Origin: a virus
Length of the DNA: 64,000 nucleotides
IMG/VR virus record: IMGVR_UViG_3300040801_005040
Coordinates: 37,885-101,884 of that record
Direction: 5' to 3' (one strand)
This document shows, one piece after another, positions 1 through 64,000 of this stretch; within the stretch, counting starts at the first letter, position 1, and each line of letters starts with the position of its first letter. The position numbers and the translations under genes are program-made. The notes under the pieces are model-generated. The model did not search any database. It saw only the letters and a program-made list of their open reading frames with translations, and had not been told where the DNA came from.

Positions 1-473
1 ACATCACCTGTTACCGAAGTATTAAAATTTTCATCTTTTGCATGACTTAAAGAACAATGGTCTATTATAAAATTATTAACTGAAAAACTAGTTCTAATTT
101 TTAAACCATCAGTTCCTGCAGGTGAATTAGGACCAGGTCTAAATTTTATATATCTTACAATAACGTTACTTTCTCTAATCCAAACATCACTTAATCTAAT
201 ACATATGCCCCCGGGAGAGGTTTCGCCTGCAATAGTAGTGTTACCATATACATTAAGTGGAGTTTGAAGATTAATGTATCCAGATGTAGCAAAAACAATT
301 ATTCCACCACCTGAAAGCTGTGAACTTTCTAACTTTTCTCTTAAACTACCAGGACCTGAATCATTAGTATTGGTAACTACATAAATATTTTTCCCTCTAC
401 CTCCTGATGTAGATTTTCCAAAACCTTTAGCAGAAGGAAAAGCTAATTTTATGTCTAAGTTATATACTGCCAT
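1..473 (-). CDS. Pectate-lyase (PL1-like) beta-helix protein, probable tail depolymerase; runs off the window edge
   Basis: Not in the ORF track; translated by hand from ATG at 473: MAVYNLDIKLAFPSAKGFGKSTSGGRGKNIYVVTNTNDSGPGSLRE...IVFATSGYINL...TIAGETSPGGI...NVIVRYIKFRPG...IIDHCSLSHAKDE. This matches the AFPxAxGFG..GGRG..VTNxNDSGPGSLR..IIDH..DE lyase signature. Confidence 0.85.
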   Translation of the reverse strand, partial: MAVYNLDIKLAFPSAKGFGKSTSGGRGKNIYVVTNTNDSGPGSLREKLESSQLSGGGIIVFATSGYINLQTPLNVYGNTTIAGETSPGGICIRLSDVWIRESNVIVRYIKFRPGPNSPAGTDGLKIRTSFSVNNFIIDHCSLSHAKDENFNTSVTGD

Positions 474-1438
474 TAGTTAGTTTTTATTATAGAAAGTTTA
501 CCTATAACTATTTGATCTCCTACAGCAGGCGTTGATCCAGCATAAAATCTAAGTATTGCTGTTCCAGTAAGATTAGCAGTTACATTATATTCAAGATAAG
601 TATAAGAAGAAGAAGATAAAAATGGAGCTGCACCAGGACTGCCTGTTAATCCAGTCCAAGATCCTGTATAAGGACCACTACCTGTAGAAACATCCCCCTT
701 TCTTCCCCATATTCTAATATTAAAAGTATCTCCTGTTGTTACTGAAAAAGAATATTCTGCTCTTTCAGCATTAGTATCTCCTGCAGTCATAACAAGGGCA
801 AAACTACCAGAATATGTATTGTTTGTAGTAGTGCTTAATGACCCTGCTGATCCACCTACTCCCCATCCTGTTGTACTATCTGTACTATTATTTATTGCTG
901 CAGCTGCTGCATTTAATTGAGTATGTATTTCATTAGGATCTACATAACTGGGATCAATAGCAGTAATTATTATATTATCTATTGTTGTTGTATTTCCAGT
1001 ATCAGCATTATTTGATCCTCCAACCCTAATATAATTGACATTGCTATTAGTTTTATTGTATGTAATGAATTCTGTAAAAGATGATGTTGCTAAAAAATAT
1101 GATAGTGTTGCTAAAAAGCCTTCTCCTTCAAATATTATTATATCCCCATTAGTACCAATAGTTTCAGCAACATGAAATTTTATTTCTACTTCAGTATTTG
1201 TTGGCAACCCCAATTCTATTCTACCATAAAAAGGAGTATTTGTACCAGCAGAACTTGTGATTGATAAAGCATATAAACCATCTATAGGTGTAGGAGAAGA
1301 AGTTATTGATGCCCACGTACCACTATTTACAATTATATCTGTTCCTGTAACACTATTAGTTTCTTTATATGGAGAAGCTGCGTTAGAGGTATTATATAAG
1401 TTATTTGTTTTTAATACTGAACTACTAACTAGAAACAT
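473..1438 (-). CDS. Tail/receptor-binding protein with two carbohydrate-binding-like (jelly-roll) domains
   Basis: Ser/Thr/Gly-rich beta protein; C-terminal half is paralogous to 1440..1943 (NEIHT..NA..ST.GWG.GGS.G.L..ER.EYS..GDT..I.IW). Confidence 0.6.
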   Translation of the reverse strand: MFLVSSSVLKTNNLYNTSNAASPYKETNSVTGTDIIVNSGTWASITSSPTPIDGLYALSITSSAGTNTPFYGRIELGLPTNTEVEIKFHVAETIGTNGDIIIFEGEGFLATLSYFLATSSFTEFITYNKTNSNVNYIRVGGSNNADTGNTTTIDNIIITAIDPSYVDPNEIHTQLNAAAAAINNSTDSTTGWGVGGSAGSLSTTTNNTYSGSFALVMTAGDTNAERAEYSFSVTTGDTFNIRIWGRKGDVSTGSGPYTGSWTGLTGSPGAAPFLSSSSYTYLEYNVTANLTGTAILRFYAGSTPAVGDQIVIGKLSIIKTN

Positions 1439-1439
1439 T

Positions 1440-1943
1440 TTAATTTATTTTTATGATTGATACAGAATCAACATGAACTTCATCAGCAACACCTCCAGCA
1501 AGGGAGGGATGAGCATATATTCTAATTACACATATTCCAGTACTTGTTGCTATTATATTAGAAAAAGTATACTCTTGCCAATTATTGTTAGTTATTGGTA
1601 TGCTTGCAGGAGAATTTGTTAAATTAGACCAATTGCCAAAATATTGTGCTGTATAAACAGGAACTTTTGCCCAAATACTTATCTCGTATGTATCTCCTAC
1701 ATTTGCTGTCCAAGAATATTCCATTCTTTCAGATGTATTGGGCGCACCTATCATAGCAAAGTAAAAATCTCCATTTTGAGCTCCTCCTGTTATAACATTT
1801 AAAGTTCCAGAAGAACCGCCTATCCCCCATCCATCAGTTGAATTAATTTCATTACAATATAAAGAAACAGCATTAGCATTTGTATGAATTTCATTAGCTG
1901 CTGGAATACATGCTGGTTTTGTATATTGATTTATAATAAGCAT
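1440..1943 (-). CDS. Carbohydrate-binding-module-like tail protein
   Basis: GDTYEISIWAK...TNNNWQEYTF...VHVDSVSI pattern typical of CBM4/9-like jelly rolls. Confidence 0.6.
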   Translation of the reverse strand: MLIINQYTKPACIPAANEIHTNANAVSLYCNEINSTDGWGIGGSSGTLNVITGGAQNGDFYFAMIGAPNTSERMEYSWTANVGDTYEISIWAKVPVYTAQYFGNWSNLTNSPASIPITNNNWQEYTFSNIIATSTGICVIRIYAHPSLAGGVADEVHVDSVSIIKIN

Positions 1944-1945
1944 AA

Positions 1946-2839
1946 TTAGTTCTTTATAAATTCAAGATATACAATCAAACCTTTTCCTGGTTCAGTAGAA
2001 CCTACTTGATCTATATCAATATTTACTTTATCATCAAAAATAAAATTAGCATCAGATATAACAGGAGTTGTATTTGAGCCTACAGATGTTTCAGAGCCTG
2101 CATCTATTACTAATTTAGTAGATAAAACATCCCCTGTATTTTTTCTTATTTGTATATCTATATTAGACCCTGTAGGTGCTTGCCATACAGAAGCTCTTAC
2201 AGAATTTAAAGTAGCAGAATAAGGCATCCTAAAATAACCAGCACTATTTCCTACAATAATATTATCCTGTACTCCAGAACAAGCTACTCCAATATAATCA
2301 AAGTTTGTAGCAGAATCTGTAATAAGATAATAGGTGCTAGGATCTTTTACAGCTATAGCATCATAATCTGATTGATTGAGAGCTACTATATTATTAATTT
2401 GTACTGCACTAGCTCCAAGTCCTGTAATATCAGACTCAATCATATTACCTATACGTCCATCAAGATATCCTTTATTAATTATATCATCGTCAGTAACTGT
2501 ACCTCCTTTACGGATTACATATTCAATAGCTCCACCATCAAAAGAAAAAGAAATAGTATTTGAACCAAAAACTACACTTGACTTTGCTATAGGGGATGTT
2601 CCTGCCTCAATAGTAATGTTTGCAGTACCAGTAGGAATAAGTATTTTATTTTCATTAGCTGTAAGCCCTATATTAAAACTAGCTGGAAGTGTAAGACTAC
2701 CAGTAGATTGAAGATAGTTAGCTAAAAGAGCTACTATTTCATCTATTGCTGCTTGCCCATCAGTTGCTGAGAGTCCTGACGTAGTGTTGTCATACTCAAA
2801 GTTCTCTACCTGATTAGCATCAAATTTTGGTTTTGCCAT
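1946..2839 (-). CDS. Tail fibre-associated protein (mosaic)
   Basis: Shares FRMPY..TL..VRASV..APTGS..LSTKL.IDA..IDID.VGST..G.GL domain with 7440..9896 and ESD.TG..Q..NI..L.Q..YDAI..D..T.Y.ITD module with 5420..7429. Confidence 0.7.
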   Translation of the reverse strand: MAKPKFDANQVENFEYDNTTSGLSATDGQAAIDEIVALLANYLQSTGSLTLPASFNIGLTANENKILIPTGTANITIEAGTSPIAKSSVVFGSNTISFSFDGGAIEYVIRKGGTVTDDDIINKGYLDGRIGNMIESDITGLGASAVQINNIVALNQSDYDAIAVKDPSTYYLITDSATNFDYIGVACSGVQDNIIVGNSAGYFRMPYSATLNSVRASVWQAPTGSNIDIQIRKNTGDVLSTKLVIDAGSETSVGSNTTPVISDANFIFDDKVNIDIDQVGSTEPGKGLIVYLEFIKN

Positions 2840-2840
2840 T

Positions 2841-4490
2841 TTATTTTATTGCTTTAATTGGTCCTATATACCCTCTGTTAAGTTTATTAGCTCCAAAACT
2901 TAAAGGTTTTTGTGTGTTTAATGAAGGAGGTATTATTACAGTTATTTCTTCACTGTATGATATTTTATTATCTACAGTATTTGCCCAAATTCTAAAATAA
3001 TATGTTGTTCCTGATCTAAGAGAACTAGGATTACTATTTCCCACTACTTGGGAATGAAATGTAAGATAGTTAAACTCTGTTGCAGATTGTTCTGTATAAA
3101 CTCCCGTATTTCTGGAAAACTCTACTCTACCTTGAGCAGGTATATCAAGATTCCAAGAAACTCTAAAAGAGTTGACATCAATTTCATTTACCATTATATT
3201 ACTTATAACTGCAGAAGGTCCTTCTACTATAGTATTACAAGTTAAATTTGGGTCAATAACTATATTTGCACTCTCAAGGGCCCCCCATACTGAAGCAAAT
3301 CCACTTTGATATATATTATTTTCAGATAGTAAAACATTTCCCGTGTATATACCTCCATAGTCATAAACAGTACTTCCACTATTAAAAGTAGTACCACATA
3401 CTGTTACATCAGGCATATATGCACCCCCTGAAAAAAAGGCCATGTCACTACTATCTTTGAAAAGACAATTATTAAATGTTATATGTCCACCCCCAATACT
3501 TGTAGAACCTATAACTCTTCCGTCGTAAGTTCCATCTTTAGCAAAAGTGCAATTATTGTAAGTAACAATTCCTTGATGTGTTACTGTTCCTGAATCGCAA
3601 AATTCTCCTTCTCCATAACATTGACCCGTACCCGTATAGTATTTTACAAAATCCAAATTAGAATTATTTCCATCGGGAGAAGTGAATATAGAATTATTAA
3701 AAGTAACTACTCCACTTGCTCCTTTTATTATTCTTCTTTCAGAGTTATAGAAATTACCATTGTTTATTGTAACCATAGATCCTGAATCAAATAATTGTAT
3801 AGCTTTAGTAGCATCTGTTCCAAAATTTATTTGATAGTAATAATCTGAAGAATCACATCCCCATATATCATGTATTTCAATTCCATCTATATTAACCCTT
3901 AAAGGCTGACTTGGTAGCTCGTACCAATATGTAATTAGTCCTGTAGCAGAACCTGTACCAGAAGTTAAGCTACAAGCGTTTAAAGCTCTTACATCGTGTA
4001 TGTAGATATTTTTTAATTCCCATTCTTCTGTATAAACATTAGGATCATCATAGAGATTTATTCTTAAAGCTATTACTCCTAAAGATACAGTTGGAAACAT
4101 ATCTTTAATTTCCAGACCGTCTATGTTTACATGGGAATTAACTGTAAAAGCTTTTCTTATTGAAAGATTCTGAGAAACATCTACAATTAAATTTTTTATA
4201 TATGTTTTACTTGGACCTGGTGTTGGGCTAGTACTTGCATCAGTTGTTCTTTTTGATACTATAATTCCTTCAGAATCACCCCAGCTTCCTGATGAAGCAA
4301 ATTGAATTGTTGAATTATTAAAGTCAGCATTAGTATTTATATTCCCTCTAAAAAACAATGTTGACGATATTTTATAAGTTAGATTAGGCCCAGAAGTAAG
4401 AACCTCTTCGTTATCTAAAGCATTTTGTAATGCTATAGTATCGTCAGTTATACCATTTCCTACTGCACCATAATCTTGAAAACTTGCCAT
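2841..4490 (-). CDS. Tailspike-like right-handed beta-helix protein with C-terminal FN3-like domain
   Basis: N-terminal DYGAVGNGITDDTIALQNALD (pectate_lyase_3-type); repeated TFNNC/TYNNC coils; C-terminal FRVSWN...LRSGTTYYFRIWA. Confidence 0.75.
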   Translation of the reverse strand: MASFQDYGAVGNGITDDTIALQNALDNEEVLTSGPNLTYKISSTLFFRGNINTNADFNNSTIQFASSGSWGDSEGIIVSKRTTDASTSPTPGPSKTYIKNLIVDVSQNLSIRKAFTVNSHVNIDGLEIKDMFPTVSLGVIALRINLYDDPNVYTEEWELKNIYIHDVRALNACSLTSGTGSATGLITYWYELPSQPLRVNIDGIEIHDIWGCDSSDYYYQINFGTDATKAIQLFDSGSMVTINNGNFYNSERRIIKGASGVVTFNNSIFTSPDGNNSNLDFVKYYTGTGQCYGEGEFCDSGTVTHQGIVTYNNCTFAKDGTYDGRVIGSTSIGGGHITFNNCLFKDSSDMAFFSGGAYMPDVTVCGTTFNSGSTVYDYGGIYTGNVLLSENNIYQSGFASVWGALESANIVIDPNLTCNTIVEGPSAVISNIMVNEIDVNSFRVSWNLDIPAQGRVEFSRNTGVYTEQSATEFNYLTFHSQVVGNSNPSSLRSGTTYYFRIWANTVDNKISYSEEITVIIPPSLNTQKPLSFGANKLNRGYIGPIKAIK

Positions 4491-4948
4491 TATAATCTAA
4501 TTATATATTTTATACTTACATTATCTACTTCAAATTGATCACCTGAAGTAACTCCTCCAAAAACATATCTCCAGAGTGTACTTGATTCGGTTCCATGAGG
4601 AATATCAAATTGATATTTCTTAAAAGTAGAACTTATAACTTCTTGATGTACTATATTAAAGGACATTCCAGATTGAAAAGTGTTTGTACCTACAGTTTGT
4701 CTTGCTTCATAGACTATTCTTAAATAATATCGCTGCCCATCAAGAGGTACTATAGCATTTTGATACAATACATGATTATTTCCTGTATTTTGTAATGGAC
4801 CTAAAGCTATTACATTACCAACCCCTCCCGCAATAGTAGATCCATTATTTTTTACCCAAGAAGCATCAACATCAAATGTTCCATTTTCTACTTGCTCTTC
4901 TCCTAAAACAGGAGTTCTTATTCCTTTTCTATGTGTTTGCAATCTCAT
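4490..4948 (-). CDS. Small CBM-like tail protein
   Basis: LGEEQVENGTFD..W...FEVDNVSIK; paralog of 4945..5418. Confidence 0.6.
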   Translation of the reverse strand: MRLQTHRKGIRTPVLGEEQVENGTFDVDASWVKNNGSTIAGGVGNVIALGPLQNTGNNHVLYQNAIVPLDGQRYYLRIVYEARQTVGTNTFQSGMSFNIVHQEVISSTFKKYQFDIPHGTESSTLWRYVFGGVTSGDQFEVDNVSIKYIIRL

Positions 4949-5418
4949 AATATTAGTCTTATGCTTACATTATCTACTTCAAAAATTGAGGAGCTAATTG
5001 GACCACCAAAAGCTAACCTTGTAAAATTACTAGATGTTCCAGGTACAGTTAAAGTTTTGTTATAAGTATATGTTGTGAATGAATTTGTCAATGGAATATT
5101 AAAATCTATTGAATAATTTGTAAGACCTACTTGAAAAGCTCCACCTCCAAGTACAGTATCTCTGGCATCAAATTGAACTTTTATAGTTATTGTTTGTCCT
5201 AAATAAGAACTTAAAAAATCCCCATATACTGCCCAATTATTTGCTGTAACATTTAATGCTCCCATAGGATATACAGTAGCTATTCCTTCAGATATAAAAC
5301 TTGATCCTTGAGTAGTCCAAATACCAGCAGGATTATTAAACCCAGGATCACTAACTAGTTCTGGTCCAAGACCTGATCCAGCTGCATTTAAAGCATGTAA
5401 GTTTTTTAATAAACTCAT
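4945..5418 (-). CDS. Small CBM-like tail protein
   Basis: LGPELVSDPGFN..W...FEVDNVSIR; paralog of 4490..4948. Confidence 0.6.
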   Translation of the reverse strand: MSLLKNLHALNAAGSGLGPELVSDPGFNNPAGIWTTQGSSFISEGIATVYPMGALNVTANNWAVYGDFLSSYLGQTITIKVQFDARDTVLGGGAFQVGLTNYSIDFNIPLTNSFTTYTYNKTLTVPGTSSNFTRLAFGGPISSSIFEVDNVSIRLIL

Positions 5419-5419
5419 A

Positions 5420-7429
5420 TTATATATCTAAGAAATAATATTGTACTGCATTTCCATTATAGAACACTATCATATATTGATCAGTAGAAGGTTGAAAAGA
5501 AGCTCCTGCTATTTTTGTAGCTGATACTATTGAAGGTTCTGTAGCAGCATTTATAAGTACTTGAGCCCATCCCCCTAAAGTTTCATTAGCGTAAGTATAA
5601 GCACCGGGTCCTGCAAGACCAGAAGCAGCATTCATATACATATAATTACCTCCCGTTCTCGATAAGTCAATTATTGACCCTGAATTAGTAGCTATAGGTT
5701 CAGATGGGTCTATTGCATCTGTTATAATATAAAAGGTATTTACATCTGGAGTCCCTATTGCATCATATTCGGCTTGAGTAAGAGACATTATATTAGTTAC
5801 TTGATCTGCTCCTGTAACCCCTGTAACATCTGATTCTACTACAATACCTGGCAAAGGAGTACCTATAAAATAAGTACAATATACTGCTTGACCTACATTA
5901 GGTGCTTCAGAAAAATCAAATATTCCTGATCCAGGAGTAGTTTCTGTTATACCTTGAGTAGCCACCATTGCCTGTCCATCAAGGAATGCTATAAGACTAC
6001 CTCCTGCATATTCTCCTTGTGATACTGTAAATGTAGTATTTACACCATCTATTGTTCCTGAAGGTATTTCTGTAAATATATTATTATAAGCAGTTCCTCC
6101 ACCACCTCCTCCAGAGGGAATAGCCCATGTACCATCTCCTCTCCAGAAAGTTGAAGCTGTAGCACCTGTACCACTATTTAAATTAGATACTGGTATATTT
6201 CCAGTGATATCATTGGCAGGTACATTAGTTGCATTAGTGAGGTCTATTGCTGAAGGTGTTCCAAGATTTGGAGTTACAAGTTCTGGAGAATTAGAAAAAA
6301 CTACATTGCCAGAACCTGTTTTATCAGGTATGAGAACAGCTAATTCAGCTGAAGTAGTAGTGGCAAACTGTGCCAGGGAATTAGATGTAAAAGCATCTCC
6401 TCCTGAGCTAATTGCTATGTTAGCTTGTCCTCCAGTTCCATTTGTAACAACTACTCCAGAACCAGTAAAATTGAGTATGGAAGCAGAAGAAACTATTGAA
6501 ACATCGTCATCTTCTATTGCAAGAGAACTATAATTTGCATCAGCATATTCTTTTGTAATAAGAGCTTGATTTCCTTTTGAATCAATATCTGCAATACTTA
6601 CGTTTGTAACATAAGGTGCAATATTATCTATAGTAAATTGTACAGTCCCACCAGTAAGAGATGTTGTATTATTAATGGGATCAATAATAAGTCCATCTCC
6701 AGATAAAGATGCAAGAGTTGTCACGAGAGCAACAGTATTAGATGTATCTAATTCTACTACAGATGGAAAATCTGATATATCTGCTGTTGTTAAAGGTCTG
6801 CCAGCATACCCTGTAGTACCATTTGCCACAAGCACATTGCCTGCAGTAACTCCGGCAGAAATTACATCTGTAAGACCTATAAGAGAAGTAGCTGCTGTAT
6901 CTGCAGTAGGTTCTAGTCTACCAACAGAAGCATTCCATTTAAGTACATTTCCATCTGATATTCCTGTAAGGTCTACATCTGAATGTGTTCCTATACTACC
7001 ACTTGCAGAAACTTTAGCAGTATTAATTGCAATATTTGCAGAGTTGGTAGATATATTAGATGTGTTGGTAGCTATTTGAATATCTTGAGCATTTTGAGAA
7101 GATAATGTTGCATACGTAGTAGAGATATTAGATATATCTGCTACTGTAATAGCTCTTGATTCCCAACTATTACCATCTCCAAGAAGGGCATATCTATTGG
7201 TTGGTGTACCATCTCCTACATCTGAAAGTCCACTAATAGTACCTCCTCCACCTGCTCCTGACACATAAGGAAGAGAATCCCACGCAGTAGTTCCATTACC
7301 TATTTTAAGCTTAAAAGTGTCTATTTCAAAAGCAGGTTCTCCTGCTAAAAGAATTGGATTTACAGATGTAAAATCAGCTGCTGTTGCTCTTTTAAATTGA
7401 ATAGTTTCAATTATAAAATCTACTGCCAT
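5420..7429 (-). CDS. Tail fibre protein with Mtd-N/hyaluronidase-N-like anchor
   Basis: IQFKRATAADFTSVNPILLAGEPAFEIDTFKLKIGNGTTAWDSLPY N-terminus; [10 protein letters not shown] fibre motif. Confidence 0.8.
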   Translation of the reverse strand: MAVDFIIETIQFKRATAADFTSVNPILLAGEPAFEIDTFKLKIGNGTTAWDSLPYVSGAGGGGTISGLSDVGDGTPTNRYALLGDGNSWESRAITVADISNISTTYATLSSQNAQDIQIATNTSNISTNSANIAINTAKVSASGSIGTHSDVDLTGISDGNVLKWNASVGRLEPTADTAATSLIGLTDVISAGVTAGNVLVANGTTGYAGRPLTTADISDFPSVVELDTSNTVALVTTLASLSGDGLIIDPINNTTSLTGGTVQFTIDNIAPYVTNVSIADIDSKGNQALITKEYADANYSSLAIEDDDVSIVSSASILNFTGSGVVVTNGTGGQANIAISSGGDAFTSNSLAQFATTTSAELAVLIPDKTGSGNVVFSNSPELVTPNLGTPSAIDLTNATNVPANDITGNIPVSNLNSGTGATASTFWRGDGTWAIPSGGGGGGTAYNNIFTEIPSGTIDGVNTTFTVSQGEYAGGSLIAFLDGQAMVATQGITETTPGSGIFDFSEAPNVGQAVYCTYFIGTPLPGIVVESDVTGVTGADQVTNIMSLTQAEYDAIGTPDVNTFYIITDAIDPSEPIATNSGSIIDLSRTGGNYMYMNAASGLAGPGAYTYANETLGGWAQVLINAATEPSIVSATKIAGASFQPSTDQYMIVFYNGNAVQYYFLDI

Positions 7430-7439
7430 ATTGTTTGTT

Positions 7440-9896
7440 TTATACTCTATATCCTATGAATGTTACTTTAAGTCCTCTACCTGCTATTGTTGATCCTACA
7501 GCATCTATATCAATTGTTATTTCTGCATCATCTGCGAGATCACCATCTGATATCACAGCTGCAGTTGCTGCTGTAGTAGATGTTTTTTCTGTAGCATCAA
7601 TGGTAAGTTTAGTTGAAAGAATACTAACTCCTGATTCATTTATATCTACTGTAATAGCAGATCCAGTAGGAGCTGTATTTACACTTGCTCTTACGTCTAA
7701 AAGAGTCATTGCATAAGGCATTCTGAATGTTACTTTAGCTGTACCAGTAGTAATAAGAGTAGTTTCATCAGATACAGCTACCATGAATTCTGCTGGAAGT
7801 GAACTTGTAGTTGCTAATGATACAAAGTAATATTCTGTGGCAGTACCATTATTATAAACTACCAAATACATATCTGTATTTGCTTCAAATGTAGCACCTC
7901 CTACTTTAGTTGCTGAGGTTACAGTAGGTTCAGAAGCAGCATTAACTAACCCTTGTGCCCAACCTCCTGCAACAGCTCCAGTAAAAGTATAGGTAGTAGC
8001 ACTAGAAGCAGAAGCCATATTATAATATGTTCCTGTTACTTTACTTAAATCAAAAGCTGTACCAGTAGATGTAGCAGAATCTACATAATCTCTTACTGCA
8101 GCTGAAGTTGGGATAGTTGTATCATTATCGTTTGATCCAATCCCTTCTCCTTCTGTTACTACTGCAGAAGCTGCAAAATCAGCTACTTCTATGTTAGATA
8201 AACTGTTCCCAGTTCCATTTGCATCAAATGTCTTATTTGTTAAAGTGTCTGAAGAAGAAGCTGTGATAAAATTTGTAAGAGATGATGTAAAAGCTAAAGA
8301 TTCTGATACACCGTTTGCTCTTATATAAAGATTATCTAAATCTGATCTATACCACATATCACCATCAGCTGGTACTGAAGGATCTGCTGTTACACCTGAA
8401 TGTTGAAATCCTGCAGTAGTAGCATTTGGAACAAAAATTTGTTTTGATCCTGCAGCAAAACTGTTTCCTCCTGTGATAGCCGCTACAGTATTGTCTGAAA
8501 CAGCTGCATTAAGTTCAGCAAGAGTCATTGACACTGTATTGTCAGTAAAGTCAATGGTTTTATTAGTAAGGGTTTGAGTTGCAGCTGTACCAGCTATTGT
8601 AAGATCTGTATCAGGTACTGTAAGAACTCTTGTTGTACCTGTGGTAAGACCATCTACTTCAAATCTTATTTGCTTAGTATTATCTACAGAACCTTGTACA
8701 ATACTGGTAGTATCTGCTACTGGTAAAGAAGCTCCTCCTCCTCCTACGACAGACCATCCAGCAGATGTACGTTGTTTAAGGGTATCTTCTGAGATATCAA
8801 AGTATACCATTCCAGTAGTAGTGCCTGGTTCAGTATCTGTGGGCACAAGAAGAAGATGATTTGCTTCTATTTCAGAAGATACATCTATACTTCCTGTAAT
8901 ATTGAGAAGGGTGCCAGACCAAGTAAAGTTTGCATCTCCTTCAATAGTTCCATCCCCTGTCCATACACCTACTTGATTATTTACAGGTGTTCCAACTTTA
9001 GAAACATCACCTGAGCCTGCAGGTGTTGCCCAAGTTCCATCACCACGCCAGAATGTAGCTGCAGAAGCTCCTGTTCCTGAATTAAGATTTGTAGTCGGTA
9101 AATTACCTGTTACATCAGCTGCAAGATCTACTTGATTAACTGTGATCTGTTGTCCTGTAAGAGTAATATAGTCTGGAGTTCCAGTAAATGTTACTGCAGC
9201 ATGAGAAGCCCCTTGAAGGGATACTATGTCAGAGCCTACTTCCTGGAGAGCTGCTTCTACGTCTGTACCTGTATAATAAGTTCCAATATCTGTAATTGGT
9301 ATTTCAGAAGCTGTTTGATCATCTGTATCAGATATTGCAGCTAATGCTGTACCTACTTCTTGAAGAGCTCCTTCTACCTCGCTGGATGTAAAAAATGCTC
9401 CAGTATCAGCAATAGTGATATTATCTGCTGAGGTTGTAGTAGTTTCATTAGACCATACTACATCGTAATTAGTACCCGAGTTTTTCTTTAGTACTTGTCC
9501 TGTGGTTCCTCCAGAAGGTACTTCTATTGATTGCCAGCGTGAATGCCCAATGCTTGTATTAAAAGCAGATATTACACCAGTGGTAGAATAATCTGATATG
9601 TCTGCAAGTACAATCGCACGAGAGTTGAAAACTGTACCAGTACCCATAAGGGCATGGCGATTGGCTGGAGTAGCTGTTCCTACATCTGTTAAGTCTGAAA
9701 GTTTCCCAATTGTTTCAATAGGAATTTGAATATATCCAAGACTATTCCAGGCAGTAGAGCCGTTTCCTATTTTTAACTGATTGGTATCAGTTTCAAACCC
9801 AGCTTCACCAGCCAGAAGGACTGGATTTTGAGCAGCCCATGTAGCTGCATCAGCTCTTTTGAGCTGAATGGTTTCTATAATAAAATCTACAGCCAT
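7440..9896 (-). CDS. Tail fibre protein with Mtd-N/hyaluronidase-N-like anchor
   Basis: [46 protein letters not shown]; [15 protein letters not shown]; [12 protein letters not shown]; QTLTNKT repeats. Confidence 0.85.
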
Positions 9897-9901
9897 TTTA
9901 T

Positions 9902-10471
9902 TTAATTTGTCAGTTCTCCACCGTCAATCTTAACGGTAATTGGATCATAGTTTGCATTATCAGTAACAATGTCTTGAATATTACCGTATTGACCACAAGT
10001 TTTACAGTCATCAGAACAAAGCTTATCAAGCATTTTAGTGAAATTAAGCATTTCATCTATAAATCTTTCTTCCATTGCATGTTCCAATGCACGTAAAAGA
10101 GCATCTGTATTAATAACAGTATTTTCTATGGTATCATTACAACTATCGCAAATGTTAAGATGACTTAGTTTGTTCATCATGCATTCTCTATAGCGTCTAA
10201 ACTCTCCTACAAAACTTACTGCTGTTTCATCAGAGTCTTCTGCTTCTATAAAGTAAATGCCATCAAAATAAGGCTCTTCTATGTCTGTAAGAGTGATTTC
10301 AATATTTTGAGTTGATGCTCCAGTGAGTTTAGAAGAAAGATCAATTAGCTCTCCAAAATTTTTATAAGTGTTTTGAGTCCAAAACCTTAAAATTGAAACA
10401 TCAGTAGCGTCAAGTATCTTGAGTTCCAGCTTAGTCTTATCAGCTGAAATAGTAAAAGAGGAGATTTCCAT
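9902..10471 (-). CDS. Putative tail ring / fibre-attachment protein (Cys-rich C-terminus)
   Basis: Lies between capsid-associated genes and fibres; [12 protein letters not shown]. Start moved to MEISSF because the longer ORF begins inside the terminator hairpin. Confidence 0.5.
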
Positions 10472-10487
10472 AGAATCAAATTTAATT

Positions 10488-10527
10488 AAAAAAGGGAGTA
10501 GAGCCAAGCATGACCCAACTCCCTTTT
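10488..10527 (-). terminator. Rho-independent terminator (possibly bidirectional)
   Basis: AAAAGGGAGT...ACTCCCTTTT inverted repeat flanked by A/T tracts. Confidence 0.7.
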
Positions 10528-10553
10528 GTATTAATTAGCTAACTCTAAATCAA

Positions 10554-11873
10554 TTAGGAAAGTGTCGGAATAACTACACCATTGGCGCCATTGATAGCTG
10601 TGTTGAGATCAGCAATCAAAGCGTTTGTTTTAGTGAATGTACCGATATCTTCCTTAACAAAGATAGTAATCTGCTTTTTGGATGCAACTTGCTCATCATC
10701 CCTTCCATAATCCCTGTACTCAAGGCTAACTGCATGGTAGGTAGCATCAAGCTCAGAGTCATAGTGCTCTGGAAAGTTATGAGGATAACCAGCACCACGG
10801 AAAGTGTCTTGCCTGTTACCAAGCAGGTATTCTTCCATGTTGCGTACACTGTATCCATCTCCTTTTGCAGGAGTTCCTCCTGATACGCTGATAACAGGGG
10901 AATCCGCAGGAGTTTCAGCAGTTACAGTAAACAAAAGATTAGTACGGGTTTTCTTGCCAGTTACATAGTAATCAGCCAGCCATCCAGTTTTTTCAGTAAT
11001 GACTACTTGCCATACTGAACCATCAACGCCAGGAGTGGTTTGAGCAACAGTTGCAGTTACACCAGATACTCCGTTTGCACTGAAGGCAAGAGCAGCTTCA
11101 ACCCTTTCAAAGGCAGAAGTAATTGCTATAGCGTTAGTGGTAGGAACAGCAGTGTAATCAGTGTTTGCGTTAATCCAATCTGAAATTTCAGCTGCGAGGG
11201 TAGTAGTAGTACCACCAGCAGTAACAGGAACAAAATAATCAGTTCCGTTAAGAGTAACTTTTACATTGCCATCTTCAGTTGCAACAGCAGTCATTGTAAG
11301 GGTTACAACAGCAGCAGTACCATCGGTGGTGTTTTTATCAAACTTAAACCAACGATTCTGAGGAAGCCTTACAGTAGTTGCATCTTGTTGAGTAAGCAAG
11401 AAGGTACCAGTATCTTGAGGTTGTTCACGAGACCAGTTACGAGCAAGAGACTTGATAAGACCATCAACTATCTTTTCACTATCGGTGTCAAGAGCCTTGT
11501 AAAATGCTTCTTTAATGTAAAAGTCTTCCGCTGAAAGACTGCCAACTCCCTGTACTTCAATTGCAATGCGATAAAGTTCACCTGCAACAGGGGTTCCAAT
11601 AGGAACAGTTACTACTTTAGGAACTGCAGCTACTGCCTTCTGTGAGCTACCATAGGTAACTTTGGAAGGATCCAATTTATACTGTGTAATTCCACCTTTG
11701 AAGTTTTTTACCCCAACCATGAATTCCACTCCGTTTGCAGGAGCAGTACCATCTGCACTAAGCACAAAAGCATCACCATTGGTGGCATTTCGCGCTTCAC
11801 CCATAGTACCATGGTTTGGATAATCCTTTCCAATTAGGACGTTTCTTACGTAATTTTCACCTATTAAGGCCAT
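10554..11873 (-). CDS. Virion structural protein (crAss-like conserved capsid-block gene; auxiliary capsid-like)
   Basis: Synteny after the MCP block; EEYLLGNRQDTFRGAGYP..Y..V motif; Thr/Ala-rich beta insert. Confidence 0.55.
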   Translation of the reverse strand: MALIGENYVRNVLIGKDYPNHGTMGEARNATNGDAFVLSADGTAPANGVEFMVGVKNFKGGITQYKLDPSKVTYGSSQKAVAAVPKVVTVPIGTPVAGELYRIAIEVQGVGSLSAEDFYIKEAFYKALDTDSEKIVDGLIKSLARNWSREQPQDTGTFLLTQQDATTVRLPQNRWFKFDKNTTDGTAAVVTLTMTAVATEDGNVKVTLNGTDYFVPVTAGGTTTTLAAEISDWINANTDYTAVPTTNAIAITSAFERVEAALAFSANGVSGVTATVAQTTPGVDGSVWQVVITEKTGWLADYYVTGKKTRTNLLFTVTAETPADSPVISVSGGTPAKGDGYSVRNMEEYLLGNRQDTFRGAGYPHNFPEHYDSELDATYHAVSLEYRDYGRDDEQVASKKQITIFVKEDIGTFTKTNALIADLNTAINGANGVVIPTLS

Positions 11874-11889
11874 AATAATAAATATTTAA

Positions 11890-12600
11890 TTAAACGCTTC
11901 TTTTATTTAATTCTACTTTAGCTTGAAGGGAATTTTCCCTGTAACTTCCAATTGCATGTTCAACTGCCCTATTAAGAATATTCCTGTGCAACTCTGTTGT
12001 AAGCTGACATTCTGTTTGAGAAGTTAAACCCTCTATTGTATAACCAGGATAGTCTACAGATAGGTCAGTTAATATGATAGGCAAAGGTTTTTTAATGTAT
12101 CTCATTTGATACGAAGTAGGAGTATATTTAGAAATAATCTCCACTGTTTTAGAACCTCCACCAAGACTTACATCCAACCTCCATGCTTTATTCCTATCAG
12201 GTTTTCTAAAAGGGTTAAGTATGCTCACATTATACTCATCGTGCGTTATGGGCTTAACTGTAATTGTTTCACCATCAAAACATTCACCAGGAGCTGATAT
12301 GGTAACCCTTTCGTTTATAATGTACCAGGTATCTGTTGGTATTACAAAGAACTTTGAATAAGGACTGATTCCAGCAGCATTGGTAGTTGAAACGCTTGTA
12401 CTATGTGACAAAACTATCTGAGCAAGATCCTTTCTTTGGTTCTCACCAAATTCAAACTGTTGATACAACTCCTTTACAATCTCTTCCTGTGCTTTGGTAA
12501 GAAAGACTGATTTCTCAAACTTATTTACTCCTGGCGCACTTTTACTGGCGAGATTATCGTAAAGAATATCGAATTCACTATTGAATTCAGGGTTTGTCAT
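11890..12600 (-). CDS. crAss-like ring/neck protein
   Basis: MTNPEFNSEFDILYDNLASKSAPG...EKSVFLTKAQEEIVK...YQMRYIKKPLPIIL...LHRNILNRAV, typical of the conserved crAss-like gene two positions downstream of the MCP. Confidence 0.7.
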   Translation of the reverse strand: MTNPEFNSEFDILYDNLASKSAPGVNKFEKSVFLTKAQEEIVKELYQQFEFGENQRKDLAQIVLSHSTSVSTTNAAGISPYSKFFVIPTDTWYIINERVTISAPGECFDGETITVKPITHDEYNVSILNPFRKPDRNKAWRLDVSLGGGSKTVEIISKYTPTSYQMRYIKKPLPIILTDLSVDYPGYTIEGLTSQTECQLTTELHRNILNRAVEHAIGSYRENSLQAKVELNKRSV

Positions 12601-13502
12601 TTTTCAGTAGCGTTTTCAACTCTTTTTTCAATTGCAAGTCTCATTTCCTGTCCAAAAGGAGAAGAAAGGAACCTACCTGCAGCATGAATATCAGGCTTGT
12701 CTGCTTCTTCTTCGCTTGCTATAGGCTCACCTTCTTTGGTAAAGTAATTACCATTAATCTTATCAACTACTCCAAGACCCCACGCTTCTTCAAGAAGCGC
12801 CATAATCTCAAAGTTTTTGTTTTTAGAAAGATTAAGAACTATTTCCCTTTCTTTTGGTACATTGATTGATTTACCAACTTCAGTCTGTAAGAATGATAGC
12901 TTAGCATTCAGGTTACTCCTTTTTCCAAGCTGAGACAAAATGAAACGCAAAGCCCTCCTGTCATTGGAGTATTTACTGTAAAAAGTAAATGCTTCTGCCT
13001 GTTCAGAGATTTTCTCTGCATCAGCTTTTTCATCTTCACCTTCTTCTATCAGAACATACCTGTAGCTTTCCCTGGGTTTTACCCGCATATCTTCTAAAGA
13101 CTTGGCTACAATTTCACTATTTAAAAGAACTTTGTAAATGATGTAATCTTCGGGAACATCAAGTTTAAGTATCTTATCTTCTTTTCCGAGGGCTATAGGA
13201 AACATTCCTCCCATTTTATAACCCCTCCAGAAATCTCCATAAATGGAAAGATCCCTTCGTAGTAAGAACTCAAGTCCTTGTTTTTCCTCATCCGTAAGGA
13301 TGTTTTTCATTTTGTCACTTCTGAGCCTTGGAGGACTTATGTAATCATAAGTACCATCCAATTTTCTTCCGTAAGCCACGTGATTAGGGTTAGTAATTTC
13401 CTTTGTTGGTTTAGGAATGAATTTAACCTTTACCACGCGAGCTTTTAAAAAAGCAGTACTGGGTATCTTCCCGCTTTTTGTAATTGTTTTTGTTTCTTCC
13501 AT
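12597..13502 (-). CDS. crAss-like conserved protein downstream of MCP
   Basis: Synteny; LTDEEK..LE..L..DLSIY..FW...L.LD.PEDYI.YK.LL motif. Confidence 0.65.
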   Translation of the reverse strand: MEETKTITKSGKIPSTAFLKARVVKVKFIPKPTKEITNPNHVAYGRKLDGTYDYISPPRLRSDKMKNILTDEEKQGLEFLLRRDLSIYGDFWRGYKMGGMFPIALGKEDKILKLDVPEDYIIYKVLLNSEIVAKSLEDMRVKPRESYRYVLIEEGEDEKADAEKISEQAEAFTFYSKYSNDRRALRFILSQLGKRSNLNAKLSFLQTEVGKSINVPKEREIVLNLSKNKNFEIMALLEEAWGLGVVDKINGNYFTKEGEPIASEEEADKPDIHAAGRFLSSPFGQEMRLAIEKRVENATEK

Positions 13503-13523
13503 TTTCTCCTGTTATTTAGATGA

Positions 13524-13547
13524 TATAGGGCAACTTAATGCCCTATA
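13524..13547 (-). promoter_or_regulatory. Stem-loop directly downstream of the MCP gene (mRNA stabiliser or weak terminator)
   Basis: TATAGGGCA/TGCCCTATA perfect 9-bp inverted repeat, no U-tract. Confidence 0.45.
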
Positions 13548-13554
13548 CCAGATA

Positions 13555-15063
13555 TTATGCTGCCAACATCTCAGGGATGATTTGAGCAGTACGAGAAGGA
13601 TCAAATACAACTGTAGCAAGTTGACAGAACTTGGTTACAATTGCACTATCCTCGTCGTGGGAAGCATTCATGTTGTTTGCCTGTCCAGTAAATGGATTCC
13701 TGAAGCCCCAACGATAGCTGCGGTATTCTGGGCTTCCATTAACTGTTACCTTTTGGATGTTAGGAGTTTCAGGAGTTCCGATATAGAAAATATCATAACG
13801 GTAAGACTCAGCTACTCCACGTCCACCAGGGAAGCGCACTTTATTCCTTTCCCTATCATCGTAGAAATCATCTACTTCAACTTTAACGGTTACACCGTTA
13901 GGAGCAAGATATTCTACGAATTGGAATCCAGCCTTAAGTGCATTGCTATGCAGTTCAGAGCTAGATTTAGAAATAGTATCGATTTTGTTTGATCCAGGGT
14001 TATTAAGGAAAGACTGCCATCCACTTATAGAAGTAATAACTGCTTTGTGGAATGCATAAGCTCCCCTTTCACCAGTACGGAGCATGAAGGTCCTTTCAGA
14101 GAATCCAAGCTTTCCTTCAGAAAGGCTAAGTAGGATTTCTTCCAGCATTTCAAGGTCAAATTCACCGTCATAGTAGTAGGTGTTTGCCATTTCCATTTGC
14201 TCACGAATACCAGATCCCATACGAATGGCCCATCCAGATTTGTCAATGTTTTGGTATTCACCTTTGTAATCACGGTTAGTCCTACCAAACATGAGCGCAC
14301 GGTTCTTGTAAGTAGCAAATTCTTGCTCAACAAGCCAGTCCTCATAAAGTCCAAGAACAGCAAAAGACTTTTTGTTACCTGCTTTATCAAGTACCGGAAG
14401 CCCATAAGCAAATTTCTTATTTTGTGCGTTACCAGCAATTTTGTGAGAGATACGAAGTGTAGAAACATCACCTCGCATGGAGATGGGAGTTACACGCCTT
14501 ACCCCACCAACGTCACGGGAAAGACCCCTTCCAACTGCAGCATATTCAACAGAGAACCTTTTTCCTGCCACAAGCTCTTCTCCAGGAATGGATTCAGCAC
14601 CCATCATCTCAACAGTGTATTTCCACTGTCCTGAGCCTACAGGTTTTGGTTCTTTTACAATACGCATTGGATAGAGCTCATTCTTCTCACCAACGATGGT
14701 TTCTCCATCAAAGAACCACATTTCATTGAAATACAGGTCAAAGGTGGTTCCACCTTCACCAATTCCAAAGTCATTAGCAGTTACTGTAGAACCCTGGTAC
14801 ACAGCCTCCTGCAACTCAATGTTGCGACGAGAGCTACCAATAAGTTCCCAGTAAAAATCCCTATCATCATCAATGTTGTAAGAGGGAAACTTACTCAACA
14901 TCGCTTCAAGACTCCTACCACGGTGAATTGCCAAAAGCTTAACCATTACGTTATTAATCTTTTGGGGCATCCTTTGGTACATCGCATCCAAAGTATTCTC
15001 TGGATTTATCATACCAGCGATAGCTTCGGAGTCTGTAACTTGGTATCTACCTAATTGTAACAT
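13555..15063 (-). CDS. Major capsid protein (crAss-like HK97 fold)
   Basis: 502 aa; FYWELIGSSRRNI.L, WFFDGETIVGEKNELYP.RI, GSGIREQME, MLRTGERGA..FHKAV, AGFQFVEY.APNGV.VKVEVD.FYDD, GVAESYRYDI; order portal - scaffold - MCP. Confidence 0.9.
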   Translation of the reverse strand: MLQLGRYQVTDSEAIAGMINPENTLDAMYQRMPQKINNVMVKLLAIHRGRSLEAMLSKFPSYNIDDDRDFYWELIGSSRRNIELQEAVYQGSTVTANDFGIGEGGTTFDLYFNEMWFFDGETIVGEKNELYPMRIVKEPKPVGSGQWKYTVEMMGAESIPGEELVAGKRFSVEYAAVGRGLSRDVGGVRRVTPISMRGDVSTLRISHKIAGNAQNKKFAYGLPVLDKAGNKKSFAVLGLYEDWLVEQEFATYKNRALMFGRTNRDYKGEYQNIDKSGWAIRMGSGIREQMEMANTYYYDGEFDLEMLEEILLSLSEGKLGFSERTFMLRTGERGAYAFHKAVITSISGWQSFLNNPGSNKIDTISKSSSELHSNALKAGFQFVEYLAPNGVTVKVEVDDFYDDRERNKVRFPGGRGVAESYRYDIFYIGTPETPNIQKVTVNGSPEYRSYRWGFRNPFTGQANNMNASHDEDSAIVTKFCQLATVVFDPSRTAQIIPEMLAA

Positions 15064-15085
15064 TATCTATTTAAATTTAAACGGT

Positions 15086-16198
15086 TTACACATCTATTTC
15101 AAAATCCCCTGTAAGGAACTTTGATTCATTATCTATTTGCGAGGTGTATGATCCATCCTGGGAGAAAGTAGAAACACTGCTTTTAAGTATTTCGTCAAGT
15201 TCTTTCGTTTTTCCAGTTTCAATGGTGGTATTCAATTTTGAAAAATCAGAAAAACCATCTGTAATCATAAAGAGGTATTCAGTAATCACTTTCATTTTTA
15301 CAGGATCATCTGTCAAAGCCTTACCATATTTAGATAACACTTTTCCATCTTTATCCCTTGCAATGGGAGTGGTAATCTGTTTAAACAACTTCTCTTTTTG
15401 ATTATCGTCAAGTTTAATACCGTCAATAACCTCTGTTGTTTTGTCAATGAACTGTTTTAAATCAGTGTTGACTTTTTCCTCCCTTTCCTTGATTTCCTTT
15501 TCTTTTTGCTCAAATTGAACTTTAGTAAAGGATTTGATGTTTTCAATTGCTTTTTTTGCATCTTCAACATCTTCACCAAGATCTACGCTTCTTTTTGCAT
15601 ATCTCTCAGCTTCTTCTCTTGTGAAATTCCTGTTCAGAAAATCCTGTGCAAGAACTTTAAACCTTAATTCTGAATTATTATCATCAGCCAGAACTTCAGG
15701 TGTAATGGAATTGAGTTGCTGCATAGTCCTTTCGTACTGTACAAACTCATCCTGGGGCACCCCCCTTTCCATTGCTTCTTTATAAGATTTTGTAATCTCA
15801 TCAAGCCCGTTTGTGATTTCAGACTTAATGGCTTCTTGTAAATCAGCAAAGCTTTTAACAGGTTTCTCTGTATTAAGAGAAGACAAAACCCCGGATTTAT
15901 GCAAATGCGTAGCCAAGGAAGAATATACTTCTGACAACTTATCATTATCAGAATCAGGAGAAGAAATGCTAGTATCTGCTTTCTTTTCCGGGGACTTTGC
16001 CTTTTCTTCTTCTCCAGCTACGCTCTCTGAAACGTTAGGTTTCTCACTAGAGGTTTTAGGTTGAGGCTGTGAAACCTCAGTTTTTTTAATTTCAGGTTGA
16101 CTGTTATCATCTGGGATAACTATGTCTTCAAATAACGTTTGGTCAGTTCCCTCATCCAGTAGGTTAAGGTCAAGTGACAAATCATCTCCTAATGTCAT
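15086..16198 (-). CDS. Acidic scaffold-like protein (crAss-like gene upstream of MCP)
   Basis: Acidic low-complexity N-terminus plus helical core; immediately upstream of the MCP. Confidence 0.65.
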   Translation of the reverse strand: MTLGDDLSLDLNLLDEGTDQTLFEDIVIPDDNSQPEIKKTEVSQPQPKTSSEKPNVSESVAGEEEKAKSPEKKADTSISSPDSDNDKLSEVYSSLATHLHKSGVLSSLNTEKPVKSFADLQEAIKSEITNGLDEITKSYKEAMERGVPQDEFVQYERTMQQLNSITPEVLADDNNSELRFKVLAQDFLNRNFTREEAERYAKRSVDLGEDVEDAKKAIENIKSFTKVQFEQKEKEIKEREEKVNTDLKQFIDKTTEVIDGIKLDDNQKEKLFKQITTPIARDKDGKVLSKYGKALTDDPVKMKVITEYLFMITDGFSDFSKLNTTIETGKTKELDEILKSSVSTFSQDGSYTSQIDNESKFLTGDFEIDV

Positions 16199-16230
16199 AA
16201 TTCAATTTCTTTATATTACTTCCTTACTAA

Positions 16231-16261
16231 CAAATCTAACTGGTTTTTAGTTATACGTCAA
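16231..16261 (-). promoter_or_regulatory. Bacteroidota housekeeping-type promoter (TTG-N20-TAGATTTG) for the scaffold/MCP operon
   Basis: Minus strand: TTG at 16261-16259, 20-nt spacer, TAGATTTG at 16238-16231 (matches TANNTTTG). Confidence 0.65.
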
Positions 16262-16276
16262 TGCTCCACAATATAG

Positions 16277-16885
16277 CTAAAACAGTATAATGTTTCCTCC
16301 AAGCCATAATGTACTATTGGTGTCATATCCTACTGTACCCCTAAATTTATTTATCCGTATTCCAAGTTCAGGCATAACTATTGGTGTATTATCAAGACCA
16401 TTATCAGGAATCCCCACTTTCATTCCAAAATCAATTGAGAATATGTCTTTAGGTACTTCCATCTCTACTTTCACCTTATCTTTTATCAGAAAGGGCTTAA
16501 GCTTATAGCTTGATCTTAATTCAAGAAGATCACCTCTGGTTTTTGCGTAAACATCAATTGTCTGTACCGTATCTTCAAATGTTTCTTTATACTCTTTAAT
16601 GGTAGCTAATTCCTTTACCATACTATCTTTAGCTATTGAGTCTTTTAAAGAGAGGTATTCCTTGTACCATTTATCTGTAAAATTCTTTTTTGGTTTTGGC
16701 AAAGGAGCTGGATTAAAAACAGGTGTAAAATCATTTTGTAACTGAGGCGCTGTTATTAATACAGGTACTCTTTTTGTAATTACCTCTGGTTTTTCATTAC
16801 ACGCATCAATATATAGCAGAATGAATATTAATGCTATTAAGTGAGGTAGATAAGTATGGAAAAGATGTTTTGCTATATCCTTCAT
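16277..16885 (-). CDS. Membrane-anchored protein, spanin-like candidate
   Basis: N-terminal TM helix ending YIDAC; C-terminal amphipathic beta strands ending in Phe. Confidence 0.45.
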   Translation of the reverse strand: MKDIAKHLFHTYLPHLIALIFILLYIDACNEKPEVITKRVPVLITAPQLQNDFTPVFNPAPLPKPKKNFTDKWYKEYLSLKDSIAKDSMVKELATIKEYKETFEDTVQTIDVYAKTRGDLLELRSSYKLKPFLIKDKVKVEMEVPKDIFSIDFGMKVGIPDNGLDNTPIVMPELGIRINKFRGTVGYDTNSTLWLGGNIILF

Positions 16886-19305
16886 TTGGAACTACTGGTT
16901 GCTGGTTTTCTCGTTTGAAGAGTTAGTTTTTTATCTTCTCTTTCCATCTTATCATCGTGCATTGCTTTCTGCAGCTTCCTGTCATCATCCTTATCTTTAA
17001 GTTGTTCCTTTTTAAATTCTAATTCAGCAAGATGTTTTTGATAATCAAGATTGGCTTTTTGAAGCTCTCCCTCTCCAACTGACATATCACTATTCATTAA
17101 CAGTTCAAGTTCAGCTATCCTGCTTCTTTCATCAATGTCATATATATCAACATTGAGTTTCTCTTGTTCGAGGGCAGTTTTCTGTGCGGCAATTTCTTGT
17201 TGCACCTTAAGTTGCTGTTGTTCTGCTTCAGCATTACGTTGCTGAGTTTGCTTTTCGTCTTTTTCAATTAACCTTTGTATTTCAGTTAAACTTGGACTAG
17301 TGTAAATTTTCATGATTGTGGAAAATGACAGAAGCTGGTTTTGCAATGCTGCCTGAGCAAGCATATCAAGATTTTGCTCAAGGGCTTCTGATTCTACATC
17401 ATTTGTAATTTCTAATCCATATTCATTTTCCTGAAACTCATCGCCATCTATCTCCATGATCTGAGCCGAGTAGTCAGATGCGATGTAAGACAATTTAAGT
17501 TTATTGCCCCTCATTGCAATTTTAGCAGTTTCAAGGAGTAATTCAAGAGCCCTTTTCTTGACATCCTGGTGGGTCTTGAATATCATTTCAGTAACATAGT
17601 TGCTTTGACGTATTGCAGTATCTACGCCACCTACAGTTTCCCTTTTCTCTACGTTTCCAAGACGCTGTTTTGGTACACCCGTAATCTCATCCATCATCTG
17701 TTTGGCATACTCCATTACCTCTATGTTACGGGCAATATAGTTTCCAATATCAGCGTTGTATATTTTACCAGAGGTATTCCCAACTGCTCCAGCAAGTTTT
17801 CCTGTTGATTGTCCTTTTGTTCCTTCGCGGAATGAATCAATTACAAGAATACCAGCTTTTTTTGCAAAATAGAGTGTCTTGGTAATATCCCATCCTTCCG
17901 GGAATTTAGCTTTGTCAATTTCAAGTACAGGACCAAAGAATTTACTGTATGCTTCCATTAAACGATAGAAAGCACCGTTAAATATGTAATTGAAAGGTTT
18001 GGCCCTGTCTAAAAGAGAAACTGCTTTTTGATCATTTGTATTATAAATTTGTCCTACTACTCCAGGAGTATTATATCCAGGATCCCCTATTTTATTGTAT
18101 TGAATAGGTCTTGGGCGCATATCTACGTAAATCTTATCAGCAATTTTAGTTCCTTGCCACCATTGACTTACCCACCTGTGGCCTTCGAGACTTTCACCAA
18201 GATTTTCATCAAGTATATAATCTTCATTGCGATATTTAATTTGAGTGTCTCCATCCCTGTCAATCCATTGAATTTTCAGAAGTTTTTTATAACTCCTCCA
18301 GAATACCCTTAATACCCTTACGTTTCCAGAAGTATCAAAATAGTTTGCCTTTGAGCTAAAGTCAGCATAACTATTTTCCATGACAGTAAGATTATCATCA
18401 AGGATATTAGTAAGTGCATTTCTGTATCTCCATCCTTCCCTGTCATCAATGTCTTCCCTGAACATATCACCATCCAGTTCCCTGCCCCCATGTTGCGTAG
18501 AAGTCTTTTCAAGAATGTAATCTATGTCCTTATCTTCAAGATCTTCATTAAATGTATCAATTATCTTTCCGGGAGACCAATAATCATCTATTACAATAAT
18601 AGAAGCATCTTCATACCTATTGGAAAATCCATGTTGTATAACATAAGTCTTTAATTCATTCAATCTTTCAAATACAGGGTTTCCATGAATTATATCGCAA
18701 TAATATCCTTCTTCCCCATTTATTAAAGCGCTTTTAAGACCTTCAGAGAATTTATGTTTTACATTAAGCTCTTTAACAAAATGCTTGAGTAATTCATTTG
18801 CCCTTTTTTCCCTGAAATCCTGCCATTCAAAAGACACATAATCAGCAAGAGCTTCCATTTCAGCTTTGACTTCATCTTCACTCATGGTATCATCCATAAA
18901 GATTTCATCAAGCTTTTGGCGTATCATATCTCTTTTTTCCCTTTCCATTTTACTAATGGAAGTAGGATTGATAACCCTTACAGTCCAGTCAAATTTCCTG
19001 GCTGCTTCTTCTCCTACCAGTACGTCAATCCTTGGGGCAATAATAGGGTAATGTTGAATTGCATCAGGGACAAAGAAATTTTCCATGTCATTTGGATTTA
19101 ACGTAAGCTTCATGTCATCCTTATGCAGAATGCCATTGTAAAAATCTACGTTTATTTTCTTTTCCCTTACTCTTTTGCGTATGGTTTCATTGAACATTCT
19201 ACTGTTGTCATCTGCCCAGTCAAGATGTTCTTTTCTCCATTTCTTATTTTTAGACCTAAATGATTTTTTCTGATTAGGCCACCTGCGCATTGTTTCTCTG
19301 CTCAT
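16882..19305 (-). CDS. Portal protein (crAss-like)
   Basis: 807 aa; IQHYPII.PRIDVLVGEE, RVLRVFWRS.KK, WW.GTKI, ITGV..QRLG....ETVGGV; downstream of TerL. Confidence 0.9.
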   Translation of the reverse strand: MSRETMRRWPNQKKSFRSKNKKWRKEHLDWADDNSRMFNETIRKRVREKKINVDFYNGILHKDDMKLTLNPNDMENFFVPDAIQHYPIIAPRIDVLVGEEAARKFDWTVRVINPTSISKMEREKRDMIRQKLDEIFMDDTMSEDEVKAEMEALADYVSFEWQDFREKRANELLKHFVKELNVKHKFSEGLKSALINGEEGYYCDIIHGNPVFERLNELKTYVIQHGFSNRYEDASIIVIDDYWSPGKIIDTFNEDLEDKDIDYILEKTSTQHGGRELDGDMFREDIDDREGWRYRNALTNILDDNLTVMENSYADFSSKANYFDTSGNVRVLRVFWRSYKKLLKIQWIDRDGDTQIKYRNEDYILDENLGESLEGHRWVSQWWQGTKIADKIYVDMRPRPIQYNKIGDPGYNTPGVVGQIYNTNDQKAVSLLDRAKPFNYIFNGAFYRLMEAYSKFFGPVLEIDKAKFPEGWDITKTLYFAKKAGILVIDSFREGTKGQSTGKLAGAVGNTSGKIYNADIGNYIARNIEVMEYAKQMMDEITGVPKQRLGNVEKRETVGGVDTAIRQSNYVTEMIFKTHQDVKKRALELLLETAKIAMRGNKLKLSYIASDYSAQIMEIDGDEFQENEYGLEITNDVESEALEQNLDMLAQAALQNQLLSFSTIMKIYTSPSLTEIQRLIEKDEKQTQQRNAEAEQQQLKVQQEIAAQKTALEQEKLNVDIYDIDERSRIAELELLMNSDMSVGEGELQKANLDYQKHLAELEFKKEQLKDKDDDRKLQKAMHDDKMEREDKKLTLQTRKPATSSSK

Positions 19306-19306
19306 C

Positions 19307-21673
19307 TTAATTCATTATTCTCATGTCATCCAGCTTAAATTTAGGAGCTATCTGACCTGCGATTCTATTCCAGTTTTTATCTACAAACTCATCATTTTCA
19401 AAATGAGCTCTTTCTTTTTCTTGTTCGTAACTAAATTTTATTTTATCCATATCCTCCCTCATAATCATTACCATGTCCATTGCTGATACCCTGTCAAAGT
19501 TACCATCTGGATTCCAGGTAATACATTCTTGGAGATATGGTATAGATCTTATTTTTTCATAATTCTGATATGTTTGTTCTTCACCCTTTTCGTCTACATA
19601 TTTGCTAGTACCCAACATCCAGCTTCTTTGAAGGGTTTTACCAAGAGCAATGGTCTGTTTGTTTGTCCTGGTTCCTTTTGCCCTGTTTCCATGAAGCGTA
19701 TCTTTTACAATCTCCATATCCCTGAGAAGCTGGGGAGTATCATATAAGAGATGTGTTTTGTTAAGATTGCTAAAATGAATATATAATCCCTTTAAGTTAT
19801 TTTCATAGTTAAGCTGTGCATTATAAAACTCACAAAGCATTATACAAACATCATAAAATTCACTTGCCAGTACGGGACGCCCACTATATTCTGCTACAAT
19901 CCTATCTGTAAGCAAGTCAAAAACAAATACTGATGCAAGTGACCCTTGTAATGTATAATCATTGTCAATGGGGTCAGCTCCAATAATATATCTATTTCTG
20001 TATACTTTTCCACTCCTGTCTTTCTTGGGCATTTCAAAGATTTCAAGAGCTCCCTGGTTGTTTTTATTGTCTTTAAGTGGAAATTTGTGTATTGGACTGA
20101 TAGTAGTATCTGGTTTCCATTCTACATTTCCATTATTATCGTATACCAGTTTTCCTATGTAATGTTCATTACAATGCTGTTGATAATTTACCATTATCTT
20201 CTCAAGGGTTTCTTTGAGAGCTCCAATTGGAAATGCAGTACCTTCAGTACGCATAACCGCTTCCTGAGGAGTAATTGGCCTTTCAGCTTTTTCCTGTACA
20301 ATTGCATTAGGGTCAGACGTATTATACTTTACGTTGATACGTCTTACAAAAGTTTTAATTAGCGCTTTGACTACATCTGAGTTTCCATTCTTATCATAGC
20401 ATCCTGCAGCATTGAGATATTGACCAAAAAAGAATGCAGATTCAGTGCTGCCATTTGTATTTTTATCAAACACATTTGGCATGTGCTGTATGTTATAACC
20501 ACGAGGATTATAAAATATTTGTTGTAATCCTTCAAAATCCACTCCTTCTTCACCACCTGTACCATAGGCATTCATAAGACCAAAGACCTGATCATCTTCC
20601 TCAACTGAAGGCCTTGCAACTGCCCATGCAGTAAGGAAATCCTGAAAAGAACCTACTTCTTCCCATTCAATAAGAATTCCCCTTTTACCCCTGGCCCGGT
20701 GAGGGTCATTCTTAAGCGTAACTCCATTGACTGTATTTCTTACTCCGGCAACCCTTCCTGTATTGGAATCCTTGTATCCCATCATCCAGCCCATTTCATT
20801 CATAGAATCTTTGGCTTCCCTTATTCTTGGCCATGGGGTATTATCAGCGCAAAAGTCAGTAATGTCAAGGAACTTGTTAAGAACACCATCTTTAACGAGA
20901 TATTCTTTCTCATTTGCAATAGCAAAGGATTTTGTTTTTTCCTTGCTTATTTCAGTTTCCCCAAGTATAAAATTCCTTGAGAGTTTTGATCCTCCTTTAA
21001 AAGAGAATCCAGATCCCCTTTTCTTTAGGGTTGCTGTATGTTTTCCATTTCGTCTCGCTTTTTCGAGATAGTGGAAAAAAAGATAATCTCCATCATATAT
21101 ATCAGGAAACCCTTCAGTCCTTACTGTCTTACCCCCTTTACGTATGTTACGTTTTATGTAGCTGTAATTCAAGTAAAAGTAAAAGTATCCAGGAATCCAC
21201 TCTCCATCATATTCCCTTACCATTCCCTCTCTGCACCTTCTGGCTTCTTCCTGCCAAAATTGCGCATACTCAGAATTGGGATTACTGTTTGGGTATAAAT
21301 GAGTATACCTTCCAGTAGCTTGAAATCTGATAGCAGCCTGTCTGAAATAATCCATGTCCTCAAGAATATGAGGATTATGGATATTTACTGCTATCCTTCC
21401 ATCAGGAATTTCTCTTCTTGTTTTATTATAAGGATCATCCCAGCGTTTAAGATCACAAGCTCTTTTCCTTTCATTGCTAACTAAATTTTGTATGAAAAGA
21501 ATAGAATCATATGCTTCTAAAAAATCAAAATACACCTCTTTGGTGTATTGCTCTGAAAGATCTTTTTCTCTTAAAGACTCGCCTATGATAATCTTTAACT
21601 CTTCGGGAGTCCTAAAGGTTGTCTGTGCACTATTAAATAAAAACCTTCTGTCCTGATCAAATTCCATCTTCAA
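19307..21673 (-). CDS. terL: Terminase large subunit
   Basis: LKKRGSGFSFK (Walker A-like), IEWEEVG (Walker B), YGTGG coupling motif, YIIGADPID nuclease, YENN, NFDRVSA. Confidence 0.92.
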   Translation of the reverse strand: MKMEFDQDRRFLFNSAQTTFRTPEELKIIIGESLREKDLSEQYTKEVYFDFLEAYDSILFIQNLVSNERKRACDLKRWDDPYNKTRREIPDGRIAVNIHNPHILEDMDYFRQAAIRFQATGRYTHLYPNSNPNSEYAQFWQEEARRCREGMVREYDGEWIPGYFYFYLNYSYIKRNIRKGGKTVRTEGFPDIYDGDYLFFHYLEKARRNGKHTATLKKRGSGFSFKGGSKLSRNFILGETEISKEKTKSFAIANEKEYLVKDGVLNKFLDITDFCADNTPWPRIREAKDSMNEMGWMMGYKDSNTGRVAGVRNTVNGVTLKNDPHRARGKRGILIEWEEVGSFQDFLTAWAVARPSVEEDDQVFGLMNAYGTGGEEGVDFEGLQQIFYNPRGYNIQHMPNVFDKNTNGSTESAFFFGQYLNAAGCYDKNGNSDVVKALIKTFVRRINVKYNTSDPNAIVQEKAERPITPQEAVMRTEGTAFPIGALKETLEKIMVNYQQHCNEHYIGKLVYDNNGNVEWKPDTTISPIHKFPLKDNKNNQGALEIFEMPKKDRSGKVYRNRYIIGADPIDNDYTLQGSLASVFVFDLLTDRIVAEYSGRPVLASEFYDVCIMLCEFYNAQLNYENNLKGLYIHFSNLNKTHLLYDTPQLLRDMEIVKDTLHGNRAKGTRTNKQTIALGKTLQRSWMLGTSKYVDEKGEEQTYQNYEKIRSIPYLQECITWNPDGNFDRVSAMDMVMIMREDMDKIKFSYEQEKERAHFENDEFVDKNWNRIAGQIAPKFKLDDMRIMN

Positions 21674-22205
21674 ACATGGACTTTACTTTTTGTCCTTTTA
21701 ACTGAGATTGTTCTTCCATTTCACGTATCACCTGATCCTTTGCTTTTTTTAGCTTTTCCATTGCATCTGGAATTTTATTAAGCATTGTAAGCAAAGAATC
21801 AAGTTTATAAATTGGATTACCCCTACTGTCTGTTTTTTCTAATAACGCTTCTGGATTCTTTAACTCCTTTTCAATAAATTCTACAGTTTTTACTGAAGCA
21901 TCATATAAACTTGAAGAAGGGGTTTTTGAATATTCTTTATAAAATTTAATTCCTTTAATTACAGTTTCATCTGGCTCCCATTCTTTAGGAAGACTGATTG
22001 CTTTTATTATTTCTTCTTTTCTAATATCTTCATCAATGATACTTTGAAAATCAGATCTAACATCTGTAAAAAACCATATGAAGGATAACTCTTTTAATGT
22101 TAAGTCTTCATCTTCATTTTTATCCCTTATATCGGCAAATGGCTTAAGCATCATTGTTTGAGGCTCAAATATTACCTGATATTTCCTTAGCTGAAATAGT
22201 TGCAT
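21657..22205 (-). CDS. Putative terminase small subunit
   Basis: Overlaps the TerL start; helical; ELSFIWFFTD.RS motif; start taken as MQLFQL. Confidence 0.5.
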   Translation of the reverse strand: MQLFQLRKYQVIFEPQTMMLKPFADIRDKNEDEDLTLKELSFIWFFTDVRSDFQSIIDEDIRKEEIIKAISLPKEWEPDETVIKGIKFYKEYSKTPSSSLYDASVKTVEFIEKELKNPEALLEKTDSRGNPIYKLDSLLTMLNKIPDAMEKLKKAKDQVIREMEEQSQLKGQKVKSMFEDGI

Positions 22206-22220
22206 ATCTTCTCCTTTACA

Positions 22221-22259
22221 CAAATATAAAATAAAAAAGCTCAGCGTAACACTGAGCTT
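22221..22259 (-). terminator. Terminator after the GroES-like gene, followed by a -7 promoter element TATATTTG
   Basis: AAGCTCAG/CTGAGCTT stem followed by a U-tract on the minus strand; TATATTTG at 22228-22221. Confidence 0.6.
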
Positions 22260-22286
22260 CTTATTAGACTCCTAATAGATATTTGA

Positions 22287-22835
22287 TTAACGCTTCACAT
22301 ACAAGAGTGATCTTTCATGTACAAGAAGATAATTTCTACCATTCAATATCTGTATATATTTTACAATATCATTGACTTCTTCTGCTTTAACGCTATTTGG
22401 ATTTTTAACCCTTACGAAGCTGTCAATGTCTACACATACAGTATCCCCTTTCTTTACTTGATTGCATTGAGGCCCTACAGCTATTACCTGTTGAATATGA
22501 TTTAAAGACTCTGTAATTTCCTTAAAAGCATTTAAACTAAAATCCTTTTGTACTAAAAATCTACCTGCATCTTCAAGACTATAAAGACTACAGGTCAAAA
22601 GTACATTCTGACCAATAGGTTCTATTCCAGGGTCTACTATTTTTATAGAATCTTCATATTTTTCCTTGTAAACCCTAAATGCTTCGTCAGCAGTTTCAAT
22701 TAGCGATGCTTTAGTAGTATCAGACAGCTTATGCTTTTCCTGAATTTTCTTTAATTCTTCAGAAAGTATTTCACCTGTCTTCTTTTCTTCCTTGTACTTC
22801 TTCGCTGCTTTCGCTACGTCTCCTCTTCTTTGCAT
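22287..22835 (-). CDS. groES: Divergent co-chaperonin GroES (Cpn10) with N-terminal extension
   Basis: IEPIGQNVLL...QVIAVGPQCNQVKKGDTVCV...LNGRNYLLVHERSLLYV matches GroES xPLxDRVL / VxAVGPG / VKxGDxV / GxxYLxxxExDxL. Confidence 0.7.
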   Translation of the reverse strand: MQRRGDVAKAAKKYKEEKKTGEILSEELKKIQEKHKLSDTTKASLIETADEAFRVYKEKYEDSIKIVDPGIEPIGQNVLLTCSLYSLEDAGRFLVQKDFSLNAFKEITESLNHIQQVIAVGPQCNQVKKGDTVCVDIDSFVRVKNPNSVKAEEVNDIVKYIQILNGRNYLLVHERSLLYVKR

Positions 22836-23088
22836 TTTGTTTTGCTTTTTTTATTCTTTTAAAATTACCATATGATGAATATAACTTTCCAGTTGAAGGT
22901 AAATTAAAATTGGGCATATTCTTTTCAAATTCTTCTTCTGTCCAATTTAAATCTATTTCAAGATTTGCTGTTTTCTCCCGAATAAATTTAAAAGGCGCTT
23001 TTACAATTTCAAATACCTGATCCTGAGTTAAGTTATACTTATCGCATAGCTTTCGTATTATTTTATATTCTTCCTTGTCAAGCCTCAT
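22771..23088 (-). CDS. IHF/HU-like DNA-binding protein
   Basis: IIRKLCDKYNLTQDQVFEIVKAPFKFIRE...FNLPSTGKLY fits the HU helix-turn-helix plus (F)GxF strand; typical crAss-like gene. Confidence 0.65.
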   Translation of the reverse strand: MRLDKEEYKIIRKLCDKYNLTQDQVFEIVKAPFKFIREKTANLEIDLNWTEEEFEKNMPNFNLPSTGKLYSSYGNFKRIKKAKQNAKKRRRSESSEEVQGRKEDR

Positions 23089-23470
23089 TTTTAATGTTCA
23101 GGTTGAATACCAGTTGAAATACATCTGCCCCATCCTCAACATTTGGAATAAGCACTCTGGTCACAGAATCGCCAATTAAGATTTTTCTATTTCTGAGTTC
23201 ACTTAACATATTACTTAAAACCTGATTATTACTGTAGCCCATTTTTTTCTTTATTTCTTCCCTGACTTCAGTATCAATTAATAATTGATTAACCAGTTTC
23301 TCATCCTTAACTTTTAACATAAGGTTATGGCGTCTATATAACAAGTATGCTACAATGTCCATCTCTTTGTTTGTCATTTTATGGAAAGGCTTTAAAAGCA
23401 ATAACCATACCCTGAAAAATTGTTCAAGAGTGACATCAAACGTTTTTACGTTAGTGTTTTTCTTTTGCAT
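23078..23470 (-). CDS. Winged-HTH DNA-binding protein (RepL-like)
   Basis: LTNKEMDIVAYLL...REEIKKKMGYS.QVLSNMLSELRNRKIL. Confidence 0.55.
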   Translation of the reverse strand: MQKKNTNVKTFDVTLEQFFRVWLLLLKPFHKMTNKEMDIVAYLLYRRHNLMLKVKDEKLVNQLLIDTEVREEIKKKMGYSNNQVLSNMLSELRNRKILIGDSVTRVLIPNVEDGADVFQLVFNLNIKNEA

Positions 23471-23744
23471 TTTCCGTATCTATTTCCTGTGCTCTTTTCA
23501 AGTAGGACTTAAGACGGAGGGATGCTTTTTCAAAATCTTTTTGCAACTTTCTTCCTTTTGTCCTTTTGCTATTGTTAAAAGGTCTTAGTGGCAATACTTC
23601 CCCGTTTCTTCCAACTAAACCTTTACGCATAGCCCTCCATACACTTTTATACTTTGTAGCTCCTGTAAAAGTGCGAAGCTCAAAAGTATGTGCTGGTACT
23701 GAAAGCCTTTCGTCTATTTGACGCATCTTAACTGTTTTTTGCAT
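23451..23744 (-). CDS. Basic hypothetical protein
   Basis: ORF in a tightly overlapping operon; KYKSVWRAMRKG..P.RPFNNSK. Confidence 0.6.
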   Translation of the reverse strand: MQKTVKMRQIDERLSVPAHTFELRTFTGATKYKSVWRAMRKGLVGRNGEVLPLRPFNNSKRTKGRKLQKDFEKASLRLKSYLKRAQEIDTENAKEKH

Positions 23745-23908
23745 AATCTAATTGTTTTTTTATTAGTGTCATCATCACAAATATAGTAATTAGGATGACT
23801 TGAAACAAATAGATTTACAATACGTCTAATAGAATCTGTAACATTTTCAATAAACAGGCTTCTTCCCAGATCCCTGGTCTCCTCCCAACCGTTTATTTCT
23901 TTTAACAT
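23714..23908 (-). CDS. Hypothetical protein
   Basis: Overlapping operon packing. Confidence 0.45.
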   Translation of the reverse strand: MLKEINGWEETRDLGRSLFIENVTDSIRRIVNLFVSSHPNYYICDDDTNKKTIRLCKKQLRCVK

Positions 23909-24092
23909 AATAGTTTCCGTATAAATTTACATGTAGTGCTTCCCAAGTATCTATATCAGTTTGCTCTATATCTGTTCCTCCGCATATTCCACAAAAATCT
24001 ATAATCCTCCCTTGTAATGTTGTAGGTCTTATATTAAGCGAAAGACAATTTGTGCAATAATGTACAGGCTCTTCGTTATAGTCCATCACCAA
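23847..24092 (-). CDS. Zinc-ribbon protein
   Basis: YNEEPVHYCTNCLSL...FCGICG. Confidence 0.65.
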   Translation of the reverse strand: MVMDYNEEPVHYCTNCLSLNIRPTTLQGRIIDFCGICGGTDIEQTDIDTWEALHVNLYGNYYVKRNKRLGGDQGSGKKPVY

Positions 24093-24304
24093 AAGTCTTT
24101 AGGGCAAGTACATCGCATGCATTTTGTTTTACTTGGTAAGTAACAACCACATTTACTACAAGTATTGGTTGCTTTCATCCTATACTGACAGTTCATACAG
24201 ATCTCCATTCTTGCTTCTGCAAGTTTTTGTTCTCTGTCGGGCATATCCTGTATCTTCCAAAGTTTGGAATACCCTTCTACAAGTTGTTTTAATTTATTAC
24301 CCAT
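24086..24304 (-). CDS. Small Cys-rich protein
   Basis: RMEICMNC..CSKCGCYL..KT.C...CP..W. Confidence 0.65.
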   Translation of the reverse strand: MGNKLKQLVEGYSKLWKIQDMPDREQKLAEARMEICMNCQYRMKATNTCSKCGCYLPSKTKCMRCTCPKDFW

Positions 24305-24311
24305 AATAAGA

Positions 24312-24338
24312 AAGCCCCACCTAGGGGCGTGGGGCTTA
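24312..24338 (-). terminator. Terminator-like hairpin
   Basis: AAGCCCCAC/GTGGGGCTT stem followed by TCTTATT on the minus strand. Confidence 0.55.
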
Positions 24339-24505
24339 GATAAACACTTAATTATGAAAAACAGCTCCTATCTCAGGAGTATACATATGTGCAATTCTGA
24401 CATTCTCCTTCACAATTTGTACAGTTTGTTTGCCAGAATCCATTTAGATTTAACTCTTGCATTTTCAAATATATAAAATATTTTATTATGAAAGTAAAAA
24501 ATAAG

Positions 24506-24579
24506 TGGTCTCACCAGGATTTGAACCTGGGACCCTCTGATTATGAGTCAGACGCTCTAACCAGCTGAGCTATGAGACC
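24506..24579 (-). tRNA. tRNA with anticodon CAT (probably Ile2/lysidine type; elongator Met not excluded); CCA not encoded
   Basis: GGTCTCA-TA-GCTCAGCTGGTTAGAGC-G-TCTGA-CTCATAA-TCAGA-GGGTC-CCAGG-TTCAAAT-CCTGG-TGAGACC-A; complete cloverleaf. Confidence 0.93.
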
Positions 24580-24580
24580 T

Positions 24581-24727
24581 TTAAATTGCATTATCCAATT
24601 CACCAATAAGTTGCCTTATTTCATACCTCTCTAAAACTTGCTCAAAGGTTTTACCATCTTTGGTCTTAAGGCTTAATTTAAAATGGTTTTTTACTTCTAC
24701 GGGAGTACATTGAATATCACTTAACAT
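24581..24727 (-). CDS. Small hypothetical protein (48 aa)
   Basis: Hand translation MLSDIQCTPVEVKNHFKLSLKTKDGKTFEQVLERYEIRQLIGELDNAI; stop is 1 nt before the tRNA. Confidence 0.55.
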   Translation of the reverse strand: MLSDIQCTPVEVKNHFKLSLKTKDGKTFEQVLERYEIRQLIGELDNAI

Positions 24728-24799
24728 GGTATTAAAATTAAAAGTTAGACTATAAAGATACCAAAGAAAAGCGACTTTAAACTACCTAAAAAAATGTGT

Positions 24800-25156
24800 T
24801 TAATTAATCAAAACTTCATGAACACCTGACATGTGTGTTACATTAAAATGACACGTATTTGTCTCATTATCAATATATAAAGAATCATTAGGTGTGCTTG
24901 GGGAAGAACTATAAATCTCGTCTTTACCTACAGAATAATTAATTGAAGGAGTAATTCCAGTATAATATCTAAAATCAGTATACCATGGATTAATATACCA
25001 TACTGGCCAATTATGATTGTGCATTACAACTTTTGTAGTAAGTTTCCAATCTTTCCAATTTGGAATAAGTTTTTTAATTGCATTTACAAACTTTCCCATA
25101 TCTACCTCAGCTTCAATAGTAACAGTCTGACTATCAAAATCTAGTTGAAATCTCAT
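24800..25156 (-). CDS. Hypothetical protein
   Basis: ORF with TAATG coupling to the upstream gene. Confidence 0.6.
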   Translation of the reverse strand: MRFQLDFDSQTVTIEAEVDMGKFVNAIKKLIPNWKDWKLTTKVVMHNHNWPVWYINPWYTDFRYYTGITPSINYSVGKDEIYSSSPSTPNDSLYIDNETNTCHFNVTHMSGVHEVLIN

Positions 25157-25698
25157 TATTTTTTTACATTATTAGTTATCGTAACATGAATTGCTATTGG
25201 AATAGCAGCCATAAACTCTCCAGCTCCTAACGTCCACAAACCTAAAAACTTACCACCTACCATACCCAATACGGCTATCCCAAATCCGATCCAACCAAGA
25301 ATCTTAGGCGTTGAAGTTCTGTAAAAGTTCAAGATATCCAAATATGCAAACACTATCCCTGCAACAGTAAATACATAATGGGCTATTTCAACCCAGGAGA
25401 CGCCAATAGTAACTGGAGTGCAAATTACACCCATAAACATAAAAGCAGTCCACTTATTTACCTGCCTGACATTTGCCCTAACTGGCCATCGAAAAAGAAC
25501 TTTAAGCTTTTTTGAAAAATTATCAGCTCGTATAAAAAATATACTCATTATCGAAGTAAGCGTAATAAAAAGCAATTGCTCCTGATAACTCCTTGCATAC
25601 TCACTCCAGGAAGGATATAAATTCCAGCCCACCATGATGGTGATAGCTATCAATGCTATAGCAAGAAGAATATTAATTGTAAGTCTCGCTCCTTTCAT
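25156..25698 (-). CDS. Multi-pass membrane protein
   Basis: About six hydrophobic segments. Confidence 0.65.
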   Translation of the reverse strand: MKGARLTINILLAIALIAITIMVGWNLYPSWSEYARSYQEQLLFITLTSIMSIFFIRADNFSKKLKVLFRWPVRANVRQVNKWTAFMFMGVICTPVTIGVSWVEIAHYVFTVAGIVFAYLDILNFYRTSTPKILGWIGFGIAVLGMVGGKFLGLWTLGAGEFMAAIPIAIHVTITNNVKK

Positions 25699-26106
25699 CA
25701 GGATACCTTTTAGTGTAAACCTTAATCCATAAAAAATAATACTCTGCTTTTAATACTTTACACCAATAGCCGAGATTAGACTCATCTAAGTTAGGTTCAT
25801 ACAGAAGGTCTACTGTCAAAGTAGTGTAGCAACCAAAAAATTTCCTTATACTACCAAATCCCCTAACCATGCCCTATAAAATAAGTAAATGCAGATCCAT
25901 AAAACACAGAAGAGAGAAAAAAGGTAGAGATAATCTATGGGCTCAAAATCATTATCCATAGCATTAGGTATAAGTATCCCACTCCTACTGAGTGACAAAC
26001 TAAATGTAAGAAGAAGAATTGTATTTTCAAAGAAAAGTGGATAAAAATCCACTTCTCTCATTAAACACCTCCTTTCTTTAGATTCTTACTTCATAATTAG
26101 ATACAC

Positions 26107-26367
26107 TTATCCCCTCAGAGAATTAGACCTTCAATCACTCGAAGGCGATTTTAACTATAACTACTCCATTGACTGCTGTACGTCAGACTTTTAATCTTAC
26201 ACCCACCAGGGGACTTTACCCTATAGTCATTGCTCCCTGCCAGTCAATCTTTCATTAAGTCAGTTTTATAGCTACCGGGGACAATTGGGGATTGAAGAAT
26301 CCTTATAACCCGATGTCTAACCCTTACTTCCTTTTGGCCCTCAGGGTGGTCTGCTGGGTAGCAGGCT
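26107..26367 (-). ncRNA. Candidate novel structured ncRNA (~260 nt)
   Basis: GC-enriched intergenic region with nested helices 26107-14/26277-84, 26152-60/26266-74, 26168-75/26241-48 and a GUGA tetraloop hairpin 26128-45; A-C mismatches on + read as G-U on -. Confidence 0.65.
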
Positions 26368-26373
26368 ATGGGG

Positions 26374-26418
26374 CTAATATAGTAATAAAAAAATAACCCC
26401 CCAAAAAATGGAGGGTTA
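26374..26418 (-). promoter_or_regulatory. Terminator hairpin overlapping a TTTG-N20-TATATTAG promoter-like element upstream of the candidate ncRNA
   Basis: TAACCC..GGGTTA stem plus U-tract; TTTG at 26405-26402, TATATTAG at 26381-26374 (one mismatch to TANNTTTG). Confidence 0.5.
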
Positions 26419-26438
26419 CTTTGCTAACCTTTAATCAA

Positions 26439-26678
26439 TTATTTTTTGGCTGGGGCTGGTTCTTTTTTTCTTTTTTCTTCCACTTCCTTTTTAAGGAGTT
26501 CCAGCTCATTAAGCCCCATTTGAACTGTTCCAATACAATTAATAATACTATTAATCTCATTCAGTCCCCAGCTAGGCTCATCTCCTTCTTTACCACAGGT
26601 ACCCTTAATCACATTATCAATATGCGTATTAAGAATAATAAGCGCTGATTTCGGTGTTAACTCTTGTTGTCCATTCAT
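26439..26678 (-). CDS. Hypothetical protein
   Basis: ATGA-coupled operon. Confidence 0.6.
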   Translation of the reverse strand: MNGQQELTPKSALIILNTHIDNVIKGTCGKEGDEPSWGLNEINSIINCIGTVQMGLNELELLKKEVEEKRKKEPAPAKK

Positions 26679-26893
26679 ATCTTCCTTATTTTATAAAATG
26701 TGTTTTCTAATAAATTCTCTCCTGTTTCTTGAGATATTTCACCATTTAACATCCCAATCTTAATCTCTATTTCATCCCTCTGATTAAGTAATGCAAGCAA
26801 ATGTAATAAATATTCCTTAGACGGATGTTTTGAAACAATACTTACTGTTCCATTAGTTGGCGTAACCTTTACAAGACTCCAATTATTACTCAT
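26675..26893 (-). CDS. Hypothetical protein
   Basis: ATGA-coupled operon. Confidence 0.55.
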   Translation of the reverse strand: MSNNWSLVKVTPTNGTVSIVSKHPSKEYLLHLLALLNQRDEIEIKIGMLNGEISQETGENLLENTFYKIRKI

Positions 26894-27150
26894 TCTAACC
26901 TCTCTATAACCTTATAAACATGCTGGTATTCATTAAAATCAATAAGATTACTAATAACAGCTTCTTTCAAATACCATTTACTTTCCTGACTATCACTATC
27001 AATAATCTTATACGAACTTTCCGTAATAAGACTAACCATTATCTTCCTTAAAACCTTAGTACTATCAGTATCCTTGTCCTGCGCAAGGTAAACTCCACCA
27101 TCTACAATCTCTATCCCTGATACTGTAATACTACCTTCCTCTATTCCCAT
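26890..27150 (-). CDS. Hypothetical protein
   Basis: ATGA-coupled operon. Confidence 0.6.
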   Translation of the reverse strand: MGIEEGSITVSGIEIVDGGVYLAQDKDTDSTKVLRKIMVSLITESSYKIIDSDSQESKWYLKEAVISNLIDFNEYQHVYKVIERLE

Positions 27151-27153
27151 AAC

Positions 27154-27270
27154 CTATTTCTTATTCCTCTTCTTAAGAACTATCTTTCCTGGCATAATAC
27201 CAGACTCTTTTTCCTTCTTTGTAACCTTTCTCTCTGTAACCTTAACTTTGGCTTCTTCAATTTTTCCCAT
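27154..27270 (-). CDS. Small basic protein
   Basis: MGKIEEAKVKVTERKVTKKEKESGIMPGKIVLKKRNKK; first gene of the minus-strand arm. Confidence 0.45.
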   Translation of the reverse strand: MGKIEEAKVKVTERKVTKKEKESGIMPGKIVLKKRNKK

Positions 27271-27447
27271 GGTATGAAGATATAAAAAATTCTTCAATTT
27301 TGACTTATCCTCGAATAGTACATTGCTTGCTGTAAAAATATAGCATTGGCACAATCTTCACAAATAGGCACTACCTTCAAGCTCAGATTAAATACATTCT
27401 TAGTGGGAGTTCTACAAATCCTACATTCATTCATCAGATGAAGATAG

Positions 27448-27597
27448 AAAAAATTTTTTAATTTTTTTTTGAAATTTTTTGTATTTCTAAGAATGGTTGA
27501 TTTTTAAAATTTTAAAATTTTTTTGTACTGATGAGAATGGTTGATATATAACAAAACACCCCTCCCTATAGTGGAGGAGGGGGCAGTACCCCCGCCC
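27448..27597. repeat. Strand-switch region: A/T tracts, two AGAATGGTTGAT direct repeats and GC-rich hairpins (putative origin or genome terminus)
   Basis: AGAATGGTTGAT at 27490-27501 and 27534-27545, each preceded by AAATTTTTT(T)GTA; CCCCTCC/GGAGGGG and GGGGG/CCCCC inverted repeats. Confidence 0.55.
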
Positions 27598-27623
27598 AAT
27601 GTCTAATCTTAAATCCAAGCGTT

Positions 27624-27923
27624 ATGCTTAAGAAATTTCCCGAGGAAGAAATCCTCAAGTTGCCTGTTGGTATGGAGTTTTCTACCAGAATTACTCACGA
27701 GAACCTTGCAGGCTCGCCGATTGAAGGCAATTCATTCTATCAGGCTGAAATCCTTGATGATAAAGGTAAGCCAGTTGGACTAGTTGATGTCCTAGTGTCT
27801 GATGTTAAAGGTACTAAGCTCACTAAATCCGACAGGATTACCATTGCCTACCAAGGCACCAGGACTGCAGCCAGCGGTAGAGTTTATCCTGTTTTCTCAG
27901 CCTATCGAGAACTTGCAGACTAA
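27624..27923 (+). CDS. Hypothetical protein, possibly OB-fold
   Basis: First plus-strand gene; ITIAYQGTRTAASGRVYPVF resembles OB-fold ends. Confidence 0.6.
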   Translation: MLKKFPEEEILKLPVGMEFSTRITHENLAGSPIEGNSFYQAEILDDKGKPVGLVDVLVSDVKGTKLTKSDRITIAYQGTRTAASGRVYPVFSAYRELAD

Positions 27924-27928
27924 GAGTT

Positions 27929-27955
27929 GAGCCCCTTCGGGGCTCTCTCTTTTTT
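27929..27955 (+). terminator. Rho-independent terminator
   Basis: GAGCCC-CTTC-GGGCTC-type GC-rich stem followed by TCTCTTTTTT. Confidence 0.75.
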
Positions 27956-28462
27956 CGTATAAGTGCTAACATCGTATAAGTGCTACTACTATGACAGAAT
28001 TCAGGCTTGCAATAGCGTATAGTGCATTGATAGGATTTATGTGTATAACCTGTTGGTTATCAGACACTCACATAGGCTGGAAGATATTCTTTTCGTGCCT
28101 CTTTCTCGTATGTTTAAGGTGGATAATGGTTGCTGATAAAGAACAAACCCACTAATTTCACCCCTTTACGAATCACTCAATTTCACACAAATCATTAATA
28201 CATAGCTATAGTACATTGAAAAGAAATCACGCAGTAACGCCATTCGTGTACCATTCAATCCAGATGGTAGGCAGATGTACTATAATCATTTATCATCAAC
28301 GCTGCAGGAGAGCAGACATTGGCCAATAACAATCAATGGTAAATGAAAAACAATATTATCGTGCTGGATATAGCAGTCAAGTGATATGGCAAGTTAATGA
28401 AGATATCACCTTCGTTATGATAGATAATATTGTTTTATTACAACTTAATACATAGTCATATC

Positions 28463-28882
28463 ATGAGAGCAATAATGAAAACAATACAACTAAGTAATTG
28501 GTCATTTGATGCAGAACAAATACCAACAGATAATCCAACTCTTGAAGTATATGTAAGAAGAAATACATGGTCTTCTGATTGGGCTGATGAAGTAACTACA
28601 GAGTTAGGTGCTTTAGCAGATCTTACTTCTCGACATGGTTGGGGTAATGGCTATATCCTCATTAAAAAGGAAAACCCCCATTATGAAAAAGCATTAAAAC
28701 AAGCTAAACCTTATGGATATTATTCCATTGAAGGACAGGAGCAAGAAACTACATTTACTGAAAAAACAAAAGATGGTAATATAGTAGTTGGATTTGATAC
28801 TTGTCATATGTACAATAACTCATCTCACAATAAACAATGGGTAATTGAACAAACCCTTCAGTGGGCTAAATTATTCAAATAG
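28463..28882 (+). CDS. Phage hypothetical protein (GWGNGY...GFDT.H family)
   Basis: HGWGNGYILI and VVGFDTCH motifs; start uncertain (28463 or 28475). Confidence 0.65.
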   Translation: MRAIMKTIQLSNWSFDAEQIPTDNPTLEVYVRRNTWSSDWADEVTTELGALADLTSRHGWGNGYILIKKENPHYEKALKQAKPYGYYSIEGQEQETTFTEKTKDGNIVVGFDTCHMYNNSSHNKQWVIEQTLQWAKLFK

Positions 28883-29234
28883 TCTCTGCACTGATAGTTC
28901 TTAGTATAAAGCAGAGTACTAAGAACAGCAATATGGGAGCTTAGGATACATTAAAACCTAAGTATCAGCAGCCAATTATGTGCTGGTTGGTGCCCATCTA
29001 AAAATGTCTACCTAAGTTGCTAAAGGGAAGGCAAATGTCCAGATTATAATAGTGCCTACGCCTGTTATAATGGCAATTAATGGATGAAGAAGGGTAAAAA
29101 GCATCCCCTTTATATTTAAGCAAGGTTGAACTAGTTACTTCGCAATACCCTTTGATGAATACAATAATTGGCGTTTAGACCACTTGACCCGGGTGTTCTT
29201 CCTTGCTTTTATTTAATAGCTAAATAACTATTCT

Positions 29235-29417
29235 ATGGTACATCTTAGAGATAATTTTGATACAGACGAAGAATTTTATGGCTTTGTCCAATGGTATTCA
29301 CGAATAAGAGTTAACTATCCAGTACCAAGTATCATTCGTGATAAAGTAAGATTACGATGGATAGTAATGAAAGCAGCTAATTGTATAATTAATAATATCC
29401 CAAATGAAAACAAATAA
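29235..29417 (+). CDS. Hypothetical protein
   Basis: Short ORF with A-rich upstream region. Confidence 0.45.
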   Translation: MVHLRDNFDTDEEFYGFVQWYSRIRVNYPVPSIIRDKVRLRWIVMKAANCIINNIPNENK

Positions 29418-29685
29418 ACTTTACCTACTTATTGCTAAAATTGAGGCAATCATTATTATCTCCATACCCGTATGGATGATAATTCATTCACTAACCCTCT
29501 AAATATACTCTAATGTGGGACGAACTATTCAATAACCTCTGGTCAGACAGAGATGAAACAATTGAGGAGTCGGATGAATCACAAGACATTGTGTTTATCC
29601 ATTAATACTCATCATAATCACCTGGGTAATGTGATATTAAACTGCCCATTTTTTACTTTAATGTCTAATCTTAATACTTATCACA

Positions 29686-30006
29686 ATGGCTACAAAAGCT
29701 AACAATACCGTTACATTTAAATCCTTATTGGAAAGATCTAAAAAAGAATTGAAAGACGATAAATCAATCAGGATTGCAAAGACTGCTAAATATGCATATG
29801 ATGCTAAAATAGCTGGACTTGAAAAAGAAATCTTTATTCTTGAAGATAAGATTGAATCTCTTGTAGATAATTTTACAATTACTTCTATTGAAGGGTTTAA
29901 TGCTGATTCTTTTGTAAGGGATAGGATGGCTTTAAAAAAAGATCTTATGCTTAAGAATAAAGAGCTTGAGATTCTTAAAGCAGATGCCGAATTTTATGAT
30001 GTGTAA
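29686..30006 (+). CDS. Coiled-coil hypothetical protein
   Basis: Helical heptad pattern; conserved upstream motif. Confidence 0.65.
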   Translation: MATKANNTVTFKSLLERSKKELKDDKSIRIAKTAKYAYDAKIAGLEKEIFILEDKIESLVDNFTITSIEGFNADSFVRDRMALKKDLMLKNKELEILKADAEFYDV

Positions 30007-30008
30007 TT

Positions 30009-30512
30009 ATGGCTAACAAAGAAAGTAGGTTAAACATTTATGTTTCTCAACCTAATTCGTTATATGGCACACGTTATTCAGCAGAAGCTGATGGTTTTAT
30101 AAAGTCTTTCTTTGATCCTTTTAAAATTACTATAAATAAGCATCTTCTTGGTTCAATATATACAACTGATAAGATTGATGAGGCTAATATAGTAATAGTT
30201 TTACTTTCTGAAACTAATACTGTTGGTAGAGGTGTTTATACAGAATATAAAAGGGTTATTGATTCACTTTCGGATTCTGATAAAGAAATAAGACTTCTTT
30301 ATAAAAGAAAATCAGATGATTCCTGGGAATTTTATCATTTTACATTGCAACCTAAAGATCAAACCGATCATTGGAATAATTATGCTTATGTATGTAAAAT
30401 GGTAAATGACACTGAGTCATTTTTGCAACTTATTCATGGTTCAACATATGTTTTATCTAAAATAAAGGCAGATTCTATTTCAAATAAAGAAGATTATACT
30501 TTAATACTATAA
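30009..30512 (+). CDS. Nucleoside deoxyribosyltransferase/TIR-like flavodoxin-fold protein
   Basis: NIYVSQP...IDEANIVIVLL...VGRGVYTEY. Confidence 0.45.
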   Translation: MANKESRLNIYVSQPNSLYGTRYSAEADGFIKSFFDPFKITINKHLLGSIYTTDKIDEANIVIVLLSETNTVGRGVYTEYKRVIDSLSDSDKEIRLLYKRKSDDSWEFYHFTLQPKDQTDHWNNYAYVCKMVNDTESFLQLIHGSTYVLSKIKADSISNKEDYTLIL

Positions 30513-30611
30513 GTGGAGGTTTATAGCCCGTACTTTCCTTCCCCACTTAAAATAATATAAAAGGATATCGTGAGCATTTCTCAGTATGGTATTTATATCA
30601 TACTGGGACAT

Positions 30612-30713
30612 AACAAGGTGGCGGAATTGGTAGACGCGCGCAAAAGTAGTCGTGACTGAATAGTGGAGTGATATCTGAAGCTATCAATGCAGGTTCGAGT
30701 CCTGCCCTTGTTA
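30612..30713 (+). ncRNA. tRNA-like RNA (Leu-type D arm) lacking a recognisable anticodon arm
   Basis: Acceptor AACAAGG/CCTTGTT + A; D arm TGGCGGAATTGGTAGACGC; T arm GCAGG-TTCGAGT-CCTGC; ~50-nt centre without a 5-7-5 arm. Confidence 0.7.
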
Positions 30714-30745
30714 CTAAGTTTAATTATTAATCAAATTTAATTATT

Positions 30746-31075
30746 ATGGGAAGAGTAAATAGGTATACTCCTGAGGAGTTAAAAGTTTTACGTGAATGTC
30801 ATAGAGAATATGCAGACACGTTTGGTTATAGGTTTGCTGCAATGAAAGCAGTTGAAGAATTGGACAATGCACGTAGTTTAAATAGTGTAATATCCAAAAT
30901 GAGATCTTTTAGAAAAAAATCTAAACCTGTTAATGTCAATGAAATAGTTAATAAAATTGAGACAAAAGAACCTGAAATTGTTTTTAGTGAAAAGCGTATT
31001 GCCGTTGTAAGTTATTTCACTGAAAGAGAATTGTCACAATTAGTTCGCAATGCTGCGCTTCTTAGCATTCAGTAG
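30746..31075 (+). CDS. Putative Myb/HTH-like DNA-binding protein
   Basis: RYTPEELKVLRE...AVEELDNARSLNSVISKMR. Confidence 0.5.
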   Translation: MGRVNRYTPEELKVLRECHREYADTFGYRFAAMKAVEELDNARSLNSVISKMRSFRKKSKPVNVNEIVNKIETKEPEIVFSEKRIAVVSYFTERELSQLVRNAALLSIQ

Positions 31076-31352
31076 TAATGACCCTGATATAGGATGGAGA
31101 ATAGGAATGATTATACTCATTGCTATCGTTTATTTCATACTAAATAATCAGGATAATAAATGACGGCAAAGAACAGGCAGTACATGTTTGGGTATATGTA
31201 TTGATGAGTACTGTTATGCCCCTTAAGTCCCCACAGCTTAAGGGGCTACTGTTCTTTATATTAAAAGATTAACGGGTTAATACGTTTAGTTGGTTTGGTT
31301 AAGTTGATTGAGGCATGTGTACCCGTGTGCCTCTTAACTAAAACTGTAAGTT

Positions 31353-31916
31353 ATGAAACAGAAATTTATTGAAGGAACCAATAAACAGTATTCTATTCGT
31401 GAGGATGGTATTATAATTCGTCATTTTATTGATTATCCTAATAAGAGACGTTATGAAGATGTAGAAACAAAAGGGACTTATTACAATTCTAAAAAAGCGT
31501 ATTACTGGCACTATTATCTTAATCAAAAGAAAATTAGAAGATATTCTATTAATAAGCTTCTTAAACAATATTTTGGAATTTATCCTATTGGTTCTTCTAG
31601 TAAACTTATTATAAAAGAGAGGCATTCTCTTATATATAAAAGTTTTTATGATTACCCTGCTTCTTGTATTACAAGAGAACAGAAGAAGGCTTATAGAAAT
31701 AAAACTTCTCCTGTTAAAATAGAAGCTGTTAAAAAACGTGATAAGAAAAAAAGAAAGGAAATTTCCAGATCTTATGCAGCTGCAAAGATGCGTATAACAG
31801 TATCAGAAATGTCTGAGGAACTGTATGAATTATATAAAGCAAAGTTAAAACTCTATCGTCTAATTAAATCTAAGAAAAATGAGTACGAAAGACAGGAATT
31901 ATCGCACACTAACTGA
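31353..31916 (+). CDS. NUMOD4-like N-terminal domain protein, no HNH site visible
   Basis: KFIEGTNKQYSIREDGIIIR...YSINKLLKQYF; basic C-terminal helix. Confidence 0.5.
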   Translation: MKQKFIEGTNKQYSIREDGIIIRHFIDYPNKRRYEDVETKGTYYNSKKAYYWHYYLNQKKIRRYSINKLLKQYFGIYPIGSSSKLIIKERHSLIYKSFYDYPASCITREQKKAYRNKTSPVKIEAVKKRDKKKRKEISRSYAAAKMRITVSEMSEELYELYKAKLKLYRLIKSKKNEYERQELSHTN

Positions 31917-32079
31917 ATCTCTTTATGATGTTTTTGATGATGTCATGGAAGATTCTATTGCACTTGAAAAAGCTAATGCTTTGGTTGGTACTGCAAATGC
32001 TATTACCTCTATTCAAAGAGCTAAGATTGCAAGTACCAGGGTTACAGGAGCACAGAGATTGCGCTTTTTTGAAGATTAA
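31879..32079 (+). CDS. Hypothetical protein
   Basis: Helical hairpin; overlaps the upstream gene. Confidence 0.6.
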   Translation: MSTKDRNYRTLTESLYDVFDDVMEDSIALEKANALVGTANAITSIQRAKIASTRVTGAQRLRFFED

Positions 32080-32229
32080 ATTATAGTACTTGTCTATTCA
32101 AGTACACATAAGGCAGGCATCAAACTATCAAGAACGCTGTTGTAGACGTTACAACTAAGATTGTGAATCTAAGGCTCAGTACTGATAGATGCCTGTCTTT
32201 TTTATTGTATAATCTTAAAACATACTGTT

Positions 32230-32487
32230 ATGAGTGATGGATTTCCTAAAACATTAGTGATTAGAAATGAACCAGGAGGAATGATATGGCAAGTATATCA
32301 TGTTCAAAATAATAGTGAAGCTGATTTACTTAAATCTAATGCTGATAGAAATGGTTTTTATGGTGTTAGCCTTGAAGAATATCAACCTGAATTAAAAGAA
32401 ACTTGGCCTGATTGGAGGGAAACAGGCAAAGCTCTTGTAGAAAAGGCTAAAGAAATGGAAAAGTCATTAAAAACTAGTACACAATGA
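32230..32487 (+). CDS. Hypothetical protein
   Basis: ORF with conserved upstream motif. Confidence 0.6.
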   Translation: MSDGFPKTLVIRNEPGGMIWQVYHVQNNSEADLLKSNADRNGFYGVSLEEYQPELKETWPDWRETGKALVEKAKEMEKSLKTSTQ

Positions 32488-32687
32488 GTTATGTTGATTT
32501 TTGTGGCGCTATATTTTTTAGCGGTGTAATTGTATTTTTGATTTACCTGGCTATAGCTCTTGCAATGGAGTATTTATTTCTTGCGAATATGGATATTTTC
32601 CATGAAATATGTATTCCTATTGCTTTTTTCTTTTGGGGTTTTTTTACAAAAGAGTATTATTTAGAACTTATTGATAACGAAGATTAA
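32484..32687 (+). CDS. Small membrane protein (2 TM)
   Basis: Hydrophobic; ATGA overlap. Confidence 0.55.
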   Translation: MSYVDFCGAIFFSGVIVFLIYLAIALAMEYLFLANMDIFHEICIPIAFFFWGFFTKEYYLELIDNED

Positions 32688-32692
32688 TTAAT

Positions 32693-32980
32693 ATGAGTTA
32701 TGTTGATTTTTTAAATGAAATGAGAGAAAATGCTAACATTAAATCATATAATGTTGAGCATAAACCTAATGGTACAACTGTCGTATCAAAGATGTGTACA
32801 GTAAATGAAGAAATTTATCTTGTTACTGTTGATACTAATAAATATCATAGATGGAATTATGGGGAATGTGTACAAGATGTATTCCCCGAATTATTTCCTG
32901 AACAAAGAGAGTTTCTTATTACATCTCTTACTCCTGATGAGTGGGAAGAAGTAATGTATTTTCCTGAAGATGAAGAATAG
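32693..32980 (+). CDS. Phage hypothetical protein
   Basis: VQDVFPELFPEQREFLITSLTPDEWEE motif. Confidence 0.65.
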   Translation: MSYVDFLNEMRENANIKSYNVEHKPNGTTVVSKMCTVNEEIYLVTVDTNKYHRWNYGECVQDVFPELFPEQREFLITSLTPDEWEEVMYFPEDEE

Positions 32981-33725
32981 ATTGTTTTACGCATTTATTA
33001 CAATTGCAGTACTTATTGCTGCAAGTTGTAGCAGGGATAACCCGGAAGAGCTATTAAGGCCTGGATATCTTGTTGCCAGTATAAACTCACCTTCATATGA
33101 TAGTACAAGTAAAACTGTACCATTATGTGGAGGTGTACCTGTATATGCAGTTTATTCATTGCTTAATGAATATGGTATTTATAGGGATACTTTTGATATT
33201 GTTTTTGATAATAAAAAAGCAATGTTTAAAGGACAAATGACATTTGGAGAAGGAGAATATACTGTTGAGGATGTTTCGTTATATGATGTTAATTGGAATG
33301 TAACCCATTTGAGTTTAGATGGTACTGAATCATATAACTTATCCTTTCTGGTTAGTAAAACTGTTCCCTACCCCATAACAATAATAGCTTATGATACTGT
33401 TACTGTAAGAGATGAAGTAGTATGCTTTAATTATATAGAACCTGAAGAGCCACAAGACAATGGTGAAATAACTATTGTTGCAGCTGAATCTATTCATTTC
33501 TATGTACCTGTAAATACATGTCTTACAAGAATAGTATTATTTGTAGATGGTGAAGAAATAATAAGCACAGAAGATATGAATCCTGGGCTTCATACTTTTG
33601 CCATCCCAATAGAATTTGAATCATTTTCACTTGAAGGGTATATAGAGAATGCTCTTATACAATCATTTAGTGGTAATGATCACAGTGCAGAAAACATATA
33701 TTATTTTGCACTTAATTGTGAATAA
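32970..33725 (+). CDS. Lipoprotein (SpII signal), beta-rich
   Basis: MKNRLFYAFITIAVLIAAS|CSRDNPEE lipobox. Confidence 0.7.
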   Translation: MKNRLFYAFITIAVLIAASCSRDNPEELLRPGYLVASINSPSYDSTSKTVPLCGGVPVYAVYSLLNEYGIYRDTFDIVFDNKKAMFKGQMTFGEGEYTVEDVSLYDVNWNVTHLSLDGTESYNLSFLVSKTVPYPITIIAYDTVTVRDEVVCFNYIEPEEPQDNGEITIVAAESIHFYVPVNTCLTRIVLFVDGEEIISTEDMNPGLHTFAIPIEFESFSLEGYIENALIQSFSGNDHSAENIYYFALNCE

Positions 33726-33793
33726 TGTGTAGAGTTGATTGCTAGTCATCTTTTTAAACATTTATTCTAACATTTATTTTAACACTTAATTTT

Positions 33794-34453
33794 ATGAAAC
33801 CTTTAATCTCAGGAAGTGAAGTCTTCCAACAATTGTCCGATGATCTTAAAGCTAAGATCTCCTCTCTGCCGAAAGAGAAAGTACTTGCTGTTTATATGCG
33901 GAATACATCCACAGATGACAATAAAGTACAAGTAGAATTCGCAGAGAAAATTAACTTGAGTACACAACCTCAAAGTGCCCTTGCTGCATTTAACCCTGGT
34001 GATGAGAGATTCTCATCTGGTGCACGTCGCACCTGGATTACTGCAGACAGGGTGTATGCTGAGAATATGTTTAAGGTATCCATTAAAGATAATGAAGCAT
34101 TTGCTGAAATTGGCCAAGTGCTTAATCCTATCAATGGTGGAACACAAGAGCTGCGTATTCAAGTACGTGAATTCCTTGAGTCTGAAATGACAGACTCTCA
34201 GCGCGAGTATGCTGATAACTACCTGAAAAGGATCCCTTCTACCGGAGCATATTTCTATGCTAAAAATGGTGAAAGGGTGTGTGCAGAAACTCGCCTTGTA
34301 ATTGTCGATAGGGTATGGGATGAGATTGCCAATACATATGTATCTGGTAATCCCGGACATATCCTTATTGAGGGAGAATATAAAACTGCTACTACAACAA
34401 GTGCAGCTTCAATTCTTCAGGCTGCAGGTACCAGCCCTAAATTGGTATCCTAA
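33794..34453 (+). CDS. Hypothetical protein, possibly nucleic-acid binding
   Basis: 219-aa ORF with a long A/T leader. Confidence 0.6.
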   Translation: MKPLISGSEVFQQLSDDLKAKISSLPKEKVLAVYMRNTSTDDNKVQVEFAEKINLSTQPQSALAAFNPGDERFSSGARRTWITADRVYAENMFKVSIKDNEAFAEIGQVLNPINGGTQELRIQVREFLESEMTDSQREYADNYLKRIPSTGAYFYAKNGERVCAETRLVIVDRVWDEIANTYVSGNPGHILIEGEYKTATTTSAASILQAAGTSPKLVS

Positions 34454-34460
34454 CATTTCT

Positions 34461-34489
34461 TTTGACTAGCATTTAATTTTATATATTTG
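34461..34489 (+). promoter_or_regulatory. Bacteroidota-type promoter upstream of tmRNA (TTTG-N17-TATATTTG)
   Basis: TTTG at 34461-64, TATATTTG at 34482-89; followed by hairpin TTCCCCTC..GAGGGGAA. Confidence 0.5.
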
Positions 34490-34839
34490 TTATTCCCCTC
34501 TCAGTAAAATGGGAGGGGAATTTATGGGCCCGTATTGGCTTTGACAATGGTACAGGTTTTTCTATATTCAGCCGTGAGAGATAACACGCTAAAACTAAGG
34601 TGAATTAAGTAAATGGAGACATTTCTCAAATTCAGGCGAACATGAAAGTAGTTGATATGATTATCAATGAAGATGTTCAGGTGGCTGCGTAAACTGCCTT
34701 ATTATTTACGCTTAATTTAGGATTAGACACCCTTCAGTGGAGTTTCCTGTTTCTCTAAAAAGCAGGTGGTGGAGCAACTAGTTTTGCCCTAAGCTGTAAT
34801 AAAATATAGATTAATCATATTATTGGACGAGGGTTCGAT

Positions 34840-35508
34840 TAATTATAGTCGACTTAGAAGGTAACTTCTATGACAAAACTGGATGAATTGCTGGAAAGCT
34901 AAGTGTGAAAACATATGCCAATCAGCAGCCAAGCTTACTGGAAGAAGTAAGAAGGTTCAGAGACTAGGGATACTACGGTAAGCCCACAGCGTCCAGCTCC
35001 TATTTATAGGATGATGATATAGTCCGATACTCTTAAGAAATTAGGAGGAGAAAAAGTTATTAATTACTTTTTCTCGTTTTTGTAAAAGTTCTTTGGTGTA
35101 TTTTCCATTTCTTGGAGTTAAAGAATGTAGTTCTTTTAATAATGATATTCTGTGTACTTTTTTTGAATGTTTAGATTTTAGTTTTGATACTATTAATAAA
35201 CATTTTGGAAAATAAGTATATTTTAAATCATAATTATCAGTATGATTTTTTTCTTTAGCTTTTTTCTTAGATATAAATCCTTTTATTTTTAATTCTTTTA
35301 ATATAAAAGATTGGATATCTTCAAGTATGGATTTTTCATTATTGGAAAAATTTAATTGTACAGTTATTTCTTCATTTCTATGATTTTTAATAGCTGTAAT
35401 TGATCCATCAGCATCAAAGAACCCGGATATATAGTTCCAATTCATATTTATAATATAGTTTTGGACTAAGGTATAAATAATACCTATATCCTGCAAAAAT
35501 AACACTTG
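34840..35508 (+). mobile_element. Group I intron (IA-like, 669 nt) in the tmRNA T-loop
   Basis: P1 with U34839-G34848 wobble; P2 TAGAAG-GTAA-CTTCTA; P3 CTGGATG/CGTCCAG; P4 TTGCTG/CAGCAG; TCAGAGACTA (34957-66) with TAGTCC (35020-25) for P7; extra hairpin between P7 and P3'; P9 with GAAA loop; terminal G35508. Confidence 0.9.
35041..35445 (-). CDS. Single-motif LAGLIDADG homing endonuclease (134 aa), antisense within the intron
   Basis: MNWNYISGFFDADGSITA...LNFSNNEKSILEDIQSF..G.I...K.K; start at ATG 35445 because the longer ORF runs into the tmRNA 3' exon. Confidence 0.88.
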   Translation of the reverse strand: MNWNYISGFFDADGSITAIKNHRNEEITVQLNFSNNEKSILEDIQSFILKELKIKGFISKKKAKEKNHTDNYDLKYTYFPKCLLIVSKLKSKHSKKVHRISLLKELHSLTPRNGKYTKELLQKREKVINNFFSS

Positions 35509-35533
35509 TCCCTCCGGGTCCACTAAAACTAAC

Positions 35534-35557
35534 AAGGAGCTTCATAGCTCCTTTTTT
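35534..35557 (+). terminator. Rho-independent terminator after tmRNA
   Basis: AAGGAGC-TTCATA-GCTCCTT-TTTT. Confidence 0.8.
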
Positions 35558-35569
35558 ATTTAACTAAAA

Positions 35570-36052
35570 ATGAAAGTATTAAATATTTACACAGATGGAG
35601 GACACAGAAAAAAGTTAGGGCTAGGAGCCTACGCTTATGTTATTCTGGATAACAATAACCATGTTATTGCAGAGCATGTTAGGGTTATTGAAGAAAAGGA
35701 TGAAAAAATAACCAATAACATTATGGAACTTAAAGCTGTAATAAAAGCTTTAAACTGGGTTAAATCAAATGGATATAGCCCAGAGGATCATAGAATTTAT
35801 GTGTTTACTGATAGTCAGTATGTACAATTGGGTATAACTGAATGGATGTCAGTGTGGATTCGTAAGAATTGGAAAAATGCTGCTGGAAAAGAAGTTGAGA
35901 ACAGGGATTTATGGGAAACTCTTAACAAACTATTCTTCTTTGATTTTAAGTATTTACATATTCAATGGATACAGGGTCATAATGAAAGTAAATGGAATAA
36001 TCTTGTAGATGAACTATGTACTAACGCAATGTTAAGCTATGAATCTACATAA
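35570..36052 (+). CDS. rnhA: Ribonuclease HI
   Basis: IYTDGG, TNNIMEL.AVI.AL, TDSQYV..GIT.W...W, VENRDLW, WIQGH..N..VD. Confidence 0.93.
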   Translation: MKVLNIYTDGGHRKKLGLGAYAYVILDNNNHVIAEHVRVIEEKDEKITNNIMELKAVIKALNWVKSNGYSPEDHRIYVFTDSQYVQLGITEWMSVWIRKNWKNAAGKEVENRDLWETLNKLFFFDFKYLHIQWIQGHNESKWNNLVDELCTNAMLSYEST

Positions 36053-36242
36053 TGTTACTGTGGAAGAAGCAGCAAATACTATTCAAAAGTATATATGGCT
36101 TCGTAAAAGCGTTAGGATACATATTGTAACTAACCTTAATGATCCTGAAGAAAAGAGATTGTTTCTTCTTGCTTATAGAATTGCACAACAATATTTAGAA
36201 AGTCAAAATGATGGAAAAAGAAACTGGAGACGTCACAACTAG
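36039..36242 (+). CDS. Hypothetical protein
   Basis: Overlap-coupled ORF. Confidence 0.55.
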   Translation: MNLHNVTVEEAANTIQKYIWLRKSVRIHIVTNLNDPEEKRLFLLAYRIAQQYLESQNDGKRNWRRHN

Positions 36243-37341
36243 AGCCCCTGACGTAAATCAGCTGAGGAATATGATACAATCCAATGCTGTTGAACTGGTT
36301 AAGAAGAATAAATATATCCTTCTTACATGGGCAACAGGATGTGGTAAGAGTCTTGCAGCACTAAAAATGGTTGACCATATGAACAAGACTCTTGAGTCAG
36401 GTGTTTCAGGCTATCTTATTTGTAAAGAACACTCGCATTTAAGTAACTGGGAAAAAGATATAGAAAAACATAACATGAAGCATTTGCTTAATGATATGAC
36501 TATGTTTCTATATGATTCTCTGCATAAATATGAAGGGCCTGTTGATTATGTTATTCTTGATGAATGTCATGCAATAACTGAAAAAAGACTTGAATATTTG
36601 ATGGATATTGTAGGTGAATCTACAGTAATAATAATGCTTTCTGCAACAGTAAACCCTGAGAAATTAGAGCTTTTAAGAGCACTTTGTAAAGGTCCCCTTG
36701 TTCAGAGTAACATTACTATTTCTGAAGCCATAAAGTATGGTCTATTGCCCTCTCCGAAGCTTTACGTGCACTTTTATGGGCTCAATAAAACTGAACACAA
36801 AGAATATCACGAAATAACTGTGGAGCTTGAAAAATACAGACGTAAATTCTTTATGAACAGAGATATATGGGCTAAGAATAAATGGGTTAATCTTGGCTCA
36901 ACTCGTAAGCGCATAATGGCAGAAATGAAAACTAAAAGAGCTAAAGAACTTATTGAAAAAGAGTTTAAAGGCTCACGTTTTATATGCTTTACAGGATCAA
37001 AAAAACAATGTGAAGAAATAGGAGGTGAAAAGTTTGTTCATTCAGACCTTAAAAGTAAGGAGGTAATTGATAAAAAAGACCTTTTTAATGAGGGTAAGAT
37101 TGATGAATTGTATGTGGTAAATATGTTTCGTGAAAGTATTAACCTGGTTAATGTTCAAAAAGGACTTATTGTACAGCTTGACAATGTTAAACTTAGTTTT
37201 ATACAAATGCTCGGGAGGGTGTTCAGATCAGAATTTCCTGAAATGCATATAATGGTACTCAAGCAAACACAGGATGAGAAATACTATCGTAATATTATTA
37301 AAGGATTTAACAAGGAATATATAATTGTAATTAATCATTAA
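36208..37341 (+). CDS. Superfamily II helicase
   Basis: ATGCGKS, ILDECH, LSAT, QMLGRVFR. Confidence 0.88.
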   Translation: MMEKETGDVTTRAPDVNQLRNMIQSNAVELVKKNKYILLTWATGCGKSLAALKMVDHMNKTLESGVSGYLICKEHSHLSNWEKDIEKHNMKHLLNDMTMFLYDSLHKYEGPVDYVILDECHAITEKRLEYLMDIVGESTVIIMLSATVNPEKLELLRALCKGPLVQSNITISEAIKYGLLPSPKLYVHFYGLNKTEHKEYHEITVELEKYRRKFFMNRDIWAKNKWVNLGSTRKRIMAEMKTKRAKELIEKEFKGSRFICFTGSKKQCEEIGGEKFVHSDLKSKEVIDKKDLFNEGKIDELYVVNMFRESINLVNVQKGLIVQLDNVKLSFIQMLGRVFRSEFPEMHIMVLKQTQDEKYYRNIIKGFNKEYIIVINH

Positions 37342-37342
37342 G

Positions 37343-37705
37343 ATGGATTTAGGTGTAAAAAATATTGAAGCTTGGGATAAATGGGTTACTTCTAACCAGG
37401 ATAGCTATGGTAAAGCTTGTGTTGATTGTGCACGTTTTGTCATGGAACAAATGGAAAGGGATATTAAATCTGGAGTTATCATTCAGAAGGGATTTGCAAA
37501 AAAATATGTAACTCTTGCTGATGAAACTTTAAAAACTGGTATTACTGGGTTTATGGCTGGTGCTATAGCTCAAATGGTATCACAATGTTCAGAGTATGGT
37601 TCTATTTTCAGACAAGATTGGAATGGAGAATATAATGTTACTTCTGAAGGAGTAGTAAATCCTGCAATATTAACTGTTAAAACAAAAGAAGATGAAAACA
37701 ACTGA
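37343..37705 (+). CDS. Hypothetical protein
   Basis: GITGFMAG motif; operon context. Confidence 0.65.
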   Translation: MDLGVKNIEAWDKWVTSNQDSYGKACVDCARFVMEQMERDIKSGVIIQKGFAKKYVTLADETLKTGITGFMAGAIAQMVSQCSEYGSIFRQDWNGEYNVTSEGVVNPAILTVKTKEDENN

Positions 37706-38171
37706 AAGATTTGAAAAAGCATTGTCAGCTTTATATAATGCTTTTCATGAAAACAAATTGCATTCTAATAAGTGTTCCGCTTGTGCCGTTGGAAACATAC
37801 TTGGGCATGATAGATGGTATGGTGGAAATTTTTCAAGGTACATTTTAAGAAAAGACCCTTGTGTAGAACAAATATTTATAGTTGGTTTTAATAATAGCGG
37901 ATATAGTGGAAAAGAATTAGCAATAGTTGAATATATATTTATGAAGGAAGTTCATAAAGATGTAAAGTTGTACACAAACCGCGAAAGGGGTCGTCTATCT
38001 TATGATTATGATGAACTTAAAGAGACTCCTGAAACTCACTTCAATGGTTTATGTGCAGTAGTTGAATATCTTGCTAAGCTTGATAATATTCCTAATCCAA
38101 TGGATTATTCTAAGGTATTTGAAAGAACTGAAGAAAATTCTCCTAAATATAAATTAGAAGAAATATTATGA
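37692..38171 (+). CDS. Hypothetical protein (CSACAVGN motif)
   Basis: Operon context. Confidence 0.65.
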   Translation: MKTTERFEKALSALYNAFHENKLHSNKCSACAVGNILGHDRWYGGNFSRYILRKDPCVEQIFIVGFNNSGYSGKELAIVEYIFMKEVHKDVKLYTNRERGRLSYDYDELKETPETHFNGLCAVVEYLAKLDNIPNPMDYSKVFERTEENSPKYKLEEIL

Positions 38172-38178
38172 AAACTAT

Positions 38179-38388
38179 ATGAACCAAAATGACGTACTGG
38201 TGATGATCCAGCTCATTGAGGAAGAATATCCTCGTGAGCAAAGGGATACTGCTTCAAAAATGTCTGAAATCATAGAGAGGGAGTTTAACATAAAAGTTGC
38301 TCCCTCTTTTATTTTAAGGATAACAGGTATTGATGATGATTACGAAAGAGAACAAAGAAAAATACAATATGGAACGGATTGTTATTGA
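38179..38388 (+). CDS. Hypothetical protein
   Basis: Operon context. Confidence 0.55.
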   Translation: MNQNDVLVMIQLIEEEYPREQRDTASKMSEIIEREFNIKVAPSFILRITGIDDDYEREQRKIQYGTDCY

Positions 38389-38932
38389 TATAAGTATACT
38401 TAGGGAGTATGACCTTAGTGTAAACAATTACTTAAACTTACTTTATTTCTATTCTGTTGAAAAAGGAATAAATGAAGGATTTGTATCAAAATTTACTCCA
38501 AGCCATCCTGTAATTCTTGCTACTTCAGATCTTGTGAAGAAACAATTTATCTTTTCTGATGGCATAACCATACAGCTTAGGGAAAGAACAAGGGAGCTTT
38601 TTGAAGGCTCTAAAGATTTATTTCTTGAGTGGTTTAATAAGTTTCCCATTAAAAGCCCTTCTGGTAGGGTTTTAAGACCTTCTTCTGATGAAACAATAGC
38701 AGGTAGAAAACTACGTAAGACATGGAACAAACATTTTAAGAATAACGCTGAAGGTGCCAGAAAAGCAATAGCAGTTCTTGAGGTTGAGATGGATTGGCGC
38801 AGGAGGACAAATAAGTTTGAGTATATGCAAATGGCTCAAACGTGGCTTAATCAGGGTTCTTGGGAGGTTTATGAATATCTTCTTAAAGATCATAAAGTAA
38901 CTGTTAAAAGAGAAAGGGAGGATTACTTATGA
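38369..38932 (+). CDS. Putative replication initiator / replisome organiser-like protein
   Basis: FLEWFNKFP...YMQMAQTWLNQGSWE C-terminal motif; close upstream of DnaB; start taken as MERIVID. Confidence 0.5.
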   Translation: MERIVIDISILREYDLSVNNYLNLLYFYSVEKGINEGFVSKFTPSHPVILATSDLVKKQFIFSDGITIQLRERTRELFEGSKDLFLEWFNKFPIKSPSGRVLRPSSDETIAGRKLRKTWNKHFKNNAEGARKAIAVLEVEMDWRRRTNKFEYMQMAQTWLNQGSWEVYEYLLKDHKVTVKREREDYL

Positions 38933-39594
38933 GCATAGAGAGTTTTATACAAAGTAGTTATAGGACTAAAGCACAGCTTTTAAATCCTGTAAATAAAAAA
39001 GATGTTATTCGTTATGATCTGGCTCTCAGTGTATTAGAAGCACATAAAGGTAAAAAAATTAACATTTTAACTTTACCTTCAGTTTGGTGGAATTTTGAAA
39101 AATTACTAATTTACCTTAATGAACAGTATAATCTTGGTGTAAAGATATACTTTACTGCTTGTGAAAGGGAAAATTCATTATTTCCGCTTGTGACTGACAA
39201 TATGCCAAGATCAAAAGGTGTTGGTATAGGAATAGCATGGTCTTTTAAGAAAAAACTTCATTTTAGTTCTACTGATGTTGCAGTAGTATATAATGAGGAT
39301 ATCTTTGATTATTGTAAAGATAACCCTACTGAGAAATTTGACTTCGTATGGCTTGATTTAATGTGTAATATCAACAGTATGATTTACAGGCTTGATGATG
39401 TTAAACATATTACTAAAAGAAAGTCAGATTTAGTTGTTACTTTTTGCAGGGGAAGAGATGGTATTGAAACAGGCATGCATAATAAAATTGTAACTGATAA
39501 GTTTAATGAAATTGGTTATTCTTTTGTAGACGTTACTGCTTATACTGATACATATCCAATGAGTCAAATCAGAGTTAAAAAGATAAAAAATTAA
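38929..39594 (+). CDS. Class I SAM-dependent methyltransferase-like protein
   Basis: NILTLPS...FTACERE...EDIFDY...KFDFVWLDLM. Confidence 0.5.
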   Translation: MSIESFIQSSYRTKAQLLNPVNKKDVIRYDLALSVLEAHKGKKINILTLPSVWWNFEKLLIYLNEQYNLGVKIYFTACERENSLFPLVTDNMPRSKGVGIGIAWSFKKKLHFSSTDVAVVYNEDIFDYCKDNPTEKFDFVWLDLMCNINSMIYRLDDVKHITKRKSDLVVTFCRGRDGIETGMHNKIVTDKFNEIGYSFVDVTAYTDTYPMSQIRVKKIKN

Positions 39595-40769
39595 TGGATG
39601 AAGAAAAAAAAGATGTAAAGAAAAGAATTGATGAAATCAGGGATATATCTAAAAAGAGGGCTGAAGGAGAATTATTTTGTATACCTTTTTATCACAAGCA
39701 CCCAAAACTTTCTAAGATTGTCCCTGGTATTGTCAAAGGGATCCTTTATAAGGTAACAGCGCAGAGTGGTGTAGGAAAGACTCAATTTACAAAAGAGATG
39801 TTTTGTATAACTCCATTGGAGTTTATAAGACAGAATCCTGATACCAACATAAAGGTCAAGATATTTTATTTTGCTCTTGAAGAAAGTAAGGCAGAGTTTA
39901 TTGATACTTTGCTTTCAAACAGATTGGCTACGAAATACAATATTAGGATAGAACCATTGATGCTTAAAGGCATACATAAAAATTATCTTAGTGAAGATAT
40001 TCTTGCTAAGCTGGAAGATTGTGAAAAGGATGTTCAGTATTACATGGATCACATAGAAATAGTTGACAGTGAATACAATCCTACGGGTATGTATAAATAT
40101 TGTCGTCATTACAGTGAACAAGTTGGTAAACATATCTGGGAAAATAGAACTTTTCAAAAGAGAGATAGTTCTGGTACTATTATAGAAACTGTTGAGCCTG
40201 CTTATGTGAGATATGAGCCTGATGATCCAAATTTACATGTTATAGTAATAGCTGATCACATTAGCCTTATATATCCTGAGTATGATAAGAAACGAGAAAA
40301 GATGCTTACTACTCATGAAGCAATAGCAAAATGGAGTACAGAGTATTGTAAAAAGCAAATTACAAAGCATTGGAACTGGACTGTAGTTAATATTCAGCAG
40401 CAAGAACAATCAAAAGAAGCCCAGCAATTTACAATGACAGGCAAAAGTATTATTGAAAAGACTGAGCCAAGCCTTGATGGTCTTGCAAACAATAAGGAAA
40501 TACAACGCGATGATTATGTCATCCTCTCTGTGTATTCTCCTGATAAGTTTGGTTTTGAAGAATATCACCAGTATGATATAAACAGGTTTAGAGATACCTT
40601 TAGGGCTGTCAAAGTACTTAAGAATAGGATTGGCAGTCCAAATGGGTATGTCCACTTTTTATTCGATGGGGCTACAAACAGGTTTAATGAACTACCAAAG
40701 CCAGGAGAGGATGACGAAAAACTCAAACAAGCATACGCCACAGCAGATTATCTACTCGGCAGAGGATAA
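39594..40769 (+). CDS. dnaB: Replicative DnaB-like helicase
   Basis: TAQSGVGKTQF, YFALEES, VIADHISL, KVLKNRIG. Confidence 0.88.
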   Translation: MDEEKKDVKKRIDEIRDISKKRAEGELFCIPFYHKHPKLSKIVPGIVKGILYKVTAQSGVGKTQFTKEMFCITPLEFIRQNPDTNIKVKIFYFALEESKAEFIDTLLSNRLATKYNIRIEPLMLKGIHKNYLSEDILAKLEDCEKDVQYYMDHIEIVDSEYNPTGMYKYCRHYSEQVGKHIWENRTFQKRDSSGTIIETVEPAYVRYEPDDPNLHVIVIADHISLIYPEYDKKREKMLTTHEAIAKWSTEYCKKQITKHWNWTVVNIQQQEQSKEAQQFTMTGKSIIEKTEPSLDGLANNKEIQRDDYVILSVYSPDKFGFEEYHQYDINRFRDTFRAVKVLKNRIGSPNGYVHFLFDGATNRFNELPKPGEDDEKLKQAYATADYLLGRG

Positions 40770-40923
40770 AATTACTTTGATTGTATATGATGACATACTT
40801 TCAGATAAGGCTCGCGTCCTTAATTTTACTTATGAATGGAAAAACATGAACCAGGAAGAAAGGAAATGTGTGAAGCGTTGGAATTATGTAACATATCAGG
40901 AAGACACGAACATTAACAATTAA
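40711..40923 (+). CDS. Hypothetical protein
   Basis: Overlaps the DnaB end; start uncertain. Confidence 0.35.
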   Translation: MTKNSNKHTPQQIIYSAEDKITLIVYDDILSDKARVLNFTYEWKNMNQEERKCVKRWNYVTYQEDTNINN

Positions 40924-41002
40924 TTTTAACATACACTAATGCCCTGAATATTAGCTTATTCAGAGTATTTTTTGTATATTGTACTACTTACAAGGAGAAG
41001 AA

Positions 41003-41571
41003 ATGTATTATTTATACAGGCATGTCAGACCTGATAAGAATCAGGTATTCTATGTTGGCGTAGGAACTTTAATGGGAGAGAATTTAATTCCTCATCTTGG
41101 CAGTACATTCAGAGCTTATTATAGAAGAGCTTTTCAAAAAAAGAGCAGGAATCCTTATTGGCATAATATTGTTAATAAGGCAGGCTATGAAGTAGAAATA
41201 ATGCTTGAATCTGATAGCATAAACTTTATTAAAGAGAAAGAAAAGAAGTTTATACAATTGTATTCAAGTACTCTTTGTAATATGACTACTGGTGGAGACG
41301 GTGTTGAAAGCTATAATCACACTGAAGAAACTAAAAGAAGAATTAGCAATACAATGAAAGGTGTTAAAAAGCCAAAATGTGTTGCTGATAAAATTAACAA
41401 GGCTAAATTTAAGCCTATTATTATGTATAATAACAAGGAAAAATTAGAATTTGATTCTGCCACCAGTGCTGCTAAGTATCTTGGTAACATTAACAAAAGA
41501 TCTAATATTTCAAGTTGTTTATACGGGAAAAGAAATCAAGTAAATGGTTATTATTTTAAATTTAAGGGAGA

Positions 41572-41575
<4 letters not shown>
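41003..41575 (+). CDS. Free-standing GIY-YIG homing endonuclease with NUMOD3/NUMOD1 domains
   Basis: YLYRH..FYVGVG...R...E..FI..Y..LCN.T.GG; HTEETKRRIS; FDSATSAAKYLG..NISSCL.GKR. Confidence 0.85.
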
Positions 41576-43931
<2,356 letters not shown>

Positions 43932-43963
43932 AAATTTAATCTTTAACCTTTAATTATTTTATT

Positions 43964-44443
43964 ATGAATTTTGGTGTACCTACCCAACGCAGAACTACTA
44001 CTAAAGTAGAAAAGTATCCTAACACTCCTGTTGCAACCCTGGTGGTTGCTGAAGCTGGAAAAGGAAAGAAAATTTATTTCAATGAAAAAGCCGAACAGCT
44101 AATGGGGCTTCCTGAAGAAGGAGCTACAATTGCATTTTCTTTTGAAGGGGGAATCCATGTAGTAAATGGAAACAATCCTGCAATTCCTGAAGAAGTAAAG
44201 CTCAATGTTTCTAAAAGTTCTCCTCGTAGGATTTCTGATAAGAGAACATATGAGTATATCATTAAATCCCTTGATTTGAATGATCAGGTGGAAAATGAAT
44301 TTCAGCTTATTCAGAATACTATTGATGGAATGACTGTTTGGACATTTGAACTAATGAAATCAACAGGAGAGGAAGATCTCTATCATGCTGAAGTTGTTGG
44401 TGAAACTCAACTTACTAACGAGAGTACCTGGAATAACGGCTAA
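43964..44443 (+). CDS. Hypothetical protein
   Basis: ORF in the replication operon. Confidence 0.65.
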   Translation: MNFGVPTQRRTTTKVEKYPNTPVATLVVAEAGKGKKIYFNEKAEQLMGLPEEGATIAFSFEGGIHVVNGNNPAIPEEVKLNVSKSSPRRISDKRTYEYIIKSLDLNDQVENEFQLIQNTIDGMTVWTFELMKSTGEEDLYHAEVVGETQLTNESTWNNG

Positions 44444-44460
44444 TCTTTTAAATCAATTTT

Positions 44461-45372
44461 ATGAAATTTGGAGAACAAAGAGAAGCTACGGATGGTGGTG
44501 TAAGAAAGGTATATACGGGAGTAGAAAATTTCCGTGTTATAGCTATCAATCCAAACCATACGAAGCTTAAAGAACTTTATGGTGAAAATGCCAAGGAAGA
44601 AGAATACATTGGCGAAAATGAGATCAATGGGCAAAAATATCCTCAGCTTAGGATTGTAGTTCATTGCGACAATAATCCTGAGGAAGGAGAGCCAAAGGTA
44701 ACCTGCAGGCCTACTTTCTGGGTTACAAAAGCCCCTGTAGAAAGTCAGACGGGTAAGAAGCAATACATTAATGTCTTCGGCAATACCATTTGGCTTACGG
44801 ATGAACAGGGAGCAATGAATGTACCTTTTCATGAAAATGTAGGTCCTAATGGAACTTACAAGTTTGATGCAACTGGTAAAAGGCTTGCGCTTAGGGGTGA
44901 AGAAGAGTTTATTCAATTCTTTCGTGCACTTTTGAACTTGCCAAGCCCTATTAAGGTTAATGATCCAATGGAAGCTGCATCTCAATTTGATATATCAGAT
45001 TGGGATAAAATGTTTTCAAAGGACTTTAGTATGATAAACAGTATTGTAAAGAATACCAACAATAAAGTTGGATTTCTTCTTGGCGCCAAGCGTGTTGAGG
45101 ATAATGTTTATCAGGATGTCTTTACCAGAGCTCCCCTTCGTCAGTATCAAAAGGGAAGCAAAAGGTTTGATTATTTGCTGAAAGACCTTGATTCTTCCAA
45201 AGAAGCAGGAGCTTATCCAAATACTGATTTTGGACCAAGGGACTGTGTATTGCGTGAATATGAGCCAGATGCTACTCCTACTAATACAAATGCATTTGCC
45301 CCACAACAACCAGCTAATACTGGAAGTTTCTTTAATCCTGAGGCTGCTGCTTCTTTTGCTGGCAGTAACTAA
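44461..45372 (+). CDS. crAss-like single-stranded DNA-binding protein
   Basis: KVYTGVENFRVIAINP..L.ELYG; SQTGKKQYIN.FG; GEEE..F.R; low-complexity tail; upstream of primase. Confidence 0.6.
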   Translation: MKFGEQREATDGGVRKVYTGVENFRVIAINPNHTKLKELYGENAKEEEYIGENEINGQKYPQLRIVVHCDNNPEEGEPKVTCRPTFWVTKAPVESQTGKKQYINVFGNTIWLTDEQGAMNVPFHENVGPNGTYKFDATGKRLALRGEEEFIQFFRALLNLPSPIKVNDPMEAASQFDISDWDKMFSKDFSMINSIVKNTNNKVGFLLGAKRVEDNVYQDVFTRAPLRQYQKGSKRFDYLLKDLDSSKEAGAYPNTDFGPRDCVLREYEPDATPTNTNAFAPQQPANTGSFFNPEAAASFAGSN

Positions 45373-45397
45373 AGGAAGTATTTTAATGGCATGAAAT

Positions 45398-45427
45398 AAA
45401 GGGGAAGTGTAAAAGCTTCCCCTTATT
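45398..45427 (+). terminator. Terminator-like hairpin
   Basis: AAGGGGAAG/CTTCCCCTT stem. Confidence 0.6.
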
Positions 45428-45448
45428 CATGTAATAAAACCTTGAGAT

Positions 45449-46495
45449 ATGAAAGGATTTGCAGAAGGTAAACCTTATCCGAGTTATAAAGATGTTTATG
45501 AAAGACTTACTCAAGAGAGTGTATATGCAATGTACACAGGAGGAGTGTTTAAAGCAGGACTTATGACTTCACCCATTGGGGCAAGGGATAGACATGCTTC
45601 TTTCAGTATCTTTTGGAGTCACAGGAAAGGGAAATATTTATTTAAAGAATTCAGATATGGATATACTGGCGATTGTGTTGATCTTGTAAGGTATATCTAT
45701 AACTATAAGGATAACACTCGTGCCTGTATGCGCATTATGCATGATTTTGGCATTGATGATTATCATATAGATTCTGATATTGGATTTCTTCCTTCACCTG
45801 GGAGCAAAGTCAATAAGAGCATTGTTGTAAGCCCACCAAAAAGAGAAGTTGAAATTAAGATTACAGTTAGAGATTGGGTATTCTACGATGTTGTTTTCTG
45901 GGGTCAGTTTGGTATTACAATGAAATGGCTTCAAAGAGGTAATGTTTATCCTATTAGCCATTATTATGTCAATGGATACATGAGACATGCAGATACGTAT
46001 GCTTACGCTTATGTTGAAAATAAAGATGGAATTTTTACATATAAAATATACCAGCCTTTTGCCGACAAGAAAAAGAAATGGCTTAATAGTAACGACTCTT
46101 CTGTTTGGGAATTATGGGATCTTCTTCCAGAGAGGTTTCCAATATTAATAATTACCAAGAGTAGAAAAGATGCATTATCCATAATGTCAACCATTGGTAT
46201 CCCTTCTACTGCGTTACAATCTGAAGGTACAAAACCAAAACCTCAGGTAATGGATGAGCTTAAGAGCAGGTTTGACAGGATTATTGTCTTTTATGATAAT
46301 GATTTTGATAAAGAAACAAACTATGGACTTAAGTATGCGCAGAGCCTTCAAAGGGATTTTGGGCTGGAGATTATGATGCTTCCTTCTGAGTATGGGGAGA
46401 AGGATTATAGTGATTTTGTTAAAAAATATGGGCCAAATAAGGCTCGAAAAGTATTAGAAGAACTGGTAAAAACACTTAATAATGAAAACAGTTAA
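45449..46495 (+). CDS. DNA primase (DnaG/Toprim, crAss-like)
   Basis: SP...D.HASF, FKEF..G..GD, YKIYQP, IITKSRKD, LQSE, FYDND, KD.SD. Confidence 0.88.
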   Translation: MKGFAEGKPYPSYKDVYERLTQESVYAMYTGGVFKAGLMTSPIGARDRHASFSIFWSHRKGKYLFKEFRYGYTGDCVDLVRYIYNYKDNTRACMRIMHDFGIDDYHIDSDIGFLPSPGSKVNKSIVVSPPKREVEIKITVRDWVFYDVVFWGQFGITMKWLQRGNVYPISHYYVNGYMRHADTYAYAYVENKDGIFTYKIYQPFADKKKKWLNSNDSSVWELWDLLPERFPILIITKSRKDALSIMSTIGIPSTALQSEGTKPKPQVMDELKSRFDRIIVFYDNDFDKETNYGLKYAQSLQRDFGLEIMMLPSEYGEKDYSDFVKKYGPNKARKVLEELVKTLNNENS

Positions 46496-49181
46496 CAATC
46501 AGATTTATGATGTTAGAGGGGATGATTATGAAACTATTAAAATGCGCGTTGATGATTCCAAATTGGCAAAGCTTTATGGAATGCTCAGTAACATTTATAG
46601 GAATCCCATCGGCTCTATTGTTAGGGAATATGCTTCTAATGCACATGATGCAAACGTAGAAGCAGATAATTTTAAAAATCTCTCCTGGGAAGAATTATGT
46701 AAAATTTATCCCTGGATAAATGATGCTAACAGTAAGCTTAAACTGACAGAACAAGAATATCTTGAACTTAAGGCTAAGCTAAGTAAAGCAGGTACAGATG
46801 AACCTATAGTAGTGTCTGTTGACAGGAATAAAATGGAGTTTTATGTCAAAGATTATGGTATTGGACTCAGTCCTTCACGCATGCATCATGTATTCTTTAC
46901 TTATTTGTCTTCCACAAAAGAGGATACAGATGGTGAAATTGGTGGTTTTGGCATAGGTGCAAAAAGTGCACTTGCTTATACAAATACCTTTTTCATTGAT
47001 ACTGTTTACAATGGAGTGGAATATAATTACATGATGACTAAGAATGCCGAGGGAATGCCTGAAGGTAAACTTATGCTGTCAAAGGAGAGTAATGACCATA
47101 ATGGAACAATGATTCGCATTCCAATTAAGGAATGGTCTGACATAAAAACATTTGATAAGGAAATAGAGAGAATGCTTCTTTATATGCCTAATGTTTTTTA
47201 TGCTGGAGAAGAACAGTATTGTACTATAAATAAAGATAAACTTTACAAAGGCAAAGGTTGGATTTTAAATTCTTCCCAAAGGTATGATCAAATGCATATA
47301 GTGCTTGATAACATTCCTTATACTATAGATTGGGGAGAACTTGATATAAAAGCTGTTAAAGTACCTCTTGGTCTTACTTTTTCCACTGGTGAAGTTGTAC
47401 CTACTCCTTCAAGGGAATCTCTTCTTTATACTAAGAATACTAAGGATAAAATCATTGAGAGGATAGGTAACATACAGGATTATTACTACCAGAAGAAAGT
47501 TGAAGAAAGCAAACCTACGAATGATTTAATGGTGGCATGGAAAGCTTTAAATGGCTCTTCTAATAAAGTTAATCTTTTTAATGGAGATGATGAAGCTTTT
47601 TATATTGATTTACAAGATCTTTTAAAAGATGCTGTAGGACCAATTACATCTACTGTTAATTCAATTCCAAAAGCAGCTGTTTATGCTCCTTTAGTTACCT
47701 CATCTCTTTCTTTAAAAAAACTTTATAATTTAAGCGAATCTTCTTTCTTTGCTTACGGTGAAATAGAGTTGGGTCGTAATGCAACTGGGAAACTAAAAGT
47801 TTATTCTGAAGACAATTATTATTCTGGAGATGTATCTTATAGAAAGGTTATTAATGACTTAGATGCTGGTACTGCTGTAGTTACTACAAAGCTAAAAGTA
47901 AATCAACTTGAGGTTCATTATTTTCTTGAGAAGAAGTTTGATTATGGTAAAATTCAAAATCTTATCAGAAGTGGAAATTGGATCTCAAACCTTAAAATAT
48001 ATCGTTTAAGGAATATGAATCATAGCACTTATGAAAGAGTATTTCAACTTAAGCAATTTGAAAAAAGTCAATGGGATCCAACTATAGAAGGAATCAAAGC
48101 AGTTGATAATTTTATTAAAGACCATGCTCATAATTTAGATGTACTTGTTGACCCTAATTATAACAGACTTTATCGTGCTGGTAAGTGTAAATTTAAACCT
48201 AAAGCTACAAGTTTAATTCCAGATGGAGTTTATAGCACTAAGATTTATTACAAAGGTATTGAGGCATCAGGATCAACAGTAAAACAAATTCCAGCAGGTA
48301 ATCTTAAGAGTTTAGATTCAAGAGGTTTGCCTAACCCCATAGTAATATATGGAGACAATACTCAGATACAGAATTTAAAGCTCATAAGGGATTTAATTGT
48401 TGCTTATACCGATTCTAAACCAAGAAGTCAAAGTAAGAAAAAGGCCAAATACAGGAATCTTAGTCAAGCGTGTGAATTTGTAATAATTTATAAAAAGGAT
48501 GTAAGTAAAATAAAACAATTTCAAATGGATAATTGGTATCACGTAGAAGATGTGAATTCTGGTAAGTTTAAACCTTTACAAAGAGTTGCAACTGCTAATT
48601 ATATGCGGAAAACCATGTTAAGGTATAATCTTAACTTAAATGATGCTATAGGATTATCTTTAGATCTTCAAAATGATTTAGCTGTAATAAATAAGTATAT
48701 TGATACTAATGTTGAGCGTTATAAGAATGTTATTTCTTATAATAATCAAGATGCTGATTTACTTGAATTTATAACAGAATCTCATATTAAAAATGATGCT
48801 CTTGACTGGTTAATGATGGAAAGGTTTTTACGTATTAAAAAACTTTTCTCAAGAAGTATTGCTCTTAATGTTCATTTGGGTTATCATCTTGAACCACATG
48901 GGTCTGCTGGAATGTCTCATACTTTAATGAGAAAGTATCATATAGCACAGAATTTAATTAGAGAAGGGGTTCCTGTTGACATAATCTTTCATGATAGTTT
49001 CAGAGACTATGTTCTTTCTCAATATGTGCTTAATGATTCAGTATCTTATAGATATGTTATGTATTCTGTACATGAATCTTCTGCAGTTACTTGTTTGTAT
49101 GAGGATTTTTATGGTCAGGATGAATATTTAAAACAAATACCAGATGAGACAGATAAAGGGGGATTTGCTAAAGCTGTTTAA
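46482..49181 (+). CDS. rIIA: rIIA-like protein (GHKL ATPase N-terminus)
   Basis: IYRNPIGSIVREYASNAHDA, VKDYGIGLS, SSTK....IGGFGIGAKS. Confidence 0.85.
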   Translation: MKTVNNQIYDVRGDDYETIKMRVDDSKLAKLYGMLSNIYRNPIGSIVREYASNAHDANVEADNFKNLSWEELCKIYPWINDANSKLKLTEQEYLELKAKLSKAGTDEPIVVSVDRNKMEFYVKDYGIGLSPSRMHHVFFTYLSSTKEDTDGEIGGFGIGAKSALAYTNTFFIDTVYNGVEYNYMMTKNAEGMPEGKLMLSKESNDHNGTMIRIPIKEWSDIKTFDKEIERMLLYMPNVFYAGEEQYCTINKDKLYKGKGWILNSSQRYDQMHIVLDNIPYTIDWGELDIKAVKVPLGLTFSTGEVVPTPSRESLLYTKNTKDKIIERIGNIQDYYYQKKVEESKPTNDLMVAWKALNGSSNKVNLFNGDDEAFYIDLQDLLKDAVGPITSTVNSIPKAAVYAPLVTSSLSLKKLYNLSESSFFAYGEIELGRNATGKLKVYSEDNYYSGDVSYRKVINDLDAGTAVVTTKLKVNQLEVHYFLEKKFDYGKIQNLIRSGNWISNLKIYRLRNMNHSTYERVFQLKQFEKSQWDPTIEGIKAVDNFIKDHAHNLDVLVDPNYNRLYRAGKCKFKPKATSLIPDGVYSTKIYYKGIEASGSTVKQIPAGNLKSLDSRGLPNPIVIYGDNTQIQNLKLIRDLIVAYTDSKPRSQSKKKAKYRNLSQACEFVIIYKKDVSKIKQFQMDNWYHVEDVNSGKFKPLQRVATANYMRKTMLRYNLNLNDAIGLSLDLQNDLAVINKYIDTNVERYKNVISYNNQDADLLEFITESHIKNDALDWLMMERFLRIKKLFSRSIALNVHLGYHLEPHGSAGMSHTLMRKYHIAQNLIREGVPVDIIFHDSFRDYVLSQYVLNDSVSYRYVMYSVHESSAVTCLYEDFYGQDEYLKQIPDETDKGGFAKAV

Positions 49182-49617
49182 GGAAGGAGAGTTTGATGTA
49201 ATTATTCATGGTTGTAATTGTTTTAACGTTATGGGGGCAGGGATAGCAAAACAAATTGCAGAAAAATATCCTAAAGCTTCGCTTGCAGATAAGGAAACTT
49301 TGATGGGAGATGCTAAAAAACTTTCAAATTGGAGTACTTATATCTTGCCTAATAACCAGATAATCATTAACTTATATACTCAATACCTACCCGGAAAAAA
49401 CCTTAATGAGTGGGCTCTTTTTCTTGGCTTTGAAAAATTACTGAATTATCTATTGCCTATTGGTAAAAGAATTGGGATACCTGCAATTGGGTGTGGCATA
49501 GCTGGAGGAGATTGGAATAAAATATTTCCTGTCCTTACAGAAATTGCTAAAAAAGCAGGTCATGATCTTATTACGTATGTTGAATATGAAAAATTAAACA
49601 AAAATGGAACTGATTAA
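49144..49617 (+). CDS. Macro domain protein (Poa1p/DarG-like ADP-ribose hydrolase)
   Basis: KGDLL, IIHGCNCFNVMGAGIA, INLYTQ, PAIGCGIAGGDW. Confidence 0.88.
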   Translation: MRQIKGDLLKLFKEGEFDVIIHGCNCFNVMGAGIAKQIAEKYPKASLADKETLMGDAKKLSNWSTYILPNNQIIINLYTQYLPGKNLNEWALFLGFEKLLNYLLPIGKRIGIPAIGCGIAGGDWNKIFPVLTEIAKKAGHDLITYVEYEKLNKNGTD

Positions 49618-50899
49618 ATTAACTAAAGTGGATGACAATGTCATTCTGGTGATGGATGATCAAATTTATCACAGAAGAATTTCTTCCTCGGAAGATAATC
49701 TTTTTGATGAAATTCAGGAAGGTGTTGATGAGCTTAAAAGTGGAGCACTTGAAGCTGATGAATATGCTGAAGTCAAAAAAGCGCTTCGTATATTGATGAA
49801 CACCAGACCTATTCCTGAATTTAAAGAGCTAAAAGAAAGGGAGGAAAGAATTAGCAAAGAAACTTTTGATTTGGCTAATGGAGAGTTAGACATGGAAGAA
49901 AGGCTTGAAAAAGCTGAAAGAATTGCCTCTGTAAATGATAACCTTGAACATGATCTTCAGGGTTACGTATATCTTAAAGGACATTCTGTTCCCATGCCAG
50001 CTGATTTGGTTGAAGCATTTCAAGATGCAACATATAATGATTCAAGCCTTTATACTGTTGAAGCTCTTGAAAACTTTTGGAAATGGGCAGTTCTTAATCC
50101 AAACCCTGAAGCAAGGAATGACCTTTTCAAATGGTTTAAAAAAGGTGAGTTTACAATTACCAGTGAAGGTATGGTAGTAGCATATCGTCGTGTTGATGTA
50201 AAACATCAAGGTAATGGTGAATCTAAACTTTGGGAATTTGTAAAAAGCTCCTGGGATAAAGTTAAAGCCTGGAAGAAAAGCCCTGCGAGATATAATGTAT
50301 ATCAAACAGAAAATGGATATTTAACTTTACCGGAAAGCTCACCTGTCAGCAATGATTATATTTTTATGGGCAATCTTGATGACCTTTATGATGATATGTC
50401 TGACCAAACTTTTGGAGAAACTATCTATACTGATAATTATACCAAAACCATGTCGATTAAGCTTGGTGAAGAAGTTAGCATGGCAAGGGAAGATTGTGAC
50501 TCTAACAGGGATGCTTCTTGTAGCAGGGGGCTGCATTTCATGAATAAACGTTATTCAGGAAACTTTGGATCTGTTCCTATTGTCATTCTTATTAATCCAA
50601 TGAACATAGTGGCATTCCCAAGGTATGATAATACTAAAGGAAGGACTTGTAGATATCTTCCTGTAGCTCTTGCAGATACAGATGAAAATAACAGGATTCT
50701 TCCTTTTAACGAAGGGGCTTGCGAGTTTACTTATGCAGGTCTTGAGAAAGATAGGATTGCTAATCTTGCTTTTGAAAAAGGATTTGATGGTCTTGTCAAA
50801 GCAGGCTTGATTTCAGGTGAAGTTACAATCAAGGATTTCAATTTTGTCAGGGATGTGGCAAAGAAATCCATTGAAGGTAAATTAACCAATGTGGAATAG
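49604..50899 (+). CDS. rIIB: rIIB-like protein
   Basis: LENFW....NP, FTITSEG.VVAY, V.M.RE.CD......CSRGLH, INPMNIV..P....KGR.CRY. Confidence 0.85.
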   Translation: MELIKLTKVDDNVILVMDDQIYHRRISSSEDNLFDEIQEGVDELKSGALEADEYAEVKKALRILMNTRPIPEFKELKEREERISKETFDLANGELDMEERLEKAERIASVNDNLEHDLQGYVYLKGHSVPMPADLVEAFQDATYNDSSLYTVEALENFWKWAVLNPNPEARNDLFKWFKKGEFTITSEGMVVAYRRVDVKHQGNGESKLWEFVKSSWDKVKAWKKSPARYNVYQTENGYLTLPESSPVSNDYIFMGNLDDLYDDMSDQTFGETIYTDNYTKTMSIKLGEEVSMAREDCDSNRDASCSRGLHFMNKRYSGNFGSVPIVILINPMNIVAFPRYDNTKGRTCRYLPVALADTDENNRILPFNEGACEFTYAGLEKDRIANLAFEKGFDGLVKAGLISGEVTIKDFNFVRDVAKKSIEGKLTNVE

Positions 50900-51584
50900 T
50901 ATAGTAGGTGAAGGCTGGGCTCAGAGATTATCTCCAGTTCTTAATTCTGAAGGGATGAATAACCTGATGAATTTTGTAGTTTCTGAGTACCAGTCTTCGC
51001 TTATTTATCCAAAGCAGGAAAATGTTTTCAGGGCATTTAGACTGTGTCCTCCAGAAAAGTTAAAGGTAATTATATTAGGACAGGATCCTTATCATGATGG
51101 CAGTGCTACTGGGTTAGCATTTGCGAATAGACATGATGTTGCTCAATTTTCACCAAGCCTTCATTCCATATGGAGAGAGGTGGAAAGGCAATATGGAGGT
51201 ATGATTCTTGATTTTGATCCTACACTTGAAGAATGGGCTCACCAGGGAGTATTGCTATTAAATACAGCGCTTACTGTAAAGAAATACTCTCCTACGAGCC
51301 ATTCTGAAAAGTGGCATCCTTTTACAAAAGAGGTGCTTAAGCTCATAAATGAACAATTTAATGGCTTGCATTTCTGTTTCTGGGGTTCCCATGCTAAAAG
51401 CTTTTCCAACTTAATTTCTGATAACAGACATTTTAAATATTACGCTGCTCATCCCGCAGCACATGTTTATAGGAAAGATAATAGTAGTTGGTCCTGCAAT
51501 CACTTTGAAGAAATCAATAAAAAATTAACTGAACAAAACGGTGAAGATGAAATTATTGAGTGGCAAAACTATAATCTTAAATAA
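50889..51584 (+). CDS. ung: Uracil-DNA glycosylase (family 1)
   Basis: VIILGQDPYH, ATGLAF, SPSL, WAHQGVLLLNTALTV, FWG..A, HP. Confidence 0.93.
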   Translation: MWNSIVGEGWAQRLSPVLNSEGMNNLMNFVVSEYQSSLIYPKQENVFRAFRLCPPEKLKVIILGQDPYHDGSATGLAFANRHDVAQFSPSLHSIWREVERQYGGMILDFDPTLEEWAHQGVLLLNTALTVKKYSPTSHSEKWHPFTKEVLKLINEQFNGLHFCFWGSHAKSFSNLISDNRHFKYYAAHPAAHVYRKDNSSWSCNHFEEINKKLTEQNGEDEIIEWQNYNLK

Positions 51585-52053
51585 ATTCCCAACACATGTA
51601 GCAAGAACCAGAAATAAGAAAGCCCCTAATAAATATATGAAGGTTACAAACCAAAGTGTATATAATGGAGCAATGAACAGGTTTACAAGAAACAATGTCA
51701 TTACCAATATGCACGAATACATCATTGAAAACATTCCAAAGAACTTTGGTAAGTTTAAAGGTCCTGTTAAACCAGTATTTCATATCTATACTGTTAGAAA
51801 TCATGGTACAGTTAAGCGAAAAAAAGATACTGGAGAACATATATGGAAACCTGTAGCAGATGATTATCAAGCAAACTGGGATGATGATAACCTTGCTTTT
51901 CTTTGGATAAAAACAATCAAGGATACGCTTTCTAAAGTTGGTGCGTGGCCTGACGATAATGTTGATTATTGCAGAGGGGCAGACTGGGATATCATTTTTG
52001 TAGACACTTTAGAAGAAAGAAAAATAGTAATCAATTTCATACCCCTTGACTAA
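51547..52053 (+). CDS. RusA-like Holliday junction resolvase
   Basis: WDDDNL...IKDTL..G.WPDDN acidic motif. Confidence 0.6.
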   Translation: MKLLSGKTIILNKFPTHVARTRNKKAPNKYMKVTNQSVYNGAMNRFTRNNVITNMHEYIIENIPKNFGKFKGPVKPVFHIYTVRNHGTVKRKKDTGEHIWKPVADDYQANWDDDNLAFLWIKTIKDTLSKVGAWPDDNVDYCRGADWDIIFVDTLEERKIVINFIPLD

Positions 52054-52355
52054 TGGTAGCTGAGAATATTATTGAATTGAGGAACCTTGTATATGAGGTT
52101 TTTGAAGTAACTGACTACAACTTATATTTCAAAGCATTTGATGCTGAGAAATATTATGAGTGTACTATTATGGCTGAAACATATATGGAAAAAGCGAGAG
52201 ATGCTTTCTTTGCAACTCTTCAAAAAGAAGTATGTGATATTGAAAAGGCCATAGAATTTCATTCTGCGTTTAAAGTATTCCAAATGTCATTGGAGTATGC
52301 AGCTAAAAAGTATGAAATAACAAGAAAATCTGAGATTGATGAAGACATTATCTGA
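52053..52355 (+). CDS. Hypothetical protein
   Basis: TAATG coupling. Confidence 0.6.
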   Translation: MVAENIIELRNLVYEVFEVTDYNLYFKAFDAEKYYECTIMAETYMEKARDAFFATLQKEVCDIEKAIEFHSAFKVFQMSLEYAAKKYEITRKSEIDEDII

Positions 52356-53376
52356 TTTAAGTTTAAGAATTACAGAAGAAGAATATAGAGAAATAGGAGA
52401 TGTTTCATATTCCCTTCTTTCTTCAATAGACAGGCTTGGGGCTGAGGTTAAAACAGAAGATTTTCAAGGAAATAAGGGTACTCAAATGGGAACTCTTATT
52501 GAAGAACTGGTAATTGGTGGCTATGATGCAACCAAGTATTATATTGGGGATGCTGTTGATATAGGAGATACCTTAATAACCATAATCAATGAAATATTTC
52601 AACCTGAGTATGAGATTGAATTGAATGAAGAATGGCTTGAAGGTTTTGTTTTACAGGCTCTTATAGACATGCCTCATTTGCAGTATTATAATAATTGGAA
52701 AAATGAAACAAGGGCTAAAAGCATAGTTAAGAATGGCTTTCCTTACATTAAATCTCTTGTTGAGTCCAGAGGTAAAATTTCATTTACCAATGCTGAGTTT
52801 GATACTTGTGTTCAATGTGCAGTTACTTTGAAAAGTCATGCTTTTACTGGAAAAATCTTTAAGAAGAGGGAAAATGTAGATACGTTTGCTCAATTTAAAG
52901 GGACATTCAATATTCATGACATTACTGTAAGGTTTATGGTGGATTTTCTTGAAGTAGATCATAATACTAAAACTGTAACTCCTTATGATATTAAGACTGG
53001 GAATAAAAAGCCTGAAAACTTTCAAAAAAGCTATCATTATTGGAGATATGATATCCAGGATTACATTTATACTAAAGGTGTAACGAAAGTACTTTTCGAT
53101 GAGTTTCCTCATTATACTTATAATCCTGTTCATTTTATTTATATCAATACTGTTGGTACTCCCAGACCTTTGATTTATAAGGGTCTTGGAACAAATGCAT
53201 TAGTTTGGACTGGTTATAAGTATGATGGGTGGAAATATAAAGGTATAAGTGAACTTATAGATGAGTATGTTTGGTACAAAAAACATAACTTTGAAATAGA
53301 CTTCCCTGAAAAGATATACAATAGTGAAGGAAAGCTTAATATAGAATCTTTTGATTTTCAACCATTAACGTCATGA
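52339..53376 (+). CDS. PD-(D/E)XK family exonuclease
   Basis: SYSLLS, FMVDFL..DH..PYDIKTG, YDIQ..IY. Confidence 0.8.
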   Translation: MKTLSDLSLRITEEEYREIGDVSYSLLSSIDRLGAEVKTEDFQGNKGTQMGTLIEELVIGGYDATKYYIGDAVDIGDTLITIINEIFQPEYEIELNEEWLEGFVLQALIDMPHLQYYNNWKNETRAKSIVKNGFPYIKSLVESRGKISFTNAEFDTCVQCAVTLKSHAFTGKIFKKRENVDTFAQFKGTFNIHDITVRFMVDFLEVDHNTKTVTPYDIKTGNKKPENFQKSYHYWRYDIQDYIYTKGVTKVLFDEFPHYTYNPVHFIYINTVGTPRPLIYKGLGTNALVWTGYKYDGWKYKGISELIDEYVWYKKHNFEIDFPEKIYNSEGKLNIESFDFQPLTS

Positions 53377-53969
53377 AAGCAACACTTGAAATAAGAAGAA
53401 ACAAAAGCATTACTTATTTGCTTCCAATATTCACTCGATTTGTACCAGTGTCTTATTTCAGGTTACTTGAGAATACGTATTTGTGGTTTGATGATTATAC
53501 TGAAGAAACTTTTTGCTTACTGTATAAATTTGATGGAAAAGTGCGTGGCACAATGGCATCAAGAGAAGGTTTTACCGTTTATGAAGAGAGGGTATTACAG
53601 AGAAACAAATATTATCAGGGAAGCGATGATTATGATAAATATGTTATCTTTAAATTTCTTCTACCTGAAGAAATGTTCCAAGTGAGAAACCTTTTTCTTG
53701 AAGGTAAATACAGCAAGTATTCAGATGAACATAAAGCAGCAATACTTGACCATATTCTGAGGTTTTATGGGCCAGCCGAAAAAGTATTTATAGAGAGGAT
53801 ATTTCAGAGGGACCCCGAGCTTAGACAGCAGTTGCTTGAAAAGCTTGGACCCTCTACGTATCTTCCTCCAGATGCTGAGGTAAGTTCTGCTCCTTATATT
53901 GAAGATGAATTATTTGCAAATGCAGTAAAATTTAAAGAAGAAATAAATGAACCTAAAAGAGTATTCTAA
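53373..53969 (+). CDS. Hypothetical protein (FLEGKYSK motif)
   Basis: ATGA coupling; conserved-looking motif. Confidence 0.65.
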   Translation: MKATLEIRRNKSITYLLPIFTRFVPVSYFRLLENTYLWFDDYTEETFCLLYKFDGKVRGTMASREGFTVYEERVLQRNKYYQGSDDYDKYVIFKFLLPEEMFQVRNLFLEGKYSKYSDEHKAAILDHILRFYGPAEKVFIERIFQRDPELRQQLLEKLGPSTYLPPDAEVSSAPYIEDELFANAVKFKEEINEPKRVF

Positions 53970-54309
53970 ATTAGCCAGTAGGACTGATGCCCCCATATCC
54001 CCTACCTATGACAAGCTGCATGCTGTTCATATGGTTATGGGCATGGTTACTGAGGTAGGAGAGCTACAGGACATCTATAAAAAGAATTTAGCTTATGGTA
54101 AACCTATAGATGAAGTGAATGAAAAAGAAGAAATTGGAGACTTGATGTGGTATATTGCCAATCATTGCAGGGTTAAAGGTTGGGACTTGGGAGAAATTCT
54201 TGAAACCAACATTAAAAAACTCCAGGCAAGGTTTCCTGAAAAATTTGACCCTGCTTTTGCCATAAATAGGGATTTGGAAGCAGAAAGAAAAATATTAGAA
54301 AATGAATAA
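53947..54309 (+). CDS. MazG-like NTP pyrophosphohydrolase
   Basis: GMVTEVGEL.D..KK, EEIGDLMWY, NIKKL..RFP. Confidence 0.88.
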   Translation: MNLKEYSKLASRTDAPISPTYDKLHAVHMVMGMVTEVGELQDIYKKNLAYGKPIDEVNEKEEIGDLMWYIANHCRVKGWDLGEILETNIKKLQARFPEKFDPAFAINRDLEAERKILENE

Positions 54310-56230
54310 ACCTGTCTATGTATATGATATTGAGACTTATCCTAATGTCTTTATATTTGTATTCAGGCCAGTTCAGAAAGAAAGAAAAATAGTAATATTT
54401 GAAATAAGCTCCCGAAGGGATAACCGGAAGGAGCTTCTTTCATTTTTACAAAATGATCAAGTACAGGTAGGCTATAATAATTTGTTCTTTGATTATCCTG
54501 TTATTCACTATCTTATTAAGAATCCTAATGCAACTCTGAAACAATTATATAATGAAGTTCAACAAATAATTAATTCAGACCAAGCGAGAGTTCCTTTCTG
54601 GAAAGTTCAAATAGAACAAATTGATTTACTTAAGATCTGGCACTATGATAATGCAAACAGGATGACAAGTCTTAAATGGCTTGAATTCAGTCTTAGGTGG
54701 CATAAAGTTCAAGATTTGCCTTTCCGTCCTGGTACTATAATACCAGAAAAGGATTTTGATAAACTTATCGAATATTGTATTAATGATGTTGACTTTACTT
54801 ATTTCTTTTTAGGAAAGAGTATTGAGCCAATAAATTTCCGTTATCAAATGACAACGGATCTTTCTCATAATGTCATGAATTACAGTGATGTAAAAATTGG
54901 AGAATATATTAATCAAATAACATATTGTAAAAATAGTGGTAGGGAATTTCGTGATTTCAAAGATCAAAAAACTCATAGAGAAATATTCTACGCTAAAGAT
55001 CTTATACCAGCGTGGGTTACCTTTTCTACTGATAATCTTACTTCTTTTCTGGACAATCTTCGTGATTTACAATTTTCTCTTGATGTTGGTTTCGAGTTTA
55101 ACCCCATAATTGGTGATCTCGTAGTCAACTTTATGATGGGTGGATTGCATTCACAGGATTCTGCAAGAATATTTAAATGTAAAGAAGGATGGCGTCTTAA
55201 GGAAAGTGATGTAGGATCAATGTATCCCAAGAGTATTATTGAAGGAAACCTTTATCCTGAGCATCTTGGACCTTCCTGGAGGATGGGTATTAAGCAACTT
55301 TATGATGAGAGGGTTCATGAATTCAAACCTGCTTTAAAGAAGCTTGCTAAAGGCTCGCCAGAATGGAATGCAATAAATGCGAAGCAAGCTGCATATAAAT
55401 TGGCAATGAATGGAGGGGGTTATGGTAAAACTGGCTCTAGCTTTAGTTGGCAGTATGATCCCCTTGTGATGATAAGGACTACTTTCATGGGCCAATTAGC
55501 CTTACTTATGTTGGTAGAAAGGTTTTATCTTGCTGGTTTTGAAATAGTATCTGCCAATACGGATGGGGTTGTAGTGCACTATCCTAAAGAGAAAGAAGAC
55601 CTTGTCGAGCAAATTAAAAAGGATTGGGAGAATATCACTAAATATGAACTTGAGGATACTTATTATTCTCAAATTATATTTAGGAATGTAAATCATTATT
55701 TGGCTGAGATAATTGATAAAGACTCAGAAAAACCTATTTATACAAAACATAAGGGTGACTTTGAAATTGATGCTGAATATCATAAAAACAATAGTCAACG
55801 GATTGTTGCAATTGCACTTAGCGAGTATTATTTAAAGGGAGTCCCTCTTGAAGATGTAATTTGTAATCCAGGCTATGAATTTCGCAAAGGAGAAAAGACT
55901 ACTATTTATGATTACTGTATAGGTAGAAAGTCTGTAGACAAAGTAGAAAATTATACTCTTGTCACTCCTGAGGGGAACAAAGAATTTTATGATAAAGTAA
56001 TACGTTTTTACATTTCTAATTCAGGAAACAAATTTTTTAAGGTATACTCTTCTGGAAAAGTAGAGGCAGTATGTAAAGGATTTTTTGTTACTCCTTTTAT
56101 GGAGTATGAAGAAAAAGAAGACTACGATATCAATTTTCATTATTACATTAGAGAATGTACTAAAATTATTGATGAAGTAGAATTAGGTAATAGACATCAA
56201 CCAAAAGGAGAACAATTAACACTATTCTAA
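54302..56230 (+). CDS. DNA polymerase family B
   Basis: ExoI YDIETY, ExoII YNNLFFDY, ExoIII YCINDV; SDVGSMYP, KLAMNGGGYGK, ANTDG. Confidence 0.92.
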   Translation: MNKPVYVYDIETYPNVFIFVFRPVQKERKIVIFEISSRRDNRKELLSFLQNDQVQVGYNNLFFDYPVIHYLIKNPNATLKQLYNEVQQIINSDQARVPFWKVQIEQIDLLKIWHYDNANRMTSLKWLEFSLRWHKVQDLPFRPGTIIPEKDFDKLIEYCINDVDFTYFFLGKSIEPINFRYQMTTDLSHNVMNYSDVKIGEYINQITYCKNSGREFRDFKDQKTHREIFYAKDLIPAWVTFSTDNLTSFLDNLRDLQFSLDVGFEFNPIIGDLVVNFMMGGLHSQDSARIFKCKEGWRLKESDVGSMYPKSIIEGNLYPEHLGPSWRMGIKQLYDERVHEFKPALKKLAKGSPEWNAINAKQAAYKLAMNGGGYGKTGSSFSWQYDPLVMIRTTFMGQLALLMLVERFYLAGFEIVSANTDGVVVHYPKEKEDLVEQIKKDWENITKYELEDTYYSQIIFRNVNHYLAEIIDKDSEKPIYTKHKGDFEIDAEYHKNNSQRIVAIALSEYYLKGVPLEDVICNPGYEFRKGEKTTIYDYCIGRKSVDKVENYTLVTPEGNKEFYDKVIRFYISNSGNKFFKVYSSGKVEAVCKGFFVTPFMEYEEKEDYDINFHYYIRECTKIIDEVELGNRHQPKGEQLTLF

Positions 56231-56847
56231 TGCTTAACTTTAAAAATGTAATAGACCAGGAACACGAAGCTGTTGTAATGACAGTGTTTAATTCAGCAGC
56301 TTCTGTTTTTGGACTTCAGCAAACTAACAGGGCTTTCTCAAAATATAGAAATAGAAGTCGTAATCAAGTTTTTATAAGAGCTGCAGTATTTTATTTTTTG
56401 CAAAATAAATATGGCGTACCCAATAATGTTCTTGCACGTGTTTTTGGATTTAATCATAGTACTATAATACACGCTGTAGCACATTTTCAAGATTTAGTAT
56501 CAGTAGGAGATAAATTTGTTTTAGAGACGTATTATAAGCCTATGAGCAAAAAAATCTCGGGTGTAAATATGCCTCCTGAAGAACTTGAAATAAAGATGAA
56601 AGCTCTTGTTAGAAGATGGACAAAAGTTAATTTATTGTATTTACTTGAAGAATATACTACAAAAATGGAATCAAAAGTTTATAACATAGACAAGCTAATC
56701 AATGATGTAGAGACAATGGGCTATAGGATAATAAGAAATCCTGAGACTGTATTTGTGTCCTACAAAATAGAGGAAGAACAGCTACCTGAGGAAATTAAAA
56801 TTTTAAGGAATACTTATGGATTCATGGTGCAAACTGAAATTGAATGA
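56230..56847 (+). CDS. DnaA domain IV-like HTH protein
   Basis: RSRNQVFIRAAVFYFL...NNVLARVFGFNHSTIIHAV resembles DnaA_C R..A.YL...IG..F.RDH(S/T)TVIHA. Confidence 0.6.
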   Translation: MLNFKNVIDQEHEAVVMTVFNSAASVFGLQQTNRAFSKYRNRSRNQVFIRAAVFYFLQNKYGVPNNVLARVFGFNHSTIIHAVAHFQDLVSVGDKFVLETYYKPMSKKISGVNMPPEELEIKMKALVRRWTKVNLLYLLEEYTTKMESKVYNIDKLINDVETMGYRIIRNPETVFVSYKIEEEQLPEEIKILRNTYGFMVQTEIE

Positions 56848-57119
56848 ATACTCAAATTAAATTTCCTGAAAAAGTAGAGCAAAGGCTTAAGCATATAGCT
56901 ACTCAATTTGGAGAAGTATATTATAAGGACAAATTAGAAATATGTACTCTTATATATGATCCAACTAAAGATGGTGATGACATATGGAGCAATCTTGATA
57001 GATATGCTGCATATAGGATTTATTATTATGAGCCAAAGCTACTTGATGAAGAAGTATTAGGCGAGGATAAAATGTCTCAGATTAAGTTACTTTATGACTT
57101 AGCTATAGAGACTCTTTAA
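56844..57119 (+). CDS. Hypothetical protein
   Basis: ATGA coupling. Confidence 0.6.
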   Translation: MNTQIKFPEKVEQRLKHIATQFGEVYYKDKLEICTLIYDPTKDGDDIWSNLDRYAAYRIYYYEPKLLDEEVLGEDKMSQIKLLYDLAIETL

Positions 57120-57129
57120 ACTAAATCAA

Positions 57130-57267
57130 ATGAAAAGACAATATTTTAAAACCAGCCTTTATAAGAGGCTGCGGGATTGTATTGACCAAAATAAAGAATT
57201 TACTCTTGTAAACCCTAGCGAAGCTCAATGGATACTCAGATTGATTGGCAAAAAAGATAGAAAATGA
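57130..57267 (+). CDS. Small hypothetical protein (45 aa)
   Basis: Hand translation MKRQYFKTSLYKRLRDCIDQNKEFTLVNPSEAQWILRLIGKKDRK; ATGA overlap with the next gene. Confidence 0.5.
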   Translation: MKRQYFKTSLYKRLRDCIDQNKEFTLVNPSEAQWILRLIGKKDRK

Positions 57268-57506
57268 AAACACTTGAAGAACAGGTAGAGGAGTTTTACC
57301 AAAACAACAGGGAGGAACATCTAAAAAAAACCATAGGAACCTCTGATTTTTGCAAATCAATGATGTCCGCCTTCCACAAACACGCTTTGGAGGAGAAGAT
57401 GAAAGAAATTGAATTAAAGCAGGATGTGCGTCCCGATGGAGAATGGCATAAGGGTTACGATGCAGGCATTAGATTTTCAATAGAAATCCTAAACCAAGAG
57501 AAATGA
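57264..57506 (+). CDS. Hypothetical protein
   Basis: Ends EILNQEK in the junction repeat. Confidence 0.6.
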   Translation: MKTLEEQVEEFYQNNREEHLKKTIGTSDFCKSMMSAFHKHALEEKMKEIELKQDVRPDGEWHKGYDAGIRFSIEILNQEK

Positions 57507-57592
57507 AAGAAGATCAAAATGATTTAGCAGTAATGACAATCATATTTGCTTTTATCGTTATGGTAATGGTAATGGTAATAGTGCTAAACTAA
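57503..57592 (+). CDS. Small membrane peptide (29 aa)
   Basis: MKEDQNDLAVMTIIFAFIVMVMVMVIVLN between two junction repeats. Confidence 0.45.
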   Translation: MKEDQNDLAVMTIIFAFIVMVMVMVIVLN

Positions 57593-57597
57593 GAGAA

Positions 57598-58005
57598 ATG
57601 AAACGAGAAATAAGATTTAGGGTTTGGGATACCAAAAACAAAATAATGGTTACCGACAAAAATTGGGAGCAATACAAGAACAATAGTACGCTTGGATATG
57701 AATATTGTAAAGATGAGTGGTATCCTGTATATCAGGTGCTTGAAATGATTTTTCCGGTTATTTCCGATCAGTTTGAAAAGATGCAATTCACCGGACTAAA
57801 GGATAAAAACGGAAATGAGATTTATGAGGGTGACGTATTGTCGATAAATGACTTTTCGTGTCCAGTTACATTTAGCGACGGATGCTTTCAATTAAAAAGC
57901 AGTCCGAATCAAGGCACAAGCCCGCTAACTGGCGAAAGAGCTTCAAGGCTTAAAGTCATTGGCAATATTTACCAACACCCTGAACTACTGAACCAAGAGA
58001 AATGA
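57598..58005 (+). CDS. YopX family protein
   Basis: MKREIRFRVWD...MQFTGLKDKNGNEIYEGDVL...VIGNIYQHPELL. Confidence 0.9.
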   Translation: MKREIRFRVWDTKNKIMVTDKNWEQYKNNSTLGYEYCKDEWYPVYQVLEMIFPVISDQFEKMQFTGLKDKNGNEIYEGDVLSINDFSCPVTFSDGCFQLKSSPNQGTSPLTGERASRLKVIGNIYQHPELLNQEK

Positions 58006-58118
58006 GAGAACACGGGACGGTACTTTGTAAATCCATAGGCCGGGAAATGGGCGGGAAAATAGCTGAATCAATAAAGCCCCCTGTATCGTCCCTAATAAAA
58101 TTAAACCAAGAAAAATGA
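58002..58118 (+). CDS. Small hypothetical protein (38 aa)
   Basis: MREHGTVLCKSIGREMGGKIAESIKPPVSSLIKLNQEK, bounded by junction repeats. Confidence 0.45.
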   Translation: MREHGTVLCKSIGREMGGKIAESIKPPVSSLIKLNQEK

Positions 58119-58642
58119 AACCCGAACAAATAGAACAAAAGCTGTTAGAACTTGGCGCAACAAGAGAAAAGTATGACTTTCGTGATGATGATGATTATTA
58201 CTTAGATCTCAAAATAAGCGAATTAATTTCATACGTTTATGAACCTGACACTAATGTGGGTTACTTTTATTATGAGGGTGGAGAAATAGACACTCTTGAC
58301 ATGAAAGAAGTTGAAAGAACACTTAATTTTTTTAAATTAAAAGAAAAAAAAGAAATGGAAAAATTAGATGACGAAGATGAAATAATGTCGATGCTTGTTG
58401 GATATGCTTCTGCTTATGAAAGTAAAAGGTTACCAATAGACGAAATTAAATTAGATACTGCGGTTAGTTTTATCATGGATTTTATTTTAAATAATAGGAA
58501 TGAAAAGGCAGAAATTCTCACTGAAATTCTAAATAAATGGGATGATGCTGCCATAGACAAATGGTATGGTATGCAACATTCTAATTCTGGAGTCAGATCA
58601 AGCCTAAAGAAGCTTAGAGACGAAATTTTAAACCCTGAATAA
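58115..58642 (+). CDS. Hypothetical protein
   Basis: Bounded by junction repeats. Confidence 0.6.
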   Translation: MKPEQIEQKLLELGATREKYDFRDDDDYYLDLKISELISYVYEPDTNVGYFYYEGGEIDTLDMKEVERTLNFFKLKEKKEMEKLDDEDEIMSMLVGYASAYESKRLPIDEIKLDTAVSFIMDFILNNRNEKAEILTEILNKWDDAAIDKWYGMQHSNSGVRSSLKKLRDEILNPE

Positions 58643-59019
58643 TGAAAACACTATTATTTATACTATTCCCTTTTCTGGTGAGTAGTCAAGTCAAAGAGTT
58701 AAAACCATATACTGGCTGGGATGGTCAGGATATAGACAAAGGATACCAATATATAAATGATTTGTATCAGTCATATTATAAAAATCTCAATATTAATATG
58801 ACTACAAATACTCAAGGATATATTGATATTATGGGACAAAAGGATGGAAAGCCATTTATAGAACAATTGTACTATAATGCTACTGAGATTTCACCTAATA
58901 ACTATAATGTTGAAATACAATCTTTGAGTCCTGTATTTGATCATACAAGATTTATTGAAGGTTACTTACAAACTAATATAATTGGGTCTCAACCCAGAGA
59001 AAAAAAAGGGGGGTATTAA
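58642..59019 (+). CDS. Hypothetical secreted protein
   Basis: MKTLLFILFPFLVSS|Q Bacteroidota-type signal peptide followed by Gln. Confidence 0.55.
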   Translation: MKTLLFILFPFLVSSQVKELKPYTGWDGQDIDKGYQYINDLYQSYYKNLNINMTTNTQGYIDIMGQKDGKPFIEQLYYNATEISPNNYNVEIQSLSPVFDHTRFIEGYLQTNIIGSQPREKKGGY

Positions 59020-59030
59020 CCCCCTTTTTT
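59000..59030. terminator. Bidirectional terminator at the convergence of the two transcription arms
   Basis: A-tract-GGGGG..TATTAA..CCCCC-T-tract. Confidence 0.8.
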
Positions 59031-62000
59031 ACTGTGTCTCCTTGCTATAATCTTCGATAATATAATCAAGCCACCTAACGCCTATTGCGAGTTTTTTACT
59101 GTAGTATAATTTTCCTTTTTTATCTTCTTTAGGGTCATCAGATACTCCAAATGGAAGCATAAGGGTATCCATTGTTTCATCAACAGTATTAGTTGTAAGA
59201 CCTATCATATTTTCCATTAAAGAGAAAATTGGAACAGGATCTTTAATAAGAGCATTAAATGAAGTTGGATTTGAAAAGAATGACAATTCAAGATAGGCCC
59301 TGTTAGCAAGTTTCTGGAACTGGCGGGTAGCAAAGTATTTTTTGTAGTCTGCTCTTCCATCATCATCCCAATCTCCTCCAAGTGCAGCCAGCATAACAAA
59401 GAATGCAGCAATCATCCTTGTTTCTACCATTGCTTCCCTGATAGTTCTTTCTCGTAAGGCAAGATATTCTTCTTCGCTTATTTTATCTGCCATATCAGGA
59501 TTATCTATTTTCCATTGCTCATATTGTTTTTTAAGCAGTGCAGTGTCTCCTTTATATTTATAAGCACCAAGAGTTACTACGTCAAGGGCAATTTTTTTAA
59601 TGTTAGGTATGAACTTATCTTTTGCGAGAGTTTTAAGTAGAGACCTGTATCTTCCATATTCCCATTCTTTTATCTCATCAGTATATTTCATGGAACCATA
59701 CCTTTCTTCTACCATTGGTGCAACCCAACTACGGAATTGTAAGAGAACTTGTCCTGCAAGATCCGTTTGCATTCCAGAGATATCCTCTTGTGTATTGGTA
59801 CCTTTTATTTGACGAGTAACGTATTTTACTCTTCCACGGAAATCATCAAAAGCCTGATTTGACAAACCTTCAATGGATATTTTATCTCCCTCTCTCTTAA
59901 CTCTTTCTAACAGTGATTTACTGCCAGCAGGGAGAGTATTGAGACGTTGAATGTTTCCATCTGCATCTAATCCATAGTTTTGAAGCATAGCTATCAGGAC
60001 AGTGTTTCCAATTGCTTCATCTCCTTTTTGTTGTAACAGATAGATTTTATCATAAGTAAGATTACGAGTAATACTGCTGGCAGAAAGTCTTGCAGCATCT
60101 CTTTGTATCCAGTTTTCCTTTTCCACTTTAAAGTACTCTGCCATATGATGGAAAAGGTTTTGGTCTGCCCCCCTGTTTACCATCATACTCCTGGCTTTGG
60201 AAAGCTGTTCTTTATTAAAATACAGCCCTCCAGAAGCTTTAATAAACATGTTGGCATATCCACCCATCAAGTTACCAAAAGCAGAGATGTAGTTCCATCC
60301 CAGAGCCTTTGCAGAGAGGAATGCCATTGCTTGTTTGACAGTTTTAGTACCAGAATAGACTTTGCCCTTAACTTCATAAGTAAAATCCTGACCTTGTAGC
60401 TTATTATTGTAAACAAGCCCTTTAATTAGCTTTTCAAAAGTTTTTAGGTTTGTATCAGATTTCTTTAACTTAAATCCTGTTTTAGTTTCATTTGGAACAG
60501 GTCTTCCCCTAAAATCAGTTTCAATGACATCCTGCTCGCTAAGGTGTAACTTAAGCAAATCCATTATATGCTGGATGTTACTCATATGATGCTTGCGATA
60601 TACACTTTCTGCAAAGAGAATCATGCTTGAAGTAAGGTCTTCACTTTTCTTGGCAGTGTTCACTTCCCAATCTCCTTCAGCGTTTTTATAAAGGAAGTTG
60701 TCATAAAACATAAGTGGAATTACATCTCCATCGCCAGTTTCCATAATATCATTTTGGCGTACTCGTAATCCATTTATCATTTCATTCCACCCTTCCGTAA
60801 CTGAAACTGTACCCCCCTGTGCAAATACATCAACAATATCTTTTTGAATATTAGGGATAAAGCTTTTACCTATTCTTTCTGGCACTAGCTTATTGAAATG
60901 CTTATTTTTCTCAACAAACCAGTCGTAATATTCTTTAAGCGCTTTATTGGAAGGCTCTAAGAGGGTTTTATATTCAGCACTATACCATTTAGTAGGGTCT
61001 TTTACTTGAGCATAAGAAGACAGGGCATATTTGTTAAGCCATGCACTATCTCTTGAAAGGTCATTTTGAGCTAACCATTTTTCAGTAAACCATTCTCTTG
61101 CTTTCTGGCTTGGTACAGTAAGTTCAATGCTTGATGTAAATTGCTTTAACGCTTCTTTAAACTTTGCTTTTCCCTCTTCAGAATAAGCGTAATTATCCTT
61201 TAACCATTTAATGTCTTCTTTTTCAAGAGCCTGTGTTTTTTTCTCGTAAAACTCCTTAGAGAATACGAAAATCAAGTTTTTGGTAGCAGGATTTATGATT
61301 TTACGATATGCTTGTATAAGCGACATTCCTCTGCCTGCAGCCCATGTTGCAAGAGCATTTCTTTTTTCTTCAGCTTCTTTTACAATGCCTTCAACATCCC
61401 TGTTTATATTACCAAAAGATTCTTTGATATACCGTCTGGCAATCTCAAAAGCAGGCTGTCCAATTTTTGAAAGAAAGGCTACATTACGAAGGAATCCAAG
61501 TTCACGTTGAGGTTTTTTAATGTCTTCGTGTTCATCTTCAAGTATTTCTCGTATTTTACTCATAATCGTACTTTGCAAGTGCGACATGCGAGAAAATTCA
61601 AGAGCTGCTTTTTGTTTATTTTCCCTGTCTGGAACAGACTCTATAATATCATCTTTGAGTGCAGCAAGAGCTTGCATTTCCATGTACATATTATAAAGTT
61701 TCTTAGCATCATCCAGAGAATTCATTTTCTGAAGCACTTTAGCTTCATTTTTCAATAAATTATTTAATGTGTCAAGAAGCGGAGTAACATCGTGGTTTAC
61801 TTGAATTGACTGGATGGTTTTTGATAGCTGGTCTTTTTGTATACTTAACTTTTCAACTTTTTCCCTATCTGTGTAGCTTTTTGCTATCATTGCATCAAGC
61901 ATGTCATTTTGCTTGAACAATGTAGTGAGAATTCTGTCGAGGGTTTCATTCCCAGTAAGCTCTTTGTCTACAGGAAGCGGTTTAGTAAAAGTTTTATCAT

Positions 62001-64000
62001 CATTGAAAGGATTAAGATCTGATACTTCAAAGATGGGTAAACCTTGTTTATTGTATTTAAATTGAATATTATTAGGTAAAATGCGTGTTTCCCTAAAATT
62101 GGTAATTCCAATTTGACGAAGCATGTTTTTGTAGATTCCTATCTGTGCTTCATATGACCTGCGCTTATAGAAAGGAACTTGAGATTCAGGATCAAGGATC
62201 CATTGATTTCCTATAAGCTGCTTTTTATAGTTAATGAACTTAAAGTCAAAAATTGAAGCGCTACCATCAGAGAATATTACTACCACATCCATTGTACCAG
62301 CAGTATCTATTCCTCTTACTTCTCCACGAAGTACTTGTTCAGTATGGATGGATGCTGTTCCATTTTCATCAATGCTTTTCTGCATTTCAGAGATATGGGA
62401 AAGCAATGTATCTGCAGCTTTAGCCATGCTATCCATATGGGATTTTTTCATTCCTTCAGGAATTTCAGAAACCTGAGCTGCAGTAAATGTTTTACCTGTA
62501 CCAGAAGTAAGGTTACTGTATTTTGCAATACCAAAGTTTGTAAACCTTTCATACATGTCATGAAGGTTTATACCAAAATGCTTTGCTACTTTACTTCTTG
62601 GGTCATTTTGAATTTTTTCAATCTCAGAAGCAGATTTTTTGCTTTTAAACTGCTCTTGTTCTACAATCATTGTAACACGCTGCGGAATTACTTTCCCTTC
62701 CTGGGTTATGTAGAATTCCCTTCCTTCAGCGTCAATGAATTTTTCAGTCTTTATTTCAGACCTAATGTCTTTAAGCTTTTGTACTGCTTCAGCTTGACTT
62801 GCTGCTTTCTGATAAAAATCTTTTACAGGATTTACTTTTTTTCCATTTCTTTTAAAGTAATAAGAACCAGTGGTACTTTCAGCAATTTCTATGTTACCCA
62901 TACCATTCCTGTTTAAATCAATGCGTAATTGATCAGGATTAATGGCTGCAGGCATAAATCCACTGGTAGACATGTTATAAGAGAGGCCTATGTCACGTAA
63001 AGTCCTCAGTTGATATACTTCACTGGTAGATTCCTGAGTTACAGGTGAAAATTTCCTATCAAGGATGTCTTGCGCAGTTTTTTCAAAAATGTCCATTTGC
63101 TTATTGACATTTTCAAAACTGAATTTAGAGAAAAGTCTTTTTAGTATGTTTAATAAACGAGACCACCAATTATCAACAGTATTCCTTTGTTCTCTTGTAA
63201 GAGGTTGTTTTTTAATTATGTGCTCTGCTATCAGCTTACCAACTGCTTCAAACCTAAAGTCTTCTTCTTTACTATAAGTATCTGCATATTCTACTTTGAC
63301 CCTGTCATAAACCTCATAATTTGAGATTTGTGACATCATCTGTTTCATAATGGGATGATCCATACCAAGCATCCCTGTAATCATGTGAGAAGCTTCCTCA
63401 GCAAGAGTGTCTGTCTTTCTATCTTTAGTAAGTTGAATTACTTGTGATACAAGGCTTGCTTTACCATATGCATTTACAGGATTTCCTTCAGCATCAGTAA
63501 TTTGATTTACATATTGCACATCTACACCCAGATCTTTCAGGTAAGACATGAGCTCTTTTTCAAGCTGAGGATTTATCTGATTGACTTCCCCATTACTTAA
63601 TTGGAAATAATCAGATTCTTGTCCTACCTCACCAGGAGGGGGTGGAGCAGGAGGGTTTACCTGACTACCTAAAACTTGCTGGGATGTTCCAACTATATCG
63701 TATATCTGACTGTAATCAAGAAGGTTTTCTGCACCTTTTTGTCTTACAGATAGTTTGTTTCCATTTTCATCCTCTCCTATAAAGGTAAATTTTCCACTAG
63801 CCCTGTCTTTTGTGACTTTAAAAGGAGTAACTTGCCCTTTTCTATACTGATAATCTTTATAAAATTCATTAAGGTTATTCAGGATAAAAAGCTGTCTGAA
63901 ACTTTCAATCCTTTTTGTTGTATTGAGAGATGCTTTCTTTATTGCAGGCCCGACTATTCGCATATAGTCTTCAGCAGGCATATACTTTACAATGTTATAG
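59029..64000 (-). CDS. Giant virion/ejected protein (crAss-like), 5'-truncated; zincin-like and PD-(D/E)XK-like domains
   Basis: Frame stays open from 63981 to the window edge; TLAEEASH..EAVGKLI (zincin-like); AGTMDVVV..DG...IFDFKF..YEAQIGIYK (nuclease); long helical C-terminus with LLQFRSW. Confidence 0.75.
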   Translation of the reverse strand, partial: YNIVKYMPAEDYMRIVGPAIKKASLNTTKRIESFRQLFILNNLNEFYKDYQYRKGQVTPFKVTKDRASGKFTFIGEDENGNKLSVRQKGAENLLDYSQIYDIVGTSQQVLGSQVNPPAPPPPGEVGQESDYFQLSNGEVNQINPQLEKELMSYLKDLGVDVQYVNQITDAEGNPVNAYGKASLVSQVIQLTKDRKTDTLAEEASHMITGMLGMDHPIMKQMMSQISNYEVYDRVKVEYADTYSKEEDFRFEAVGKLIAEHIIKKQPLTREQRNTVDNWWSRLLNILKRLFSKFSFENVNKQMDIFEKTAQDILDRKFSPVTQESTSEVYQLRTLRDIGLSYNMSTSGFMPAAINPDQLRIDLNRNGMGNIEIAESTTGSYYFKRNGKKVNPVKDFYQKAASQAEAVQKLKDIRSEIKTEKFIDAEGREFYITQEGKVIPQRVTMIVEQEQFKSKKSASEIEKIQNDPRSKVAKHFGINLHDMYERFTNFGIAKYSNLTSGTGKTFTAAQVSEIPEGMKKSHMDSMAKAADTLLSHISEMQKSIDENGTASIHTEQVLRGEVRGIDTAGTMDVVVIFSDGSASIFDFKFINYKKQLIGNQWILDPESQVPFYKRRSYEAQIGIYKNMLRQIGITNFRETRILPNNIQFKYNKQGLPIFEVSDLNPFNDDKTFTKPLPVDKELTGNETLDRILTTLFKQNDMLDAMIAKSYTDREKVEKLSIQKDQLSKTIQSIQVNHDVTPLLDTLNNLLKNEAKVLQKMNSLDDAKKLYNMYMEMQALAALKDDIIESVPDRENKQKAALEFSRMSHLQSTIMSKIREILEDEHEDIKKPQRELGFLRNVAFLSKIGQPAFEIARRYIKESFGNINRDVEGIVKEAEEKRNALATWAAGRGMSLIQAYRKIINPATKNLIFVFSKEFYEKKTQALEKEDIKWLKDNYAYSEEGKAKFKEALKQFTSSIELTVPSQKAREWFTEKWLAQNDLSRDSAWLNKYALSSYAQVKDPTKWYSAEYKTLLEPSNKALKEYYDWFVEKNKHFNKLVPERIGKSFIPNIQKDIVDVFAQGGTVSVTEGWNEMINGLRVRQNDIMETGDGDVIPLMFYDNFLYKNAEGDWEVNTAKKSEDLTSSMILFAESVYRKHHMSNIQHIMDLLKLHLSEQDVIETDFRGRPVPNETKTGFKLKKSDTNLKTFEKLIKGLVYNNKLQGQDFTYEVKGKVYSGTKTVKQAMAFLSAKALGWNYISAFGNLMGGYANMFIKASGGLYFNKEQLSKARSMMVNRGADQNLFHHMAEYFKVEKENWIQRDAARLSASSITRNLTYDKIYLLQQKGDEAIGNTVLIAMLQNYGLDADGNIQRLNTLPAGSKSLLERVKREGDKISIEGLSNQAFDDFRGRVKYVTRQIKGTNTQEDISGMQTDLAGQVLLQFRSWVAPMVEERYGSMKYTDEIKEWEYGRYRSLLKTLAKDKFIPNIKKIALDVVTLGAYKYKGDTALLKKQYEQWKIDNPDMADKISEEEYLALRERTIREAMVETRMIAAFFVMLAALGGDWDDDGRADYKKYFATRQFQKLANRAYLELSFFSNPTSFNALIKDPVPIFSLMENMIGLTTNTVDETMDTLMLPFGVSDDPKEDKKGKLYYSKKLAIGVRWLDYIIEDYSKETQ

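Follow-up and report, generated by a model that had tools for sequence, protein, structure and literature searches.

A phage tmRNA gene split in its T-loop by a group I intron that carries an antisense LAGLIDADG endonuclease gene

Can a phage own a tmRNA gene whose tRNA-like domain is complete only once a ribozyme has been removed from it, and where would such a gene and its intron have come from? The question is raised by a 102-kb phage record, IMGVR_UViG_3300040801_005040, which has its own tmRNA gene with the T-loop split by a group I intron. We analysed bases 37885-101884 of this record (101,884 bp in IMG/VR, CheckV completeness 100%); this whole stretch of 64,000 nucleotides is called the window below, and coordinates refer to it unless the record is named.

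The genome is that of a real tailed phage. Its genes, assigned by PHROGs, include those for a portal, large terminase, major head protein, DNA polymerase, GroEL and an rIIA-like protein, and the tmRNA gene lies mid-genome, ~72.4 kb into the 101,884-bp record, with RNase H and helicase genes downstream. No SmpB gene was found in the phage record, and the sole ARAGORN call in the 64-kb window is a tRNA-Met at 24505-24579. Queries with the upstream ORF, the helicase and a 5' tmRNA 25-mer found no close relatives of the phage in IMG/VR, and a 31-mer specific to the window's PK1 had 0 matches in metagenome contigs.

This setting bears directly on whether the locus might be host DNA, either a tmRNA gene that marks the edge of an integrated prophage or the product of a chimeric assembly. 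tmRNA genes are common integration sites, according to PMC11915505, and in some IMG/VR contigs (L003, L005, L008) the tmRNA ends near a terminus. Against this, the 101.9-kb record has a completeness rating of 100% and the gene sits ~72 kb inside it, phage genes flank the gene on both sides, and its tmRNA body groups with phage and not with bacterial tmRNAs, the phages in question sharing a capsid gene (see below). We regard the probability that the locus is host DNA as next to negligible.

The split gene and the molecule it would yield

The gene and its surroundings comprise the following features, in window coordinates:

ending at 34453: upstream ORF
34482-34489, plus strand: -7 promoter-like element TATATTTG, read from the sequence (form TAnnTTTG, which we take to be the consensus of the Bacteroidota-type -7 element), with TTTG at 34461-34464
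34495-34518, plus strand: 9-bp hairpin seen in the sequence between the upstream ORF and the tmRNA 5' end
34526-34839, plus strand: tmRNA exon 1, from an RF00023 match and alignment to the phage tmRNA clade
34615-34692, plus strand: tag reading frame
34840-35508, plus strand: group I intron (RF00028), 669 nt long, inserted after the sixth of the seven T-loop bases (subsite 7)
35041-35448, minus strand: LAGLIDADG homing endonuclease gene (135 aa, ATG at 35448), after P9 and antisense to the tmRNA
35048-35085, plus strand: terminator-like A/U-rich hairpin (35048-35075) followed by GTTTTTG, from a consensus scan; inside the intron, within the endonuclease's last codons
35494-35501, minus strand: -7-like element TATTTTTG, read from the sequence, ~46 nt upstream of the endonuclease ATG
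35509-35522, plus strand: tmRNA exon 2 (T-loop base T, CCCTC, CGGGTCC and discriminator A)
35534-35560, plus strand: intrinsic terminator-like hairpin of 8 bp (35534-35553) with a T run, 12 nt past the tmRNA 3' end

The whole-window Rfam scan at gathering thresholds reported no tmRNA. When RF00023 was run on 34480-34839 alone, so that a 3'-truncated match was allowed, it matched 34526-34839 with 33.2 bits, short of the gathering score of 47 (E 7e-12; model positions 1-357 of 374). Exon 1 contains, in turn, the acceptor 5' strand GGGCCCG, a D-loop-like block UGGCUUUGAC, the PK1 region, the tag frame, downstream helices, GAGGG and TTCGAT; exon 2 ends without an encoded CCA. With 34840-35508 removed, GGGCCCG (34526-34532) pairs with CGGGTCC (35515-35521) at 7 of 7 positions, including G3-U70 and followed by the discriminator A35522, and GAGGG (34829-34833) pairs with CCCTC (35510-35514) at 5 of 5, closing the 7-nt loop TTCGATT that is formed by TTCGAT and T35509. 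Position 35510 is the only one in the window (64 kb, both strands) that completes both stems, where chance would give 0.015 such positions in the 2 kb downstream. The spliced RNA would be 328 nt long (314+14). The original prediction had placed the exon limits, the 669-nt intron and the 328-nt RNA exactly here, and had claimed that excision restores a 7-nt T loop and a G3-U70 acceptor stem; the two ends of the RF00023 match and the full pairing of both stems confirm it on these points. Its core reading, a phage one-piece tmRNA with a T-loop intron that would have to be removed to rebuild the tRNA-like domain, is supported at the level of sequence.

The predicted tag, GDISQIQANMKVVDMIINEDVQVAA, has 25 residues with VAA at the C-terminus, in keeping with a hydrophobic-Ala-Ala degron, and is encoded by 25 codons (34615-34689) and the stop TAA at 34690-34692; the resume codon GGA follows UAAAU and was placed by alignment to the Rfam consensus. 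The length is atypical, and the tag departs from the canonical Bacteroidota form G..NYALAA; the long form is common to the phage clade described below.

ARAGORN made no tmRNA call, whether it was given the genomic sequence, the gene spliced in silico or any of 132 in-silico junction variants. The gene had been expected to escape standard finders, and it does, ARAGORN being blank and Rfam silent at the gathering score; the check that had been proposed for the spliced RNA, an ARAGORN call, failed as well. Because ARAGORN also overlooks 36 of 70 intronless members of the clade, its null result on the spliced RNA carries little weight.

Signals on either side of the gene are those of a possible transcription unit. 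The element TATATTTG is a possible promoter of the tmRNA, and the hairpin at 34495-34518 could be either the terminator of the upstream gene or a portion of the tmRNA leader. Four sequencing runs from one microbial-mat sample, three of RNA and one probably of DNA, lend weak support to the idea that the tmRNA locus is transcribed: with 100% identity, contigs of the three RNA libraries cover 33767-34461 (upstream ORF) and 34540-34840 (exon 1). No contig in the four mat-sample runs joins 34839 to 35509 (predicted junction GGTTCGAT followed by TCCCTCCGG), and the exact 37-mer of the spliced junction had 0 matches in JGI metagenome or metatranscriptome contigs. As the contigs are few and the depth is ~5, the lack of RNA contigs on 34841-35508 does not count as evidence. 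One RNA-library contig of 304 nt has 3 unaligned letters just past 34840; these are compatible with a spliced end and were not counted.

RNA-library contigs over exon 1 would also be seen if splicing were dispensable, and exon 1 alone, or a two-piece RNA joined by base pairing, served as a mimic or decoy against host tmRNA-SmpB; a tag-less tmRNA-like RNA of phage DS6A has been reported to inhibit host tmRNA (cited in PMC11915505). Yet exon 1 is without the 3' strands of the acceptor and T stems, so on its own it could not be charged, and exon 2 is conserved and complementary to the acceptor 5' strand of this phage, itself unusual; both facts indicate that the rejoined molecule is under selection. 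Moreover, 69 of 79 relatives, among the matches listed, have an ordinary continuous gene. A decoy that dispenses with splicing is, in our judgement, very improbable.

The intron and its endonuclease gene

The whole-window scan matched Rfam Intron_gpI (RF00028) to 34831-35047 over the full model (1-253 of 253), with 103.4 bits (gathering score 50), and the ribozyme core from P1 to P9 occupies 34840-35047. In P1, exon UCGAU (34835-34839) pairs with the intron guide GUCGA (34848-34852), which places U34839 in a U-G wobble at the 5' splice site; the terminal intron base is G35508. An extra hairpin of 21 nt (P7.1) lies between P7 and P3', the core is IA-like, and the intron forms next to no P10 pairing with the 3' exon. 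Subsite 7 is the only placement that combines a canonical loop with a U at the end of exon 1 and a G at the end of the intron. Placement at subsite 3, as in relatives from the clade, was rejected, since the loop would then read TTCTTGT and the terminal base would be A.

The fold was examined for covariation by running RNAalifold on an alignment of 27 non-identical homologous intron cores. P2, P3, P4/P5, P6, the P7.1 hairpin, P8 and P9 were all recovered, and 36 of the 44 consensus pairs show compensatory double changes across the 27 homologous introns; the window's own variants of P3, P6, P8 and P9 are among these changes (for P3, CUGGA/UCCAG vs UUGCU/AGCAA). The earlier description of a group I intron with a U-G pair in P1, the expected helices, a terminal G and an IA-like extra hairpin between P7 and P3' therefore stands, on the RF00028 score and on covariation in the homologues, and we infer from the same features that the intron is self-splicing. 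Its affinities are divided: the P3-P9 core is ~70% identical to that of subsite-3 introns in phage relatives, and P1-P2 and the intron 3' end resemble those of the subsite-7 and subsite-8 group. Because these affinities differ, a single intron lineage must either have changed its target within the loop or have undergone recombination.

The endonuclease ORF sits in the 460 nt after the P9 end at 35047 and finishes in a stop codon that overlaps the 3' strand of P9. The protein, with N-terminus MNWNYISGFFDADGS, matches Pfam LAGLIDADG_3 with E 4e-9 and 37 bits (cutoff 22.5) and has the motif GFFDADGS. A large protein collection contains 170 homologues of ~133-135 aa, and all 22 invariant columns of a 34-member family alignment are kept in the window protein; given the matching length and the 22 of 22 columns, the gene looks intact. 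The element TATTTTTG is a possible -7 promoter element for this antisense gene. A presumed endonuclease activity, and its presumed target, are suggested by the association of such genes with the intron in ~36 loci (see below).

The hairpin at 35048-35085 might shorten the precursor and is a caveat for a full-length transcript. It is also the starting point for a reading in which a selfish intron, through inefficient splicing or termination at this hairpin, has disabled the tmRNA and left a decaying pseudogene. Such a reading can draw on the sense-strand orientation of the terminator-like hairpin, on the missing P10 pairing, on the rejection of the spliced RNA by ARAGORN and on the spliced junction being found in none of the collections searched. 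A decaying gene is nevertheless improbable: all conserved ribozyme elements and boundary rules are intact, the acceptor and T stems still pair perfectly across the exons, which have also retained the clade's PK1 and, in an open frame, its tag motif, and two bacterial chromosomal tmRNA genes (L055 and L056, described below) tolerate an equal architecture.

Relatives of the tmRNA and of the intron

In a full-length alignment, the identity of the spliced window sequence is 58-62% with viral tmRNAs L023-L035 and 40-45% with bacterial tmRNAs of Bacteroidota. A search pattern built on the conserved PK1 block matched at least 119 IMG/VR contigs. Among the matches listed, 69 of 79 clade loci have a continuous (intronless) tmRNA, 2 of 79 have a subsite-3 intron and 8 of 79 are unclassified, 4 of these being cut by locus ends; the search for intronless alleles in related phage contigs, suggested at the outset as a check, thus found them in abundance. 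RF00023 scores 50-95 bits in 12 of the 14 intronless clade members tested. The window keeps the clade's D-loop-like block, its PK1 block, the resume context UAAAU followed by GG, and the later GUGGUGGA and UAAGCUGUA blocks, and has in common with the clade the tag motif ..Q.xANMxKV.. ending in AA. The acceptor stem covaries across the clade (GGGCCCG/CGGGUCC in the window, GGGCUCG/CGAGUCC in L119, GGGGGUG/CACCUCC in others), as does the T stem.

The phages themselves are related as well. A full-length capsid homologue, 42-44% identical, is present in 4 of 5 tmRNA-bearing records tested, each of ~100 kb and some with terminal repeats. Phages of the clade (for example L119, L103, L023, L027) resemble the window phage in their homologous tmRNA with the PK1 block AGAGAUAAC...AAACUAAGGUGAA, in their long ..ANM.KV.. 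tags and in the capsid gene; they differ in being mostly intronless, and those members that bear an intron use subsite 3 with a different P1, whereas the window uses subsite 7. It follows from the clade and the shared capsid gene that the tmRNA is a feature of a lineage of ~100-kb phages, in which the intron is sporadic. Seven viral contigs match the exact intronless T-arm/acceptor 29-mer, and their tmRNAs (standard and two-piece) are unrelated; these were rejected as relatives, the matches reflecting only the conservation of the T arm.

Relatives of the intron were sought through its endonuclease, with the family alignment as query, which yielded 35 viral and 18 genome loci, the latter nearly all from Bacteroidota (Flavobacteriales, Vicingaceae, Prolixibacteraceae, Saprospiraceae, Ekhidna, Marinoscillum). 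An intron core of the window's type adjoins an endonuclease homologue in ~36 loci, and both orientations of the gene occur. A script with rules for a split gene (7 of 7 acceptor pairs with G3-U70, 5 of 5 T-stem pairs, 7 nt in the loop, U as the last base of exon 1 and G as the last base of the intron) rebuilt a split tmRNA in 31 of 36 loci, and ARAGORN, as a positive control, accepts 24 of these 31 once they are spliced in silico. Tags at the rebuilt loci are canonical in bacteria (GENNYALAA, GESNYALAA) and long in viruses. Three T-loop subsites, 3, 7 and 8, are used: viral introns are mostly at subsite 3, with two at subsite 8, and subsite 7 is occupied in the window and in the bacterial loci L045, L054, L055 and L056.

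Homologous intron/endonuclease units thus interrupt the tmRNA gene in Bacteroidota chromosomes and in no fewer than 21 viral contigs of IMG/VR besides the window's own. In the 735-kb GenBank phage LR756501, a group I intron that scores 96 bits comes after a tmRNA and lies in its T-loop. A scan for the subsite-7 P1 signature gave seven further viral contigs, 5 of which rebuild as a split tmRNA; ARAGORN accepts these 5 after in-silico splicing, and the Rfam intron model scores below threshold on them. The phage setting had originally been called very unusual, a view that the 21 or more IMG/VR contigs and LR756501 overturn.

The closest architectural match to the window locus is found in two contigs of Flavobacteriaceae MAGs, L055 (JADZFW010000081) and L056 (JANTFO010000030). 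As in the window, both have an intron at subsite 7 with P1 guide GGTCGAC, an antisense LAGLIDADG gene after P9 and the 3' intron end TAACAYTTG, and their introns measure 657-658 nt against 669 nt in the window. The 25-nt exon flanks of the 658-nt intron of L056, TTGGACGAGGGTTCGAT before and TCCCTCCG after the insertion point, are identical to those of the window. The differences lie in the tmRNA body (~40% identical to the window's, 396 nt, with the canonical tag GESNYALAA), in the endonuclease (39-45% identical) and in the flanking genes, which are cellular; since L056 is flanked by cellular metabolic genes, it is a chromosomal Flavobacteriaceae gene.

A proposed spliced, mobile-intron tmRNA and its place among known systems

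Phage group I introns with homing endonucleases are known from T4 (td, nrdB, sunY), from the DNA polymerase genes of SPO1 and SP82, and from Twort. These interrupt protein-coding genes and mostly carry sense-oriented GIY-YIG or HNH enzymes, whereas the intron in the window interrupts the gene of a structural RNA for which the host has a gene too.

Intron-form tmRNA is in itself well described. PMC11915505 counts 883 unique sequences from 21 phyla, first described in Clostridium botulinum, so that the original statement that T-loop introns occur in just a few bacterial tmRNA genes was too narrow. The same source catalogues four T-loop subsites, with subsite 7 as the main one, reports endonuclease genes in 4% of intron-form tmRNAs, either after P9 or in P7.1, and states that its tmRNA_intron covariance model is not part of Rfam. 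Bacterial intron-form tmRNAs, as described there, share with the window subsite 7, the U-G pair in P1, the terminal G, an IA-like core with a P7.1 region and, in 4 catalogued cases, a LAGLIDADG gene after P9; the window gene differs from them in lying in a phage genome, in having the body of a phage-specific clade and a 25-residue tag, and in the antisense orientation of its endonuclease gene, an orientation of which we found no discussion in the available part of PMC11915505. The literature searched, which takes in few subscription journals, yielded no description of a phage tmRNA in the intron form. The window locus is, then, a phage instance of a well-described gene form, and what is new is the antisense LAGLIDADG gene, the phage tmRNA clade, its intronless majority and the occurrence of related units in phages and Bacteroidota.

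Taken together, we consider it very probable that the locus is a phage one-piece tmRNA of the intron form, spliced by its ribozyme, active in tagging and interrupted by an intron that is mobile through its own endonuclease. A precursor would start at ~34.49 kb and end at the 35.55-kb terminator, and within it the IA-like ribozyme (34840-35508) would pair its guide GUCGA with exon UCGAU and cut after U34839. Ligation of U34839 to T35509, past the terminal G35508, would then create the T arm GAGGG/TTCGATT/CCCTC and bring the acceptor 3' strand alongside. The resulting 328-nt RNA would offer G3-U70 for charging with alanine and, after host end-processing and addition of CCA, would bind host SmpB (host SmpB and AlaRS are assumed here), so that the 25-residue tag ending in VAA could be added to stalled nascent chains. 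The tmRNA would be inherited in a lineage of ~100-kb phages whose hosts are probably Bacteroidota, and the intron would be a sporadic mobile insertion, spread by its own LAGLIDADG endonuclease, which most likely cuts the nearly palindromic DNA of the intronless T arm. One intron/endonuclease family would circulate between chromosomal tmRNA genes of Bacteroidota and the tmRNA genes of phages. The anatomy of the locus, the families to which the two RNAs and the protein belong, the covariation, the intronless relatives and the phage setting are observed; that the RNA is spliced in the cell, charged and active in trans-translation, that the endonuclease is active and on which target, and which way the intron moved are what we infer.

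A more speculative extension, which we hold to be unlikely, makes the intron and endonuclease a module of weapon and immunity, cutting the host ssrA and the tmRNA genes of intronless co-infecting relatives while the intron shields the copy in the phage itself. The host ssrA is a candidate target because the 25-nt target is identical in the Flavobacteriaceae gene, and co-infecting relatives are candidates because 69 of 79, among the matches listed, are intronless. If the module did work in this way, the infected cell would be pushed towards the phage tmRNA with its ..ANM.KV.. tag, and introns could pass through the T-arm site in both directions, from host to phage and back.

For the reading that we prefer, a ribozyme-spliced phage tmRNA with a mobile intron, the basic mechanism is textbook, and the significance lies elsewhere. 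Intron-form tmRNA is extended from bacterial chromosomes to phages, where annotation pipelines (ARAGORN, and Rfam at the gathering score) overlook such genes entirely. The comparative set, consisting of a mostly intronless clade with long tags and of one intron/endonuclease family that uses three subsites and both orientations in phages and Bacteroidota, offers a natural system for the retargeting of a ribozyme within a 7-nt loop and for movement between a host gene and its phage-borne counterpart.

Endonuclease orientation at the post-P9 site

Across the reconstructed loci, window included, the site after P9 is occupied by one endonuclease family in both orientations, sense in 13 loci and antisense in 18 (the sets compared were L012-L019, L037 and L047-L053 versus L010, L023-L035, L055 and L056). 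That the same family sits at the same position in both orientations implies a history of at least one inversion, or of independent insertion. Short introns of 210-225 nt that lack the endonuclease interrupt the tmRNA gene of a Flavobacteriales and a Vicingaceae MAG (L045 and L054) and of a viral locus (L013), and in all three a LAGLIDADG homologue stands free, outside the intron and directly downstream of the tmRNA 3' end.

Atypical boundaries and other interruptions

The tmRNA of the 735-kb phage LR756501 (L001) also carries an intron in its T-loop:
L001 1149-1765 (LR756501.1, 716749-719896, reverse complement): tmRNA split in the T-loop by a group I intron (96 bits with Rfam)

Among the boundary choices for this intron, none yields a 7-nt loop together with both the usual U before the splice site and a terminal G; reading it at subsite 3 would rebuild the loop TTCGAAT, but leaves A as the last intron base. 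The same boundary pattern recurs in locus L021.

In five viral contigs of 42-275 kb (L181, L182, L185, L186 and L187), subsite 7 of the tmRNA gene is split by inserts of 195-777 nt that start with a P1-like GGTTCGAT...GTCGAC; these score below the gathering threshold of the Rfam Intron_gpI model, and may be divergent or reduced introns. Four members of the phage tmRNA clade (L072, L088, L118 and L129) have the PK1 block, the conserved clade segment used as search pattern, and our reconstruction rules recognised neither their T arm nor the 3' strand of the acceptor; a search for an intron core in these four gave no match, and their tmRNA gene may have diverged or be interrupted in another way.

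Neighbouring genes and the clade's long tag

Other genes of the window include:
33767-34461: ORF of 219 aa directly upstream of the tmRNA, without clear family
42294-43931 and 46482-49181: full GroEL homologue (PHROG 5725, E 2e-140) and rIIA-like protein

Contigs from all three RNA libraries of a microbial-mat sample cover the upstream ORF, a phage gene whose expression may be high. In one clade phage (L101, 7148-10038), about 18 tRNA genes stand in an array directly after the tmRNA.

Tags of the clade run to about 24-37 residues around a conserved core, ..AQI.ANM.KVFSL...E.V.VAA (window 34615-34692; L027, L031, L068, L080, L121 and others), and the clade's bacterial neighbours have a 9-residue tag, G..NYALAA. 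Being both conserved and long, the phage tag suggests a role beyond that of a simple degron.

Follow-up and report, generated by a model that had tools for sequence, protein, structure and literature searches.

A group I intron interrupts a tmRNA-like gene in the viral DNA analyzed here, a 64,000-nt stretch (the window) that is part of a 101,884-bp IMG/VR virus record, and an intact, conserved LAGLIDADG nuclease gene lies antisense within this intron, its stop codon overlapping the P9 hairpin of the ribozyme. In our judgment, this is fairly probably a mobile intron at T-loop position 7 of a phage tmRNA, carrying between P9 and the 3′ splice site an inverted nuclease cassette composed of a promoter-like box, a hairpin, and the open reading frame (ORF). 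The carrier is probably an uncultured phage of ~102 kb with a Bacteroidota host. Sequence comparison established that the identical layout recurs in independent phage and bacterial loci. Taken as a whole, the interpretation first made from the letters of this DNA (the original prediction) was partly supported.

In the mechanism we propose, the nuclease gene would be driven by its own minus-strand promoter, which would uncouple nuclease expression from the tmRNA transcript. The protein would dimerize like I-CreI or I-TnaI and make cuts with a 4-nt stagger, within or next to the T-loop, in tmRNA genes that lack the intron. Repair of the break would then carry the intron together with its gene over to co-infecting phages, and perhaps to host ssrA as well. 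Because the intron splits the site, the resident copy would be immune.

Intron and host gene

The intron was recognized on the plus strand by the Rfam Intron_gpI model (RF00028), which matched at 34831-35047 over its full length with 103.4 bits (cut-off, 50 bits), and the core from P3 to P9 is present (Table 1). As read from the sequence, P1 pairs 34835-34839 with 34848-34852 and places a U.G pair at the splice site, U-1 being 34839, while the terminal G of the intron is 35508. With 34839 joined to 35509, the T stem (5 bp), the T-loop (7 nt), and the acceptor stem (7 bp) are all restored. The intron lies between T-loop nucleotides 6 and 7, which makes it a position 7 insertion, and splicing is predicted at 34839/35508. 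The original prediction of an antisense nuclease gene inside a tmRNA intron was borne out.

Table 1 Features of the tmRNA-like gene, its intron, and the antisense nuclease gene (positions in the window).
Feature	Position	Strand	Basis and remarks
tmRNA-like gene, whole	34526-35522	+	Split by group I intron at T-loop position 7
tmRNA-like 5′ exon	34526..34839	+	Acceptor 5′ strand, tag reading frame, T stem 5′ strand, T-loop nucleotides 1-6; Rfam tmRNA match
Group I intron, 669 nt	34840..35508	+	T-loop position 7; Rfam Intron_gpI; P1 U.G, terminal G
Internal guide sequence (3′ strand of P1)	34848..34852	+	Pairs with 34835-34839; like pattern in position-7 relatives
P9 hairpin, last ribozyme-core element	35030..35047	+	Rfam alignment structure line, MFE fold
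Single-motif LAGLIDADG homing endonuclease gene, 134 aa	35041..35445	-	Pfam, 152 homologues, AlphaFold2, Foldseek; antisense to intron
10-bp hairpin then T run, P9.1-like or terminator-like	35048..35075	+	Consensus scan, MFE fold; other strand is nuclease C-terminus
LAGLIDADG motif YISGFFDADGS, residues 5-15	35401..35433	-	Profile alignment; invariant in 25 family members
Hairpin between candidate promoter and ATG	35463..35491	-	MFE -11.6 kcal/mol
TAnnTTTG box, TATTTTTG, candidate Bacteroidota-type -7 element	35494..35501	-	Sequence; candidate only
tmRNA 3′ exon	35509..35522	+	T-loop nucleotide 7, T stem 3′ strand, acceptor 3′ strand, discriminator A; sequence and splice mapping
8-bp hairpin, terminator-like score on both strands	35534..35553	.	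Consensus scan; would end tmRNA transcript; upstream of nuclease's candidate promoter

In the Rfam alignment, P9 pairs 35030-35036 with 35041-35047 around a GAAA loop. The hairpin that directly follows it scores as terminator-like on the tmRNA strand and, if active, would end the pre-tmRNA before the 3′ exon. A 9-bp long-range helix (35076-35084/35492-35500) that would loop out the ORF appeared in the MFE fold, but its duplex energies were no better than those of shuffled sequences (flank-to-flank z of -0.4 in the window, and likewise unremarkable in most relatives), so this helix is not claimed.

The identification of the host gene as a tmRNA is good, if imperfect. Its 5′ exon matched the Rfam tmRNA model from 34526 with 33.2 bits (E = 6.7e-12), below the cut-off of 47 bits, as a 3′-truncated match cut by the intron (the search was cut at 34839). 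The acceptor stem pairs 34526-34532 with 35515-35521 over 7 bp and contains the alanine identity pair G3.U70 (G34528 opposite T35519). The tag reading frame is long and closes with two Ala codons and a TAA stop (34690-34692). The gene is followed by CTA (35523-35525) and not by CCA; CCA being incompletely encoded, the 3′ CCA would need post-transcriptional completion. ARAGORN called no tmRNA in the window or in the computationally spliced exons at thresholds down to 70%, and this failure with or without the intron marks the tmRNA as divergent. From its sequence, it could be a non-standard or an inactive tmRNA.

Contigs from RNA libraries (three metatranscriptome runs of one microbial-mat study), and from one DNA run too, match the 5′ exon at 34539-34840 with 100% identity. 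In one of these microbial-mat contigs, the match stops at the predicted 5′ splice site and 3 further letters are left unaligned, too little for calling splicing. This check used contigs; those from the RNA libraries cover the 5′ exon only and include no exon junction, and they are thus mute on splicing and on an antisense transcript.

Relatives of the nuclease and its proposed target site

A protein search returned 152 relatives, mostly 133-134 aa long and 45-60% identical to the nuclease of the window. No match was found by tblastn of the nuclease against 50,697 GenBank phage records, and blastn of the locus matched only short conserved pieces of intron core in unrelated phages. Pattern searches supplied 43 loci on viral contigs and another 16 in genomes; their intron cores were located with Rfam and with an nhmmer profile built from the Rfam hits, and splice sites were set from the T-arm halves. 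Once duplicates had been removed, 38 distinct mapped loci were available, and in every one the nuclease family was found at a tmRNA gene. The bacterial carriers are nearly all Bacteroidota.

The antisense arrangement is not singular: the window shares it with 17 other distinct loci, in which the gene lies antisense inside an intron at T-loop position 3, 7, or 8 and the ORF ends in P9. It is the commonest form among the viral-contig loci, and two of its carriers are Flavobacteriaceae MAGs (L055 and L056), where the nuclease locus holds the genome's only tmRNA above the cut-off. At 11 loci, all at position 3, the gene is inside the intron in sense orientation and its stop codon lies 0-6 nt from the terminal G. 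The other layouts are free-standing. At four loci, the gene is in sense orientation and closely follows the 3′ exon of a tmRNA whose intron, at position 7, has no ORF. At three loci, it is antisense and lies right behind the CCA end of a tmRNA that carries an ORF-less intron at position 3, and at two (L010 and L012), it is antisense and neighbors a tmRNA that has no intron and whose T-loop is non-canonical. Free-standing copies beside a tmRNA whose T-loop is split by an ORF-less intron include L003, L005, L013, L045, L046, and L049. In five of the sense forms (L004, L008, and L050-L052), the terminal G of the intron is also the final base of the nuclease stop codon, one nucleotide being shared by the coding sequence and the 3′ splice site.

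In the protein tree, most antisense-in-intron copies form one clade (100/100). The sequence from the window clusters with L002 and L029 (87/76) and is placed among sense forms, in the tree's other half. The well-supported branches require at least two layout changes. A tree of the intron core (FastTree, ~215 nt, no support values) had too poor a resolution for testing separate histories of intron and nuclease.

According to the original prediction, the intronless site is an inverted repeat suited to a homodimer. The repeat is real, consisting only of the 5-bp T stem around the 7-nt loop, but the fit to a homodimer is weak: 5 of 11 pairs are symmetric about an axis that passes through the base pair at G57, and all axes placed between base pairs give at most 5 of 12 symmetric pairs. 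Dimers of the I-CreI type act on 22-bp sites whose symmetry axis falls between base pairs.

An uninterrupted 22-mer identical to the spliced T arm of the window occurs in at least 118 viral contigs and, once each, in 15 of the 151 sampled genomes of the Flavobacteriaceae, the family of L056; a reversed control of the 22-mer gave none in these 151 genomes. As far as sequence goes, the nuclease could therefore cut the tmRNA genes of other phages or the ssrA of a host, and host ssrA may be among its natural targets. Indirect support for the T-loop as the target comes from the use of subsites 3, 7, and 8, from the free-standing copies beside tmRNA genes with an ORF-less T-loop intron, and from the altered loops of L010 and L012. 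T-loop positions 3 and 7 are four nucleotides apart, a spacing that equals the LAGLIDADG cleavage stagger; we note this as a lead only.

Relatives have introns with or without the nuclease gene. Two neighboring proteins of the window, used as queries for syntenic phages, found none and hence no empty-site counterpart; mobility is inferred from the family and not from the window's own lineage.

Several of these loci bear on where the nuclease binds. Instead of the T-loop, it might recognize the 3′ end of the tmRNA gene, meaning the 3′ strand of the acceptor together with CCA and the trailer. The family would then be primarily a free-standing element of the 3′ flank, repeatedly captured by a nearby intron. 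Just past the CCA end, five relatives lie antisense to the tmRNA and four in sense. At L013 and at L046 (2430-2925), the free-standing cassette is flanked by a second copy of the tmRNA's last 12-15 nt, which looks like an insertion footprint at the tmRNA 3′ end. Remote homologues are also found in the gap of permuted tmRNA genes, which corresponds to the position right after CCA. Against this, the nuclease gene lies within a T-loop intron, at least ~20 nt from the tmRNA 3′ end, at 28 distinct mapped loci; homologues lying always outside the intron, the pattern that the original prediction had named as contrary to it, were thus not what was found. In the intronless carriers L010 and L012, moreover, it is the T-loop that is altered, whereas the acceptor and the CCA end are ordinary, which fits immunity through the T-loop. 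The T-loop and the tmRNA 3′ end also lie so close together that a single ~22-bp recognition site could reach into both. We therefore consider recognition of the 3′ end unlikely and retain the T-loop intron as the mobile unit.

At these two intronless loci (L010:402-1213 and L012:945-1740), the nuclease gene and the phage tmRNA directly adjoin each other in convergent orientation. The T-loop of this tmRNA reads AGTCGGAG between the usual stem halves and is not of the TTCGAnn type. By its sequence, this loop may be a cleavage-resistant target allele.

The remote homologues, with 22-30% identity, lie within ~200 nt of tmRNA genes, both permuted (L030, L031, L035, and L042) and standard (L032-L034, L037, L039, L040, and L044), and those of L030 (sense) and L042 (antisense) fall within the span of the permuted tmRNA match. 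The association with tmRNA consequently reaches past the intron-borne subfamily. Other RNAs were seen near these loci. The viral contig of L013 carries a full-length GOLLD RNA (1300-1714, Rfam 328 bits) ~0.8 kb from the nuclease/tmRNA locus, and tRNA-model matches of 104-120 nt, with room for an insertion or a small intron, occur near the tmRNA loci at L002:1438-1541, L017:3655-3761, L023:3515-3623, and L029:4230-4349.

The nuclease gene and its candidate promoter

The 134-aa single-motif LAGLIDADG ORF that had been read on the minus strand of the P9 region was recovered (ORF 35445..35041), and its protein begins MNWNYISGFFDADGS. Since the Rfam alignment places the P9 3′ strand at 35041-35047, the stop codon (35043-35041) falls within that strand, again as first described. 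The gene occupies the interval from P9 to the 3′ splice site, with 63 nt separating its ATG from the terminal G. An HMM search, proposed at the outset as a check, confirmed the family: Pfam LAGLIDADG_3 (PF14528) matched with 36.9 bits (E = 4.6e-9; cut-off, 22.5), and LAGLIDADG_1 (PF00961) scored just under its cut-off (22.6 vs 23.1).

All 24 positions that are invariant among 25 family members are kept in the protein of the window. One of them, Asp13, invariant in the 25 relatives, was aligned with the catalytic Asp20 of I-CreI in a profile alignment to I-CreI-derived chains. AlphaFold2, run with a 25-sequence alignment, predicted an alpha-beta-beta-alpha-beta-beta-alpha fold (H-E-E-H-E-E-H) with additional C-terminal helices at a mean pLDDT of 92.9. 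Foldseek matched this model with a probability of 1.00 to the halves of I-OnuI and to the homodimers I-TnaI and I-CreI; I-Vdi141I was also matched. The single motif and the chain length suggest that the nuclease forms a homodimer.

I-CreI comes from a Chlamydomonas chloroplast 23S intron and I-TnaI from a Thermotoga 23S intron. Like them, the nuclease of the window has one LAGLIDADG motif per chain, the same fold (TM 0.6-0.7), and an aligned catalytic Asp, and all three genes reside in group I introns that interrupt genes for structural RNAs. In contrast, it is only 12-18% identical to them, has 134 aa where they have 147-163 aa, and is encoded antisense, while their genes are sense in their introns.

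Its length raises the possibility that the ORF is in decay or has been domesticated and has lost the ability to move the intron, its product being either an inactive passenger or a maturase-like or DNA-binding protein devoid of nuclease activity. The chain is small compared with the 163 aa of I-CreI, homing endonuclease genes often degenerate after fixation (three relatives, L053, L054, and L059, are truncated), and LAGLIDADG maturases exist, one PDB match (2ab5) being named an mRNA maturase. We find this reading rather improbable. The chain of the solved homodimer I-TnaI has just 147 residues, lengths in the family are tightly kept (131-140 aa), nearly all ORFs of the fetched loci are intact at 130-140 aa, and in the window the frame is intact, the catalytic Asp and every other family-invariant residue are retained, and the predicted fold is confident. 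Moreover, dN/dS was 0.17-0.44 among antisense pairs, below 0.45 throughout, showing at the level of sequence that related antisense copies are under purifying selection. The value for the window against L002 (0.77) is unusable, the comparison being ungapped and saturated. An active nuclease that moves the intron therefore stays our preferred reading.

The original prediction had also placed a -7-type box ~50 nt before the ATG and had found no -33 element. Both points stood: the TATTTTTG box (35501-35494, minus strand) is 49 nt upstream of the nuclease ATG, and a -33 element is absent from the candidate promoter. Promoter-like matches in this AT-rich stretch are near chance (9 vs 5.6 ± 2.1 in shuffles), and a sigma-70-type match on the minus strand at 35477-35450 was rejected as being at chance level. 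Relatives carry hairpins of differing stem sequence at the place equivalent to 35463-35491. In six of them (L020, L024, L026, L027, L028, and L036), a TAnnTTTG box is followed by CA and then by a hairpin at a similar distance from the ATG, which gives some comparative backing to the idea of a dedicated promoter. Another subgroup of relatives shows a TTGnnn-17-TAnAnT pattern instead of the TAnnTTTG box.

On the minus strand, the consensus scan found no terminator-like site past the ORF, up to the ribozyme core. A minus-strand transcript could hence enter the core as antisense RNA, and the ORF and P9 overlap on opposite strands, but it is very unlikely that the gene acts mainly through an RNA that pairs with the 3′ intron part of the pre-tmRNA and controls splicing or tmRNA supply, the regulatory role raised in the original prediction, as the same family occurs in sense orientation in 11 introns, so that the element does not need antisense pairing, and conservation at the protein level shows that selection has kept the coding function.

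Known systems and significance

Group I introns in the T-psi-C loop of tmRNA genes, some with LAGLIDADG homing endonuclease genes, are published (Williams 2002, cited in PMC1995217; PMC11915505). Of the 844 introns in the expanded tmRNA database, 23 carried a LAGLIDADG gene, which lay after P9 in 4 and in P7.1 in the other 19, and T-loop position 7 was the main intron site, with 3 and 8 as minor ones (PMC11915505). No statement on the orientation of the endonuclease genes was found in that work, and phage carriers are not discussed there. The window shares with this published intron-form tmRNA the host gene, position 7, the LAGLIDADG family, and the placement after P9, and its relatives also use the published minor sites 3 and 8. 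Points of difference are the antisense orientation of the nuclease gene in the window, its phage carrier, and its divergent tmRNA, which has a long tag, lacks a fully encoded CCA, and does not reach the Rfam cut-off.

Antisense endonuclease genes of the His-Cys box family are known from nuclear rDNA group I introns (Dsq.L2066 / I-DsqI and Dir.S956-2; PMC9548176). There too, the gene sits in a P9 extension, opposite to the ribozyme and to a non-coding host RNA, sense and antisense forms occur in related introns, and a separate internal promoter has been proposed. These cases differ from the window in their His-Cys box and in the eukaryotic separation of RNA polymerases I and II, polyadenylation, and spliceosomal introns, none of which applies in a phage. 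A limited literature search, which is no proof of absence, found no antisense endonuclease gene in a bacterial or phage group I intron.

In collaborative homing, a free-standing nuclease gene serves a neighboring intron. Examples are F-CphI, which neighbors the ORF-less psbA intron in cyanophage S-PM2, and, among T-even phages, mobE / nrdB (PMC2988022). The family described here resembles these cases in its copies just outside ORF-less tmRNA introns, others being inside, and these positions represent intermediate stages of the collaborative-homing model. The window itself differs from the F-CphI and mobE cases, as its gene is already inside the intron and both the nuclease family and the host gene are other ones.

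The window is therefore a real variant of a catalogued mobile element and moderately new, being one more member of a recurrent antisense variant that is apparently undescribed. One locus alone adds little to the catalogue. For annotation, intron-split phage tmRNAs of this kind are missed by ARAGORN and score under the Rfam cut-off, and the ORF on the opposite strand can lead gene callers to take the region for an ordinary gene.

Besides being a selfish element, the nuclease might serve as a phage weapon that cuts the host's uninterrupted ssrA while the phage's own intron-protected tmRNA does ribosome rescue. This is a long shot; the T arm of host ssrA can be identical over 22 bp. If it were true, phage-to-host homing would explain why the same nuclease family and related introns are found in Bacteroidota chromosomes and in phages, and the inverted cassette, having a promoter of its own, would allow the timing of nuclease expression to be set separately from that of the tmRNA.

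The antisense form poses a testable question, namely how a protein gene is expressed inside a heavily transcribed gene for a structured non-coding RNA and whether convergent transcription has any bearing on it. The family as a whole is a natural series of stages in which a free-standing nuclease gene and an ORF-less intron merge into a single mobile element. One and the same small nuclease is met as a free-standing gene next to an altered target, next to an intron without an ORF, or borne by the intron in either orientation, and all these layouts are found at one 7-nt loop of one RNA gene that is common to phages and their hosts.
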